A DNA stretch of 64,000 nucleotides, taken from NCBI GenBank assembly GCA_000091205.1, contig AP006494.2; one strand, 5' to 3'. The translations under genes were made by a program, and so were the position numbers. Of this stretch, positions 1 through 64,000 are shown in pieces. Below the pieces are notes generated by a model. The model was not told where the DNA came from. It saw only the letters and a program-made list of their open reading frames with translations, and made no database searches. Origin of the DNA: Cyanidioschyzon merolae (Eukaryota). Positions within the stretch are counted from its first letter, which is position 1, and each line of letters begins with the position of its first letter.

Positions 1-2
1 CA

Positions 3-1877
3 GAGGAGGTCGCTTCTTCAGATATCTATTGGGATGAGGTACTCTACCGCACTGCCGCTCTCGCGGAAGAGACCATTCATGGCCAGTCATGTAGATGTCG
101 AGCGTCACCGCAGCAACTGAACGCGCACTCGCCAAAAACGGCACATTTAGGCTCACCTGCTCATGCGAGCGTCCAGCATCGTGGAGGCGGCACCCAGTCG
201 GCAAGTCCCCAGACGTACGCCCAGCATTGCCCCGGTTACCCCGGTGAGGCGGTGACTCCAGGGGCGCCACCGTCCTTCCTGGACGACAACGGTAGCCTGA
301 ACTCGGTCGGAGCACCAGCTCGGATACCTACCAAGCGACAACGCGCTCACCTACGGCGAGCACAGGCGAGCGATACGGGAACACCGGTGCAGTCGCCGAG
401 CGGCGGCAGCCAGTGTGTCTGTACCCGTTCGAGTGCACGCTCGCACCGCGTTGCTGCGTTAGAGCACTCTCCGGCTATTTTGACGCCATTCTTGCACCAC
501 CGCGCCGCAAGAAGGCCACGGCTGGTCCGAATCAGCGACGCTGCCAGTCAGGTTGCACAGGGCACTGCTCTGAGCGACGCGCTGCCTAGCGGTAGCGCCA
601 GTCGCTGTCTTGAGGTTGCGGAGGCGTCGCCACGAATATCCGCGAGGCTCGGCTCGGTTGCGCAGCGTCCACGCGCGGCTGGTACCCGAAGCGCACCCAA
701 CAAAAGGATCCGACGCAAGCGTCGGCGTGAACTCGTAGCCGCTTTCATCGACGATCAAGCGGAGGTCTCCAGTTCCGAAGGCAATGCCTCCGTTGATCCA
801 GACGTTGCCGAAGCGCTTCGCGGCACCGACGGCGACTCCACTAGTCCTGATACCGATACGCCGGGCTCCCTGCGAGCATTCCTCACGAGCCAGGCGACGA
901 GCCAGTCCACCGGTGAACAACGTCGACAGCGGGCGATGTACTGGCGCTCGTTGCGCTCGCCACAGCTCCACTCACCATTATCAGCACAAGTGGAGCACAG
1001 TTTGACGACAACGACAACGGATCATCGTGCCTCTATCGTCCAGAGTGGAGCCTCTTCAGAAACCACATCACGACACGGTATGCTGGCCGGTCTGAATGAG
1101 CCCAGCGAAGGCACTGCAACGGAGCCGGTTGCATCGTCTCCAGACACACCGTGTTATCGCTGTGGGCGGAGTCAGGACCCGGAGCGTACGCTCCTGTGTG
1201 ACCGCTGCGACATCGAGTGCCATACGTATTGCTGTGATCCACCGTATGCATCTGTTCCCAGTGGATCCTGGTACTGTCCCCGGTGTGAGGCGTATCAGCG
1301 GAATGTACGCATCCTGGTACATTCGCGCAACCTGAACCATCCCCTACTGACCGCAGTTCGGGAGCAACTCGCGCGCTCGTATCCATTGTCGGGTCTGGTA
1401 CCGTGTGCGGGCCTCGAAGCAGACTATGTCGTGTCGCCGCGAGTTGCAGTGTTCTTTCTCGGACCCGAAAGTGGTCGCACACCGAATAGAGAACAGTGGT
1501 TCGAGCGACTCGAACGAGCAGCTTCCCGTTACACGCGCATCTTCGTGTGTTGGGTATGGACGAGTCCAATTCAGTTGAGTCCACGAGGTCTCCCGGCCGT
1601 GCTCAACACAAATGCAACGCTCCTTCGCTGCAGCGGAATCGCTCAGGCAGCGGAACGCATCACTGACCTTGCGCTTCTCGAGCACAGAAGCGGTTACGGA
1701 CTCGCCTGGGTTCCTTTGTCGTGGCCGGATCGCTTTCAAATGGCCTTAGGATTTCTTCAAAAAGCCGCCGATATGTCCTTCCTACATGCTATGCTGCTTC
1801 TGCTTCGCCACGGCAACGGGATGGACGCTCTACGGGACTGGTATCGCCACGAGGGCGCAGCAATGGCGACAACGTGA
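3..1877 (+). CDS. PHD-finger protein, 5' partial (frame is open from the window start; the listed GTG at 252 is not a real start)
   Basis: C4HC3 PHD signature CYRCGRSQDPERTLLCDRCDIECHTYCCDPPYASVPSGSWYCPRC near aa 300. There are no in-frame stops between position 3 and 252 and no ATG before aa ~228. The gene probably starts upstream of the window. Confidence 0.5.
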   Translation, partial: EEVASSDIYWDEVLYRTAALAEETIHGQSCRCRASPQQLNAHSPKTAHLGSPAHASVQHRGGGTQSASPQTYAQHCPGYPGEAVTPGAPPSFLDDNGSLNSVGAPARIPTKRQRAHLRRAQASDTGTPVQSPSGGSQCVCTRSSARSHRVAALEHSPAILTPFLHHRAARRPRLVRISDAASQVAQGTALSDALPSGSASRCLEVAEASPRISARLGSVAQRPRAAGTRSAPNKRIRRKRRRELVAAFIDDQAEVSSSEGNASVDPDVAEALRGTDGDSTSPDTDTPGSLRAFLTSQATSQSTGEQRRQRAMYWRSLRSPQLHSPLSAQVEHSLTTTTTDHRASIVQSGASSETTSRHGMLAGLNEPSEGTATEPVASSPDTPCYRCGRSQDPERTLLCDRCDIECHTYCCDPPYASVPSGSWYCPRCEAYQRNVRILVHSRNLNHPLLTAVREQLARSYPLSGLVPCAGLEADYVVSPRVAVFFLGPESGRTPNREQWFERLERAASRYTRIFVCWVWTSPIQLSPRGLPAVLNTNATLLRCSGIAQAAERITDLALLEHRSGYGLAWVPLSWPDRFQMALGFLQKAADMSFLHAMLLLLRHGNGMDALRDWYRHEGAAMATT

Positions 1878-2097
1878 GCCTTTAGCGCAGCCGCTGCGAA
1901 TGCTTGGCTGTCGAGTGCCAGCACCGTGGCGAAATCGTCGACACGAACCTGATCTAAAAGCGATAGGAAACGCCGTCTATCAACAGCATTCTTTCGAAAC
2001 AGCGCCTCGCTATAGACGACCGGTGATCACGACCTGGCAGGTAAGACCAAGCGCATGAGTGACCCCTGGGGACGCGTGAATGCACGTGTTCTTCAGT

Positions 2098-3231
2098 TTA
2101 GCGGGCGTTCGCGCGCAAATTCCGAATATGCAAAAGTGAATCTACAGGTGAACGACAGATGGGGCAACGATCGCTACGCACGCGCAACAACTGTGCACAG
2201 TCTACACAGAGACACAGGTGGCGACACGGCAGCACCGTGGTATCCCGCGGGTCCGTCATGCAAATGATACAGAGATCATCGTGTTCTGCTTCAGCGGCTG
2301 CAGCGTCGGAATCGTCTGCAGAGGCCATGCGCTCCTCGATGCCGTAGATCTCCTGCAACTCGTAAATGGTGCCGTCTACCAGGATTTTCTGTTGGACGAC
2401 CTTGACCGGGATCTCGTCAGCGAGCTCGAGTCCTTTCGGTGGCATGCACAGCGTCACGTATGTGGCCTGGAAACGCACGAGGCTGCCTCCATTGGGGTCT
2501 GTGTCCGTCGAGCGCCCCGCAGACTGTTGTACCTGCCTGTGGCCGCTCTTGGCGAGATCTTCGGCGCTCTCAAGGCGCTGCAGCAGAATCACAATCGGGT
2601 ATCGATGCTTGGCGAGTTTGGCCGGGTTCTGTTCGAAAAGAAACGACTCGCGATATCGACTGGGCACGAAACCGCGGTGGCTATTCTGGCGGTACCGCTG
2701 GCCCATACCGGCCTCGAATGGGGTAGGTACTGGGGGCACCGGCTCCAGCGGCTCGACATGGAACTGCTCAACGCGCGTTGTGCGGTTCGTGAGGTCCTTC
2801 GCCATGAAGAAGACTGTGCAGAGGCCCGAGCACGTTGCGTCAAAAACAAACTCCAACAAAAACTGCTGTGGATTTTCGGGATCTCTAACAAGGCGTACAC
2901 TCTTCTTCCGAACATTCAAGTCGTTCTTTATGGTGTACGCGTGAACCATGGTCGGAACCGGCTGTGTGGAACGCTCCGCACCACCCTGCAGCCAGCGGAG
3001 TCCGGAACTCGAGCCCTGATTCACATCGCCGCCAGGTCGTTGCCAGGAAACCGTGCCGGTCGGAGGCAACCCGTCAACGGCACCGGGCTGGGGCACGAGG
3101 TTGCCGGGGCTCGTTTCCACAGCTGGTACCGGACGAGGCCCCAGCACCCGTGCCTCCGGTGCATCGTTTCCCGGTCCGTCTCCGAATCGCTGTGCAACGT
3201 GTACATCAGCCTGCGAGTTCACGTTTCCCAT
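2098..3231 (-). CDS. MGRN1/LOG2-like RING E3 ubiquitin ligase (DAR2 domain plus C-terminal C3HC4 RING), with an N-terminal MGNVNSQ myristoylation-type motif
   Basis: ATG start confirmed at 3229-3231. C-terminal CIICMTDPRDTTVLPCRHLCLCVDCAQLLRVRSDRCPICRSPV matches the MGRN1 RING. Upstream LQEIYGIE and LEFVFDA blocks match MGRN1/LOG2. Confidence 0.85.
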   Translation of the reverse strand: MGNVNSQADVHVAQRFGDGPGNDAPEARVLGPRPVPAVETSPGNLVPQPGAVDGLPPTGTVSWQRPGGDVNQGSSSGLRWLQGGAERSTQPVPTMVHAYTIKNDLNVRKKSVRLVRDPENPQQFLLEFVFDATCSGLCTVFFMAKDLTNRTTRVEQFHVEPLEPVPPVPTPFEAGMGQRYRQNSHRGFVPSRYRESFLFEQNPAKLAKHRYPIVILLQRLESAEDLAKSGHRQVQQSAGRSTDTDPNGGSLVRFQATYVTLCMPPKGLELADEIPVKVVQQKILVDGTIYELQEIYGIEERMASADDSDAAAAEAEHDDLCIICMTDPRDTTVLPCRHLCLCVDCAQLLRVRSDRCPICRSPVDSLLHIRNLRANAR

Positions 3232-3306
3232 GAAATGAGCAACGAGTCGGGTGTGCTTCGAGGGCCCGTCTGTACACGGCTTTTATAGCGAACGCGCTGC
3301 GTAACT

Positions 3307-3518
3307 GCTAGGTCGCTAGGTCGCTAGGTTGCTAGGTCGCTAGGTCGCTAGGTCGCTAGGTCGCTAGGTCGCTAGGTCGCTAGGTCGCTAGATCGCTTGG
3401 TCGTTAGGTCGCTAGGTCGCTAGGTCGCTAGGTCGCTAGGTCGCTAGGTCGCTAGGTCGCTAGGTCGCTAGGTCGCTAGGTCGCTAGGTCGCTAGGTCGC
3501 TAGGTCGCTAGGTCGCTA
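3307..3518. repeat. Minisatellite (GCTAGGTC)n, about 26 units with a few point variants
   Basis: Direct reading: gctaggtcgctaggtc... with variants gctaggtt, gctagatc, gcttggtc, gttaggtc. Confidence 0.95.
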
Positions 3519-4762
3519 CCGTTTCTCCGACCTGAGACGTTACCAGAGGCCTGCGGCACGGGCCCGGCGCAGGCAGGCCCTTGCGCTGCGATGATCGAGC
3601 GCGCTGCGCACTGGATACCTCATGAGCAGCTAGCGTTCACGGTTGCATGGAGCGCGGGCTGCTTGGTATCGTGTCCGGTTTTGCCAAAGGCAAGACGGGT
3701 TTGAATCTCGAGGAATGTGGTCGTGCTTTTCGAGTGAGGTATGGTGGTCTGTTTTCTGAAAGTTTAGAGCACGTACGCTTTCAGTGGAGTCTAGATCGAT
3801 GCACCTAACGCACCAGGTAGAAGGAAGGCCTGCTTGCGTTGCTTCTCGTGAGGATCGGAAGCGCTTTGCGCACGTGTTTCAGCACTTGCAGGTATGCATG
3901 GGGAACGGTTCGTGGGAACGCGAAACTATTGAAGCCGCGAAAGACTGTGCACACTTTAGTTGTAGCGGTCGATGGTCAGGTGCGGAAACCTTGGGGTGCG
4001 TAGAAGGCGAGCGTTGCGCTCGCCGTTCTGCAGCGCAGAGGCTCGATCAGAAACGATCCGGTATCATAGTTGGGCACGTGCTTGCAGGGACATTGCTTAC
4101 CCAGACACGCTTTTCTAAAAATACGGTCTTGTCGTTACGTTTCCTGGTTCGAGCGGGCGCGTCACCAGGTGAGGTCCACAAAGCACCTCGCTAGCGCGCG
4201 CGTTGCGGACGAATCCCAGAGAAATCACAGCGGCAGTCCAGGACTTGTACGACGAATGCAGTATAAGGGCATCATTACGTGCGGGTTGGAAGCAGTTTAC
4301 GGAGGGATTTGTTGACTTTCGTCGGATCGGCGTTTGTGCCGGCCTTTGTGCCTCCCAATGAATCTTGCATATGGATTCGCTCTGGGTAGCGGCGAGGCGC
4401 CATTTTGCGCGTCAGCAGCTCTCTCTGTTGCGCTGATGTCGAGTCCGGTCTGGTGACTTTATTTGCTGGCGCATCAGGCATGGCGCTCGAGGCATCAGCG
4501 CATCGTTACGGGCATTGGCATCCACGCGTACGCTTCCCAGCGCTTGGGTGACAGATTCGATCGCGTGCGCTTCCACTAGTCAAGCACGTAAACGGTTCCC
4601 GCCTTCAAGCGATGAGACGACGGCATACAAAGCAGAGCCTGGAACGCCTACAACGCAGATCGCGGTGCTGCTTCGGATGCCGACGCTCGCTGCAGCGCGC
4701 ACGATGGATCGTCGAACGCAGCCGACGTTGCCGCCGGTGAAGTAGAACTGGATGCGTGTGTG

Positions 4763-4786
4763 GATGCATGCATGCATGCATGCATA
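4763..4786. repeat. (TGCA)n microsatellite
   Basis: gatgcatgcatgcatgcatgcatacg. Confidence 0.8.
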
Positions 4787-4886
4787 CGTGCGTCCCTGTT
4801 GATATGCGTGTCTAGATCGAAGCGCTCAGCGACAGCATCAGCTGCGATCGCGTGTTGCTCGAAGCGGCACTTTGGCTGGCAACGTG

Positions 4887-4923
4887 TCGCAGACACGCAG
4901 ACACGCAGACACGCAGACACGCA
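4887..4923. repeat. (CAGACACG)n x4 tandem repeat
   Basis: cgcagacacgcagacacgcagacacgcagacacgcatgg. Confidence 0.8.
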
Positions 4924-5057
4924 TGGATTGCAATGATGGCCCATGTCGCAACGGTGCGCAGTACGGATGCGGCAGCGTCGGCGGCCTGTAACGATCACGA
5001 ATGAGGCATCGGCATCCGCACAGCAGCAGGCGATGCCTCGATCCCGCTGCGCTGGGG

Positions 5058-5816
5058 TCATAGCGGAGGCTCGCTGGCTGCTGCTGTCGCCGATGCCGAT
5101 GTTGATGCCGATGCCTCATTCGAACCCAAGGCACAGTTGGTAGTCGCGGGCACCGACGCGCTATCCTGTCTGGCACCCGAGTTGCAGATCATCGCGTCCA
5201 GCTCCAGTAAGACGCCGTCCGCGTCATACACCTGGAACGGGCGATTGAAGGTGAAGCTGCAGCGATCTGAACCTGGTTCGTCTCCGTCGATATCGACTGC
5301 TGCATCCGGATCGGTGGCGATCAGCAGGAACGGCAGCCGAACAGCCGAATCGCCTTGTAGCGACGCGGAGCGCGGGCGCCCGCTGCTCGCCACCGCCGCA
5401 CCGCGCATATTGCGTTGGACAAGGCGCTCGAGCGCTCGTACAATTGTGCGGTATCGCTGGATCCGGCCGTCCTTGTCCCGCACACTCGAACTCAGACGGC
5501 TCAGTTCGTTCTCGAGGAGAGACTGCTCTCGTACGCTGGCGCGAGGTAGACCATGCCAGCGGACAGCGCGACGATCTTTGTGCACCACGCCGATAGCACA
5601 CAGCACATTCAGCGCATCGTAGACTCGACGGCGCACATTCTTCTCTTCACTCGCCGGATCACGCAACGCTACGCCATTGTTTCCCTGCAGCAGTTCGGCG
5701 ACCAGCTCATCCGCGACCTCATTGTAGGTGGTCTCGCCTTTCTGCTCGACTTTGTGGCAAATACGAACGGCAAAGTGACGGAGGCCTTTTTCCTCACGGG
5801 GCCGCCCGGACCTCAT
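5058..5816 (-). CDS. DP: Transcription factor DP (E2F dimerisation partner), DNA-binding winged-helix plus dimerisation region
   Basis: GLRHFAVRICHKVEQKGETTYNEVADELVAELL...KNVRRRVYDALNVLCAIGVVHKDRRAVRWHGLP aligns closely with the human TFDP1 DNA-binding domain. The listed ORF start at 6068 is GTG. The first in-frame ATG is at 5814-5816, checked as cat on the plus strand. Confidence 0.8.
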   Translation of the reverse strand: MRSGRPREEKGLRHFAVRICHKVEQKGETTYNEVADELVAELLQGNNGVALRDPASEEKNVRRRVYDALNVLCAIGVVHKDRRAVRWHGLPRASVREQSLLENELSRLSSSVRDKDGRIQRYRTIVRALERLVQRNMRGAAVASSGRPRSASLQGDSAVRLPFLLIATDPDAAVDIDGDEPGSDRCSFTFNRPFQVYDADGVLLELDAMICNSGARQDSASVPATTNCALGSNEASASTSASATAAASEPPL

Positions 5817-7142
5817 CCAAGAGCTGAACTCGGGAGCGCAGTATTCAGCGCGCCCGGAAAAAAATTGGTCGACACACAGACCACGAACGCTGCCTTGACA
5901 CCGGGAGCGTTGTGCACTCGTTTGTCGTCCCGTCACCCGCGTGATGTGCGGGTTCACGTTCGCTAGTGTCGACTCAAAGACCCGAGCTGGATACTGGATC
6001 CTGAAGTCTGGACAGCGTGTTGCGTCTGGTGCGGGGTCCTCGGTAGGTGCAACCTTGCGCGAGGTCACCGGTGACCACGTGCGCTGTCCTCGTCAGTTGC
6101 AGCAGGCCGATAGTCCTCGACTCTCCAGGTCCAGCTGGAATGGCGCAAACTACCGATGCTGGGAACTACGGAGTTCTCGTTCCACAAACTTGATGCCGAG
6201 TGTCTGCAAATTCCGGTACGTTGTCAGGCGGTACTCGAAGTCGTGCTCACTTCCGTGACGAGACTGCTGCACACAGGCGGCGTCACCAAGGTGCACGCCT
6301 GATGGAATTGTCTCGCGCGCTGCAGCACACTCACCTCAATAAACGTCTTGTTCCCCGTTCTGTGCTCAGCAGTTGATCAACGGAACGCCAGGTGTCGCCG
6401 ACCCTTCCCTTGCCCGTAGATGGAAACACCCGCTACAAGCGCCATCACAGGCGCGTGTTCGCAGATATTCCCTGATCATCGCTGAGAGCGCGCATCGGCA
6501 CGCGACGCCTCGGACTGGATTGCGCTTCCCGCGCAGTCGTCGAAAGCGGCGGCGGATGAGACGTGTGCCCGAATGGGTGCCGCGTGTGCCCGGCACCAGG
6601 GATGCGCAACGCGCGCCTGCACGGACTGGATCAGAGGCGGCTGGGGCACGGACGTGGACATCGGCCCTAACTGTACATTGTGGATCAAAAAGGTCAGCGT
6701 GCGTGCATGAGCATGGTGCGCGCTGTCCGAAAAGCGAGTCGCCCACAGGCGGATCAGAGAAGCGACAATGGCATCAAAGATCCAAACCGAACATAACTGT
6801 ATGTTGTAGGGCGAAACAGTCAGAGACCCTGATCGCTGTAGACACGACGATCTCACAGCAGCGATGGACGTCACGCGGCTGGTGCCAAGCGCCCGGACTG
6901 CCGATGCAGATGCGATCGCAGTCCGTCACGTGACAAACGCCCCGCATTCGGCCGCGCGTCGACGCTGACCCTTCTGGCATCGCTACACCTCAGAAGGGAC
7001 AGGTATTCCGCTCGAGTGCCGCTGTACGCTAGGTCCGAGTGTATTGCGAAGCGGATATCCGTTGAGCTTTAGGCGACCTGCACCACGACTCGCGTAACGA
7101 TTGCGTGACGTCCTGACCCAGTAAAGAGCAGGCGCGCTCGTC

Positions 7143-7889
7143 ATGACAGAGAAAGCGTCGAAGAGGCAGAGCATCGCCGAAGCGCTGTTCGAACGGCGCC
7201 CGAAAAACTTTGGGATTGGTCAGAGTATCCAACCAAAGCGCGATCTTTCACGTTTTGTGCGCTGGCCGCGTTATGTTCGCCTCCAGCGACAGCGGAAAAT
7301 CCTTCTTCAGAGGCTGAAGGTACCGCCGGCGATTGCCCAGTTCCAGAAAACTGCGGACAAGAACTTGACGGACTCGCTGTTCCGTCTACTAGAACGTTAC
7401 CGGCCTGAGGAGAAAGTCGCCAAGCGACAACGCTTACAACAAGCCGCGGAGCGTGGTGAGACGAAACCTGACACCCCCAAGCCTATTTTCGTGAAGCACG
7501 GCGTCAACCATGTAACCGACTTGATCGAACAGAAAAAAGCCAAGCTCGTGATCATCGCGCACGACGTCGATCCAATCGAATTGGTCATGTGGATGCCAGC
7601 ACTCTGCCGCAAACTCGACATCCCCTACGTCATCGTGAAGGGCAAGGCGCGTCTGGGCGCACTGGTGCACTTGAAAACGGCGACGTGTCTGGCCGTCACC
7701 GGTGTCCACGACAGAGACCGCGCGGAGCTCTCGAAAATCATCGAAGTGTGCAAAATGCGCTTTAATGACCGATACGAAGAGATTCGAAGGCAATGGGGTG
7801 GTGGTGTGCTCGGAATCAAAAGTACCCACAAGTTAGAGAAACGACGGCGGGCGCTAGCCATCGAGGAAGCGAAACGCGCCCAGGCGTGA
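7143..7889 (+). CDS. RPL7A: 60S ribosomal protein L7a (eL8)
   Basis: Full-length colinear match to eL8: FERRPKNFGIGQSIQPKRDLSRFVRWPRYVRLQRQR...LVIIAHDVDPIELVMWMPALCRKLDIPYVIVKGKARLG...NDRYEEIRRQWGG. ATG start, no interruption. Confidence 0.95.
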   Translation: MTEKASKRQSIAEALFERRPKNFGIGQSIQPKRDLSRFVRWPRYVRLQRQRKILLQRLKVPPAIAQFQKTADKNLTDSLFRLLERYRPEEKVAKRQRLQQAAERGETKPDTPKPIFVKHGVNHVTDLIEQKKAKLVIIAHDVDPIELVMWMPALCRKLDIPYVIVKGKARLGALVHLKTATCLAVTGVHDRDRAELSKIIEVCKMRFNDRYEEIRRQWGGGVLGIKSTHKLEKRRRALAIEEAKRAQA

Positions 7890-7893
7890 ACGC

Positions 7894-10800
7894 TTAGGAG
7901 GTCAGCGTTCCCGCGTGAACTCGATCGAAAAAGGATCCCAGATCCTCTGCCTGAATGCCGTCCGCATACAACACCAAATCCATGGTTAGTGAAGATGCTA
8001 TCGACGCTGGTGCGTGCGACTCTATGCGCATATAAACACCATCCAGTGTAAGGAGGAGGGGGCTAGGCGCATTAGCGGGACGCATGATGCCGACAGCGTA
8101 AAGCGTTTCTGTGAAAGGTTCTAAAGCCCGCAAAAGATCCATGAAAGCTGCCACATCGATTGGCATTGTTCGCTGGAGGTGGAGGCGGCGGAATAGCCTG
8201 CCTCTGTTCGCAGCCGCTGGACGGTGTGCATCGCCAGCAGGTGCAGCGTCCTGCATCGCCTGTGCGGTGAGGCGCGGCAGTACACGCGAATCGGCATCAT
8301 GAGTGGGAGCTGTTGTTGTTGTTGTTGTCGTCGTCGTCGTCGCTTCTGCTTCACGCAGCCAAGGTCGATTGCGCCTGCGTACCCAGATTGCTGCAGGCTG
8401 CAGCCGGCCGTAGGGTGCACATATCACCCTGGCGTGCGGATTCCATCCACAGACGTGTTCCAGGATTTGCTGCAAACGCTCCGCAGGTACAACGTCCGAC
8501 TTGGTAAATACGACTGTGTCCGCACTGGCGACAAGCTGCTGCTGGATATGGTCTTGCGACCGGAAACGGAGGCAATCCACCGCACACACAACAGCATCGA
8601 CGCCGTCAAGCGGCTCGTCCGTCTCTAGGGCTAAGCGGAACGGACGCGGGTGCGATTCGAGACGGCTAGCGAGCGCTGCCTCGCTGACAGCTTCCAGCCG
8701 CTGGCGTTGCAGCAGAGTGCTCGGGCCTGGTGGCTCAAGTCGCCACGCCAGCAGGTCCTCGTGGGCGTTCAGCGCTCCAACCAGCGAGGTTTTGCCCGCC
8801 CCTGGCAAGCCGCAGACTGCCAGAATACCCTCATTCGCGGGTAGTGGTTCAACATCTCCCGGAACAAGTATACGCTCGTTCTGTTCGCTGTTTGCTTCTG
8901 AACGCTTTGCTTCACCCGTGATGAGTATCCACGGCGGTGCGACTCGCGATGAAAGGCGCTCGACAAAAGAGGGCGGTTGAGCGGCTGGCGGGGTCTTTCC
9001 GCCGGCCCGTGTGCTGTCCGTGTTCGGTACTAGCGACTCGAAGGGGTCTTCAAACTCGCTCCAGGCTTCCGTAAAGACGAGCTCTTCGTCGCGTAGGAGA
9101 CATTCATCCAACACTATCTGAATCCGCATCGCATCCAGATCTTCCCCGAGAAACACGATTTCACTGCAGCGATCGCCAAAGCGCTCATCCCATTGCAGCG
9201 GTCGCATTCTATCTTGCGAGTTCGGGGCGCTTGGCCACTGTTCCAGCGGTAGGGTAACGAGAAATCTTTGCCCACGTTTCAGGGTTATATTGTTTCCGAC
9301 CTGGCTCCATTCGAGAAAACTGTCCATCCGATTTGCTAACCATAGTTTTCCGACAGAGCGCAAGACACCGTGGAAGGTGCTAATGTCACTGATCTTGTCA
9401 AATAGGCGACGCGGATGAAAAGGACGGTTCGCTCTGTAAAGAAAACTCGTCTCGGGTCGCACGGTTTCCGTGCTGAAGCCTCGCTCCCATGGTCGCGTTC
9501 CACTGTACAGCGTCGCGAGGAATTGCTCGTTGCTGAACCGCGAGTCCCAAATAGGTCGCGCGGTACCTGCTGCTGACGACACCGCAGGAGCAGCGGGGTG
9601 CGTGGCACTGCCTCCGGTCGCTGCTCCGGGGCCCTTGGGTGCCGCTGCCTTTCCCGGATCATAACCTGCATCGGGTGCGGAGGCAGCGCCCCAGGATGCG
9701 GTGGCAGCTGTCGTCTCCTGTGACGCTGACGCCGCTGACGTCTCGGGTACCGTCGCTCTGGTGGCTGGCGTTGCAGCCGCTGTTGACGTGCCTACAGATG
9801 GTCCAGCCTTTGCTGAACTTTTTCCCGTACTCTGTGCTCTGTTCTCTGGCAATGCGGAACCGTATTTCTGGGAAGTTTTCGTCAGTTCCGTCGCAGCGAA
9901 AGAAGCAAGAACCCGGCGCCAGGTCGGCATCCAGAGCATCCGCTCCGGATCAAACGGTCGCTCGAGAATGCGCTCCAGGAGTGTTTGTGGCCATTCAGTA
10001 TTCGCGTGCATGAGAATCACCTGAGCCTCGCAGTTCAAGAGTCGAAGATAACGAAGTAGGTTCTGGAAAGAGGGCGTCGGGGCTGTACGGACCTCGGGAT
10101 CAGGACTTGCGTCCTGCGACTTGCGCATCGGCCGCACGTCCGCATCTGTCTCCCGACCAGGCATTTGTTGTTGGTTGTACACGACGACAAGGTTCGCATA
10201 CTCTATTTGATCCACCAGGAGCTGCACCAAATTATCAGCCTGTGCGTTACTTGCTGATCCCCGTTCCCGCTCCATAGCGGGTGGCCGTCGTGCTGACGCT
10301 CCATCGTTGTCGCCTGCACCTACATCTCCAGCTTCCACGCGCGATGCAGTTTTCTTCTCGTGCAGCAGCGTACCTCGGGATGGACTTGAGCCGTCCCGCG
10401 AAGTCTCCACGGTATCGCTCGTCGCGAGCGCTTGGTCAGCGTCGTTGTGGCTGATTTCCAGTCCAGTCCCGCCAGTTATACCCGTCGCTGTCGTTGGGAT
10501 GCGTTCCGAAGCCGGCGACGTCTGCGCTGTATTCTCAGGGCTATACGCGACAGACGCCGTTTCTTGTTGTCGCAGCGTCGGTGCGAATACCTCCGCAGCC
10601 GCCGCTGCATCGATGACGCTCACGAGCGCAAGAAGCTGCAGCGGCCACTCAACATGCGCAAGACTGTCGGCGATGGCATATGGCTCCTCTTTTTCAGGGC
10701 TGCAGACGATGAGGTAGTCCACACCGTACGCTGCCTGGACCTGAAACAGATTCACAGGGCTGGGTGCAGCTTCCACTGTTTGATCCGCAGCGCTCTGTAC

Positions 10801-11811
10801 CGCGGACCCGCTTTGCGCCTGACTAGCTCTTGGCGTGCGAGCTCGTCGTCTCATCAACTGGTCAATTTTGGGTCCGAGCTCATCCTGGTTCACACAGTTG
10901 TCGAGAACTTCAAAGTAGATATGGGTACCGATTAACGCGGAGCACAACGATGAAGGCAGAGATTCCGTGCACAGCGATGCATTAACCAGCCAGCCAGCTT
11001 CATCCTCATCCCAGACGAGTCCCAGCCGAGTTGCGAGTGTTGCCGGCAAAAGCACGCCCACGCGCGGCGGGCGCTCCTCCGGCTGCGGCGATCGTTGCAG
11101 CAACTGCTCCAGCAACGTTCCTAAAAGTCGCAAACGCGCGATATCATCTAGCCCGCTGAGCACCACGGTGGGCACCGGTGTACTTCGCAGCGTTCTCCGC
11201 TGTGTATCACTCTCCGCGGCCTGTGTGGGCTGACTTGTCTGTTGTGGTGGCCGTTGAGCAGCGCCCATGGCAGCTGCCTCTGCGCTCGCGTCTGGCGGGT
11301 CCGAACCCCCGCCGTCTGTAACATCAGCGCTCCACTGGAATGCAGGCAAAACGACCGCGAAGATCGTGCTAGTATTCCTCTGTAGAGCAACGTGGTGCAG
11401 AGAGCGACGCAGTGAGCGCTGGTTGAAAGCTACTGGTGCCGCTGCGAAAGAAGAGCGTGTTAGTGGGCGATGCTGAATGGGCCGCACCTCCCAGGCACGC
11501 CCTCGAGCATGCCTTGGGGTAAGCGTCCTCGGAACGCGACTGCTCCACTGCAATACCGTTCTTTTCTGTACTATCCTTTCCTGTGGGAATAGATATCCCG
11601 CATAAATGACTTGCCCCTGTAAAACAGGGGCGAACATGGGCAACATCAATGTACTCTTAGGGTCCTCTTCGTTTGCTGCGAACCGGCGAGCGCTGGTGAA
11701 GCCAACCTTCATGCGCGCTCCGCGAAGCGCACTGCCGCGCACCGGTCGACGCGATCCGATGCTTTGTGTAACCGCAGGTGCTTCGAGGTGCTTTCTTACG
11801 AGGTGCTCCAT
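7894..11811 (-). CDS. Large CobW/ZNG1-family (G3E P-loop GTPase) protein with an apparent tandem architecture: a degenerate CobW-like unit, a CobW_C-like domain, an intact P-loop unit (GLPGAGKTSL...ADTVVFTKSDVV) and a C-terminal CobW_C-like domain. Contains a poly-Thr tract. The start codon is uncertain.
   Basis: Walker A ILAVCGLPGAGKTSLVGAL followed by TKSD (an NKxD-like motif). CobW_C-like segments SFLYRANRPFHPRRLFDKI...EIVFLGEDLDAMRIQIVLDECLL. The annotated ATG at 11809-11811 lies inside the 127-bp tandem repeat, so the true start is probably downstream. Confidence 0.6.
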   Translation of the reverse strand: MEHLVRKHLEAPAVTQSIGSRRPVRGSALRGARMKVGFTSARRFAANEEDPKSTLMLPMFAPVLQGQVIYAGYLFPQERIVQKRTVLQWSSRVPRTLTPRHARGRAWEVRPIQHRPLTRSSFAAAPVAFNQRSLRRSLHHVALQRNTSTIFAVVLPAFQWSADVTDGGGSDPPDASAEAAAMGAAQRPPQQTSQPTQAAESDTQRRTLRSTPVPTVVLSGLDDIARLRLLGTLLEQLLQRSPQPEERPPRVGVLLPATLATRLGLVWDEDEAGWLVNASLCTESLPSSLCSALIGTHIYFEVLDNCVNQDELGPKIDQLMRRRARTPRASQAQSGSAVQSAADQTVEAAPSPVNLFQVQAAYGVDYLIVCSPEKEEPYAIADSLAHVEWPLQLLALVSVIDAAAAAEVFAPTLRQQETASVAYSPENTAQTSPASERIPTTATGITGGTGLEISHNDADQALATSDTVETSRDGSSPSRGTLLHEKKTASRVEAGDVGAGDNDGASARRPPAMERERGSASNAQADNLVQLLVDQIEYANLVVVYNQQQMPGRETDADVRPMRKSQDASPDPEVRTAPTPSFQNLLRYLRLLNCEAQVILMHANTEWPQTLLERILERPFDPERMLWMPTWRRVLASFAATELTKTSQKYGSALPENRAQSTGKSSAKAGPSVGTSTAAATPATRATVPETSAASASQETTAATASWGAASAPDAGYDPGKAAAPKGPGAATGGSATHPAAPAVSSAAGTARPIWDSRFSNEQFLATLYSGTRPWERGFSTETVRPETSFLYRANRPFHPRRLFDKISDISTFHGVLRSVGKLWLANRMDSFLEWSQVGNNITLKRGQRFLVTLPLEQWPSAPNSQDRMRPLQWDERFGDRCSEIVFLGEDLDAMRIQIVLDECLLRDEELVFTEAWSEFEDPFESLVPNTDSTRAGGKTPPAAQPPSFVERLSSRVAPPWILITGEAKRSEANSEQNERILVPGDVEPLPANEGILAVCGLPGAGKTSLVGALNAHEDLLAWRLEPPGPSTLLQRQRLEAVSEAALASRLESHPRPFRLALETDEPLDGVDAVVCAVDCLRFRSQDHIQQQLVASADTVVFTKSDVVPAERLQQILEHVCGWNPHARVICAPYGRLQPAAIWVRRRNRPWLREAEATTTTTTTTTTAPTHDADSRVLPRLTAQAMQDAAPAGDAHRPAAANRGRLFRRLHLQRTMPIDVAAFMDLLRALEPFTETLYAVGIMRPANAPSPLLLTLDGVYMRIESHAPASIASSLTMDLVLYADGIQAEDLGSFFDRVHAGTLTS

Positions 11812-12390
11812 TTGCTAGAGCACATGTGATGCGGTGTATTTCCTTCATACGGTATGGAGGAAGCGGGTATTGAAAATGTTGTTGCGAAATGATTGCAACC
11901 GCAGGTGCTTCGAGGTGCTTTCTTACGAGGTGCTCCATTTGCTAGAGCACATGTGATGCGGTGTATTTCCTTCATACGGTACGGAGGAAGCGGGTACTGA
12001 AAATGTTGTTGCGAAATGATTGCAACCGCAGGTGCTTCGAGGTGCTTTCTTACGAGTTGCTCCATTTGCTAGAGCACATGTGATGCGGTGTATTTCCTTC
12101 ATACGGTACGGAGGAAGCGGGTACTGAAAATGTTGTTGCGAAATGATTGCAACCGCAGGTGCTTCGAGGTGCTTTCTTACGAGTTGCTCCATTTGCTAGA
12201 GCACATGTGATGCGGTGTATTTCCTTCATACGGTACGGAGGAAGCGGGTACTGAAAATGTTGTTGCGAAATGATTGCAACCGCAGGTGCTTCGAGGTGCT
12301 TTCTTACGAGTTGCTCCATTTGCTAGAGCACGTGTGATGCGGTGTATTTCCTTCATAGGATATGGAGGGAGCAGGTATTGAAAATACTGT
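11771..12390. repeat. Tandem array of a 127-bp unit, about 4.9 copies, the last one diverged
   Basis: Unit accgcaggtgcttcgaggtgctttcttacgag(g/t)tgctccatttgctagagcacatgtgatgcggtgtatttccttcatacggta(t/c)ggaggaagcgggta(t/c)tgaaaatgttgttgcgaaatgattgca recurs at 11771, 11898, 12025, 12152 and 12279. Each unit carries an ATG-led ORF, MEQLVRKHLEAPAV... Confidence 0.9.
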
Positions 12391-14113
12391 TTCTAAATAA
12401 ATAACATTTCGATCGCTCTTGGGTTCACGGAGACATCCTTGGACAGGGATACTTTTCGCGATTGATCGCAGTGTTTACAGACGTCTTTCAAAATACATGA
12501 CTTCCAATATCGACCGACTATCGCGTCAGCCACAAAGCACCGGAAAGTGTCACTGTGTGCATGTAGTGCATGGACCCCACGTCTCGCGTTAAGGACCCTG
12601 CTTATCCACTGGGCATTGAGTCGAGCACTCGCCCATTCGGAGGCCCAGTATACGCAGAGCAATGGCACATTCACTGCGAACGCCGATGTTCGTAGCGCTC
12701 TGAGCACAGTGTCGGAGGCCCTTTCTGCCGATGCTCGGTGCCTCGACGACCTCCACAAGCACACAGGGCAATTGTGGAATCCCGCCTCGTCGGTGGAATA
12801 TACGAGTCATTGCCATCTACAATCTGTTGCTGCATTCGCGAGCATATGAGAAGCCTATGCAAGCGGCATCTGTCTACGAGCAGAGGGCACTGGGCCCTGG
12901 ACACTCGCTGGTGCAAGTTCTTCGACACGATGGCAACTTGTGCTTCGATGCGTCGTCTCCGGATCTCAGAACGCGCTCGCTGCGGACGCTTCGGGCAGCA
13001 CTCCACACGTACTTAGCTGAGAATACGGCTTCAATGGTATGCGGGGTCGCTATATCGCCTTCATAGAACTCCGGGCTTCAAGTCACCGTGTTTATAAGCC
13101 CTAAAGAAATTGCTACAATGTTTTCGTTCGCACACCTCAGAGTATGCCAGTCTTTGCGGTGCGTCGTGTCCCGCACTGAGCGACGAATAGACCAACAACA
13201 TGGAGATCTTGTACTCGTGTGTGTATGTACTTGGTACGTGCTTCTGAGGATCTAGTCCGAGTCACTGGCAGGAACGATATCGATAGAAGGCCAACACCAT
13301 TTCGACTAAGCCAAGTAGAGTGTCACGAAAGAGAATCCTTCTGAACTGGAGACTCCTAGCCTGGCTACAGCCAATGTTGGGCGTTTCGTTCTTGGACGCA
13401 GCGCGCCTTATATGCCGGTAACGCATTCCCAACTGCATTACCGACTCTGAACCCGGAGCGTTTTATACTCCATAATGCAAAACGCAAACGACAGCGCCAC
13501 TCCAAACGGATGCAGCTCCGAAAAAGCGTGAGTTCCACGTACCGATTCTCATCTGGTATACAGCGACGCGCTCTGAACATCTCGCGGCGTACCCGAGTGG
13601 GTCCTTCGAATGACGATGACGATGCACTAGTCTTTAGACAGTCACAGGGACCTGTAGTAGAGCATCGCGCAAAACAGGAAGCGCTTTCCGAGCAGCACAA
13701 GAGTCGGCGATCCAGCCTGATCGAACGGGCCTCGGTAGCAAACGCCGGTTATGTCGATGACGATAGCCATCGCACCCGTAATCATGGAAATCGTGGAAAT
13801 CTCCTCTTCCGGACACTGTTTGCATTGCTCCATCAAAGCGAAACACCAGCTGATATGAATTGCTCTCGTGATGCGTGACGTGAACGCTCCTCTCGAGAGG
13901 CAGCACACATCCGGTGCAACCTCGAAAGCGTTCCGGCCGCTCTCAAGGCGGTGTTGTTAAGCAACCACCCGATCGTTGCGATAGCGCGTATCCGCATACC
14001 GGTGTGCTTCTGTGGCCCGTCGAGAATCAATTCATGTGGACTGACGGTAGCTTCGGCGCGCAAGCTGTCGGGAAATCGGACGCAAAGTTCGCGTTACCAA
14101 ATCGATCACCGCT

Positions 14114-16201
14114 CTACGCAATAGAGTTCGACTTGTAGGCTGCTCGCAACGTCTCAAAAACACGTTCCCGCAAGAGTCGCTCGGCAGGGCGGCGGATGTC
14201 GTTCGCCGCCCCGCGGTCGGGGTGTGTCAAGAGCAGCGCTCGCCGATACGCGACCTTCACTTGCTGTTCATCCAGCAAAGCCTGCACAGTGAGACGCTCC
14301 CAGCCAGAGTCCTCACCTAGAATCTCGTGCAAAGTGCTCAGAAGCGCTCGAATGTTATGTGCTCGCGATCCGTTTCGCGTCCATTCACTGATGCGTTGCT
14401 CGACGACAAAGATGACTTCTGGGGTAGCGGTGCCATCTTGCGGCTCCAAAGTTTCCCGTGTCCCAGAGGTGACCTCACGGTAACCAGTGGAGGTTTCTGT
14501 TTCGATCGTGACCGAACTACTGTCCGCCGTGTATCGTTCACGAGCTTCATGTGCAGTGGGGGTCGAGCGTATCGCATGCTTACGCCGCTCAGCGGTTGTG
14601 CTGCTGCTGCTGCTGCTGCCTGTACTGTTGCCGTTGCTCCTGCGAGTCGCCTGGAGAAATTGTTCGGGTGTGGCAGCATTGGAAGCCCGGACACGCTGTG
14701 GATCGTCGACGACTTCATTAACCTCATCCCAGGGGCTTGCCTCCTGTGCACCGCTATCCATCGCGGTAGCAGCCGCTACTGACACAGCGTTTGAGCTGGA
14801 GGCAGGATGCAGCGCAGGTGCTTCCGCTGGTGTTCCAGCCGGGGCGTGATGCGCCGTTGCCTGAGCAGGGGCGCTTTGTGACACGTCTTCAGACTCTTCC
14901 TCAATATCCACAAGCTGATCTTCGAGTGGTCCCTTGGGAGCGTTAGGCCTTGCTGTGCACGTCTGATCCTCTGCGCAATGGCCAGCAGGCCAAGTCGATG
15001 TCGACGGCGGCGACGATAATGACCCTGCCCGGGCGTTTCCTCGAGAGCTCACGACGTCAGCCACTGGTGCGGCGGCTGTGCTTGCTCCAGCGTCCGTCAT
15101 TACGGCCAGTCCTCGTTCAAAAGCAGTATCCAAGGAACTTGCATCCAATTCGGATGCGCCAGTTGTCGGCGTAGGGCGCCATTTCTCGTGTAATGTTTGC
15201 CATAACGTTTCCGGCTTGGTCGCCGTGGATCGTTCCATCTGCTTCCGAGTCGAAAGGCGCTGCAGAGCAGACCGACCGAGAGCGGCCTCATTGGATGGAG
15301 CGCCCCCGTCAGCTCCAGTCCCAGCTCCAGTTCCAGCACCAGCGGGATTCCCGCACGAATCAAGCCTCCTGTTCGGCCTGTTCCGCGTCGCAGCCTTCTT
15401 CGAAGAATCATCGCCATGAAGGCGGTGCTGCTCCGTCACCACAAAAGAGGCCGCTGCATAAAATTGTCGTTGAATTTCGAGCAGCTCTGTGAGGCAACTC
15501 GGTAGTAGCTCCGAGCGGGCCAGAATCCACGCTTCGAGGTGCACACAGGTTTCCTCGCACTTGCCCAAGAGAGGTCCCATCACACTATTATAGACTTCTT
15601 CCACAGAACCAACGTACCCATATGCACCACTCTGCATACTTAGCTGCCGCAAACTTGCCTGTGCTTGTTGAATCTCTTCGACCAAGCCAAGGACGCCCTC
15701 GAGGAGCGCCTGACCTTCATTGAGTGCCATCGCTAGCGGCTGCTGAACCCGCAGCCGGAGACGTTTCTCAGTCACGCGCAGCACTCGTTCTTCAAGGTCC
15801 AGCTGACACTCGTTCCATTGCGCCCAGAGCGCCCGTCGTGTAGCGTCCGGTTCCATGTTCGATGCGCTGGTACCGGGCTCTGTGACAAACGGCGATGAGG
15901 GTACTGCGTCGCGCCAGTTTGCCATAAACTCCTGCATGCTCCTCAAAATACGCTCTATCGACGTTTCGAATCCAACCCAATCATGCAACATCTGGTATAG
16001 CGTGGCTCCAGCAAAGCTAAGTCGCTGAAAGCGCTCACCGAATGTAGCTAGCCGTTGCCCGACGTGCTCCCACCGGCTCAGTACGTTCCGAACGTTCACC
16101 GGGCCGGTGCTATTCGCTTTGGCCTCAGAAACACTCCATTGTGCTGCACGCTTCGCCTCCTGCCCCAGTTCCCGCAGTCTATTCCGCCAGGAGCGGAACA
16201 T
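14114..16201 (-). CDS. Protein with a C-terminal auxilin-like J domain (HPD motif) and a long, mostly low-complexity N-terminal region
   Basis: C-terminal VKVAYRRALLLTHPDRGAANDIRRPAERLLRERVFETLRAAY resembles the auxilin/GAK J domain (KKVYRKAVLVVHPDK). The listed start at 16282 is TTG; the first ATG is at 16199-16201. Internal poly-Ser comes from a (GCT)n tract. Confidence 0.5.
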   Translation of the reverse strand: MFRSWRNRLRELGQEAKRAAQWSVSEAKANSTGPVNVRNVLSRWEHVGQRLATFGERFQRLSFAGATLYQMLHDWVGFETSIERILRSMQEFMANWRDAVPSSPFVTEPGTSASNMEPDATRRALWAQWNECQLDLEERVLRVTEKRLRLRVQQPLAMALNEGQALLEGVLGLVEEIQQAQASLRQLSMQSGAYGYVGSVEEVYNSVMGPLLGKCEETCVHLEAWILARSELLPSCLTELLEIQRQFYAAASFVVTEQHRLHGDDSSKKAATRNRPNRRLDSCGNPAGAGTGAGTGADGGAPSNEAALGRSALQRLSTRKQMERSTATKPETLWQTLHEKWRPTPTTGASELDASSLDTAFERGLAVMTDAGASTAAAPVADVVSSRGNARAGSLSSPPSTSTWPAGHCAEDQTCTARPNAPKGPLEDQLVDIEEESEDVSQSAPAQATAHHAPAGTPAEAPALHPASSSNAVSVAAATAMDSGAQEASPWDEVNEVVDDPQRVRASNAATPEQFLQATRRSNGNSTGSSSSSSTTAERRKHAIRSTPTAHEARERYTADSSSVTIETETSTGYREVTSGTRETLEPQDGTATPEVIFVVEQRISEWTRNGSRAHNIRALLSTLHEILGEDSGWERLTVQALLDEQQVKVAYRRALLLTHPDRGAANDIRRPAERLLRERVFETLRAAYKSNSIA

Positions 16202-16582
16202 GACCGCGTCACCAACCCAGTCTGAGAACTGAGCGCTCTCGAGAAAAAGTCGCGTAGCGCCGCGCCGAGGGCGCTGGTGCAAGGCGCGCTTCGTTCTCGG
16301 ACTGGGTAGGCACAGGTGCGGTGTTCCCTAGACGCGTTGCCAGGTTAGAGAGCGTTTGACCTTTCGATCTGTGAACGTTCAGAGTATTCGTGTTTCTGCA
16401 ACGTCCTGGTTGTGTATCAAGAGAGCATTAAGTTCGACGGTTTTCTTTCCGAGGGCTTGTGAATGCAGCGGAAGCGCCCCGAGCGCTGTCAACGCTGTGG
16501 GAAGCGCTTGCATCAAGAGCATGTGTGTGCAGCCAAGGTTTGTAGTTGGATCCGATGCTTCTCTGCTACGAAGTTTCTTCTT

Positions 16583-17278
16583 ATGTGCTTACTATTACTG
16601 CTCTTCGTCCTGCCGGTACACGCAAAGCGAACCAAAGCAGAAACAACGACTCCAGCGTTTGAGCCCGGCTTTGAATACATAACGTACGCCTCAGTGGTGA
16701 AGCTGGAGCACCCGCTGACGGGCCTTCGACTGCACTCCCAGGAGGTTGCGTACGGGACAGGTTCGAAGCAGCAAACCGTAACTGCAGTCGAACGACACCT
16801 CGATGATGATCGTGCGCTATGGTTGATCAAAGCTCCCCAGCAAAGCGGCGGGCGTTTTTTCGCGGAGTCGAAAGGCATGCGGCGTGTTCGTTGTGGTGAC
16901 CTCATTCGACTGGAGCATGTGGTAACGCGGACGCATTTACACAGCCATCGTTTGGCATCACCGTTGACTGGCTCCCAGGAGGTCAGCGCATTTTCGCTGT
17001 CCGCTGAGGGCAGTGGTGACTCGGGGGATCACTGGCAAGTTGAATGTATCTCGAAAGGGGCGGTCTTCTGGGCTCGCAACGAGACCGTTTACCTACGTCA
17101 TGTTGATACAGAGACCATGTATCTTTCGGTTCTGGGGGAGCAGCGTTATCATGATCCTCTAGAGAATCACGCTGAAGTGGTTTGTTTAGAGCGCAAATCC
17201 ATTCGACAACCTGAGCTGCGAGCACAGTGGGTAGCATCGGAGGGTTTCTTCCACGCGTCTGCCGCAGTTGAATCATGA
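16583..17278 (+). CDS. SDF2-like secreted protein with MIR domains and a predicted N-terminal signal peptide
   Basis: MCLLLLLFVLPVHA signal-like start at 16583. The rest is colinear with SDF2: YASVVKLEHPLTGLRLHSQEVAYGTGSKQQTVTAV...CGDLIRLEHVVTRTHLHSHRLASPLTGSQEVSAF...DHWQVEC... Confidence 0.75.
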   Translation: MCLLLLLFVLPVHAKRTKAETTTPAFEPGFEYITYASVVKLEHPLTGLRLHSQEVAYGTGSKQQTVTAVERHLDDDRALWLIKAPQQSGGRFFAESKGMRRVRCGDLIRLEHVVTRTHLHSHRLASPLTGSQEVSAFSLSAEGSGDSGDHWQVECISKGAVFWARNETVYLRHVDTETMYLSVLGEQRYHDPLENHAEVVCLERKSIRQPELRAQWVASEGFFHASAAVES

Positions 17279-17744
17279 CGAGACTGCTATGGCTGAGCGC
17301 ACTCGGTGGTAAACCGCGAGCGCTGCGACAGTACTGACACAGCGATCATAGTGCCCCGCAGTTGCGGAACATGAGAGGCGTGTCGCTGTAGACCCGTCGA
17401 AAACTTTTGTTGCCTTGCAGCTCACGCGGTTAGCGCGGGTCGCAGCTTGCGAGCACATTCCCTTGGCAGGAGGTGCACGGCGAACGAAGTGCATCCCTGT
17501 AGCGAGGCGACGAGGCGTCCCAGGAGCCACACGCGGGCATCTCTTGCACACGCTGCGGCTGGTCTAGGCAGCCTTCATCGAACCTAAAGAGTCGCTATAT
17601 ATAGCGCCCGTGCAAACGTTTCGACGCGAGTCAGCGTCACAGTTCGAGGAGTGCAACCGCGCCCGCCTCCGGAAGCCTTGGCTACTGTTGCGAGCGTAAG
17701 GCAACGCCTGCAGGAGAGCGAGGTACCGCCTGGACCGCGGTGTC

Positions 17745-18380
17745 TCGCAAGGACACTTCAACGCTGACCATATTCTACGCCGTCGACTTTTGCAGCGCTT
17801 CACGATGACTGGTGTATCCTAGTGCACGAGCAAGACTCTGGCTTTGCTCTAGGTCGCCCAACGTAACAGAGCTGCAACTGTGTTTCAACGCTGACCATAT
17901 TCTACGCCGTCGAGTCTTGCAGCGCTTCACGTTGACTGGTTTATCCTAGTGTACGAACAAGACTCTGGCTTTGCTCTAGGTCGCCCAACGTAACAGAGCT
18001 GCAACTGTGTTTCAACGCTGACCATATTCTACGCCGTCGAGTCTTGCAGCGCTTCACGTTGACTGGTTTATCCTAGTGTACGAACAAGACTCTGGCTTTG
18101 CTCTAGGTCGCCCAACGTAACAGAGCTGCAACTGTGTTTCAACGCTGACCATATTCTACGCCGTCGAGTCTTGCAGCGCTTCACGTTGACTGGTTTATCC
18201 TAGTGTACGAACAAGACTCTGGCTTTGCTCTAGGTCGCCCAACGTAACAGAGCTGCAACTGTGTTTCAACGCTGACCATATTCTACGCCGTCGAGTCTTG
18301 CAGCGCTTCACGTTGACTGGTTTATCCTAGTGTACGAACAAGACTCTGGCTTTGCTCTAGGTCGCCCAACGTAACAGAGC
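17745..18380. repeat. Tandem array of a second, unrelated 127-bp unit, about 5 copies
   Basis: tcaacgctgaccatattctacgccgtcga... recurs at 17758, 17885, 18012, 18139 and 18266. There is no similarity to the 11771 array. Confidence 0.9.
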
Positions 18381-18791
18381 TGCAACTGTCCTCCTGCGCG
18401 CACGCCTCCAATGCCAGTACCAGTGCCGGGAAGAGCAAGTCCTTGAGTAAACGCGAAACGCTGTTCGTTCTCCTCGATAGACGGTGTTCATCCAGGCCTG
18501 GCTCTCGGAACAACCCGATTTCTCCTGCGGGCAAACAGAACGTGCCCTGGGGTGCGTTATTCTCAACGTATCCCGCACGAAATCGAACGCAAAAGCACCA
18601 GGGAAACGAAGCAGAAACGGTGTTTTCGTGGTGGCGGTCGCCTGGCGTTTCAAGAGACAGTGACATCGTTTCTGTCACTTGGGTGCCAGTTACAGACCAG
18701 GAAACGTATTCGTTTCCGTCACCGCCACTGTGGTACGCACCAGAGCTGTTCCTGGTGTGCGTTGAGTGCCACTTTCAGCTACAGTCTCACA

Positions 18792-19427
18792 ATGAACGGG
18801 ACCCGGGGAACGCTTATTGCGTTCGAAGGCGGCGATCGAGCTGGAAAGAGCACACAGGCGAAGCAAGCTCTTCAATGGATACGAGAAACTCTTCGTGAAC
18901 CAGCAGTGCTGTGGCACTTTCCGAACCGGCACTCAGCCACGGGTCGGCTGCTCGACACCTACCTAAGCGGCAGTACAGAGCTCACTGGCCAAGTAGCACA
19001 CCTGTTGTTCGCAGCAAACCGCTGGGAGCGCGTTGAGGAACTCTGGCAGCTCCTAGATAGCGGATCCCATGTCATTCTCGATCGTTATGCGTACTCTGGA
19101 GTAGCATTCTCCGTAGCAGCACGGGGACTCGATCCCGAATGGTGCCTGGCAGCGGATCGCGGCCTACCGTCACCAGACTTGGTCTTGTTTCTGGACCTGG
19201 ACCCGCAGCTCGCTTCGAAGCGCGGGAACTTTGGTGAAGAACGCTACGAGCAACTTGTGATTCAACAGCGAGTTCGCCAGTTCTTTCTGGACCGTCTATT
19301 TCAAAGCGAGAACTGGGTGCGCATCTCTGCGGAGCAACCTCCGGATCAAGTGCAACTACAGTGCCGACGCGCCATTACGGAGATGCTGCCTCGAGTGCGA
19401 AGCCTTCCGCTCAAACTCCTTTGGTAA
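18792..19427 (+). CDS. TMPK: Thymidylate kinase (dTMP kinase)
   Basis: LIAFEGGDRAGKSTQ P-loop, LLFAANRWE, DRYAYSGVAF and LPSPDLVLFLDL are colinear with human DTYMK. The listed ORF start 18552 is upstream; the likely start is the ATG at 18792 (MNGTRGTLIAFEG). Confidence 0.9.
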   Translation: MNGTRGTLIAFEGGDRAGKSTQAKQALQWIRETLREPAVLWHFPNRHSATGRLLDTYLSGSTELTGQVAHLLFAANRWERVEELWQLLDSGSHVILDRYAYSGVAFSVAARGLDPEWCLAADRGLPSPDLVLFLDLDPQLASKRGNFGEERYEQLVIQQRVRQFFLDRLFQSENWVRISAEQPPDQVQLQCRRAITEMLPRVRSLPLKLLW

Positions 19428-20153
19428 ACGATTGTTCATGGAGTTGTCTAGCGCGCTGGTAAAGCGACGTTCGCGGCATGCCAAGTCGAGCGCGTTGCGA
19501 CCTGCTACCGATGCGATGGACGGGTGTATCCGGGTTGGAAGGCGTCGCCAGCGAAGCACATGCGCATGCATATGATCCCTGCACTTTTATCGAACAAGTG
19601 CATTTTCTTGGAACAAATCATTGTCTCAGAGAAGGCGTTCGGCGTTTATCAGTTTCCTCATTGGATCGGACGATCCTAGACACCAGGGGCACGGAAGCGC
19701 TTGGCACGGGTTGTCATTACTGGCACCGCCAGACGCAGCATCTCAAACGATTGTGTGTCCAGCGAGTGTCCGTAATGTGGAGCGTCTACATGAGCGCTGC
19801 ACACCAAAGCCTCTTCATGTGAAAATGACGGTACGGATTCACAGTCGATATCTCCGTTGATCGATAGTTCAAGTGCTACCAAGCCGTTTTCGAGGGCGTT
19901 TCCACGTAATGCCTAGCACATGCGGGTGTACTCGTGACTTGAGACGCCCTTACAGCTTGTTCCGTGCGCTGACTTGGTACAGTCGGCGCATGCCGACGCA
20001 TGGTGGCGTCTGGGCTCGAGAGCCTATTTCAGCGCTCGCACCAGCTCGGTACCAAGCGGTGAAACGGACTCGCGAAACGACCACCGTGGATGTTGCCTGA
20101 AGTTGCACCGATCACATTCGGTGAAACGCATGCTGAAGTTGCTCTTTGCTGTT

Positions 20154-21578
20154 CTAGAGCGCTTTGATTGTCGTGCGCAGAATCTCCAAACATCGCATGA
20201 GCTCTGCTTCCTCAATAACAAGTGGAGGCGCGAATCGAATACGATCTCCATGGGTCGGCTTGCACAACATCCCGTTTTCCATCAGATGCAGACAGAGCTT
20301 GGTTGCGTTCAAACCGGGTCGCCAGTTCTCAGCTATGCTGAGTGCGCAAAGAAGACCACGGCCCCGCACGTTCGTGATCAAACCCGCGGACTCCTGTTTG
20401 ATCTCCGAAAGTCCGCGCAGGAACATGTTTCCCAAATGAGCCGCCCGCTCGATCAGACCTTCATTGTGCAGCACCTCCAGTGCTGTCATAGCCACCCGAC
20501 ACCCCAGTGGATTACCTCCATACGTCGATCCATGCTGTCCAGGTTTGATCGTGAGCATGATTTCGGAGCTCGCCAAAACTGCGGATACCGGATACATGCC
20601 ACCCGAGAGCGCCTTGCCGAGAACGAGAATATCCGGACGGATGCCGTCGTGGTCGCAGCACAGCAACTTGCCGGTACGCCCGAGGCCCGTCTGCACCTCG
20701 TCGGCAATCAGCAGCACACCGTACTGGTCGCAGAGTTCACGCACTCGACGCATATATCCCGGGCGGGGAACGATGACGCCAGCCTCTCCCTGGATGGGCT
20801 CCACCATAAACGCCGCGATATTTTGATCCCTATCAAGAAGCTGTTCGAGCGCTTCAGGGTTGTCGTATGGGATGATTTCGAAACCCGGCATGAAAGGTCC
20901 GTAGCCACCGCGCGATTCGGGGTCCGTCGAGGACGAAACTGCAGCTAAAGTGCGACCCCAAAAGTTATTCTCTGCAAAAACAACTTTTGCTCCATAGCGA
21001 GGGATGCCTTTGACGTCGTAGGCCCAACGCCGCGCGAGCTTCACCGCAGTCTCGCCGGCCTCGACGCCGGTATTCATCGGTAGAACGCGTTCATAGCCAA
21101 AATATTCGCATATGAAGCGTTCGAACTCGCCCAGGACGTTGTTGTAGAAGGCCCTCGACGTCAGCGTGAGCGTTGCGGCTTGCTCCACCAGTGTTGCCAC
21201 CAGCCGCGGGTGGCAGTGGCCCTGGTTCAGCGCAGAGTACGCGGCTAAACAGTCTATGTATGATTTTCCATCAACGTCCCAGACACGTGCACCCTTGCCG
21301 CGAGCGATCACCACTGGCAGTGGTGCATAGTTCGTTGCACCGTAACGGGCCTCTAGGTCTAGGAGGCGCTGCGCCGCCGCAGACGGCACCCGCTCCGACG
21401 GTGCCGTCGCTGCAGCGCGCCCGCTGTAGCCTCGAGTCCACGGGACGCTCGACGTTGCCGGGATCAGTCGACATGGAGCAGTTCTCAAAAGGAAGCGCAG
21501 AAGCGTACGCGTTGTGGCTCCAGGCTTTGGCATGCGCACACACTGACCGCAAAATCTCGCAGTACGTCTAGCGGGCAT
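20154..21578 (-). CDS. OAT: Ornithine aminotransferase (class III PLP aminotransferase), with an N-terminal extension that may be a mitochondrial presequence
   Basis: [61 protein letters not shown], and the PLP lysine block [15 protein letters not shown] confirmed at 21576-21578. Confidence 0.9.
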
Positions 21579-22184
21579 TGGTGTCGCAGCTCAACATCTG
21601 CACTGGCAGATGCATCCATCCAACTTCTGAACAAAATGGTATATTGAGGAGATTTAGTGAAAAGCCTGTACCGTTTAGATATAGATCAAACGAGCCGCGC
21701 GTCGCTTCGTCCGCGTCGAGCGGTACCCCCCAGCGGTGCGCAGTGCTCGAAACGCCCACCAGGAGGCTGCATCAACGCCTCGAAAATGGCGCATAGAAAC
21801 TTTGCGGAACGCTACGATCACATGGAAATACGCACAAACGATGCAGATTGGGTTGCGCTCGGCAACTTGCGTGCGTGGTCTGGAACGGTGCCGCGATCCG
21901 CTCCGTTGCCTGGCTTCGCGAGAAATCTGACCGAATGCAACGTAGTCGTGAAGGGCACTTCAAGGCCGCGCCGACGCGCCTCTGCTACCATTCGAGCTCG
22001 CGCCCTGTAAAGCGCGCATTCAAGTCGAGCGTCTTGCGATCGCTGCCGACCCGTCGACAAGGCAGGCATCCGGCGGCATAGAGTATGAACTTGTATATAC
22101 TTGTATCTTTATGAACCTAGCGCCGGTGGCATCAGCAATCGTATCGATCGACGAGCGCCCAGCGCGCGCAGATTGTATGTTCTC

Positions 22185-22185
<1 letters not shown>

Positions 22186-22278
<93 letters not shown>
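22186..22278. repeat. (GCGT)n microsatellite, about 23 units
   Basis: tgcgtgcgtgcgtgcg... lying in the OAT/ULP1 intergenic region. Confidence 0.9.
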
Positions 22279-22280
<2 letters not shown>

Positions 22281-22336
22281 AGCTGCCTCAACTGTAGGGC
22301 GCTTACCGCGCTCGGTACTTGAGCGGAACGTGTCGA

Positions 22337-24223
22337 ATGCCCTGGACTTTATGGTCAGCCATTTCCAGAGTGCTAGGTGATTGGGTATGGCGCCCTGAGG
22401 AGGCGCAGGCGTGCAACGCCACGACTCTGGGGACGGCAGAAACGAGCGCTAACACCCGCGACGTGCAACCGGCACGCCGAGAGGCGGCTGTGTTCCCGCA
22501 GCTCCGTGTTCGTGAAGCGCCAGCGTCGACTTGTGTGGTTGAAAACGCCTGGCGGTCACTAGACACAGAGTACGTACCAAACACGTGTCTATTTGGAGCG
22601 TTGAGCGCAAGTGGTGCCGAAGATGCGCGGTTTTCGGCGGTCGGACGGTCAGAGGCCGCAGCGCTATTATGTACAGGTTCGGCATATGGGGATAATCGAG
22701 TGCTCAAGCCAGATGAAACGAAAGATTCAATAGAGGGCGATAATCATGAGAGTTCGAAAAGGTTTGCAGTGCCTGCGCGGATCCCGGTCTCTAGCGTGTT
22801 CGCTGTGCACTCTCGGCGGCCAGGTCTTGGTGCAAATTCGACGGACGACGTTGGCTATCGAGATATGAGCGCCGAAACTCTTGTTCATGAGAACTTGTCC
22901 CGATCGAGGCGGAGAGAGTCTGCGGCAGAGCGCGAGCGCTTGTTGCGACGACTTGCAAGACTTGAGTCCAGCGTGCCGCCCGCCGTGTCGTATGCTCGTG
23001 AACCGGCGTTCCGGACCGAAACTACTACCGCGGCATCCAGGACGAGCTCGCCAGCGGTGCTCCGACAAGAATACCCCGATGCTCGTTCCCGAGACGTAGA
23101 CAGAGTCTCTCCAGACACTAGCCTCGTTCGACTGCGCGCTAGTGCAGCGCTGCTCAGTTCCTACCTGGACTACACCAGGCGCCTGGGGACGCAAAAGCAT
23201 GATGAGCGGAGCCGAAGCGAGGCGCAGGCGCACACGCAGTCACCGGAGAGCGAGGCGCAAGTGGTGGAAATTATCGACATCTCCGACGATGAATCCACGG
23301 TTGATGAACGTGATCTCGCTGCTGCTGCTGCTACTGCTGCTGCTGCGCATGAGCGCTGGAATACCTCAGCGGATCCGTCGCGACGAATGCACGTTATGAT
23401 TCCTGATAAGGGCAACAAAGCGCTCCATCGAACTGAATCCGAAAATCTCATAGCAGGGCCAGTTCGTGCGGAAATCATCTCCACCTTGCAAAAGTGCTCG
23501 AGTTTGACGAGCCCGGTAACTGACGTGGCCCATCGGGTTCTGGAGATCGCCTGGAACTCGGGGCTCGATGTGCGCGAGCCTCTTGTGTCTCATGAGGGCT
23601 TCAAACTGACTCGAAGTGATCTCCTCCGCTTACGCCCTGGAGGATGGCTGAACGACGCGATTCTGAACGCATATTGTCAGGGTTTGCTCATGGAGCGCCA
23701 GACCCGAGAAGGCACGCGTCGCCAGTGGCCTCGCTGTGCCATATTCTCGACTTTCTTCTACACTCGTCTGTGCAACAGCGATCGCCTCGGCGATGCATAT
23801 GATTACAATGGCGTTCGTCGGTGGACTCGAAGTGTGAACGTTTTCGAACTTGATCGCGTTTTGGTGCCGATTAACTTGAGCAATACACATTGGACACTCG
23901 CGCTCATTGAGCCACATAGCCGCAAGCTGACCTACTATGACAGCATGGGCGGTACCGGTAAGGGTGTCCTACAGACGCTTCGCCGGTGGCTCTGCGACGA
24001 GGCCATGGACAAGCTGCAGCTACGCATTGACGAGCAGGCTTGGACGCTCACTGTGCCTAAATCGGTGCCGTTGCAGACGAATGGAAATGACTGTGGCGTA
24101 TTCGTGGCTGCATTTGCAGAACATCTAACGCGCACTGCACCAGTGGCTTTCTCGGCGTCAATGATCCCCCATTTCCGCATGCGGATGTGCGTTGAGATTT
24201 TATGTGGTTACGTACCACCATAG
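22337..24223 (+). CDS. Ulp1/SENP-family SUMO protease (peptidase C48) with a long disordered N-terminus
   Basis: The C-terminal catalytic domain has WLNDAILNAY, the His block HWTLALIEP, and the Cys block NGNDCGVFV. The listed start 22319 is TTG; the first ATG is 22337. Confidence 0.8.
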   Translation: MPWTLWSAISRVLGDWVWRPEEAQACNATTLGTAETSANTRDVQPARREAAVFPQLRVREAPASTCVVENAWRSLDTEYVPNTCLFGALSASGAEDARFSAVGRSEAAALLCTGSAYGDNRVLKPDETKDSIEGDNHESSKRFAVPARIPVSSVFAVHSRRPGLGANSTDDVGYRDMSAETLVHENLSRSRRRESAAERERLLRRLARLESSVPPAVSYAREPAFRTETTTAASRTSSPAVLRQEYPDARSRDVDRVSPDTSLVRLRASAALLSSYLDYTRRLGTQKHDERSRSEAQAHTQSPESEAQVVEIIDISDDESTVDERDLAAAAATAAAAHERWNTSADPSRRMHVMIPDKGNKALHRTESENLIAGPVRAEIISTLQKCSSLTSPVTDVAHRVLEIAWNSGLDVREPLVSHEGFKLTRSDLLRLRPGGWLNDAILNAYCQGLLMERQTREGTRRQWPRCAIFSTFFYTRLCNSDRLGDAYDYNGVRRWTRSVNVFELDRVLVPINLSNTHWTLALIEPHSRKLTYYDSMGGTGKGVLQTLRRWLCDEAMDKLQLRIDEQAWTLTVPKSVPLQTNGNDCGVFVAAFAEHLTRTAPVAFSASMIPHFRMRMCVEILCGYVPP

Positions 24224-24649
24224 GACACTGGCACGCGACACGGTCACGATTCCGAACGGCAGTATGCTCCCGTACGAGGCCTCGTATCCGTATACGAGCG
24301 CATTGCTCTGGACGCAGCTCGATGTTATTGCCGCGAGATGGTCCAGCAAAGCGGACCGCATCGACTACCCTGCAAGCCGTGCGAGTCTGCCAGGCATTCT
24401 GATTCTGGATGACGCTTCCATGGCCCAGCAAAGTTTTTCAGATCCGATCCGAGCATGGATCGCGTTTGCAAGCGAGTCTTCTGTTCCACCATGACGACGC
24501 AATCGTCTGCCCTACATCCACATGATAACGGGTAGGCTGCGCTCCGACTGGCACGCGAGGCAGGCCTGACACGCGAGGCACCTGTGTATAACCATTCTTC
24601 TGGATTCCGAGCAGCATCGCTGCGCTGCAGCTGCGATAGCTTTTGTTTT

Positions 24650-25285
24650 TCAGGCAACTGAGTCAGAAGCGGCATCAGTATCGTTCATTTGAAGCATATT
24701 CGGATGAAATCGTCGAAGGAAAGTGCGCAGCGCAGTGACGCCCTCAGCAGTTAGCAGCGGAAACCTAAATACCACCAAAAACACGACGCCGTCCTCGCGC
24801 TTCCCAACACCGAACCCTTCCCCTTGAATGGCAGTGCCACGCCGCCCATAGACAAGGGCAATGCGCGGCTCCTGCCGGTCGCTCGTCATCGGGTACCAAC
24901 AGTGAACGTCGTAGTGGCGAGCGCCGAGCCCTAGGCCGGCGCGCATAGCACTCTCTCTCGACCGGAATAGTGTCTGGTACGATTCACAAACCGTTTTTAT
25001 CCACTCGCTCTCAAAGTTGTGCTGTAGTAAAACGCTTCCATCCGCGGCTGTAAGCAGCAGTCGGTGCCACTCGTAGCGGCGCGCCAGAGACGCTGCCAGC
25101 GGGGTGCTCGCACCGGCTAGCGTGCCCGTTTCACTCGTAGCCGTTGAGAGCGAAGGCGAACGTTCCGACCACGCCCAACTTGGTCTTGAGCTGCTCACGT
25201 CCTCGAAATATTCATCCCAGGTTGATTCCGAAGATATACTGGGGTTTCGGTGACCAATCACCACGAACTCTGGACCCGTGGCCAT
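24650..25285 (-). CDS. Hypothetical protein (211 aa), no family recognised
   Basis: ATG-initiated ORF confirmed at 25283-25285. It lies between ULP1 and an AT-rich zone. There is no motif support. Confidence 0.3.
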   Translation of the reverse strand: MATGPEFVVIGHRNPSISSESTWDEYFEDVSSSRPSWAWSERSPSLSTATSETGTLAGASTPLAASLARRYEWHRLLLTAADGSVLLQHNFESEWIKTVCESYQTLFRSRESAMRAGLGLGARHYDVHCWYPMTSDRQEPRIALVYGRRGTAIQGEGFGVGKREDGVVFLVVFRFPLLTAEGVTALRTFLRRFHPNMLQMNDTDAASDSVA

Positions 25286-25380
25286 ACCAGGAATATACGG
25301 CTAGCAGGGGAATCGTGATGGAGCGTGTTTCGCGTGACCAGTGCGGATCTGGTTCCTGTTCAAAAGGCATGTTGGACAAA

Positions 25381-25500
25381 ATTGATCCTATATATCTATC
25401 TTCGTGCAAAATGGGCGATTTTAACTAGATATTTTATATATGTACATTTTCATGCTAAACGGGCGATTGCAACTAGATATTCCATATATGTTCGTGTTCG
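25381..25500. repeat. AT-rich island with two diverged direct repeats of about 50 bp
   Basis: tcgtgcaaaatgggcgattttaactagatattttatatatgtacattt / tcatgctaaacgggcgattgcaactagatattccatatatgttcgtgtt. Confidence 0.6.
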
Positions 25501-25865
25501 CGCAGCACTGCTGTTCCGGTGACGCAACCGCGCAATCCATGCATCTGCGGTATCGTGCAGGAGCCTCCTGCAACTCCACCGCGTCGCCATGCGTTCCTGT
25601 GCACACGGGTGCCGTACAAGACGGATATCGCAAAGAGCGATCTTCGCGTGGACGTCATGAAAACGGCGATTGATCTGTGCGCTTAAATCTGTGTCCAGAT
25701 GAACTGGAAATCGTCTCCATAACGAACATAGGTATCCACACCACAGCCTCTGGGTATGTTCCCGGTATGATCAACACTCGACTTGGCCGGCGTTTTATGC
25801 TACTACTTCCTTTTTCTCTCACTTGTTTTGGGGACCATGCAAGTTTGTCTCTCCTTTTCCTTCGG

Positions 25866-26123
25866 CTATGCTTTCGGCATGCGAAGCGTGTTCATGGCAG
25901 CGTCCAAGTCACGATTTCGTCGCTTGCGGCTAGTTTCAGCACGATGCATGCCCGGTCGCAAGTTATGAACTACGCATCGAATGCAATATACATCTCGTTT
26001 GTATACAGAGCCAATGCGAACTGCGCAGCGGTGACACTTGTTCGTGTTCAGGTGTTCGCATACGCCCAACGCATTGCATCCCCTTTCGAGCGCTACCCCA
26101 CGGCACGTGACTGCTTGCTTCAA
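25866..26123 (-). pseudogene. C-terminal fragment of a TnpB/Fanzor-type RuvC nuclease: zinc ribbon CxxC-x15-CxxC followed by the RuvC-III motif
   Basis: Translated by hand from the minus strand: ...NTNKCHRCAVRIGSVYKRDVYCIRCVVHNLRPGMHRAETSRKRRNRDLDAAMNTLRMPKA*. The C-x2-C...C-x2-C then RDxDAAxN order is the TnpB/Cas12 C-terminal arrangement. The upstream part is absent or decayed. Confidence 0.55.
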
Positions 26124-27115
26124 TGCCTAATACACGCCCTCGATTGGTACACGGGACTCGCCTCGATGCCCTCATCCGTTGGCGCCTTCGCTGCCGCTCA
26201 CGACCATCAGATCCTTCTTCCCCGCGATTTTCTCGCTGAGTTCTCGATCTGGTGCACACGCTTGCGCATGCTGTCTCATTCGATGGAGGATTTGGAGAAC
26301 ACTTTGTCGTCCGTGATGAAACAAGTACCAGAAAGGAATTCGAGTCAAGTTATCTCGATCTGTCTACGCTTACCTCGTACAAAGCTGTGACGCACACTCC
26401 ACAGCGAGCAATCGTTTTTATGACCAATGTCCGAATCCAAGACCCTTTTCCATGCTAACAGAAACAACGCGAGCCTTTGAATGCATCGCACTTGAAGGAT
26501 ATCATGCCGCCGCCGAATGCCATCTAATCGATACCCGCAAGTACATGGCGATATACATTTCGTTTGGAATCGATTTTTCGACATTTTCAGTGAACACTCC
26601 AAATGAGATTGAGAAAAAGACGTCTAGCGACGTCTTCTCGTATTACCCGTCCATACAGTGAAACGAAATGCTCTGCCAAGGTGCTTTTCCAATCGAATCC
26701 TCGACGAATGCGCGACTTGCGCTTGCTACAATTAAAGAAAAGAGAGACATGAAGGCTTGAGCTTATGAATAGGGCCATGATATCGGTTGTTTTACGAACT
26801 CTTGTTCTAGAGCATCGATAACCACCTTGATGCCAATGCTGGAACCAAGTCCGGCTGCAAATGGAATAAAGAGCCACTCCGGAAACATGACATGGGATCC
26901 TTTACCCATCTACGAATCCGTATGCCCCTAGTGCAACATTTCAAACGTCCATGCTGTATATCTGAAAACCTCTCGGGGAATAACTCTCAGGACAGGAAAA
27001 CGGCATGCACTTCAGTATCCCATTTGCATCCGGCAAGAACGTAGCGGCAACAGGGAGTTTAGAAGAAGCTCAAGGCGGCGACCGACGCTGCCGGCGCCTT
27101 TATCGCTCGGGTATC

Positions 27116-28819
27116 CTAGACGCGAACGGCTCGCCCGGGTCGTTCGCCAATAAGAAACAATGCCTTTACCGGTGGGGGAAAGGCTCCGCGCTCCGCCGTC
27201 CAACTCGTTCCATTTGGGTCCGACGCCAGCTCGCCACCAAGCTCGACAGCAGCAGCGTTGCGACAGAGTGCGTCCAAAATCACAACGTTTGCCTGCTCGT
27301 CTCGCAGCTGCAAACGAAGCGTACCACGCGCACCGTCTCTTACCACAAACTGCATGCCGTGACGGGTCGGACCCAGTACATACGCCCCTGGTTCAGCGGT
27401 CTCAGCGGAGACCTTTACGCTATAGCGCGTGCCGTGCGCTTCCATCTGCCAGTTGCCCCACTGGACACTCCAGGATATGCGGCGGCAGTTCCAAGCAGCG
27501 AACTCCCACAAATATCCCTTCCAGTGGAACGCGATGATACCAATGGTTTCCCGAGCTACAACCTTATTCGGTCGCTGGGGCCAGCAGAGCTCTCGACGCG
27601 CTCCCACACAGGTCAAAGTCAACGGTGCATCGATGTCTGCGGACGACAGCTCCAGCGATGATGCGTCCTCTCGGAGCACGTCAAAGACGTGACACTGCAG
27701 CCAGAACCATCGCGATGGGAACGCACTGCCCCAGTTCTTCTCGATATACGTGGGTGCACGCTCGAAGCGAAAAACGCGACCATGCCAGTCCCGAAATATA
27801 CCAGTGGATCGAGCGAAAGCAGAGAGTATCTGCCAGCCTGGTTCAAAGACTTGAAAACGCGTGAGCCAGGTTCCAGTCGAGCGCGCACCATCCGAACCCC
27901 ACGATAAGAGCGGCTCGATTCGCATATCGAAAGCGCAACTTATGTCTGGGCTCAGGTGCGCTACCATGGAACGCTCTCGATCCACATCGTCTGCTTGGAT
28001 CGAGCCCTGATGCCACTGAGCAGAGAGCTGATATCCCGTATGCACGTGTTCTCGGAAAAGACTAGGGGCCAGGGAGCGCGCGTGCTCTGCTCGTTCGTCG
28101 CTGAGGAGGTCACTCGTTCGACCCCACTGACCAATGCGTAACGTCGACGTTGGCAGGTGCCGCAGCGCCGGAAAAAAGCCATCCATCATTTCTCGCGAAA
28201 CAAGCAGCTCGTCCTGCACTCCAGAGCTCAAAACCTGTATTCGACCCCTGCGACCGTCTTCCAAGCTGTACATGAACGCCAGCGAAGTCGCCTCTGTGGG
28301 CAGCACGATTCGGACGTACCAGCCCTCGAAGAATCCACGATCTACGCTCGGCATATGAACACCGGCGTGGGGAAGTTCCAGGGGATCTGCGGTCTCCTTG
28401 GTCGCCTCATGATGACAACAACGTTCGTCTCTGCGTCGCCTCGCACCTGAGACCCGCTTCAGGGTACGCAGACTGCCACGAGAACCCCCAGATAGCACAT
28501 GCTGTCGAACGGGGCTCGCATCCAGCGACGAAGCGCTCCGCCGGCGTCCCGTGAGAACTGCACGCGGCCCCGTTCCTGGGTGATCGTTGTACCAGCTTGA
28601 AACGAGCAGCGACCGAGCCCGGTGCCTATGCTTTCTCCATGGTGGCTCTGGGAGTGCCCTGCAACGACCAGCGTGCTCCTGGTACGCGTACACAACAACA
28701 GAGGACAGCGGAGACGACGGCGACACCCACGCTGCCGCTGCGTTTACGGCAACCTTGCCGCTTCGGAGCTCCCGTTGGACCTCGAACCCCGAACCTCTAC
28801 ACTGGAGCTTTTCTCGCAT
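27116..28819 (-). CDS. VTE1: Tocopherol cyclase (VTE1/SXD1 family) with an N-terminal extension of about 150 aa that could be a targeting sequence
   Basis: FFEGWYVRIVLP, FEPGWQILSAFARSTGIFRDWHGRVFRFERAPTYIEKNWGSAFPSRWFWLQCHVF are colinear with plant and cyanobacterial tocopherol cyclase blocks, recalled from memory. ATG confirmed at 28817-28819. Confidence 0.65.
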   Translation of the reverse strand: MREKLQCRGSGFEVQRELRSGKVAVNAAAAWVSPSSPLSSVVVYAYQEHAGRCRALPEPPWRKHRHRARSLLVSSWYNDHPGTGPRAVLTGRRRSASSLDASPVRQHVLSGGSRGSLRTLKRVSGARRRRDERCCHHEATKETADPLELPHAGVHMPSVDRGFFEGWYVRIVLPTEATSLAFMYSLEDGRRGRIQVLSSGVQDELLVSREMMDGFFPALRHLPTSTLRIGQWGRTSDLLSDERAEHARSLAPSLFREHVHTGYQLSAQWHQGSIQADDVDRERSMVAHLSPDISCAFDMRIEPLLSWGSDGARSTGTWLTRFQVFEPGWQILSAFARSTGIFRDWHGRVFRFERAPTYIEKNWGSAFPSRWFWLQCHVFDVLREDASSLELSSADIDAPLTLTCVGARRELCWPQRPNKVVARETIGIIAFHWKGYLWEFAAWNCRRISWSVQWGNWQMEAHGTRYSVKVSAETAEPGAYVLGPTRHGMQFVVRDGARGTLRLQLRDEQANVVILDALCRNAAAVELGGELASDPNGTSWTAERGAFPPPVKALFLIGERPGRAVRV

Positions 28820-28986
28820 ATTCTCAAACTCGTGCCCGACCTAAAAATACCCCCGAATATTCCGTACTAGCATAAGTATCGGATCGATCCGGTCGATAGC
28901 GCCCTGTACTGGCAGCCGCTGGTGTACTGGGACGGCTCTCCAGGTGCCCAGCTATAACGACAACACCAACAACAACAACAACAACA

Positions 28987-29024
<38 letters not shown>

Positions 29025-29443
29025 GCCAGACCGTTAGGCCCACCTCGCTCGGACAATAGACCAGCCCTTGATGCGTACTGGACTTGCCAGCGTCAAGGTA
29101 GTGCGGAAATCGACTCGTTCAAGCGTGTCTAGCGATACCTCGGAACAGGCTGCTGACGTTGCATACACAGTGAGCGGCCAGCAGAAGCCACCTGTCGCGT
29201 GGAGATTGTTCGTGGCGCGTTTATCTTCTGGAAAACGAAGCTCCTCGAAGCCCGAAGCGTTTATCGTCTGGAAAGCGAAGTTCAACAAGGATTGAATCGT
29301 GTATCTTCTGCATAGAAGGTCCTAAAAGCAGAAATCATTCGTTTGGTGGGAAACGAAGATCCCCCAAACTTCATCCGTATACCTTCTAGTCTACGAATAC
29401 TCGTACGCGCCAAGGAAACGGACACGCTCGCTTCCCAGCCGTC

Positions 29444-31060
29444 ATGACCTTTAGCAAGTACACGTCGCTACTTACTTGTTTGAGCCCGTTGCTGGTGGGA
29501 GCGCTGGTGTCGCTACGGCCCTGTGTCGGTTCACTGCTGCACCTGTTGTTGTCGTGGCTATGGATGCCTGGACAAGTTCGGGGACGTTCTCGGGCTATTC
29601 GACGCCTTCATAGTTTCGCCACGAGTCTCAGCTTAGGATATGCCTTGGTGTGGATTCTGGTATATTTGGGGCTGCGGTTCAGTGGACTTACTCGAATGGA
29701 CAACGTGTGGACACTCGATCGGAGCCAGACTCATGCGACGCGCGTAACAGCGTCTGCACTGGGCATTCCGCCTTGGTCACCCGCTTCGGATGTGTTTCTT
29801 CATCTATTGTGTGGAATCCTTGCCTGGTTTGCGTACCGCTATGGTGAAGACGAGGCCGTCTCTGCAACACTAGAGCGCGGGAGGCTGCTCTGGAGTCAGG
29901 TGGCCAAGGTTTCCTGGCTTGTACTCGTCGCTTCGCTGCCGCCAAGCATCCCATCGGCGCTGCTCTACACGCTGCTGGTGCTTGCCACACTACTTTCAGA
30001 CTCTGGACAGCGTCGCCCGATAGCCAGTCGTGGAGGCGCAACGAAAGAGACCTCGGGACGCGTGCCGCGTGGTGTCGCTAGGCGTCGCCTGCAGGCTGTG
30101 GTGCTCACAACAGCCCTTGTTCTTTGTGCGCTCCATACGGTGGCGAGTTTCGTGTTTCAGTGGGCGTGGATTCGGAGCACACCGGCGTCCGAGTCAGTAT
30201 GCGGCCAGCTTTTTGGTCTGCAGGTCCTACAACGTGAGCGCTTCGTAACCGCTCGCGGTGCGGCGCTGGTGCTGCTCGCTTCGTGGCGCCTGCTCAGTCT
30301 GAGGGAACCCATGCTGGTGACCTGGAAAGCATCAGGAATGGGTACTCCTCGCGCTGCTGCAGTGCTTTCATTCATGGTTACAATGATGCTGTGCTCGCAT
30401 TGGCCAGGAATTTTCGCCTTGGTGTTAGCAGGTCTGGCTGAACTCGCGGTGCTGCTGACCGGGGTCTCGGTTTGGCAGACAGTGATGCGCATTCTTGCTG
30501 CGGTTGCCACGATCCTTATCGGACTTGTCGCTTTCATTTTGGGAATCATTGCGACGGTGGCAAAGCGTACTGTGCCGACGTTCTGGGGGTTGCCTCTCGT
30601 GGGCCGGTCCCTCTTGTGGAATGCCTGGCTCGTGTTGTGTCCGCTCCTGTGGACACAGCAGCGGCTGCCCACGGAGCAGAAATCGAATCCACTGGGACGC
30701 CTGCTACCCAGCGAGTACGTGCCCCAGTACGTTGCTTGGTTGCTTCTGGTTGGCGCACTTGCAGCCTTGGTGCAAGACTGGCTGCTCGGTGTGCTGGTGG
30801 CAGTACTCGCCATCGGCGTACGAACTGGAAAGGTAAGGCACCTGGAGGCATGGGTGTGGCTGCCGCTGCACGGCTGGGCTGCTCTGATTTGGAGCCTGCG
30901 TTGCGGACTTTGCGGTTTCCAGTCCGGTATCCTCGCCGAGTCGTGTATCCGGTCACCCCAGCAGTGTTATGTATGGGTTGCGCTTGCGGCAACAACTGCC
31001 GCTGGATGGGTGTTCCGCGTGCAGCCGCAGGTCTCGGCGGATCCCGAAAGAAACGATTAA
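29444..31060 (+). CDS. Hypothetical polytopic membrane protein (about 10-12 predicted TM helices), family unknown
   Basis: A 538-aa ATG-initiated ORF with repeated hydrophobic segments of 20-25 aa. The antisense ORFs in the same region are judged spurious because of the GC-rich codon bias. Confidence 0.45.
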   Translation: MTFSKYTSLLTCLSPLLVGALVSLRPCVGSLLHLLLSWLWMPGQVRGRSRAIRRLHSFATSLSLGYALVWILVYLGLRFSGLTRMDNVWTLDRSQTHATRVTASALGIPPWSPASDVFLHLLCGILAWFAYRYGEDEAVSATLERGRLLWSQVAKVSWLVLVASLPPSIPSALLYTLLVLATLLSDSGQRRPIASRGGATKETSGRVPRGVARRRLQAVVLTTALVLCALHTVASFVFQWAWIRSTPASESVCGQLFGLQVLQRERFVTARGAALVLLASWRLLSLREPMLVTWKASGMGTPRAAAVLSFMVTMMLCSHWPGIFALVLAGLAELAVLLTGVSVWQTVMRILAAVATILIGLVAFILGIIATVAKRTVPTFWGLPLVGRSLLWNAWLVLCPLLWTQQRLPTEQKSNPLGRLLPSEYVPQYVAWLLLVGALAALVQDWLLGVLVAVLAIGVRTGKVRHLEAWVWLPLHGWAALIWSLRCGLCGFQSGILAESCIRSPQQCYVWVALAATTAAGWVFRVQPQVSADPERND

Positions 31061-32913
31061 TCGCCGTCTAGAGCGGACCCTGCCAGCTGGTACATCCGGG
31101 GATGGAGCAAGATAACAGCACGCCTTTTCCGTATCAGCCGGTTCTGTATAAGCAGCGTTGCGAGCTATGTTCCCGTACGTCCTGAAGCGAAAGGCGGCAG
31201 ACGCTGTACATGCCGCGTTTTCGTTGATTCCATATGACGTTGTCTGCACGAGAGCGGCTTCATCCAGGAATCGATTGATTCTTGCGATGCGGTTGCAGGG
31301 GAGCTGGGGCGCGGGCATCGCGCCCCAGCGATATCGACCTGATGCTGGCGCCTGCCTCGGCTCTATGGTTAGCTTCAGCGTCCCGCGCTGGTCTCTTCAC
31401 GGATAACGTTACCGCTACCCGAGCCGGATCGGTTCGACGGATTCAGGCGCTAATCAGAGCAGCGGCTACATTGAAGAGCGCAGCAGCAGAAGCTGCCTGC
31501 CGCAGATGAGAACTGCACACCGGCCGCTGTACGGTTCCGGTCAGGTACGCTTTCCGCTCGAAGGAGACCGAAAACTGGCCTAGCCGGCCAGTCGCGCCGC
31601 TTGTTGCGTTTACTTGCTTCAGCGTGCTTCTTTTCATCAAAGTCTGGATTCGCACCAGGCGCTGAGACGTCTCTGCTTTCGTGCAGTATTGCAAAACGGC
31701 GACACAAGCTGAGATACCTTCCGCTTCTTGCTCGTATTTCATAAGGAAATGCTTGGAATACGACCCGCTCTCGAGTGTATGTGCGCGAAACGAGCACCCG
31801 CTGCGTCCGGGCATTGTTGTTGCATATCTGCAGCTTCGGTTGCAAGGAAAACGAAAGCAACGGATGCGGACGCTGTTTGTGCTTACTACGATGCGGATCC
31901 TGCACCAGCTTGTGCTCAAGCTTTGGACTGGACGCATCCATTTGCTCTGCGAGAACGCGCTGAAGGTTTTGCTGCACGTGAGCGTTCATTCGCAGGTGGA
32001 AGCTCGGGCTTCTGATCGGTATCAGGAACGCAGTCTCAGGGAGACACGGCTCACACGTTGACATTGGACTGTACGTGGCGTTCCGCGTACCGCCAGACAG
32101 ATGCGTTATCATGTAGTAGCGGGTGTGTGTGTGTATGTGTGCGTCCAACAAAAACGATCACCGAGTCAAGCGTCGTGGTATTCACGTGTCGAAGCCGTGT
32201 TACGGCCGCTTCTAGTCAGCCGGATGCATGGCAAGCATCACGTTACAGGCTTGCTATATACAGCATTCTGAGCCGATTCAGTTTGAACCTTTCATATCGA
32301 AACGATCGAATTTGTGTCGGGATATAAGACACAACGGTCATGAAAAATCATATGTGTTTCCGCTTCAGCACCTCGCTTGAAAGTAAAAAATCAGTGTCCA
32401 TAAAATCCTGCGATCGTCTCGATGATGATACTGAGGATGGTGTCACAGCGACCGCAACGCAGTCGGAGACAATGCAACTAGACGACTGTGCTGGGAGCAT
32501 GCCAGCTGCAGTTTCGAGATGCGCACATGCAGTCGTCAGTTTCGCTTATGCTTGTATCAAACGAGTCTTTCTGCAAAAATGACGATGCATACACTCGTGT
32601 GACCAGAAATGCATCTATTGCCGAGCGTGGCTTCAAGAATCATCCTGTGTGCAGGCGTTGCTCGGCATTCGAGGCAAGTCATCGATGCAGAATCCGCTGG
32701 TAGTTTGCGGAGTCAGTTAGACTAGGACGTCCCTCTTACAGAGCACTGATTTTCGTGCTTGCAATGGAGTGAATAGTGTGCTGTTCCATCCAAGTGTGTG
32801 GTACAGTAGAGCACTGAATCCGAGAAAAGCTCACGAAGAACTTTCTTGGACTCGCCGACACCTCCCCGAGTGCGTCTCTCAAACGCCAAGTGGTCGTGTT
32901 TCTACCTGCTTCT

Positions 32914-32947
32914 CTGTGTGTGTGTGTATGTGTGTGTGCGTTCGTGC
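32914..32947. repeat. (TG)n microsatellite; a similar (TG)n tract lies at 32123-32150
   Basis: ctctgtgtgtgtgtgtatgtgtgtgtgcg. Confidence 0.8.
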
Positions 32948-33443
32948 GTGACTGCTGACTCTTGTACCTACACCACGACTTGTTGAGCTCCGTGCTTCCT
33001 GAACTACGTTCTCTTCTGGATCAGATTGCGGTGACTGTGGGAAAATAGGTGTCAGGAACTGGAACTAGGACCTATTCTTTTCCAGCGTTATTCTTTAGTG
33101 CCAGTCTCTAACGACGGGATTGTTCGGCGACCTGGAATTCTCTCTAATGGGTCACTTTGGACATAAGTAGGTCCCTGTTTAGCTTTGCTGCGTACTAGAC
33201 GTCACAGGGTGTGAAAGACGCTCGCAATCACTGAATCCAAGGGAGTTGTCTCTCATATAACAACGAACAAATCGCAAACGACTTGGGGTGCGTTACCCAG
33301 ACCCGGAATCCACCGGTCAGCGACCTGAAGAACACACACACACACCTACGTCACCTGATCACCAGAGCCCTGCGCTGACCTTTCGGCTTGACGGACACGA
33401 CTCGCAGTCACCGTTTCCTCTGTCCGTCATCGGGGCTAGCGGG

Positions 33444-34877
33444 ATGTCGCACGAACTTGTCCACGCTGGACGCCGGGTTGTCGTGACCGGTATCGGCATG
33501 GTGTCGCCATTGGGCCTGTGTACCCGCATGTGCTGGGACGCACTTTTCCGCGGCCAAAGTGGCGTCCAACGGATCAGTGTTTTTGACCCCACCGGGCTGC
33601 CGGTGCAAATCGCAGCCCAAGTCGATCGTGCCGGCGTACTCGAACGACTTGAGTCGCAGGTATTCGCATCGAAAACAACGAGCACAGCGATAGCAACTGG
33701 TCTGCATGAGCGCAAACTGACCCCCGCGGATATTTTACGAGCACCGCTCAGTATCCAGTACGCCGTTCTCGCAGCACATGAGGCGATCCAAGATGCTGCG
33801 CTTTCGCCAGCGACGCTGAACGCAACCGACTCGGGCGTCGTTATCGGTGCAGGTATGGTATCCCTGAGCGATCTGGTTGAGAGCGTGAACCGTCACCAGT
33901 CGGGTCGACACCTGTCACCGCATTTCGTGCCTCGCATCCTGCTGAACGCAGCCGCCGGTTACGTGGCGTTATGGTTTGGTCTGAAGGGTCCCAGTCTATC
34001 ACCGAGCACTGCTTGTGCTGCGGGTGCACATGCTATCGGTGACGCGTACCGACTCATTCAACGAGGCGATGCGACAGTGTGTATCGCCGGCGGAACAGAG
34101 GCATGTATTCACGAGTTGGCATTGTTGGGGTTTTCCAGGGCCCGGGCACTTACCACCCAGTTTGCAGATGAGCCCGAGCAGTCCAGTCGTCCATTTGATC
34201 GTCGACGTTCGGGTTTCGTGCTCGGCGAAGGCGCCTGTGTACTTGTTCTGGAGGATCTGGAACACGCTCGTACACGAAGACAAGCCCAGCCGCACACGAC
34301 CTATGGCGAACTCGTTGGATACGGCCTGAGCAGCGACGCGTACCATGTGACAGCACCTCATCCGGAAGGCATTGGCGCCCAGCGATGTATGGAAATGGCC
34401 CTCCGGGGTATTCCTCGGTCAGCCGTCGGGTACGTGAACGCGCATGCAACGTCGACGCCGTTGGGTGACGCCGTCGAAGCCAAAGCGATTGGGCGAGTTT
34501 TCGGCGCAGAGGAGCCGGCTCCAGTCGTGACGTCGACAAAAGGCGCCACTGGGCATTTACTCGGAGCAGCGGGCGCTCTCGAGGCTGCCTTCACGTTACT
34601 GGCGGTGCATCACCAGTGCGTACCCGGAACGTTGAACCTGCACGACATTGACGTGGGCCTGGAGATGTCGGCCACCACGGACACCACCACCGCTGGCTTG
34701 CGCTTCATTGGGCATCATGCGCATTATTACTGGCCCGAGAGCAGTCCGCTTCGAATCGCACTAAGCAACTCGTTCGGATTCTACGGGACAAATACCTGCC
34801 TCGCCTTTCAGCGGTTGCCGTCCGATGAGTCGAGATCGGGAAATGGATCATTCCAGGGGGATGGCGTATCGACCTAG
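33444..34877 (+). CDS. 3-oxoacyl-[acyl-carrier-protein] synthase II (KAS II/FabF-type, mitochondrial OXSM-like)
   Basis: VVVTGIGMVSPLG, the active-site Cys block PSTACAAGAHAIGDAYRLI, and the His blocks NAHATSTPLGD and TKGATGHLLGAAG. The listed start 33288 is GTG; the first ATG is 33444 (MSHELVHAGRRVVVTG). Confidence 0.85.
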   Translation: MSHELVHAGRRVVVTGIGMVSPLGLCTRMCWDALFRGQSGVQRISVFDPTGLPVQIAAQVDRAGVLERLESQVFASKTTSTAIATGLHERKLTPADILRAPLSIQYAVLAAHEAIQDAALSPATLNATDSGVVIGAGMVSLSDLVESVNRHQSGRHLSPHFVPRILLNAAAGYVALWFGLKGPSLSPSTACAAGAHAIGDAYRLIQRGDATVCIAGGTEACIHELALLGFSRARALTTQFADEPEQSSRPFDRRRSGFVLGEGACVLVLEDLEHARTRRQAQPHTTYGELVGYGLSSDAYHVTAPHPEGIGAQRCMEMALRGIPRSAVGYVNAHATSTPLGDAVEAKAIGRVFGAEEPAPVVTSTKGATGHLLGAAGALEAAFTLLAVHHQCVPGTLNLHDIDVGLEMSATTDTTTAGLRFIGHHAHYYWPESSPLRIALSNSFGFYGTNTCLAFQRLPSDESRSGNGSFQGDGVST

Positions 34878-34885
34878 TGCGCAGA

Positions 34886-34940
34886 TACACAAACACACAC
34901 ACACACATACATACACAGTAAGAGAGAGAGAGATAGAGCG
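34886..34940. repeat. (CA)n/(GA)n compound microsatellite just 3' of the KAS stop
   Basis: acacaaacacacacacacacatacatacacagtaagagagagagagatagag. Confidence 0.8.
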
Positions 34941-35657
34941 AGACGATATGAACATGGCGACATCGCGGTCCACGGGGTTCGTCCACGAGACCCAGTGCGT
35001 CCACGGGCACCTCGAGCAGGTGTTTCACGCTCACTTGCAGGCAGCGAGTCGTCAGACGATATCGTGTTTGTCTAGCGCATGGCGACGCTGGTCACCTGGT
35101 GCTTGCACCATTTTCACAGCATGTGTAGGCACGTGCCCGGCACGTGATTGACGACCTTCCCATCAGGCAGCACGCCGCGGATAGGACAAGGTCGGGATCG
35201 CCGGCGATGCCCAGTGCCCAAGTACTTCTTGATGATGGCGCCTGCTGGACCTCTGGGCCGCAAACGACACACCGTATGGAATCCATGGTCCATTTAGTTG
35301 TTTGTTCGTATGATCCGTTGCCGAGACGTCTTTAGCCAACTGCCGCTCGAGCGCAAACAGCTTCGAATCTCTGCAGCGCCTTTCCATGAACCAGCTCTGA
35401 ATGGACGCAAAAAGCGATGCCGAGTGACGTTGCGGTGCCCGTTGCCACCGGGAAGACGCACTCGCCCCAGATAAACGCTAGCGCTGGTGAGCGTGCTTCC
35501 ACCGCACCAGGCTCTGATCCAGGCGCTTCATCTCGCAGAAAACTCGTGGCAGCGGCTTGGCTAGCGCACGCGTGCACGTGAGTCAGCCGCAGTACCCGAA
35601 TGCGGGCGTGGAAAGACGTCCGAGCAGACGCGAGCGCATCGACAAGCGGGCATATCG

Positions 35658-38600
35658 CTAGCTCTCAGCGCTGTGCTCGCTCACATGCGACCTGTCAGCA
35701 CCGGAGCTGGCCTTGTCGTTTGCGAGCATACTCCTGACGGTTCGTTCAAGTTCGGCGAGCTCCGCCTGCCATACACTGCGTGGCGTTGCCGCGCGCGACG
35801 CCTCCCAACGCGCTCGCCAGTGACGTGTCTCGTCGCGTGTCCGCTGGGCCTCCTCTCGAGTCAGGAGGCGGACTGGTGTGGCGAGAAGCGCCTCCAGAGA
35901 GCCCGTAGCCTCGTCGGGTGATATGCCCAACGAGATCATATCTCGCTGGACTTGGTTTAGCGAGCGGCCAAACAGCTCCAGCTTGCCGCTCACCACCAGT
36001 TCCACGAATGCGAGCCTTTTCTGTGCACTGGCGAATTTTCGCTCCAGTTCCTGGCATTCGCGTTCGAGTCTCTTCTGGTATAAACGCTCTCGCTCTATCA
36101 TGAAATCTTCCAAGATTGACAGTGGGGTTTCATACTTACGAATGCGGCCTCTGGCATCAAACAGATGCATATTGGTGCAGGATATGGTGCTCTCGAGGCG
36201 CAAGTGTCGCCAGAGACCCTCACCGCGTTCTTCGAGGCGCTGGGCGTTCGCACGCGTCATGACCAACTCGAAACATATGTTCTCGTCGGTGTGGTACTCG
36301 CGGAATCCTTTGAGAACACCCGCTTCCGTGAGTTCATGGAGAAACGCCTTGTACGATTCAGTCCAGCGTCCTATTGGGAGCTCACGAACACGGAAGGTCG
36401 TGCTGGACAAACGTTCGACGCACCCACGGCTCACGAATACGAGCTCACTCTGGGCAATGATTTGGCCACGGAAACGTCGATACCACGGTTTCAGCGGCTT
36501 TGGTGATCTCCCTTGCAGCAGACACCGAACATTGTGGATGATATCCAGCGGGTGAAAGGGGGGTAGCGTCGTCGACCAGCCGGTACCGACCCCGTCGATG
36601 CCGTTCACGAGTGCCATTGGAATGATTGGCACAAAGTACTCGGGCTCGATCTGCTGGCCGTCGTCTTCGCAGTATGTCAAGAGCGGATCGTCCGAAGCGG
36701 GAAAAATCTTGCGTGTCACTGGCGACAAGCAAGTGTAGATATATCGGGCGGAGGCGGCATCCTTGCCACCGAGCAGACGAGTGCCAAACTGCCCGAGCGG
36801 CTGCAGCAGGGGAAGGTTGTTCGCTCCGCAGAAATCCTGAGCCATACGCACAATGGTGCTGTGCAGCGACTCTTCACCATGGTGGTAGGCAGTCTGCTCG
36901 GCTACGTAGCCCGCAAGTTGGGCAACTTTCATGTCACGCACGAGGCCCCTTTTCAAGCACGCGTAGAGTACCTTGCGCTGCGCCGGCTTCAAGCCATCGA
37001 TCGCTGACGGAATGCTACGCACGTTATTGGCATAGGAATAGAGCGCCAGTTCCCGGTTGACAAAAGTCGCCAGCGATACGCCTGCGTCTGATGATGCGTT
37101 CGTCTCAAGGGGTGCGTCTCCAGCGTCACGTGGCGTTGCCGTGTCGAGCTCGGCAAGCCAGCGCTTGCGTTCTTCCGCCCGTGATCGGTTGAATGCCAAG
37201 TCGAGTTGATGGCGGTCACCGGGAGCAACTGGAGCGAAGCGGATGCGATGACGCTCGAGATCCCGGAAATAGGCCTTGCCCTCGGCACTGGTCGACGTGC
37301 CCAAACCCTTGTAGTATTTGATCAGCCAATGGTGATGCCGTTGCGAGGCGGGAAGCTGCTCCCACCACTCACGAAATGCGGTGATCGTGAAAAAACTCTG
37401 GACTGCGCCACCGTGTTTGGCAGCGGCCTTGACGATCGGTGTCATGAATGCCTCTAAAAAATCGCCGCCTTCGAGTAGACTGGGCCAAAAAAAGTCGAAC
37501 AAGTTCATAATGAGACCCTTGATATGGCTTCCGTCGTGGTCTTGGTCGGTCATGAGCATCACGTGTCCGTAGCGTAGGGCCTTGCGGGATTCAGGGGTCG
37601 AGTAGTCTCGATCAAACTCCAATCCTAGAATGATGCGCAAGTTATTAACTTCCTCATTTTGAGCTAGTTGTCTCGGATGACAGTCCCGCACATTCAGGAG
37701 CTTACCCCTCAACGGGAAGACACCATAGTAGTCTCGTCCAACGACGCTGAGACCGGCCATAGCGAGCGCCTTCGCCGAGTCGCCTTCCGTAAGGATCAGG
37801 GTACAGCGTGAGGAGTCGGGACCACCCGCGGCGTTCGCGTCTTCCAGTTTCGGAATGGCAAGGCGACGGAGTGCTCCGGTGCCTCGTGATGCCGAAGCAA
37901 CCAGTGCTGATACTGGGCGGGAGCCACGTACCTCTGCAGCTAGCCGTTCCTCAGCAGCGGCGAGGATGCGCTCCATAAGTTTCGTCTGTTCAAGCGCGTC
38001 GTTCAATTCGTTTTCCGTTGGAAACTGCTCCGGCAGTGTGGCAAGTAGGTCTCGTTGGCGGCTCGTGAGCATTTCCTTACTTTGCGATTCAAAAGCTGGT
38101 CGGTTCACGAGGCAGTTCACGAAGAGCAAGAGCTGGGATCGAACCAGAGACGGAGTCAGCACACAGCGAAGCGACTTGTAACGAGCAGCTATCCGGTCTG
38201 CGATGCGACGGCAGAGCAGCTCCTGAATACACTGCACGTGACTGCCGCCTTGGAACGTGGCGATTCCGTTCACGAAGGACACCATCGGTGCTGCCTGCTC
38301 CGCCTGAGTGAGTGCCCGCAGACCGATTTCCCAGTGAGCGTTTGGTTGGAGAATGATCGACGGCTCTGCATCCGTCCCGTGCCGCTGTACGTACTCAGCG
38401 AATCCATTCAGGGCAAGTGGAGTACCATTCAAGCGAACCCGAACGTTAGGCAGGATGCCAGCAGCATCGAAGGCCCGTCTCGCCATGAGCATGAGCGTGT
38501 CTCGATCGCCACAGCGGTCGAGACCGAAGCGTTCCAGGTCGGGTTCGAACTCGATCTCAGTATACGGATGCTGGGCAATCGCTGGTGAAACAGCTTCGAT

Positions 38601-39260
38601 TTCTGGTGCGGAACACGTGCTCATATTGTTTTGCCAAACCTGGCGGTATCGCAGACACCGCTGCTCGTCGATGGTCTCTACAGCGAATCGCTTGGACATG
38701 ATGTTGGTCAGCTTGGCTCCGTAGCCGTGACGACCTCCCGTCAGACGCACCGAAGCATCCGTGTCATCAAAGTTCGAGCCGGTGAGCAGGTGTCCAAAGA
38801 TCAGCTCTGGTACGTACAAGTGTTCCCGTGGGTGCATGGCAACCGGAATACCTCGTCCCGTATTCCGGATACGCAGTGTTCGCTTCGAAGTCGATGCGGA
38901 GTCTTCTAGAGGCAGCCAAATATCGATGGCATCGGTGTGGGGATCACGGCGGGCGTTGTCTATGGCGTTCACAAGAATCTCGTCGAAGATTTTGTACAGT
39001 GCAGGCGAATAATGCACTTGGCGGAGGGTGATGCGTCCTTCATGGATGACTTGCTCGACAGTTGCAGAAGTTGCAGGAATGCTCCACAGGCGGCGCTCGA
39101 TTCTCTCGACCGGTCCAAGGTAGACCTCTGGCCGTTTAAGCACATGCTCACGCGGGGTTAAGCGTTGGTATGTTGCTTCGATGAGTGTAGAAAAGCGCTG
39201 CTTTCGCAGATGCGGCTGCACAAGGCGCTCTACGAGCCGAATATCGCCTAGTGAGCGCAT
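35658..39260 (-). CDS. TOP2: DNA topoisomerase II
   Basis: GHKL ATPase block IFDEILVNAIDN, TOPRIM block LILTEGDSAKALA, and the WHD with the active-site region YHHGEESLHSTIVRMAQDFCGANNLPLLQPLGQFGTRLLGGKDAASARYIYT. The listed start 39584 is TTG; the first ATG is at 39258-39260 (MRSLGDIRLV...YQRLTPREHVLKRPEVYLG). Confidence 0.9.
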   Translation of the reverse strand: MRSLGDIRLVERLVQPHLRKQRFSTLIEATYQRLTPREHVLKRPEVYLGPVERIERRLWSIPATSATVEQVIHEGRITLRQVHYSPALYKIFDEILVNAIDNARRDPHTDAIDIWLPLEDSASTSKRTLRIRNTGRGIPVAMHPREHLYVPELIFGHLLTGSNFDDTDASVRLTGGRHGYGAKLTNIMSKRFAVETIDEQRCLRYRQVWQNNMSTCSAPEIEAVSPAIAQHPYTEIEFEPDLERFGLDRCGDRDTLMLMARRAFDAAGILPNVRVRLNGTPLALNGFAEYVQRHGTDAEPSIILQPNAHWEIGLRALTQAEQAAPMVSFVNGIATFQGGSHVQCIQELLCRRIADRIAARYKSLRCVLTPSLVRSQLLLFVNCLVNRPAFESQSKEMLTSRQRDLLATLPEQFPTENELNDALEQTKLMERILAAAEERLAAEVRGSRPVSALVASASRGTGALRRLAIPKLEDANAAGGPDSSRCTLILTEGDSAKALAMAGLSVVGRDYYGVFPLRGKLLNVRDCHPRQLAQNEEVNNLRIILGLEFDRDYSTPESRKALRYGHVMLMTDQDHDGSHIKGLIMNLFDFFWPSLLEGGDFLEAFMTPIVKAAAKHGGAVQSFFTITAFREWWEQLPASQRHHHWLIKYYKGLGTSTSAEGKAYFRDLERHRIRFAPVAPGDRHQLDLAFNRSRAEERKRWLAELDTATPRDAGDAPLETNASSDAGVSLATFVNRELALYSYANNVRSIPSAIDGLKPAQRKVLYACLKRGLVRDMKVAQLAGYVAEQTAYHHGEESLHSTIVRMAQDFCGANNLPLLQPLGQFGTRLLGGKDAASARYIYTCLSPVTRKIFPASDDPLLTYCEDDGQQIEPEYFVPIIPMALVNGIDGVGTGWSTTLPPFHPLDIIHNVRCLLQGRSPKPLKPWYRRFRGQIIAQSELVFVSRGCVERLSSTTFRVRELPIGRWTESYKAFLHELTEAGVLKGFREYHTDENICFELVMTRANAQRLEERGEGLWRHLRLESTISCTNMHLFDARGRIRKYETPLSILEDFMIERERLYQKRLERECQELERKFASAQKRLAFVELVVSGKLELFGRSLNQVQRDMISLGISPDEATGSLEALLATPVRLLTREEAQRTRDETRHWRARWEASRAATPRSVWQAELAELERTVRSMLANDKASSGADRSHVSEHSAES

Positions 39261-39977
39261 AGCGTTCGCTGAGGTACCCACAGCAGCGCGTGGATGTTCG
39301 CGCTGAGCTGCAACACTTGTGTCGAACGAGCTGCAAACCAGGTTCAGTGAGCTCTGCTTGTAGATTGGTCTTAGAGCGCAACCCCAGTTGTACGTGTAAT
39401 GCACCAGATGGAAACAGGGTGCAGTTGTGTAAAGAGCTTGTCCGCAAAGCCTCAAATAAACGAAAGAGATCAACTGAATGAACTGCAAGAAAGGCACGTG
39501 GAGAGCGTCCAAGGTACTAGGAGCGTAGATCGCGCGAGTGAGCTCCAGCTGCTCTCTTAGCACTGCCCCAAGTCCGATGGCCAAAGTAGATCAACTAAAT
39601 AAACAACTAGAAGGGCACACGGGAAGCGTCCAAGGTACTCGGATCGTAGATCTTATGAGCGAGCTCCAGCTGCTTCCGCGGACAACCATGCGTTGCGGAG
39701 GGCCCCACAGCCAAGACGGATCACCTAAAATAGCAGATACCACCTACTCTACGTCACGTGTGGCTTTTCGAGGGTCACTCCAGCTACGGCTTTTCGACAG
39801 CGAGCTTACTAAACGGACCAAGTAAAAAACCCATTTGAGGAGCTACATGGTTCCGCATGAGCGACTGCATTCGCGACCGGGGCCCTTGCTGGTTATGTGC
39901 TCCATCTGCATAGACCGGCGTTCTGCTTAGGCGCCGTTCAACTAGTAGAAAGCGCTACAGGGCGTGTATGGCTTCCA

Positions 39978-40280
39978 AAACGAACGCTTGTTTGCGTCGC
40001 GGAAGCCGTGTAACTCACCCCGGTTTGTTTTTCGTGAGCATCAGGTGGCGGCCTGGTGCCTAGCAAGCAGCGTTGGTACCACGAACGCTTGTTTGCGTCG
40101 CGGAAGCCGTGTAACTCACCCCGGTTTGTTTTTCGTGAGCATCAGGTGGCGGCCTGGTGCCTAGCAAGCAGCGTTGGTACCACGAACGCTTGTTTGCGTC
40201 ACGGAAGCCGTGTAACTCACCCCGGTTTGTTTTTCGTGAGCATCAGGTGGCGGCCTGGTGCCTAGCAAGCAGCGTTGGTA
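39978..40280. repeat. Tandem array, 101-bp unit x3, upstream of TOP2; two further diverged direct repeats of about 100 bp lie at 39470-39690
   Basis: cgaacgcttgtttgcgtcgcggaagccgtgtaactcaccccggtttgtttttcgtgagcatcaggtggcggcctggtgcctagcaagcagcgttggtacca recurs at 39981, 40082 and 40183. Confidence 0.85.
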
Positions 40281-42668
40281 CCGACGATGCATATCGTAGC
40301 GCGTTTTACACGTGCTGTGCTCTGATAGCACTCGCGAAAACATGCTGTCGACGAGAACTCGGCAAACCAAGGCCTCCCGGTGGATACCGCGTGCGTCACA
40401 GAAACATGTCGCAAAAGAATATGTGCTACAGAGGCATCGTCGGAGCAAGCTAACATCCATTCGTGGACACGACGTTGTGATGTCCTCAAAGACAATGGAT
40501 ACTTCGATCAGGGAGTACCTGGAGGCGCTACGATGCGGTATATACCTCGCTGCATGCGTCACTGGGGGGCGCCTTGGAACGTCACAGCACTGCTGGCGAC
40601 TGGTGCAAACACGACCGCCTCCTGTGTGCGTGTTTGTTTGTGGTGGCTTCCATATCATCTAGCTTCGTTTCGTGCTTGAGCCGGAGAGCCCAGACGAAAG
40701 CGTTTGCTCCTGGATGTGGCCCCAGACTAAGAGGCAGACGCGAATCTCGGCAGACGCTGGCCCCTGCATCTCCATTTGGAGCGCCTGCTGGTACCAGCGT
40801 AGGAGCAAGTCCTTGCACCATGTTGCGGGCACAATTGCTCAACGTCGGTATCGGAGCATGCCGCACAGCTACCTCGTGCCGATACCTTTCAGGTCAATAA
40901 AGCGAAGCCTTCCACCTCGGTGGGGCAGCTGAGGAAGCCAGTCGGAGGTCGTCGCAAGCGGCGATGACGACGACAACTGTGCCGCCAGTCACTTGGCATC
41001 CACCTTGCTACTGAATTCAGCATCTATTCCCTCCAGGACGTTGACTCTGGGACTCCCTGAAATATAGCAGTATCGATGGGAGAACGATGGCCTGTTCGCT
41101 GCATACACGCAGCAATGACGAACGCGGAAGTATCGGATTAATGAGAAGGATCTCCAGTCATGGAGGAATAGACACGGCGGGAATCGTACGACGCTCGGAA
41201 GCAGGCTTATGAGCCGCTGTGGGTCCAGAGCGTCGCTACCCTCTTGAGAACGTAAAATGGAGCACTGAATCGTTTGCTATGTACCTGAATGTCGAATGCT
41301 TTCCGAGCTCGTTTTATATATACGGCCTCGACACTTGATACGCAGGAGGAAGAAGCGCTTACGCATTCAAACACAGATATAGGATCTTCTTCCGTGTTTT
41401 CGTGGTGACTCCATTGACTCGTGGACGCTGGGATTCCTTAAGTTACTGGAATCAAGATCATGCATGACGCAATAGAGCAACGACACATAGAGTAAACGAT
41501 GTCATTATCCAATTTATACTTTGAATCCTTTAGGCTTCAATCTTTCGTCACGAACAGCATGTTCAAATCACGCATAATGCAACTGCTCTATTTTTTGGTT
41601 CAAGATAAGTTGTGAGCGCGGCAATCCGCTTCGGTGGACTGATGAGAAAAAAGCACGACGTTGTCGCTTTCCTAGATGTTTACAAGCTCGCTCCAATAGC
41701 TCACTGAAATCTTTACGCCCAACGATAACCCATGGCGTTCCAAAGACCAATCCTCCGCTTTTTGTTGCCATCGAAGAAACAGCATTCGGTAGCGGCATGG
41801 TGCCGCTTACGGCATATGCCTCCAGAGGCTCCCATCGCTTCTATAGGCATTGAAAAACTGTCTTGGTTATGGGCTCACCCTTTTACTCACCAAAGTGGTT
41901 GCTTGCATTTGAGTCGACGTCGCCGCTTTGCACGGAGCATTCGTAGACGGATCTGGACTTTTCGATTTGTACCGCAGACTGGATTATCCTCTTGATACTT
42001 GCTACATCAAGGACAGCCTCTTTTCCACACACACTTTACTAAATAAAAAGCCTTTCCTTGCGCGTGCAGCAGACAGCGTCTTCGCCTAGTTCATCGTTCA
42101 GAAGAAAAACCCCGGATCGTGGGGTACTGCACCAAGCGTGGAAACGGAGAAGGGTATCCAACGGAGCCGTCTGTCCGGCCAAGGGCATATACAGCGAAGT
42201 GAAATAAGCATTCAGGCGCTTTAGGGCGTCTCTCGGAGAACGGCTGGTGATGGATCTATATGGTTACCCCTTACCAGCGTCAAGTTTCACCGCTTCACAG
42301 CGCACACGCGGGCTGTTTATAAAGAAGATGAAAAGCGAAGTGAAATGCGTCGATCACTGTAGTCGCCTGTGCACAAAACACTTGAACAACAACAGCAGGC
42401 AGCGAGATCGGCTCTTGAACGCTGTTATCAGCATCCTTCGTCTGCTAACACAAGAATAGACCAGAAAACAGAGATCGACCTATGGATAGCCAGAGATATG
42501 AGAGAAGCAACCCCCAGCAATCTCGTAAAAGCACGCAAAGACTCACTTCGGTAAAATCAGCAAAAGACACAAGCCTTGTCCTCTGAACATCAGCGTTCAT
42601 TTGCTGCACCAGGTGCAGCCGCTACCCAAGTAGCTCATGAACATTACCATCATCATGATCATCACCAT

Positions 42669-43046
<378 letters not shown>

Positions 43047-43195
43047 CCGCCGTAGAGCGCGCCTGGCGATCGACCGCCGCGCTGTTCGCGCGCCGCCAGC
43101 CACGTCGTGCGGCGTACATAAGCCGCTCAACAGCTGCTGGTCTGGAAGCGCGCTACACGCCTGAAGTTGCAGCGCTCGTGGGCACATTCGCCACC

Positions 43196-44206
43196 ATGTC
43201 GTTAGCACACGTGGAACCCATGAGTGAAGTTGTTACTTCTAAAGAGCCAGGACCTATTGGCCTTGTCCCGAGCTCGGAGGCGAGTCACACATACGATTTG
43301 GACGCTTGGATATCGCAGTTGCTTTCGGAGAACTCGCGGCCCCTGAGTGAGGAACAAGTCAAGTGGTTGTGCGACCGAGCGCGAGAGATTTTTGTCGAAG
43401 AATCGAATGTTCAGCTGGTAACCTGCCCAGTCACTGTTTGTGGGGATATTCATGGACAGTTTCACGACCTGCTGGAGCTGTTCAAAATCGGGGGCAAGTG
43501 CCCCGACACCAACTACTTGTTCATGGGCGACTACGTTGACCGCGGCTATTACTCAGTCGAGACCGTAACAGCGCTCATATGTCTCAAATTGCGGTACCCG
43601 CAGAGGGTGACTATACTGCGCGGAAACCATGAGTCGCGACAGATCACGCAGGTTTACGGCTTCTACGACGAGTGTCTGCGAAAGTACGGGAACGCAAACG
43701 TCTGGAAATACTTCACGGACTTGTTCGATTACATGCCGCTCACCGCTATTATTGAAAATCAAATATTCTGCTTGCATGGTGGTCTATCGCCGTCGATTGA
43801 CACACTCGATCAGATTCGGAGTCTCGATCGTATGCAGGAGGTTCCGCACGAGGGCCCCATGTGTGACCTGTTGTGGTCGGATCCCGACGATCGCTGTGGT
43901 TGGGGCATCAGCCCCCGCGGCGCCGGTTATACCTTTGGCCAAGATATTTCCGAGCAATTTAACAGAACGAATGGGTTGAGCCTCATTGCGCGGGCGCACC
44001 AGCTGGTCATGGAAGGCTACAACTGGTGCCACGATCGCAATGTCGTCACGATATTTAGTGCACCCAACTACTGCTATCGGTGCGGAAATCAGGCCGCCAT
44101 CATGGAGCTTGACGAAAATGAGAAGTATACGTTCTTGCAATTCGATCCAGCACCGCGACGTGGCGAGCCGCACGTAACCCGGCGTACTCCCGACTACTTT
44201 CTGTGA
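43196..44206 (+). CDS. Serine/threonine protein phosphatase 2A catalytic subunit
   Basis: [27 protein letters not shown], and the C-terminal RRTPDYFL with the TPDYFL tail diagnostic of PP2Ac. The listed start 43178 is GTG; the first ATG is 43196. Confidence 0.95.
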
Positions 44207-47200
44207 GCGTCTCTGTGTGTGGTGATCTGTGCTCCTCTTGTTCTAGGCAGCTCTACTTGGCATGTATGTCGGATCCGCTCTCGTCGTTGAGTGAAGAGGG
44301 TTTTGCATTTGCTTTCGGATGCTAACAGTGATTTTTGTAGAGAGACAGAGCATTCGTTTCGAATGCGCATAACAAGACCCAAGCCCTTTTTCCACAATGA
44401 TTCGTTCCGGTACGCTGGTGAAGACGAAGACAATGCCTCATTGTGGCGCGCGGCTACGCCGTATCGCTGCCGGTATGTGGATTCTCTTCTCGTCAATGGC
44501 TGCTCCCGCATCTGTCCAAGACACCAGGTCATGCTGCGGGATTCCTCTGCTGTTCTGACGGATTCATTTCAAGCGGCAAATGGAATCAGCTCGGAAAGGA
44601 AATTTATGCCTGGTGTATATGGTGCAAAATTGTACTCATGACGACACTGAACGTCGCTGGTCACGACAGGTGCCGAGGTGATCAATCCAAATTGTAGAGG
44701 CTTATGCTTGCGTTCTAAAACTGCCTCGTCAGGGCGGCACCCGAAGGAATCTGGTGCCTTGCGAGACAGCCACCGCGACTGGTGCTGTTCCCTGCCATCA
44801 CCACAGCCGCTGGGTGCTGGATAATGTTCGAGCGATGCATGTTGCTGCGCACTTGTGTCTGCATACCTACGTGCGTCAAAGCTCACGTGCTTTGGTGTAT
44901 AGATGCATTCGTACGTGCATACCTGTACACTTGCTCGCTTTGGGCGAAAAGGTAGCGCGCGTCATCCTCGACACGATTCCATGGTGAATTGTCGTGTACA
45001 TGCATGTTGTTTTCATGTACAGCGACAGCATGACGAGTGAGACCACCCGGGTATCTGGACAGGAAGGCAAGCCCGATACGACCCTGATCGCTGTCGAGCA
45101 GGATCAGTGATTACAGACGCTTCTAGCTTTACTGGAGTCATTCCATGGCATCGCATCGTCAGGCACAAAGCGACGGGCAACTTTATGGTGAAGTACTGGA
45201 GCACATACTCCAACGTTGTATACGGTCTGCGTACATATAGCACGGGTAGCACGCACGGCACTCGTCTTCATCACAGAGCGCTCCTAGAGCGAATATCGAT
45301 ATGGATTTGCGATCAGAAGCTTCGCATGCGGCATTCGTCCATTCGCATCGATGATGCAGCGTCGAAATCATGGATGCATAGGCTTGGGCGTATCGTACCG
45401 TGTGCTGTCGAAGGTACCACTTTGAAGCGAATGAAGAGGGAGAACCGCTGTTCCGTAAAAGAGGCTCTTACCACCCATGTGTCAGCCTATTGGTTTGATG
45501 GAGTTAGATCGATGCATCTAACTAGACTCTTTCGGTTAGGAGAAGCTGCCTGTTACCGGGGGAATAAACTTCACTGCTTTTGCGAATGTGTCGTCTATGA
45601 ACTGGACAGGAAAATTGCACTGCGCGCTTATGCAGCAACAAAAAAACTTCCATGTGTATGAATCTCTACCACTTTCTACGTTTACGCCGCGTTGTTGCCT
45701 CAACAGTATATTGGAGCGCTTCCAGGAGGCCAGTTCGCGCTTCGGCAACCTGGCGAGTGCAGTACTTGGGGCCATATATGCGCCGGTGCAATCACATCGT
45801 GCGGTTTCGCATGGCCGACGAAGAGCACCCGTCAAAGAATCTCCAGTGGTACGCGCGGACAGCGTCACCGGGGCGCGTTTTCAATAGAGCAGTCGTCTCT
45901 GCATTTCCCAGGAGGCGATTCGGAACTTGAGCGTCTTTCGAGACAGGCTCCGAGAGATAGAACGTGGAGCACATGGCTTTTGTTCCTGATGCCCCGAATA
46001 TTCCGGGATTTGTGGTATGTACGGAACCTATGCTGGTTGTGTCTGTGCTAAATCTACGCCGTGTAGCACAGGGTATGTTGCGATCACACGCTGCTGGACA
46101 ACACCTCTGTAGTCCGCTTCTCTTGGAAGAACGCAAGAGCTGCACTTCTGGAGATTGTCGCCAGCGTTTCTCGCGAACCCGTTGTTCTTTCAGGCCATGG
46201 ATCGTTACACAAGCACACACATGCTCGTAACCTTCCTTAGAGTCACAATGCGGTGCGTCGCCGACAACCTCGAACCGCCAATACCGAATCCATAGCAAGA
46301 GCTAGTCCAAGCGTATGCAGGGATTGTTGCAACAGAAGCGAGTTACAGGCAGAGGCCCTGAATCTATAAACGTAATCGTCCAGGAATCGCGTACAGATTC
46401 GATGAGCCGACAATGCCTCGGCTCACACTCGCACGAATCATAGCGTTCTGACTCGCAGACAAAGAGCGGGCGATAGTGCAAAACACCAGAGGTTCCATAA
46501 AGCTCGCCATTACTCGGAGGTTGTGCCAAAGCTGGGCAGTTTCCAGTGACTTCGAGAACCGGTTCGTTGCGCCCGTGCAGCAACTGGTTTCTATCTGCTA
46601 AGCTATGAGGCAGCTCCAGTCCAGGGTTGAAGAAGCTCCGCCGCCGTGGTCACGTCGAAAGCTGAATGCAACAGGTATTCGGTAGGATGACGGCAAATAC
46701 GCTCCTTCCGATGCGGTCAGGTCGCTGGTCACTGGCCTGTCGTATAGTCATAAACTAGAGGAAAGCCTTGCTCATGAAAGGTGAAGCAAGGCAGCAACAC
46801 GCAAACCAGCACCCACTTTCACCAATGCGAGCGTGTTATCGTCTTAGGAAGAACTACTAGTTAGGAGTCCACTGTCAAAGCCGCGCCCCCAGAATCCACG
46901 ACAAGGTAGCTGCGTTCCGGCGGACGCAGAGTCAACTACACACACCACCGTCATAGGACTGGGCCAAAAACGGACACCCCCGCTACCCTTTCTGCTTCCG
47001 ATGCTGAACACCGAGAGGCTACTCCCTCCAGGAGGCAGTGCGGGTTCTCGTTATGGTGTCATGCGGGACGCCTTGAACGTCTGACCCCAGCGGCTCTCGA
47101 TGGGCATCAAAACGTTGTGCGCTTCGCTGAACTGCTCTGGGTTACTGAACGGGAGTGTGTGCTGTAGCACTTTTACTGTGCAAAGTAATTGGTGCTGTTT

Positions 47201-47328
47201 TTCGGTATTTTCATCCCTTAATGATTCAACAGCAGCAACAACAGTACTACCTTAAGCTGTAGGTTTTGCAGGGTGTATAACGAGTGCCGGGCGCTACCGC
47301 TACGCACCCTTAGCAGCGCACACTTCCC

Positions 47329-48264
47329 ATGGGCACTGGCGGTGGGAACTGGTCAAAAAGTCTCCGTCACTTGGCCACAGGTGAAAGCGAGCTAGCGCGA
47401 ATTTGCAGTCGAGAGGATCATTCTGCAGCAATGAGCGTTCAGGTCTACCGTTGTCTGCAGAACTCCAAAGAAGCATCGGATGCGTGGCAGCGCTTTAAGA
47501 CGGAGCTTGCCGGAGGGCCTCCTATGGACTTGGGCGCCTGGGCGCGAATCCTCCTGGCAGCAAAAAAGGTACCCACTCGCTACCGTAACTGGCGGAGGGT
47601 TCAAGAGAACCTCAGGCTGAGTTTAGAGGACTTGTATCAGTGGGAGCGTGCCAAGCAAATCGTTCACGAGCGGGTGAACACCAGCTTTCAGAGCGCAGAT
47701 AAAAGTCATCAGGAGCTGCTGCAGAAGCTGCGGCAACTGGTCGAACCCATGCTCCCAGCCGGAGCAAGGGCACCGAACCGCGACTGGCGGTATGTCGGTT
47801 TCCAGGGTGATGATCCAGGCACAGACTTTCGCGGAATGGGCATCTTCGCGCTTCATCAACTTATATACTTTGCAGAAACCCGACCCCGCACTGTCCAGCG
47901 TATCCTCAGTGAGGCAAACGAGGAACGCTGGAGTGATGTTTCGGAGCACACAACCAGCACAGGATCATCGATGCCGCAACTAAAGCGCTACTACCCGTTC
48001 GCGGTCACTGGGATTCACGTCAGTGCCTTTGTAGCTCGACTTGTGCAACACGGTGCGCTCATGACAGCGTGGATTGGTGAAAGCTCAGATACTATCCTCC
48101 GTAAGATTAATGACCTGTACTGTGACACTTTCATTTTGTTTCATGAGCTTTGGCGCAAAGGGCCTGAACGTAGCATCATGGAGTTTCAGCAGGTATTCCG
48201 CGAATGCTGTGCTCAAGTCGAGCGACAGATCCAGCTTGGCGTGTTTCTTCCGCATGCACCATAG
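47329..48264 (+). CDS. ELMO-domain-containing protein (ELMOD-like)
   Basis: NRDWRYVGFQGDDPGTDFRGMGIFALHQLIYF matches the ELMO-domain core (W..GFQG..P.TDFRG.G). ATG confirmed at 47329. Confidence 0.7.
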   Translation: MGTGGGNWSKSLRHLATGESELARICSREDHSAAMSVQVYRCLQNSKEASDAWQRFKTELAGGPPMDLGAWARILLAAKKVPTRYRNWRRVQENLRLSLEDLYQWERAKQIVHERVNTSFQSADKSHQELLQKLRQLVEPMLPAGARAPNRDWRYVGFQGDDPGTDFRGMGIFALHQLIYFAETRPRTVQRILSEANEERWSDVSEHTTSTGSSMPQLKRYYPFAVTGIHVSAFVARLVQHGALMTAWIGESSDTILRKINDLYCDTFILFHELWRKGPERSIMEFQQVFRECCAQVERQIQLGVFLPHAP

Positions 48265-49179
48265 CGGACCAGCGTTCAAAGTTTCGGGTGCACTTTGGAT
48301 CGAAGATGTCACGGTCGCCTTTGTTGATTGCGCCGGAGGCACAGAGTTGAAGCCGCTCCAGCAACGCCAAGACGAGTCCGCAGCACATGCAGCCCGCGGT
48401 GAGCACCTGGTACGATAGTACGACAAGGCAGTAAAACCACAGAGCCAGCAAGAGGCTGGACGCGAGGAGCACTACCAGAGCGTCTCGACACGTGCAGAGG
48501 TCCCAGTGTCGACTGGGCTGTAGTAGTGAACGGCTGAGGCCTTGGCACAAGTGTCGCCAACGCGCCCATAGGAAAGCAAAGCGTTTCCGCAGCGTTGCGC
48601 TGCGACGCTCGGGGGCTTCCGCTGCTTCCTCATCACGCTGCATGCCGTCCGCAAGGTCAACTGTTTCCAACTGTTTCCACACTACAAACGTTGTCCTGGT
48701 TGAACAGTCCGCACCTGATACTGCCCGTGCACCGTCTGCGGCGAGTGCGACGGGAGCGCACGCGCTGAGCCTTCCAGAGGCGACTCGTGCGTCTTTATAC
48801 TAGTAAAGTCTTGAAGTCCACAAGAGGAGAACGGCCGCAGTGGCTGTTTCTGCGGCCTTGCTTTCCTGTCCGGTTCGTCGTGGCGAACGCACCAAACGTC
48901 CGCAGAGCGGATAGCAGAGTGCTGGCAAATGAGCGACGTAGTGGCTAACCTGCGAAGATGTGTCGTTTTGGCTAGCGCCTGGTTGCCACGCGGGATATCC
49001 ATCCATGACAGAATCGGGTGCAACAGGTCCACATGACGAAGACGAGCGTATAAGCTCAGGTTTGGACCTTTTCCTATTGTCGTGGACACTGGCATTTGCG
49101 GGTTTTTTACGGCTGCTTCCTTTACCTCCCTCTTATCACCTGCTATCCGTACTCTGGTCTATCCTGTCTACTCCATACT

Positions 49180-49806
49180 GTAGTCAGCAGTTGAAGGATG
49201 TAGATGGCAGCATTGAAGTCTCGATTTCACTGTTTCCTGTTATTGTCGATGGTTTCCTCGTAAAAACGGTCGTTGAAAAATATACATCGAATGCAACTTT
49301 CATCTTCTTGATAGACAGACTCAGTGCACACTGCGCAGCGGTGACACCTGACTGTTTTGCGGTGTTCATGGCTGTCCAGGACGCCAAATCCTCCGAGTGC
49401 CGCGTTGAAGTCTCTGACTGTTTGCTTCATCGATGGGTGCATATGCCGTGAGGGAACCATAAGCCCAGCCTCAAGGCTCTCCTCCGTTTTCGCCCCAGGA
49501 GCGGTACTCAGCGATCACGAGCTTGCTCTGGGTGATGCCGTCTGCGAGTACGCGGTACACTGCAAGCGCAAGCGCATGCTGTTCCATTCGAACGAGGGTT
49601 TGTCGAGCAAGAAGTTTTCTATGATGCATGAAGTATCGGAAGGAAGACCCGGACTGGAGAACAGGTCGGGAAATTTCGATCCGTCTACGCGTCCTTGTGC
49701 AAAGCGGTGACGCACACTGCAGCGGAGATAATCGCAGCGATGACTCCGGTCCGAGTCCGAGACGCTTTACCACAGAAACAGAAGAGACGGAATTCTTTTG
49801 GAGCAT
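49180..49806 (-). pseudogene. C-terminal half of a TnpB/Fanzor-type RuvC nuclease, inactivated by an in-frame TGA and a frameshift. Contains a RuvC-II-like block, a zinc ribbon and the RuvC-III motif.
   Basis: Minus-strand translation: ...ITQSKLVIAEYRSW (RuvC-II-like, Glu retained), a frameshift, then ...FNAALGGFGVLDSHEHRKTVRCHRCAVCTESVYQEDESCIRCIFFNDRFYEETIDNNRKQ*NRDFNAAIYILQLL. The C-x2-C-x15-C-x2-C ribbon and the NRDFNAAI motif are separated by a TGA. It shares DNA-level homology with the 25.9-kb fragment, for example catcgaatgcaa...actgcgcagcggtgacac. Confidence 0.5.
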
Positions 49807-50831
49807 ATCCCGTGGGAGACATCATAGGGCTGTCGAATACGGGTCAGTTGGTACTCATATAGAGGGAATGATTTGACTTTCGGACGGAGTCGATTATTTG
49901 ACAAGTTCAGTGAACTTTTGGCATGAGCTCGTGATGAAATCGTGTAAGTCGGATTCTGCGTGGTCAGCGCTGTTCCGCGAATTGCTCCGCTCACGACTTG
50001 TTTCGAAACAGCGAGCTCGATATGCTAAAGAATGCGCGATTTCAAGATCTATACGTGAGGTGTGGGGATGCACACAGGCTCGCACCTGAAAATGGATCAA
50101 GATATCGGTTACGCTGCGGACACATGAGCGAAGGCATCGCAAATGATCGTGATTTCGATGACGTAACAAATTCAAGCGGCAAAGTGTCGAACCTGCGACT
50201 CCGAAAAGACGTGCCAGCGCCTGGAAACTACGTACGAGCCCGTCATCGTCTCGTGCTGGACCTCGGGTGCCGGCGCTGGGTATCCACTGAACATTCTGGA
50301 AAATGTCTAGACAGGAACAGAGCGAGTGGTACAGGGTTCCCTTGTCATGTTTGACGGGTGTGGCGCGATACGAATAATGATGCCTATTGTGCGTTCTAGA
50401 TTTTCCAATAGATTCTTTTTTGCCCTTGCAGGGATCGCAAACCCACCTGGCCCCAGGCGATCACTCGACGAGGTATGCTTGCCAGCGCCCAAGTTCCGAA
50501 CAGGCACTCCGGACTCCAAGAGAAATCCAAAACGACTCGTCAAAATAGCAAGAAACGCTGGTGAGTTACGTGGGCCTCGGCATATCCTTTGCGCAGCAGC
50601 CCAGGTGTAGACATCTGCGTACCAGAAGAACCATGCGGTTGAGGGATCCAGTGCTCTCCATCCGCCGAGGTCGCTTTCCGCTGTTCCATTCCGATGAATT
50701 GCATCATACGAGAGTGCACAAACTGCATTCGAGATGCGAGGCCTCGATTCAGCATTAGACGCAGTGATGCAGACTCGACAGAAACTCTCTGCTTCGTGAC
50801 CCAGCCCGTTTAAAATTTGAGGCATCCCCTG

Positions 50832-52490
50832 TCACAGACGCAGTCTCTTTAGGGGTTCCGCGCGCTTCCGCGGTCCACTGCGGAAATTCCTGGCGATACG
50901 CTTCCGCTTGGGACGCTTTTCGACTGGCTTATTCAACTCTTCTGGACCTGCTGGTCTCAGGTCATCCGTCGCGGACTGAGCATTCGCCATTTCGGGAGCC
51001 AGCACCTGCCATAATCCATCATCTTTCAGCATATAATCGGGAATGTGCCCCAGATGTGCCGCCAGCCGCTTCCGCACCAGCGGACGATCATGGCTGAGCA
51101 CTTCCAAATCCACCCGATCGCCTTGGCGGGCAGCCAGCAGAGCATCCCGGAAAGCCCGCGAGCGAAGCATCTCATCGCGAAGAGCCTGGACGCGTGCTTC
51201 CCGTACAGCCAGGTCTGTGCAGGCACAGAGTGCATCTTCGACTCGGTAACGAAATGTTTCCATCGTTTCCTTTCGAACTGCCAAAAGGCGGGGCTGCCCT
51301 TGCATCGACAACCGGGCATGCTCCGTAAAAAATCGTTCTATTCGCTGAGATTCATCGTCGTTGGTTACGAGCGTGACCACTTTGCCCGCACGGCCCGCTC
51401 TTCCGGTTCGTCCAGAGCGATGCAAGAAAACTTCGATATTCTTGGGCGCGGTAAAGTGGATCACCACATCCACCGATCGAAAATCAAGACCACGCGACGC
51501 TGAGTAGCCAGTCGATTTCAACGTTGTCGCTTCATCCGATGTTACGAGAATGTCGAATATACCAGCGTCGAACTGCTGAAGGCAATGCTGGCGCGACGTG
51601 ACCGGCAAGTCTGCATTCAGCACCGCGCATCGGATCCCAAAGCGATCCAGAAAGAGCTTCACGCGATAGGCCTCAAGCACGCTGTCTACGAACACGAGAA
51701 TGCGATCCCGCAGAATGCGTAATCGAAGAACCACGTAGAGCCATGCGAAGCGTTCATCCAGACCAGATAATCGACTGACCCAGTACTGTACATTGCTTTT
51801 GTTGCCAGAGGGGTCTGCATCCCAGCTGGCCTCTATGCGACAGGCTTCTGGTTGATGCAGTGCCAAAGCACGCAGCGCTTCTACCTCCTCGTCCAGTGTG
51901 GCGCTTAGCAACACACCTTGAGCATTTGTCGGTATTTTTCTTACAACGTCGTGGACTTGAGTGGCGCTCGACGCAAACGACAAGACGAGGTCAGCTTCAT
52001 CGATTACCAGCAGCACGACATTCCTTGCCCGCTCTGTGGTTAGGGATTGCGCAAGTCCAGCTGGCGTTCCTACGCAGACACTCGCATCCGTCCAGGTATC
52101 GATTAGGGCCTTGTTGCTGAAGGCTCCGGTTACCACACAGCAGTGCAGCGGCAGGTTTTCCGTTAGTGACACAAAAGTTCGACCAAGTTGCAGCGCCAGA
52201 TCTTGGCTGGGCACCAGCACGATCGCGCGAGTGCTTTCGCACCAGGCGCCTCTCGCGTTCTCCTCGTCGTAGATCTGCAACAGTAGGTGAACCAATGGCA
52301 GTGCATAGGCCCCAGTTTTACCCGATCCAGTGGGAGCATTCACTAGAACGTCTTTCCCGGAAAGCACGGCGGGAATCACGGCTTCCTGTACGGGTGCTGG
52401 TGTACGCCAGCGCAGTTTGCGTAGAACGGCTTCCACCACACGCGCGTCGAGCCCCAGCTGTGGGAACGTGCGGGTCCGGGAACAACCCAT
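50832..52490 (-). CDS. DEAD-box ATP-dependent RNA helicase (DDX56/Dbp9-like)
   Basis: Motif Q and motif I (APTGSGKT), VIDEADLV (DEAD), SAT, and HRSGRTGRAGRAG (motif VI). The listed start 52502 is GTG; the first ATG is 52488-52490. Confidence 0.9.
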   Translation of the reverse strand: MGCSRTRTFPQLGLDARVVEAVLRKLRWRTPAPVQEAVIPAVLSGKDVLVNAPTGSGKTGAYALPLVHLLLQIYDEENARGAWCESTRAIVLVPSQDLALQLGRTFVSLTENLPLHCCVVTGAFSNKALIDTWTDASVCVGTPAGLAQSLTTERARNVVLLVIDEADLVLSFASSATQVHDVVRKIPTNAQGVLLSATLDEEVEALRALALHQPEACRIEASWDADPSGNKSNVQYWVSRLSGLDERFAWLYVVLRLRILRDRILVFVDSVLEAYRVKLFLDRFGIRCAVLNADLPVTSRQHCLQQFDAGIFDILVTSDEATTLKSTGYSASRGLDFRSVDVVIHFTAPKNIEVFLHRSGRTGRAGRAGKVVTLVTNDDESQRIERFFTEHARLSMQGQPRLLAVRKETMETFRYRVEDALCACTDLAVREARVQALRDEMLRSRAFRDALLAARQGDRVDLEVLSHDRPLVRKRLAAHLGHIPDYMLKDDGLWQVLAPEMANAQSATDDLRPAGPEELNKPVEKRPKRKRIARNFRSGPRKRAEPLKRLRL

Positions 52491-52501
52491 AATCGCCGAC
52501 A

Positions 52502-55000
52502 CCGAACACTTTCCAAAAGTCGAACGACGCCAGCGGTGTACAGTAGTGGCGAGAAGCCCGCTCTGGACAAGAAGTCTTCAGCTGAGGTGCAGACGCCTCC
52601 CCGTCTTTACGGACCGGCCACCCACCACTGATTCCAATGTTTTCTCATATAGTTCCATTTTGAGTGATTGTCCAATAAAGTTCACTCTTGTCTACTCTGG
52701 AGGTCTCGTCTCCAGCACCGCACATTTCCTTATATTGATAGCGGCATTAAAGTCTCTGTTCACAAACTCCATATGTTTCGTGCCATCACTGGTTGTACTC
52801 ACTAGTGCAAGTAGCCATCGAACTTTCGCTCTCCCTTCCATTTGCTCTTCCGTCAGCGCTCCGTACTTTTGTATATCTTCAGGACTCGTCTGGCACTTTT
52901 CCATCTCCAGTCTCTCTGAAGTGTACAACCCAGTTCATGGTGTGTATAGGACGTTCGAAACTCATCTGTCGGTATCGTAACAAAACGCCTTGCGCACGCC
53001 TTGTACGTTCTTGTCGTTGGAGCTGGCGTAGTCCCTTTTTAGGTCATCCATCGCCCTGGTCCGTACGCTACTACGAGCCTCTGACCCTCATCCCTATTCG
53101 CGGCGCTCAGCTGATTGAAAAAATTGGCGAATGCACGCTGCTTCCCACAACAAAGATTCATTCGCAAATGAGCCCACCGAGGCTTTGTATACTCCTCCCA
53201 CGGCGCATTCCAATGGGCAACACGAACTTCCATGAATTTCCGAAAAGCTTCAAAGTCGGCTCCTCGGCTGGTCACCTCGCTCAAAGCCCCAAGGTGATCC
53301 TTCATTCCTGAATTCCAAGACTCGATTTTCTTCCTCGCATTCATTATACAGGACTCTCGATAGTGTCTCGCTCCCGAGAGCCTCAACAGACGCATGTCTT
53401 TCTGACGCAAGTTACCATCAGTACCATTTTCCGCACGCTTCGGTGCTGCGATGGTAATGATATTCGTATTCCCAGGGTCCGCGCCAACGACAAAGTCGTT
53501 ATCCTGCACTTTCTGCATCGCAGGATCCGCCTCCTTCTTTTCTTCCTTTTTCACCGCGTCAAAGACAAGGTCGTCATCCTGCACTTTCTGTGTGGCAGGA
53601 TCCGCCACCTTGTTTTCTTCATGCTTCGCCGAGGGCAATATCGAAGACGGACCAGGACAATCTGTCTTCAACCGCCAGTAGTGTACACACTTGGATACCC
53701 CATCGGTTTTGATCAACCCAGTGGATATCTTTTGTTTGCTCACTTTGAGACGTTTGAAATCGAAGACGTTCTTCCAGTACGTCTCCCGCTTGTCACCGGT
53801 GAACTCTGTCTTCCATACATCAAACTCCGGACAGATCTCCTTCAAGATGCCGTAAAGGACGCCGGAATCGATGCTCACAAAATGTGACCGGATGTTGCAG
53901 ATTGGAACCACGTTGAAGCGCTTCCCCATTAGGACAGCCTTCCGACTCTCCCATTCATCACTTTTTCCTCACTCGGCTATATCTCCGCTTTGCATTCGAG
54001 TTCTCGGTCCAGGAACACGAAATAGCGCAGAATGAGGCGGTAGTGTCTTTCCTTACCTTTTTCAACTCTGATACCTTGTCTATTGGATTCGCCAGCCCCA
54101 AGACTGCAAGATGCTCTTTAATAGCCGCACGGATGACGGAATCCTCATTTGTGCTCCTGCGTGACGCCTTCTTGTCGACAAAGTCGATCTCATCTTCATG
54201 CTTGCGATCGTTCGTGATGCCATTGAAAATCGCCCATATCCCTTTGCCAGAGATACCAGGGTGAGTGCAAACACGGGGCGTATCATGAAACGTTCACGGT
54301 TCATAGTCGAATGGTTCTTCGGATTTGTGAGGCATTTCATGGCCCCATAGAAGCAAATACCCCAGTCACCCATGTATCGAGTACCGTCAAAGCGGAATTC
54401 GCGTAATTCCAGTGGAGGGCGTTCATGTGCTCATTTCTCCTTGACTTCTCCCCTGCGCCCAGCACCAGGTGGCGGATAAAGCTCCTGTTGAAAAACTCGT
54501 CCGCGACCTCGACTGTTTTGATGTCCGTCACGTCGCGATACATCTCTCTCGCTGAATGCATCAATCCTGACGACGACTTGACAATAATCTTGGAGTACGA
54601 GCCAACACGTTTTTGATAGCGTCTCGCAACTTTTCCCCGTAGGGATCCTTGATATGTCCAAGAAGGAAGGTTTTCACCACCATCTCGTTGTACAGGCGTC
54701 TTTCTTGCCGCCTTCGACGTAGGGCCTCCCCCTTTCGGTTCTTCTTCTCTTCCTTTTCTTCTGGACTCGGCACTGTTTTTTGTTTTTTTCTAGCAGCCGG
54801 CGACAGTGGGCCTCCAGGATCGTCGACTTGTTTTTTCATAACTTTTCTTTTATTAGTTTTTTCGAAAAAGAACGCTCTTTGAACGCTTCTGTTATATACT
54901 GCGAACAAACACATGAATACACTTGTTTGAGGTTTAAAAACACAAATGAACTGAGTAACTGTACTTTGCTACGACCCGAACGGAAATCCAACCTTTATAG
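52502..55000 (-). mobile_element. Copy 1 of an element of about 2.4 kb encoding a TnpB/Fanzor-like RuvC nuclease. The left boundary is approximate. The right, 3' end abuts the helicase start codon.
   Basis: It is homologous along its whole length to the copy at 60681-63100, at roughly 65-90% identity by eye. The 3' 190 bp after the nuclease stop, and the RuvC-III coding block, are the most conserved parts. Confidence 0.6.
52692..54839 (-). pseudogene. Fanzor/TnpB-like (OrfB_IS605 superfamily) RNA-guided-nuclease homologue. N-terminal basic NLS-like tract, Ruv[12 protein letters not shown], a degenerate RuvC-II/zinc-ribbon region, and RuvC-III NRDFNAAINI. Disrupted by at least 2 frameshifts and 1 in-frame stop.
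   Basis: N-terminus MKKQVDDPGGPLSPAARKKQKTVPSPEEKEEKKNRKGEALRRRRQERR, with the ATG at 54837-54839. Segment [19 protein letters not shown] matches the TnpB RuvC-I pattern VGIDLGITN. RTYKACARRFVTIPTDEFRTSYTH matches the YKA...V.P..TSQ.C linker, with the Cys residues lost. The C-terminus reads KHMEFVNRDFNAAINIRKCAV*. The consecutive ORF segments 54561-54839, 54337-54564, 54080-54373, 53039-53929 and 52692-52928 lie in shifting frames. Confidence 0.65.
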
Positions 55001-55170
55001 CTAAACAGCACGCTATTCATCAGGATCACGTTTCGCTTCAACAAAGGCACCGAGCGCGCCGTGACCCATGCCTGGCAGACCTCCCCGGTTCGCTCACCGA
55101 GCACGACGCGCTTTTGAGGCCTGGAGTGTGCTGGTGGCTACTGCCTGGCACTCCCGCTTTTGCACATTGG

Positions 55171-56547
55171 ATGAATGATGCGGAAGGACGCGTATATGGT
55201 GCCGATGCAACGCGGTTACCGTTCGTCAAGTCGCGGAGGACGTGCGACGTACTCGGCGGCTGCAGCCAAACGAGGCTACCAGTTACTTTCTCCTTTCCAT
55301 CAACAGGATGTCTACATTCGGGTACGTACTCTGGGGGAAAGACGATTACGCGCTCAAAATGTGGTATAAAGTTTCTAGAGTGCCCTAGTGAACTCCATTT
55401 GGGAGCCTACCACGTGGGGATGTTTGTTCGCGGGCAACGCTCTTGGAAAGTGCACGCTCCGCAACAGCAACGGGAGCAGAGCGTTATAGCTGCTTTCGTG
55501 CAGGGTGCCAGAACGTCGGCTGAGCATGCTTCCTCTGCAGAAAGCACATGTTTGCGTGTCCGACAAGGAAGACGGCTCGCGCACAGCGTCGAGAGGAGCA
55601 GCGATAGCGTCGACAGCAGGCTAGTCGTAGACCAGTCGCCGCTGTGGCGTGCAAGTGAGCTCCAGAGCGGCTCTAAGCCGCCGCCGCGACGGCCCGGCAG
55701 CTGCTGGACCTGCCTGGCTGAGCCTCCACCAGAGCCGGACTTCGGAGGTTGGGGGCATTTATCGCGCAGTCTAGCCCAAGTGCGCGTTTATGTCAGCGGA
55801 CTAGAGTCACTACGCGCTCTCGTGAGCAGAGCCGACCCATCAGGTCTCCCGCTGAGAGCACGACGCAATGCTCTGAGGCGCTCTCAATACCCTGGTCGAC
55901 CGTATCGTCTGCACGAACATCCGAAGGTTACCGACTGGCTCGCTGCAATCACGATTCTGTCCTTTCTTCTGCAGCTGTGGGCCGGTCCCGCATATGTCAT
56001 GGCTGGCGCCAAAGTGAATGCTGCGATTCGCACCGGAGAATGGTATCGCCTCTTTACACCACTCTTTCTGCACGGAAACACCTTGCACCTCATCGTGAAC
56101 CTGTCTTCACTCAAAAGTCTCGGACCGCAAATCGAGGCAACTTATGGGCACAGACGTTATGCAGCGCTGTACTTGCTCAGCGGGCTCACAGGCAACTTGT
56201 TCTCGTTTTTCTTCAACACAGCACCATCTGTTGGCGCAAGCAGTGCCATATTCGGCTTAATAGGTGCGATGGCAGCCTTCTATGTATCGAATACGGACTG
56301 GTTTGGACGAGAGCACAGCCATCGCGTCCTGCGCAACATTGCGTGGGTGACATTGTTGAACCTTGGACAGGGCCTTGCTCCAGCGAGTCGTATCGACAAT
56401 TTTGGTCACCTGGGGGGCCTTCTCGGCGGAGCAGTCTTTGGCGTGCTCTTTGGACCTCGACTCTATCTGGATCCGAAGGGACGGCTTGTCGATATTCCCC
56501 TCGCGCAAGGATGGTTGCAGCGATTGCGCCGCAGGCGTTATCGATAA
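55171..56547 (+). CDS. Rhomboid-family intramembrane serine protease. The catalytic core is in the C-terminal ~210 aa; the N-terminal extension and the start are uncertain.
   Basis: WYRLFTPLFLHGNTLHLIVNLSSL, GxSx motif GASSAIFGLIGAM, and catalytic-His region FGHLGGLLGG. The listed start 55114 is TTG; the first ATG is 55171. Confidence 0.7.
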   Translation: MNDAEGRVYGADATRLPFVKSRRTCDVLGGCSQTRLPVTFSFPSTGCLHSGTYSGGKTITRSKCGIKFLECPSELHLGAYHVGMFVRGQRSWKVHAPQQQREQSVIAAFVQGARTSAEHASSAESTCLRVRQGRRLAHSVERSSDSVDSRLVVDQSPLWRASELQSGSKPPPRRPGSCWTCLAEPPPEPDFGGWGHLSRSLAQVRVYVSGLESLRALVSRADPSGLPLRARRNALRRSQYPGRPYRLHEHPKVTDWLAAITILSFLLQLWAGPAYVMAGAKVNAAIRTGEWYRLFTPLFLHGNTLHLIVNLSSLKSLGPQIEATYGHRRYAALYLLSGLTGNLFSFFFNTAPSVGASSAIFGLIGAMAAFYVSNTDWFGREHSHRVLRNIAWVTLLNLGQGLAPASRIDNFGHLGGLLGGAVFGVLFGPRLYLDPKGRLVDIPLAQGWLQRLRRRRYR

Positions 56548-58864
56548 AGAGCTTAAAAGGGCCACCGCCAAGAATTCTGCTGAGAGCTGTGTCCATCACA
56601 GTATACGAGAGCGCGACAGCGGATTCCGGTTTGATGTATCGCCAATTAGGTCCATTGAGACTGAATTTCTGGTAGTCAGATGCTGGTGCCAGTGGTGTCA
56701 GAAGGAGCAAACACACGCTGCAGCGTCGCAGATGATCTCTCTGTGTACGATGCTGGGGCCGTGCGGTAGCGCACCTCGGCGAAGAGGCGGTCTTCATTGC
56801 CAGGAGAAGTTGGCAAGCCTGGACCAAAACATGCCGCTAGATTCCAGAGCTCTTTGCTGATGAGCAAGGATCTCTGCATGGTGGGCAAGGATTCTGAGCT
56901 CCAGCGCGCTTGTGCACCACGGAATGGGGTAGGCTGCCATCCATGCGGACGCACGAGGCCGTGCACATTACTCAATGGTATCGTGTGGAGTGCATAGGTC
57001 GATCGTCGTTCTGTAGAATCGTAGATACCGGCTTATCGCTGATTGGCATGGAGGAAATGCGTACGCTACCTGGTATGTGAAGCCCGAACGAAGGCTAGGG
57101 CGACGCCGTGTACATAGGGAACCAGGCAACTGGATTAAACCGCACCTCATTACCGGTACTACGTAGTTCGCGCGCTCGAGGTTCACCCGCTCTTCCCGTT
57201 CGGAAGTCGCGATCCGGGCTCTCTTAAACGAGAGCTTCTTTATGGAATGTTCGTGTTACCCTAGAAACGTACAGAAAACACTGAAACGCTATCGCCGGCA
57301 TTCCAGATTTTGACTTTTCACAGGATACGCTCTGTAAGCGAAAGCAGGAAGCATCTCCGAGCCAGAAAAGTTTTGCATGAAAATGGATTATCGAACGGGT
57401 TGCTATGTGCGTACTTTGCTATTTTCCGATCTTTCTTGGATGCGTAGCCTTGGCACTCGAAGTGCTGCAACAAGTACTTTAGCGGCCAGCCGTGCATTTA
57501 GGATTCTTGCTCGTCGATTCGGAGTTGCTCCATTAGCTCGATACTGCTCGAATTCGTTCCCTCACAAAATCCAGATGATTTGCGACACCTTCGAAATATG
57601 GCTCGGAAAATCACCGGTATCATTCTTTTATTCAGAAGTGCATTCCTCCATGCCTCTCCTTTTCGCATCTGCAACATACTGCTGTTATACGTCCTTCAAT
57701 TTTTCAATCTTTCTCTTCAAAGGAGATTTCTGGGCGCAGCAATACGCGCCGGTGGATGGACGACGAATAGTGCCTCATGATGGACCTTGCCGATTTCCCT
57801 ACGAGCTCACACTGAAGATCATTGAAACTGTCATGTCAAAAAAAGATTTCGGTTGAAAGACCAATCCTGCTCTTTTTAATGATATCGATTAAAACGGCAC
57901 TCATCAGTGGCTGCAAGTTGCCTCTCGCAGAGTTCTCCCCGAGAGACTCCAGTATCTTCAGGCTGTATGGGAAAGAGTCGTCGGTCCTGCGGTGAGTTAA
58001 TGTAGCTATCGCATACAATGGAGCGATCACCACTTTGGCACACCAAGGGAGCGTACAAAATCGAAACATATCGACTTGTTCACAAGCACGTGTTCTCCTT
58101 CCGGTACTTGTTTCATCGCGGCCAATATCGCGTCCCATGAATTCTCTGTGTAATGGGACCGCGAGCTTTTTTTGTGCATCGGACAGCGTACAAGCGAATG
58201 GGATCATTCAAAAGAAGACCACGATCGTAGGATGCAGCACCGGCCGCGGAAACAAAATTCCTTTTGGAGCACCGATTTCTGTACCTGTCAATAGTATGTA
58301 CTGAGCGATAAAGTGAGCATTCACGCGCGAAAGGGCGTCGCTTGGAAGAGCAGTAGGAGAAGGAAGTTTTGGAAGATGTATAAAAAACCTGACTACAGTC
58401 AAGAGCTACCGCTACGAACGGCACATAGAGGCTGTACACAACAAGAATAAAAGTTGTATTCAGTGCCTTGATTTAAACCTCGGTATGTGTGTGAAATAGC
58501 GGGGAAAAAGCCGGGTGCCGCCAAATCGAGACTTGAGCATTGCCATCAACATCCACTGACCGCTTCCAACAGAGTCACAGTGATGCGCGTGGCCGGCATA
58601 CGTAAAGCCAGGAATAAGAGCGAGGAAAGAGAACAAGCCAAATAACACACCCGCAATGGCTGGCTTCGATGACAAGTGCGAAGGCAGTCAAAAATGAGCG
58701 TGTGAGCTCTAGTTGAAAAATTTGCTCCAATTTATGTTGGCATGAGTATAGTTAGCATCCCATACGGTCCAGTCATTCAGTGCGAACGTACGTTTGCATC
58801 CCAGAGACCGTTTTCACGATAGCGTGCCCAGAGAACATCGAGTCCCATGTATGCATCCACCGCG

Positions 58865-60508
58865 CTAGGCTACAGCGAAGCCTTCGTACCCACCAGCTGC
58901 AACTTCTGCACATTTCTGGCGATACTTTCCGACACCACCTGTGTAGGAGAGCATTCGACGAGGCTTGCCTTCAACGTTGGTGCCGGTGTACCACGAGTTC
59001 GTCTTCGAGAAGAGCGTGCTGTTTGCCAGGTCATCGTGGTGCCGCACCCAGGCCTCCTGGAATGAGGCTGTCGGCTCAATAACGTTATGCCCCTTCGCCT
59101 GTATATACTGGATACAGTCAGTGATCCACTCGACCTGCTGCTGTAAACACGTTGTCATGTTGCACAAAGCTGCCGAAGGCGAGAGCGGCGCTCCTGTTAG
59201 GAACATGTTCGGATAGCCGTGCACCATCAAACCAAGCGCACTGCAGATATCCCGACTCCATTCCTCCTTGAGGCTGCGGCCGTCTCGTCCGCGAATATCG
59301 ATGCGTATAAAGGCTCCGGAGCTCGCATCGAAACCAGTTGCGAGAATGATGATATCGAGTTCATGTACGGTTCCATCAGCGAGGCGGATCCCTTCAGGAA
59401 CAACCTCCACAATCGGATTGTTTCGCACACAGATCGCTTCGACGTTGTCGCGGTGATAGACCTCGAGGTAACCAGATTCCAGAGGGACTCGGCGCGACCC
59501 GAACCCGTAATCTGTTGGCACCAAAATCTCGATAAGTTTTGGGTCCTTAAGTCTTGCACGCATCTTTTCGCGTACAAACTCCGACACCTCTTCACTGATC
59601 TGCGGGTCCGTGAAAATCTCGTCGAAACCACCGAGCCACGCACGTAGTGAACCGTCGTTGTAGGTCTCCTCGAGCACCGCAAGTCGCTGCTCGGGTGTCA
59701 GATCCGCCCAGCGATGCTTGATCACGTATTCGAATCCACTGGCTGTCGTTGGCAAGAGTTCGCGCAGCTCCTCGAAGCGTTTCTTGTACGAATTGACGTC
59801 ATCAGGATTGTACTTGGGATTCTTCATCGGCACAACGTACTGCGGCGTTCTCACAAAAACCTTCAGCTGACCGACCTTGTCTGCAATAGTCTGGATAACT
59901 TGGATTCCAGTCGCACCGACACCGACAACGCCAACGCGTTTGCCATTGAGGTCAATTGGCTCACGGGGCCAACGAGCGGTGTGGAAGATGCGTCCACGGA
60001 ATCGTTCCTGACCAGGGAATCGGTTCTCTAACGGGGCCGATAGCATACCACAACAGCCAATTAAGAACCGTGCATCGTAGGTTTGTCCTCGATCCGTCTT
60101 GATGATCCATCGCCCACGCTTTTCATCGTATTCGGCCGCAGTGACTGTCGTGCAGAAGCGCAAGTAGGGTCGCAGCCCTAGGCGGTCGGTAACGTAGTGC
60201 AGCCAACGCTCAATTTCGGGCTGGCCCGGGAAACGCTCACTCCAGGACCAGTCTTTGTACAATTTCTCATCAAACAAGTATTGATATACATAGCATTCAG
60301 AATCAAACTTGGCGCCGGGGTAGCAGTTCCAGTACCAGGTACCCCCAACGTCTTCCGCAGTGTCCACAGCAAGCGCATTCAATCCAGCCGACCGAAGCTT
60401 GTGTAGCTGGTACAGGCCTGCGACACCAGCGCCAATAATCAGTGCGTCGAGTTCAACAACGCTTTTGTTTTGAACGTGGTTGGTGAATTGGTTGAGCTCC
60501 GCTCCCAT
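58865..60508 (-). CDS. Type I Baeyer-Villiger monooxygenase (FAD/NADPH-dependent, cyclohexanone/phenylacetone monooxygenase-like)
   Basis: N-terminal Rossmann motif IIGAGVAGL, BVMO fingerprint FRGRIFHTARWP (FxGxxxHxxxWP), and a second dinucleotide motif GKRVGVVGVGATG. ATG confirmed at 60506-60508. Confidence 0.85.
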   Translation of the reverse strand: MGAELNQFTNHVQNKSVVELDALIIGAGVAGLYQLHKLRSAGLNALAVDTAEDVGGTWYWNCYPGAKFDSECYVYQYLFDEKLYKDWSWSERFPGQPEIERWLHYVTDRLGLRPYLRFCTTVTAAEYDEKRGRWIIKTDRGQTYDARFLIGCCGMLSAPLENRFPGQERFRGRIFHTARWPREPIDLNGKRVGVVGVGATGIQVIQTIADKVGQLKVFVRTPQYVVPMKNPKYNPDDVNSYKKRFEELRELLPTTASGFEYVIKHRWADLTPEQRLAVLEETYNDGSLRAWLGGFDEIFTDPQISEEVSEFVREKMRARLKDPKLIEILVPTDYGFGSRRVPLESGYLEVYHRDNVEAICVRNNPIVEVVPEGIRLADGTVHELDIIILATGFDASSGAFIRIDIRGRDGRSLKEEWSRDICSALGLMVHGYPNMFLTGAPLSPSAALCNMTTCLQQQVEWITDCIQYIQAKGHNVIEPTASFQEAWVRHHDDLANSTLFSKTNSWYTGTNVEGKPRRMLSYTGGVGKYRQKCAEVAAGGYEGFAVA

Positions 60509-60680
60509 AACCGGTCAAAATCAACACGCTTGTCCTTGAATTCACGAGCAAGTTGCAAACTTGAATTCACAATAACAGCTGCACGCAACTTTAAAGACAA
60601 AACAGAAACGCTAAGCACCAAGGAGATTATCCTGAACGCTCCAAAAAATATCGTGAGCTCGAGTCCCACGGTGCGATTTT

Positions 60681-63100
60681 CCGAACACCTTAAAAGTTAA
60701 ACGAGGCTGCAGTCGGCAGTACAGAAGTGGCTAAAGCCACCGAAACAAATTGTTCGCTGGCGAGGTGCAGACACCTCCCGGTCTTTTTTGGCCAGCGACC
60801 CACTCTAGCTTCCAATTTCGTTCCATATATGCTAGCCTTGACTCATTATGGGAAAAAAATCCTTCTTGTCCACTCTGCATTTCTGTTCTCCAGCACCGCA
60901 CATCTCCTTATATTGATAGCGGCGTAAAATCTCTGTTCACAAACTCCATCCGTTTCTTGTCATCATTCATTGAACAAACTAATGCAAGTAGGCCTCGGAC
61001 TTTCGCCCTCTTTTCCATTTGCTCTTCCGTCAGCGGTCCATACTTTGCTATATCTTCCGGAATCCGCAGGCAGTGTCCTATCTCGACCCGCAGGAGTCGA
61101 GATGGAAAACTCGTGGGGTGTATGGACCTTCGAGACACACGTAAAGGTATCGTCACGAAACGCCGTGCACACTCATTGTACGTTCTTGTCGTTGGGGCTG
61201 GCGTAGTCCCTTTTTTTTTCGGAACCCATCTCCATGCTCCGTATGCTACTACGGGCCTCTGACAGTCGTTCTTCTTCTAGGTGCTGAACTCTTCGAGAAA
61301 ATTCGTGAACGCCCACTGCCTACCACAGTACAGCCTCACACGCAAACGAGCCCACCGGGGATTTGGATACATTTCCACAGTTCCACCTAATGAGCAACGC
61401 GAACATACCATAAATTTCCGAATAGCTTCAAACCCGGCTCTGCGGCTCGTCACCTCGATCGTAGCTTTCCGATGCTATTTCATCCTGCACTCCATGTCTC
61501 GAATTCATCATCGTATTCAAGATTCCCGCTTCTCCGTAGTATCTCGCTTTCGAGAACGTAAAAAGATGCATGCCTTTCTGACGTAAGTTGCCGTCAGTGT
61601 CAACATCCCCATGCTTGGGTACTACGATGGTTATGATATTCGTGTTCCAGGCATTAAGGCCGACGAAAAAGTCGTTTTCGTGGATATTATAAGTCCCATG
61701 GCCCGCCTTCTCCTTCTCGTGCTTCGACAAGGGGATACCGAAAACGGGATAGGACGACCTGCCTGCAAACGCGGATGGTGTACACATATGTCGCCATCAT
61801 TGTAACCGATTGTCCAAGTGAGAACCATGTTTTGGCCAGTTTGAGACGCTTAAAATCGAAGATATTCTTCCATTAGGTGTCCCGGTCGTCGTCGGTGACA
61901 TCTTTGTTGCTTACATCGAGCTCTGGCGAGATCTCTTTCATGAAGGCGTTAAGGACTCTGGAGTCGATACTCACAAAATATGACTTGAACTCGCATCACC
62001 AAACGGCAATAAAGCGCATCAAGAGAAGCAATTCAACGTCGTTTCTCCGACGGTCATTTTTTCCTCAGCTCCATTTCGGCCATGCCTTCGAGTTCTCTGC
62101 GCAAAATCATGAAGTAGTGCAGAATGGGGTGATAAAATCTCTCTTCGTTTTCTCTGACATCTGAGAATTTTTCACTTGGGTTGACGAGCCCCAAGCGTTA
62201 GCGATGCTTCTGAATAGTCGCGCGGAATACTGAAGCCTCATCATATCTGCAGCGTGATTTCGTCTTTTCTACAAATCTGATCTGCTGTTCATGCTGGCGA
62301 CATTTCTAGTCCGCATAGATGATTGCCGAAATCCCTTCAGGAAACAGGCCCGGGTACAGCGCAAAGACGGCCCGTATTACACAACATCCGAGGTATGCGT
62401 TCTTATGGTTCCTCGGATTCGGGAGGCACCTCATGGCCCTGTATTCGTAAATATTAGCGTCATCCCTGTGTCCAGCACCATTGGTGCGGTATTTGACGTA
62501 ATTATTGAGAAAGGCATGCATTCGGTCATTTCTCCTCGATGTTTCCCATCGCAAACAATCAGGTGGTAAATGAAAGTCGTTTTGAAAAATTCATCAAGGA
62601 AACATCATTTTTGCCATGTGCGTTACGCCGCGATGCAGCTCGTTCTCAAAAGGCGTCGGTCCTAAAGAAAAGTAGCAAACATACGTGGCGCACGAATCGA
62701 CACTGTTTCTGTTAGCGCCACGCAACATTCAGTCGTACGGACCATTGATATGTTGGAAAAGAGGGGATTCCGCCACCATCCCGTCGTACACACGCCATTC
62801 GTGCAGCCATCGACGAAAGGCCTCCCCGATTAGCTTGTACTTCTTTTCTTGATCGTCTTCGCTAGGCACTGTTTGTTGTTTTCTTCCAACAATTGGCAGC
62901 ACCGTTAATCCTCAACCCTTTATTTCCACATGAAAATGTCTACTTTTTTTTTGGGGAAACCACATTGAACGCCTCTGCGTTGAGCGGCGAACATCAGTTG
63001 AATACCCCTACTTGAGGTTTGAATCACGACAGAAGCCAAAACTATACATTGCGACGATTTGATTGCAAGTATAGCTGGCCCCGATAGAGCAATAGCTCCA
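60681..63100 (-). mobile_element. Copy 2 of the Fanzor/TnpB-like element, more degenerate than copy 1. The RuvC-I Asp is replaced (FVGLNAWNTNIITIV) and there is a 1-nt deletion in RuvC-III (MEFVNRDFTPLSI*).
   Basis: ORF fragments at 60908-61156, 61428-61787 and 62306-62554 are homologous to copy-1 segments. AMRCLPNPRNHKNAYLG matches copy-1 AMKCLTNPKNHSTMN. The N-terminal region and the 3' non-coding region are also conserved with copy 1. It lies about 170 bp upstream of the BVMO ATG, in the same orientation. Confidence 0.55.
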
Positions 63101-64000
63101 GAAGAAGTCATTATGGCGTTTCCCTTCACCGCCAAGATGCACGTCGAGTTACGTGACAGCTAGCTTCTGCAATGCGTTACCGGTGCGCACGATACAAAAG
63201 AAAACAAAATAACAAAAAAATATCGGATAGCAAGTTTTTCCCCATCTACTGTGAACGTTAAAATGAGGAAGCTTTTGCGTATGGTCCGACATTTATATTT
63301 TAGGAGCGAGGCATGCAAGTAGCGAGAATCCTACGGCTTAATCTCCGTAGGACGCTGCAGTTGCGGATGATGTGACGCACATGAGCACCTCGTCGGAAAC
63401 GCATTTGATTCTGTGACTATGACAGCGTATTCCGCGTCTGGGCGTCACCTGGGCCGTGGTGGGCTCCTAGTATACCGCTCCCCGCTACCGCAGGCGGAAG
63501 GTCAGCCGTTCAGAATTTGACGATCCCAGAAATATAATAGCTCCGATTCCGTATCGCATAAACAAAGCGCCTTCCGACACGCTCAAATGTAGACAACACC
63601 AGGCCTAACTCACAGTGCATCCGCAACAGAGGTAGAGACACAACCGCGGGTGCACACGGCAGGAAGCGGAATACAGCAGGGATTAGAGAACAACGTGAAC
63701 AGCGGAAAATAAGCAAAAGCGATGAAACGAACCGAACTTGTCAAGCATGATGGACGCTTTCTTGAAAGACAATACAGATCAGGGAATCAAGAATACATTG
63801 TCAGCGACAAGTCCAGCCGAACAAAAAAAAGCAAGAAGGGATATGCCTAACGGCTCTGGTATGCTGCATGTCACTATGACAGGTGGGTATGGGCCCAGAT
63901 CGTTCCGCCGCAAAGGATTCCCTAATGACAATGAAAAGCGCGACGTCGCTATAAAAGATGCAAATCCACTGAGATCATCCCACGCAAAGGAGATGGGGGG

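Follow-up and report, generated by a model that had tools for sequence, protein, structure and literature searches.

The segment of about 190 bp that precedes the DEAD-box helicase gene in the 64,000-nt window of Cyanidioschyzon merolae DNA analysed here (contig AP006494.2) is, as judged by comparison with its relatives, the right-hand end of a dead Fanzor1 transposon copy in a hot-spring red alga, and it consists mostly of former coding sequence followed by a short tail. Our analysis also strongly supports the conclusion that elements of this family sit directly before host start codons far beyond chance. We regard it as probable, with moderate confidence, that the account holds as a whole, namely a dead Fanzor1 right end in the window, an omegaRNA scaffold in the family and a placement of the family at the 5' ends of genes. 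What matters is the bias at the level of the family; the flagged segment, taken by itself, is a commonplace remnant of a transposon type already known.

Identity and extent of the element

Searches of Pfam and PDB with single nuclease sequences and with a shallow profile gave no significant match, and the sole Pfam signal for the nuclease was a sub-threshold match to Cas12f1-like_TNB. A profile built from 49 family members (P0004, P0006 and P0008 of the window element's family included) matched the solved Fanzor1 proteins of Parasitella (9cf0; E = 4.2e-19), Spizellomyces punctatus (SpuFz1, 8gkh; E = 9.3e-12) and Guillardia theta (GtFz1, 9cer; E = 8.1e-6). The D/E/D RuvC residues are invariant in the 49-sequence alignment, in the motifs GxDPG (D484), DEFRT (E656) and RDxNAAxNI (D725), and copy 1 still shows all three motifs (GADPG, DEFRTS and RDFNAAINI) in its disrupted ORF. 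Its RuvC-III motif RDFNAAINI was located by family alignment at 52731..52757 on the minus strand, and the invariant Asp of this motif falls inside the match to the solved Fanzor1 chains. An AlphaFold2 model of the nuclease, calculated from a 20-sequence alignment only, had a mean pLDDT of 33, too low to be of use. Overall, the profile match and the invariant D/E/D residues bear out the term "Fanzor-like" used in the original prediction and support the assignment of the predicted product as a Fanzor1, a eukaryotic TnpB-like nuclease.

Since the profile matches solved Fanzor1 structures (E = 4e-19), the element appears to be a relative of the CMe-1A family of C. merolae, which has been described as ~150 copies of ~3 kb that are ~80% identical to the consensus, have no terminal inverted repeats and carry variable 5' modules (PMC3627910). 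Compared by description only, the window element's family is related to CMe-1A in having a cyanidiophycean red alga as host, a single Fanzor1 ORF, many ~80% identical copies of about 2.6-4 kb, no terminal inverted repeats, a modular 5' part and few intact ORFs. The published description of CMe-1A (PMC3627910) contains nothing on a 3' RNA, a terminal hairpin or the position of copies relative to host genes.

Two copies lie in the window, and both are disrupted, in agreement with the earlier reading of their ORFs as decaying. Copy 1, a short or 5'-truncated form of this CMe-1A-like element, spans 52505..55110 on the minus strand, with 3' and 5' limits set by homology with 80 related loci and by alignment to copy 2; three-frame translation showed that its ORF is interrupted by several frameshifts and stops. 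Copy 2 was delimited by alignment with copy 1 at 60684..63023 on the minus strand, its 5' limit being uncertain, and its tail occupies 60684-60801 on the same strand.

The flagged segment is mostly former coding sequence

The original prediction described the sequence downstream of the nuclease stop codon as a conserved non-coding 3' end. The two copies can indeed be aligned downstream of the copy 1 stop, with similarity far over chance (blastn, E = 3e-45); it is the non-coding character that did not survive. By copy comparison, the TAG at 52692..52694 (minus strand) is a nonsense mutation (TGG to TAG) at a hypervariable Trp codon, which reads TGG in copy 2 and 13 family copies and TAG in 8, rather than the genuine end of the ORF. 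Intact homologs read through the position equivalent to 52694-52692 for ~43 codons, ending '...RPPEWTRENFVGQPLKVELYKKKLEAVVGGRSKKTGRRLHVSWRRFV*', and in most family copies the frame beyond it is open as far as one common stop. Because intact relatives continue in this way, 52566..52691 on the minus strand is former coding sequence, a 42-codon remnant of the ancestral C terminus whose frame is open in relatives. The first ~22 residues past RPxxLxR are common to relatives at ~30% identity, and codon periodicity in the family alignment is present over 52691-52624 and lost over 52623-52566. A second nonsense codon of copy 1, TGA, is found at 52580-52578, and the nuclease C-terminal remnant was shortened by two Trp-to-stop mutations. 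At the position of the family consensus stop codon (52563..52565, minus strand), most copies have TAG and copy 1 has CAG. The 58 nt that follow (52505..52562, minus strand) are the only part of the segment that is non-coding in the family and represent the element's true right-end tail.

Special conservation of the 3' segment was likewise contradicted, as copy 1 and copy 2 share 60.1% identity over 52502-52692 compared to 68.8% over the ORF, and the family alignment has a higher entropy in the tail (0.76-1.02 bits) than in the ORF (~0.5 bits). The case usefully illustrates that what looks like a conserved 3' UTR may be coding sequence truncated by a nonsense mutation.

The family includes at least 396 related stretches in hot-spring metagenomes; few copies keep intact ORFs, and the modular 5' part also occurs in other repeats. 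Family-wide homology reaches 52505 and stops sharply there, with column entropy rising from ~1.0 to 1.84 bits across 48 non-redundant copies. The right end of the family reads ...GGCGTT. A weak motif shared in the flanks suggests that the element may reach ~52494, and the right end is fixed only to within 12 nt. At the other side, 5' ends vary or are truncated; one solo 95-nt 3' fragment was found. Because 5' boundaries vary by subfamily and left-end junctions are too variable, no target-site duplication or TAM could be defined, and in three full-length copies no inverted repeat joins the 5' terminus to the 3' subterminal region. At one locus (L075), a 22-nt complementarity between the right-end flank and an internal ORF segment was discarded as likely chance, being absent from other copies.

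A candidate omegaRNA scaffold in the family

Known omegaRNAs of Fanzor1 and TnpB systems are encoded 3'-terminally, in some cases overlapping the end of the ORF, and their guide comes from the 3' flank (Saito 2023, PMC10432273). In the family analysed here, the last ~119 nt (~20 codons plus the 58-nt tail) can form shared stem-loops, with a 10-bp hairpin as the last of them, and this segment is placed at the 3' end of the element, overlaps the end of the ORF and stops at the boundary at 52505. RNAalifold predicted similar helices independently in two subfamilies; the whole 212-column 3' alignment gave no useful structure, and the split into subfamilies was needed. About 85% of cells were paired, compared to 35-58% when partners were slid. 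The covariation score was matched by 43/500 shuffles with 20 sequences and by 9/500 with 35 sequences, which is within the false-positive range of the tool, a +3 slide control yielded a score similar to that observed, and the RNAalifold covariation term was ~0 in the subfamily alignments. Covariation in the family is only marginal. The terminal hairpin exists in two sequence versions, with subfamily consensus z scores of −4.3 and −2.5 against shuffles, and a compensated variant (locus L019) scored z = −3.4; for whole tails, z was mixed even in good copies (−3.2, −2.95, −0.5 and +0.16). The last ~20 codons have lost their periodicity and show reduced variability at third positions, the pattern to be expected if a function at the nucleotide level overlaps the coding sequence.

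In copy 1, the 119-nt equivalent of the predicted structured RNA lies at 52505..52623 (minus strand) and is decayed, as is the terminal hairpin at ~52505-52530 (minus strand), for which the family consensus is CGTCGTTCGA-CTT-TCGAACGGCG. This hairpin is lost in both window copies (z = +1.2 and +0.8), and over the whole tail neither copy folds more stably than shuffled sequence (z = +0.71 for copy 1 and −0.16 for copy 2). Because ORF and terminal hairpin have both decayed, the window copies are relics, not working guide-RNA genes. Rfam 15 contained no match to 52300-55300 at E ≤ 1, a result that says little since Rfam may hold no Fanzor omegaRNA model, and neither Rfam nor sequence comparison revealed similarity between the window segment and known omegaRNAs.

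Taken together, the position of the segment plausibly fits a candidate omegaRNA scaffold in the family. What stands of the predicted omegaRNA region is its position and the foldability shared by family members; the premise of conserved non-coding sequence was wrong, and the window copies lack the hairpin. To judge by position and structure, the Fanzor guide-RNA scaffold is most likely encoded by the last ~120 nt of well-preserved members, and this scaffold would finish in the 10-bp terminal hairpin followed by GCGUU. On the same grounds, transcription would continue past the right end, and the guide would consist of the first ~20 nt of flank; in copy 1, the 14 nt that separate the right end from the helicase ATG (CGGTGTCGGCGATT; 52491..52504, minus strand) would begin this guide segment. 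Some 25-30 nt upstream of the structured segment, and ~145 nt upstream of the right end, the former coding sequence contains CTATATGAGAAA (52641..52652, minus strand), a TATA-like (C/T)TATAT motif that is kept in 45/48 copies despite needing host-rare Leu and Tyr codons, and for which a function is putative. A scan for sigma-70 promoters and terminators was set aside as not meaningful for a eukaryote.

Placement upstream of host genes

The gene beyond the right end of copy 1 encodes a DDX56/DBP9-type DEAD-box helicase (50832..52490, minus strand; Pfam DEAD and Helicase_C), 52% identical to its nearest named relative, that of Cyanidium caldarium. Orthologs are 552-553 aa long, and their aligned N-termini place the start at ATG 52490, ruling out GTG 52502. 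The right end at 52505 is 2 nt from this GTG and 14 nt (possibly 3) from the ATG, so that the claim of homology to within 0-12 bp of the helicase start is sustained for the end of the homology at 52505 and needs correction for the start codon. At the orthologous helicase site, sister species have a spacer of 540-576 bp without the element, and in terms of geometry the element is, as claimed, fused to the 5' end of the helicase gene. Because the right end is so close to the ATG, the helicase 5' leader and proximal promoter would now lie inside the element, a geometric consequence that makes them probably element-derived and leaves any promoter function putative. On the other side, ~60 nt separate copy 1, at its left end, from the ATG of a divergent rhomboid protease gene (55171..56547, plus strand). 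Copy 2 is co-oriented with the BVMO gene, and its right end (60684) precedes the BVMO ATG (60508) by 175 nt, matching the ~170 bp given before.

Across 40 independent loci, a co-oriented ORF start was found beyond the right end within 40 nt at 9/40, within 120 nt at 17/40 and within 320 nt at 25/40, while for random intergenic positions the corresponding values were 1.2%, 3.2% and 7.7%, in a control built on crude ORF-based gene calls. Just past right ends, co-oriented gene starts are 8- to 18-fold commoner than by chance, with the qualification that the "first ATG" rule may understate the real distance at loci without a verified start. Right ends faced gene heads in 25 cases and gene tails in 8. 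The ORFs in the flanks belong to ordinary host genes; starts were verified for KTI12 (14 nt) and for a COPI-associated protein gene. Left ends showed no comparable proximity to gene starts in the family. The distance of 14 nt (or 3) between copy 1 and the helicase start would then follow from the habit of the family to sit co-oriented just upstream of host genes, and this placement most likely reflects a directional bias of insertion, or a bias of survival, towards 5' gene edges. If the bias holds true in a complete genome, the family would offer a system for studying target-site choice or survival of Fanzor elements, and also a test of whether transcription that reads out the guide RNA drives host genes.

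A bolder reading is that the right end is an outward transcription unit for the guide RNA, with DBP9, KTI12, eIF5B and M18 aminopeptidase expressed from element-derived promoters or leaders; we consider this improbable. If true, the element would have colonised directionally the regions upstream of dozens of housekeeping-gene starts in a compact red-algal genome, every guide would match the 5' edge of a host gene, and a selfish RNA-guided nuclease would be coupled to host expression in a way that makes loss of the element costly.

Alternative explanations

The hairpin and tail might instead be a DNA-level transposition signal, either a Helitron-like or IS200/IS605-like subterminal hairpin recognised by a transposase acting in trans or a rolling-circle terminator. 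This would suit an element without terminal inverted repeats, as for CMe-1A (Bao & Jurka), a stable hairpin that stops 2-5 nt from the right end and occurs in two sequence versions (which suits DNA as well as RNA), and the combination of variable or truncated 5' ends with a solo 95-nt 3' fragment, which recalls the overabundance of 3' ends in CRe-1,2,3, the Helitron2-type elements of Chlamydomonas (Bao & Jurka 2013). Like the window family, CRe-1,2,3 carry Fanzor1 as cargo, have a 3' subterminal hairpin, lack classic terminal inverted repeats and combine intact 3' ends with variable or truncated 5' ends. Unlike them, the window family has no detected asymmetric terminal inverted repeats, Helitron termini or RepHel partner, and their preference for targets after T-rich tetranucleotides was not seen; the 5'-TC...CTRR-3' termini of Helitrons were not found, the right end ...GGCGTT lacking the CTRR terminus of Helitron1, and the loci examined contained no Rep/Hel or Y1 transposase. 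The IS200/IS605 TnpB elements (e.g., ISDra2) likewise resemble the family, in a scaffold that overlaps both the nuclease 3' end and the right-end hairpin region and in a guide taken from just outside the right end, but they are bacterial and have a Y1 TnpA transposase and a defined left-end TAM, for which no counterparts were identified in the window family. A DNA signal also leaves unexplained why structure potential and loss of periodicity extend ~60 nt into the ORF, and on balance we find it rather unlikely as a replacement for the scaffold reading; the two are compatible, because the right-end hairpin and the omegaRNA coexist in IS200/IS605.

About equally doubtful is domestication of the element 3' end as promoter and 5' leader of the helicase and many other host genes, which would account for the retention of right ends beside start codons. 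The geometry invites it, with 14 nt to a verified helicase ATG where sister species have the longer element-free spacer, equally tight placement at KTI12 and the COPI-associated protein gene, the preponderance of gene heads over gene tails and the widely kept TATA-like motif. However, tail identity to the consensus was 0.806 in gene-adjacent copies and 0.806 in other copies (p = 1.0), and this equal conservation gives no support for recruitment under selection or promoter domestication; moreover, the hairpin beside the helicase has simply decayed, and a 10-bp GC-rich hairpin at its end would make such a leader a poor 5' UTR. The pattern for which the original prediction offered insertion preference for 5' gene ends or regulatory recruitment is strongly supported in the family. 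At the opposite extreme, nothing here may be functional, similarity reflecting ancestry and neutral decay and closeness to the helicase being an accident in a compact genome. The two window copies, which are 60% identical in the segment vs 69% in the ORF and have tails that fold no better than shuffles, fit this well, as does the lack of significant covariation in the family, but the sharp right-end boundary shared by the family, a hairpin that two sequence versions retain (z as low as −4.3) and the 8- to 18-fold excess of gene starts at 40 loci are not accounted for, which makes this the least likely of the three.

Relation to characterised Fanzor1 systems

The reading that we prefer, a Fanzor1 right end with a candidate omegaRNA scaffold in the family, has its closest characterised parallels in SpuFz1 and GtFz1 (Saito et al. 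2023, PMC10432273), which belong to the same nuclease family (E = 9e-12 and 8e-6) and share a structured 3' segment, with a guide expected from the 3' flank. SpuFz1 and PpFz1 differ in lacking the ~40-residue C-terminal extension past RPxxLxR that the window family carries. The window family makes available ~50 natural copies, diverged from one another, of a candidate scaffold for a Fanzor1 guide RNA in a thermoacidophilic alga. The omegaRNA of GtFz1 overlaps the end of its ORF by 17 aa, and the overlap proposed here, for a predicted RNA only, is ~20 codons.

The segment at 52502-52692 is a decayed transposon end

The window holds two copies of one element, both on the minus strand (copy 1, 52505 to ~55110; copy 2, 60684 to ~63023), which remain alignable past the stop codon of copy 1, with a blastn E value of 3e-45 for the 3' region. 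The original prediction read the sequence downstream of this stop as a conserved non-coding block, and neither term held. At the "stop" (52694-52692), three-frame translation showed TAG in copy 1 and TGG in copy 2, with the frame running on in both. Using the conceptually repaired C-terminal half of the nuclease as query, we recovered 186 proteins, several of which match the query over its full length (100%) and end in '...NAAINIRRCAVLETRPPEWTRENFVGQPLKVELYKKKLEAVVGGRSKKTGRRLHVSWRRFV*'; the frame is open to a common TAG in most of 48 non-redundant genomic copies, and relatives at ~30% identity reach about 20-25 residues beyond the RPxxLxR motif. Given these homolog extensions and the shared open frame, 52691-52566 (minus strand) is former coding sequence, with copy-1 nonsense codons at 52694-52692 (TAG) and 52580-52578 (TGA), the family stop position at 52565-52563 and the sole non-coding part at 52562-52505. 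Identity between the two copies is 60% in the segment versus 69% in the ORF, and column entropy across the family climbs from ~0.5 bits in the ORF through 0.63 (last 20 codons) and 0.76-1.02 (tail) to 1.84 (flank). The segment is a decayed transposon end, two-thirds of it (approximately) former coding sequence and one-third degenerate right-end tail.

The Trp codon at 52692-52694 is hypervariable in the 48 family copies (TGG 13, TTG 8, TAG 8, TCG 4, and others), and a stop at the equivalent codon recurs in both subfamilies with the frame beyond still open. Solved Fanzor1 proteins terminate a few residues past the equivalent RPxxFSR motif.

In the 48 copies, homology halts at the equivalent of 52505, directly after '...TCGACTTTCGAACGGCGTT'. 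Because a weak motif (0.3-0.7 bits per position) continues for ~12 nt beyond 52505, the right end is uncertain by up to 12 nt. Four v2-subfamily loci carry ~20 nt of similar sequence beyond the nominal right end (TGTTGTCGCTGCCGTCGTCC), and in loci L075/L076 the 22 nt right after it are 82% complementary to the element's own ORF (L075:6967-6988 versus 8274-8295).

The element belongs to the Fanzor1 family

Searching 1.8 billion representative proteins with a profile yielded 1,496 relatives, and one metagenome scan gave 479 candidate stretches, 396 of them encoding relatives, from which 80 loci were fetched. In an alignment of 49 relatives, the Asp, Glu and Asp of GxDPG, DEFRT and RDxNAAxNI are invariant, and the resulting profile matches the solved Fanzor1 proteins of Parasitella parasitica (E = 4.2e-19), Spizellomyces punctatus (9.3e-12) and Guillardia theta (8.1e-6), bearing out the Fanzor-like assignment.

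CMe-1A is a Fanzor1 family of Cyanidioschyzon merolae with ~150 copies of ~3 kb, ~80% identity to the consensus, no terminal inverted repeats, undetermined target site duplications and a 5' 635 bp common to another repeat (Bao & Jurka 2013, PMC3627910). Similarly, copies of the window family diverge by about 20%, terminal inverted repeats were looked for in it and none were found, and subfamily-specific 5' modules of 560 to >1,600 nt lie upstream of a common core. The element is of a known kind, Fanzor1 and CMe-1A-like, likened to CMe-1A by its published description. At least three unrelated 5' modules precede the core, by subfamily: ~560-640 nt (L029/L061/L075), ~570 nt (L054/L031/L041) and >1,600 nt (L012/L044/L050/L017), a variety that echoes the CMe-1A/TE-N2_CMe relationship reported for C. 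merolae. Copy 1 is without any 5' module; its end at ~55110 and the ATG of the divergent rhomboid protease gene are 60 nt apart.

Just upstream of the RuvC-I motif, the Fanzor1 ORF contains a 75-nt tandem repeat (53479-53620; 1.9 copies, 86% match) encoding a 25-residue unit present in ~1 to at least 5 copies among homologs (P0008 versus P0001). A solo 95-nt fragment made up solely of the tail's terminal part (L061:1294-1388 and L018:370-464) is followed on the same contig by two full copies in head-to-tail order (L061:2113-4632 and 5680-8493).

Right ends cluster on host start codons

The unusual finding, reaching beyond the segment itself, is that right ends of this family cluster directionally at the start codons of host genes. 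For each distinct locus we examined the DNA past its right end, counting the first ATG of co-oriented ORFs of at least 195 aa. This ATG lay within 320 nt in 25/40 loci, 120 nt in 17/40 and 40 nt in 9/40 (offsets of 1, 3, 7, 14, 14, 18, 32, 38 and 39 nt), compared to 7.7%, 3.2% and 1.2% for intergenic positions and orientations drawn at random from these contigs after masking of the element copies. Just 8 right ends point at the 3' end of a gene on the opposite strand, and left ends showed no such gene-start proximity, lying at ordinary distances of ~250-750 nt if the 5' modules are taken into account. Beyond the right ends lie unrelated housekeeping genes, including glycerol-3-phosphate dehydrogenase, a WD40 protein, a COPI-associated protein, KTI12, an M18 aminopeptidase, a methyltransferase and eIF5B. 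Since the Pfam profile of KTI12 begins at residue 1, its ATG 14 nt past the right end is genuine. The close right ends are that of window copy 1 (spacer to the ATG, 52491-52504) and those of L030, L069, L003, L050, L071, L076, L054 and L064.

The preference for 5' gene ends that had been suggested is therefore strongly supported as a family-level pattern. Target choice, orientation-dependent survival or promoter donation may be its cause. Domestication had also been proposed; the tail's identity to the consensus gives it no support, being 0.806 in gene-adjacent and in other copies alike.

The element abuts the helicase gene

The window is eukaryotic and encodes a fused type II topoisomerase, tocopherol cyclase, a Ulp1 protease and a rhomboid protease; its ORFs are long and free of introns, and its G+C content is 48-60%. 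The nearest named relative of its DEAD-box helicase (50832-52490, minus strand) is that of Cyanidium caldarium, at only 52% identity, and orthologs that are near-identical or 70-74% identical came solely from hot-spring metagenome and Logan assemblies, which points to a cyanidiophycean red alga as the host.

The helicase ATG at 52490 follows 14 nt after the right end, or 3 nt after it should the weak flank motif count as part of the element. The same insertion is present in another sample (L081, 98.6% identity). In two sister species rhomboid-helicase synteny is kept with spacers of 540 and 576 bp and the element absent (L083:5461-6000, L084, L085:3000-3575), and their contigs, ~26 kb in all, contain no element copy. 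The sister helicases are 70% and 74% identical; in L085 a BVMO gene sits just downstream of the helicase in opposite orientation, an arrangement unlike the window's. Because only ~60 + 14 nt of non-element DNA separate the rhomboid and helicase start codons in the window, the driver of helicase transcription would, on geometric grounds, have to lie within the element. Of the predicted fusion, the close boundary stood and an element-derived promoter would follow from this geometry; the alternative GTG start at 52502 did not survive, as orthologs of 552-553 aa (100%, 74% and 70% identity) all start at the ATG 52490 position, with aligned N-termini (MGCSRTRTFPQLGLDARV / MGASKATAFKRFGLDARV / MSPSRTASFARFGLDARV).

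The tail resembles an omegaRNA region in intact relatives

For the last ~120 nt of the element, similar helices were predicted in two subfamilies analysed independently: an outer GGUG/CACC helix, a CCGGUC/GACNGG hairpin, a 9-12 bp helix (GAGGCGUCU/AGACNUNUC), a GGGCG/CGCC hairpin directly after the stop codon and a terminal hairpin. Pairing was found in ~85% of sequence-by-pair cells versus 35-58% with slid partners. Covariation across the tail is weak: the RNAalifold covariation term is ~0, and the covariation score was matched by 43/500 shuffles (20 sequences) and 9/500 (35 sequences), a level that method calibration gives as possible without structural constraint. Of these structures the terminal hairpin has the best support, occurring as two sequence versions that differ in register (CGUCGUUCGA-CUU-UCGAACGGCG and AACGUUUUUC-UUUU-GAAAGGCGUU) and both exceed shuffles in stability (z = -4.3 and -2.5), with a compensated G-C to U-A variant in L019 (z = -3.4). 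Codon periodicity is absent in the last 20 codons (0.62/0.60/0.68 bits at codon positions 1/2/3 versus 0.43/0.40/0.84 upstream), which agrees with an overlapping nucleotide-level constraint.

Fanzor1 and TnpB omegaRNAs lie at the 3' end, sometimes overlapping the ORF end, with the 3' flank supplying the guide (Saito et al. 2023, PMC10432273). The window family likewise has a 3' segment, predicted from sequence to be structured, that overlaps the ORF end, and for intact relatives an omegaRNA would be a reasonable reading by analogy. An Rfam search returned no match for the element region. The candidate omegaRNA is moot for copies 1 and 2, since both have lost the terminal hairpin (-1.9 and -1.8 kcal/mol; z = +1.2 and +0.8) and their 119-nt tails do not exceed shuffles in folding stability (z = +0.71 and -0.16).

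A (C/T)TATAT motif lies within the former coding sequence at 52641-52652 (minus strand; CTATATGAGAAA), with the 119-nt structured segment beginning ~25-30 nt downstream of it. It is kept in 45/48 copies despite using codons uncommon in host genes (CTA/TTA for Leu, TAT for Tyr), and might serve as the TATA box of an internal transcript.
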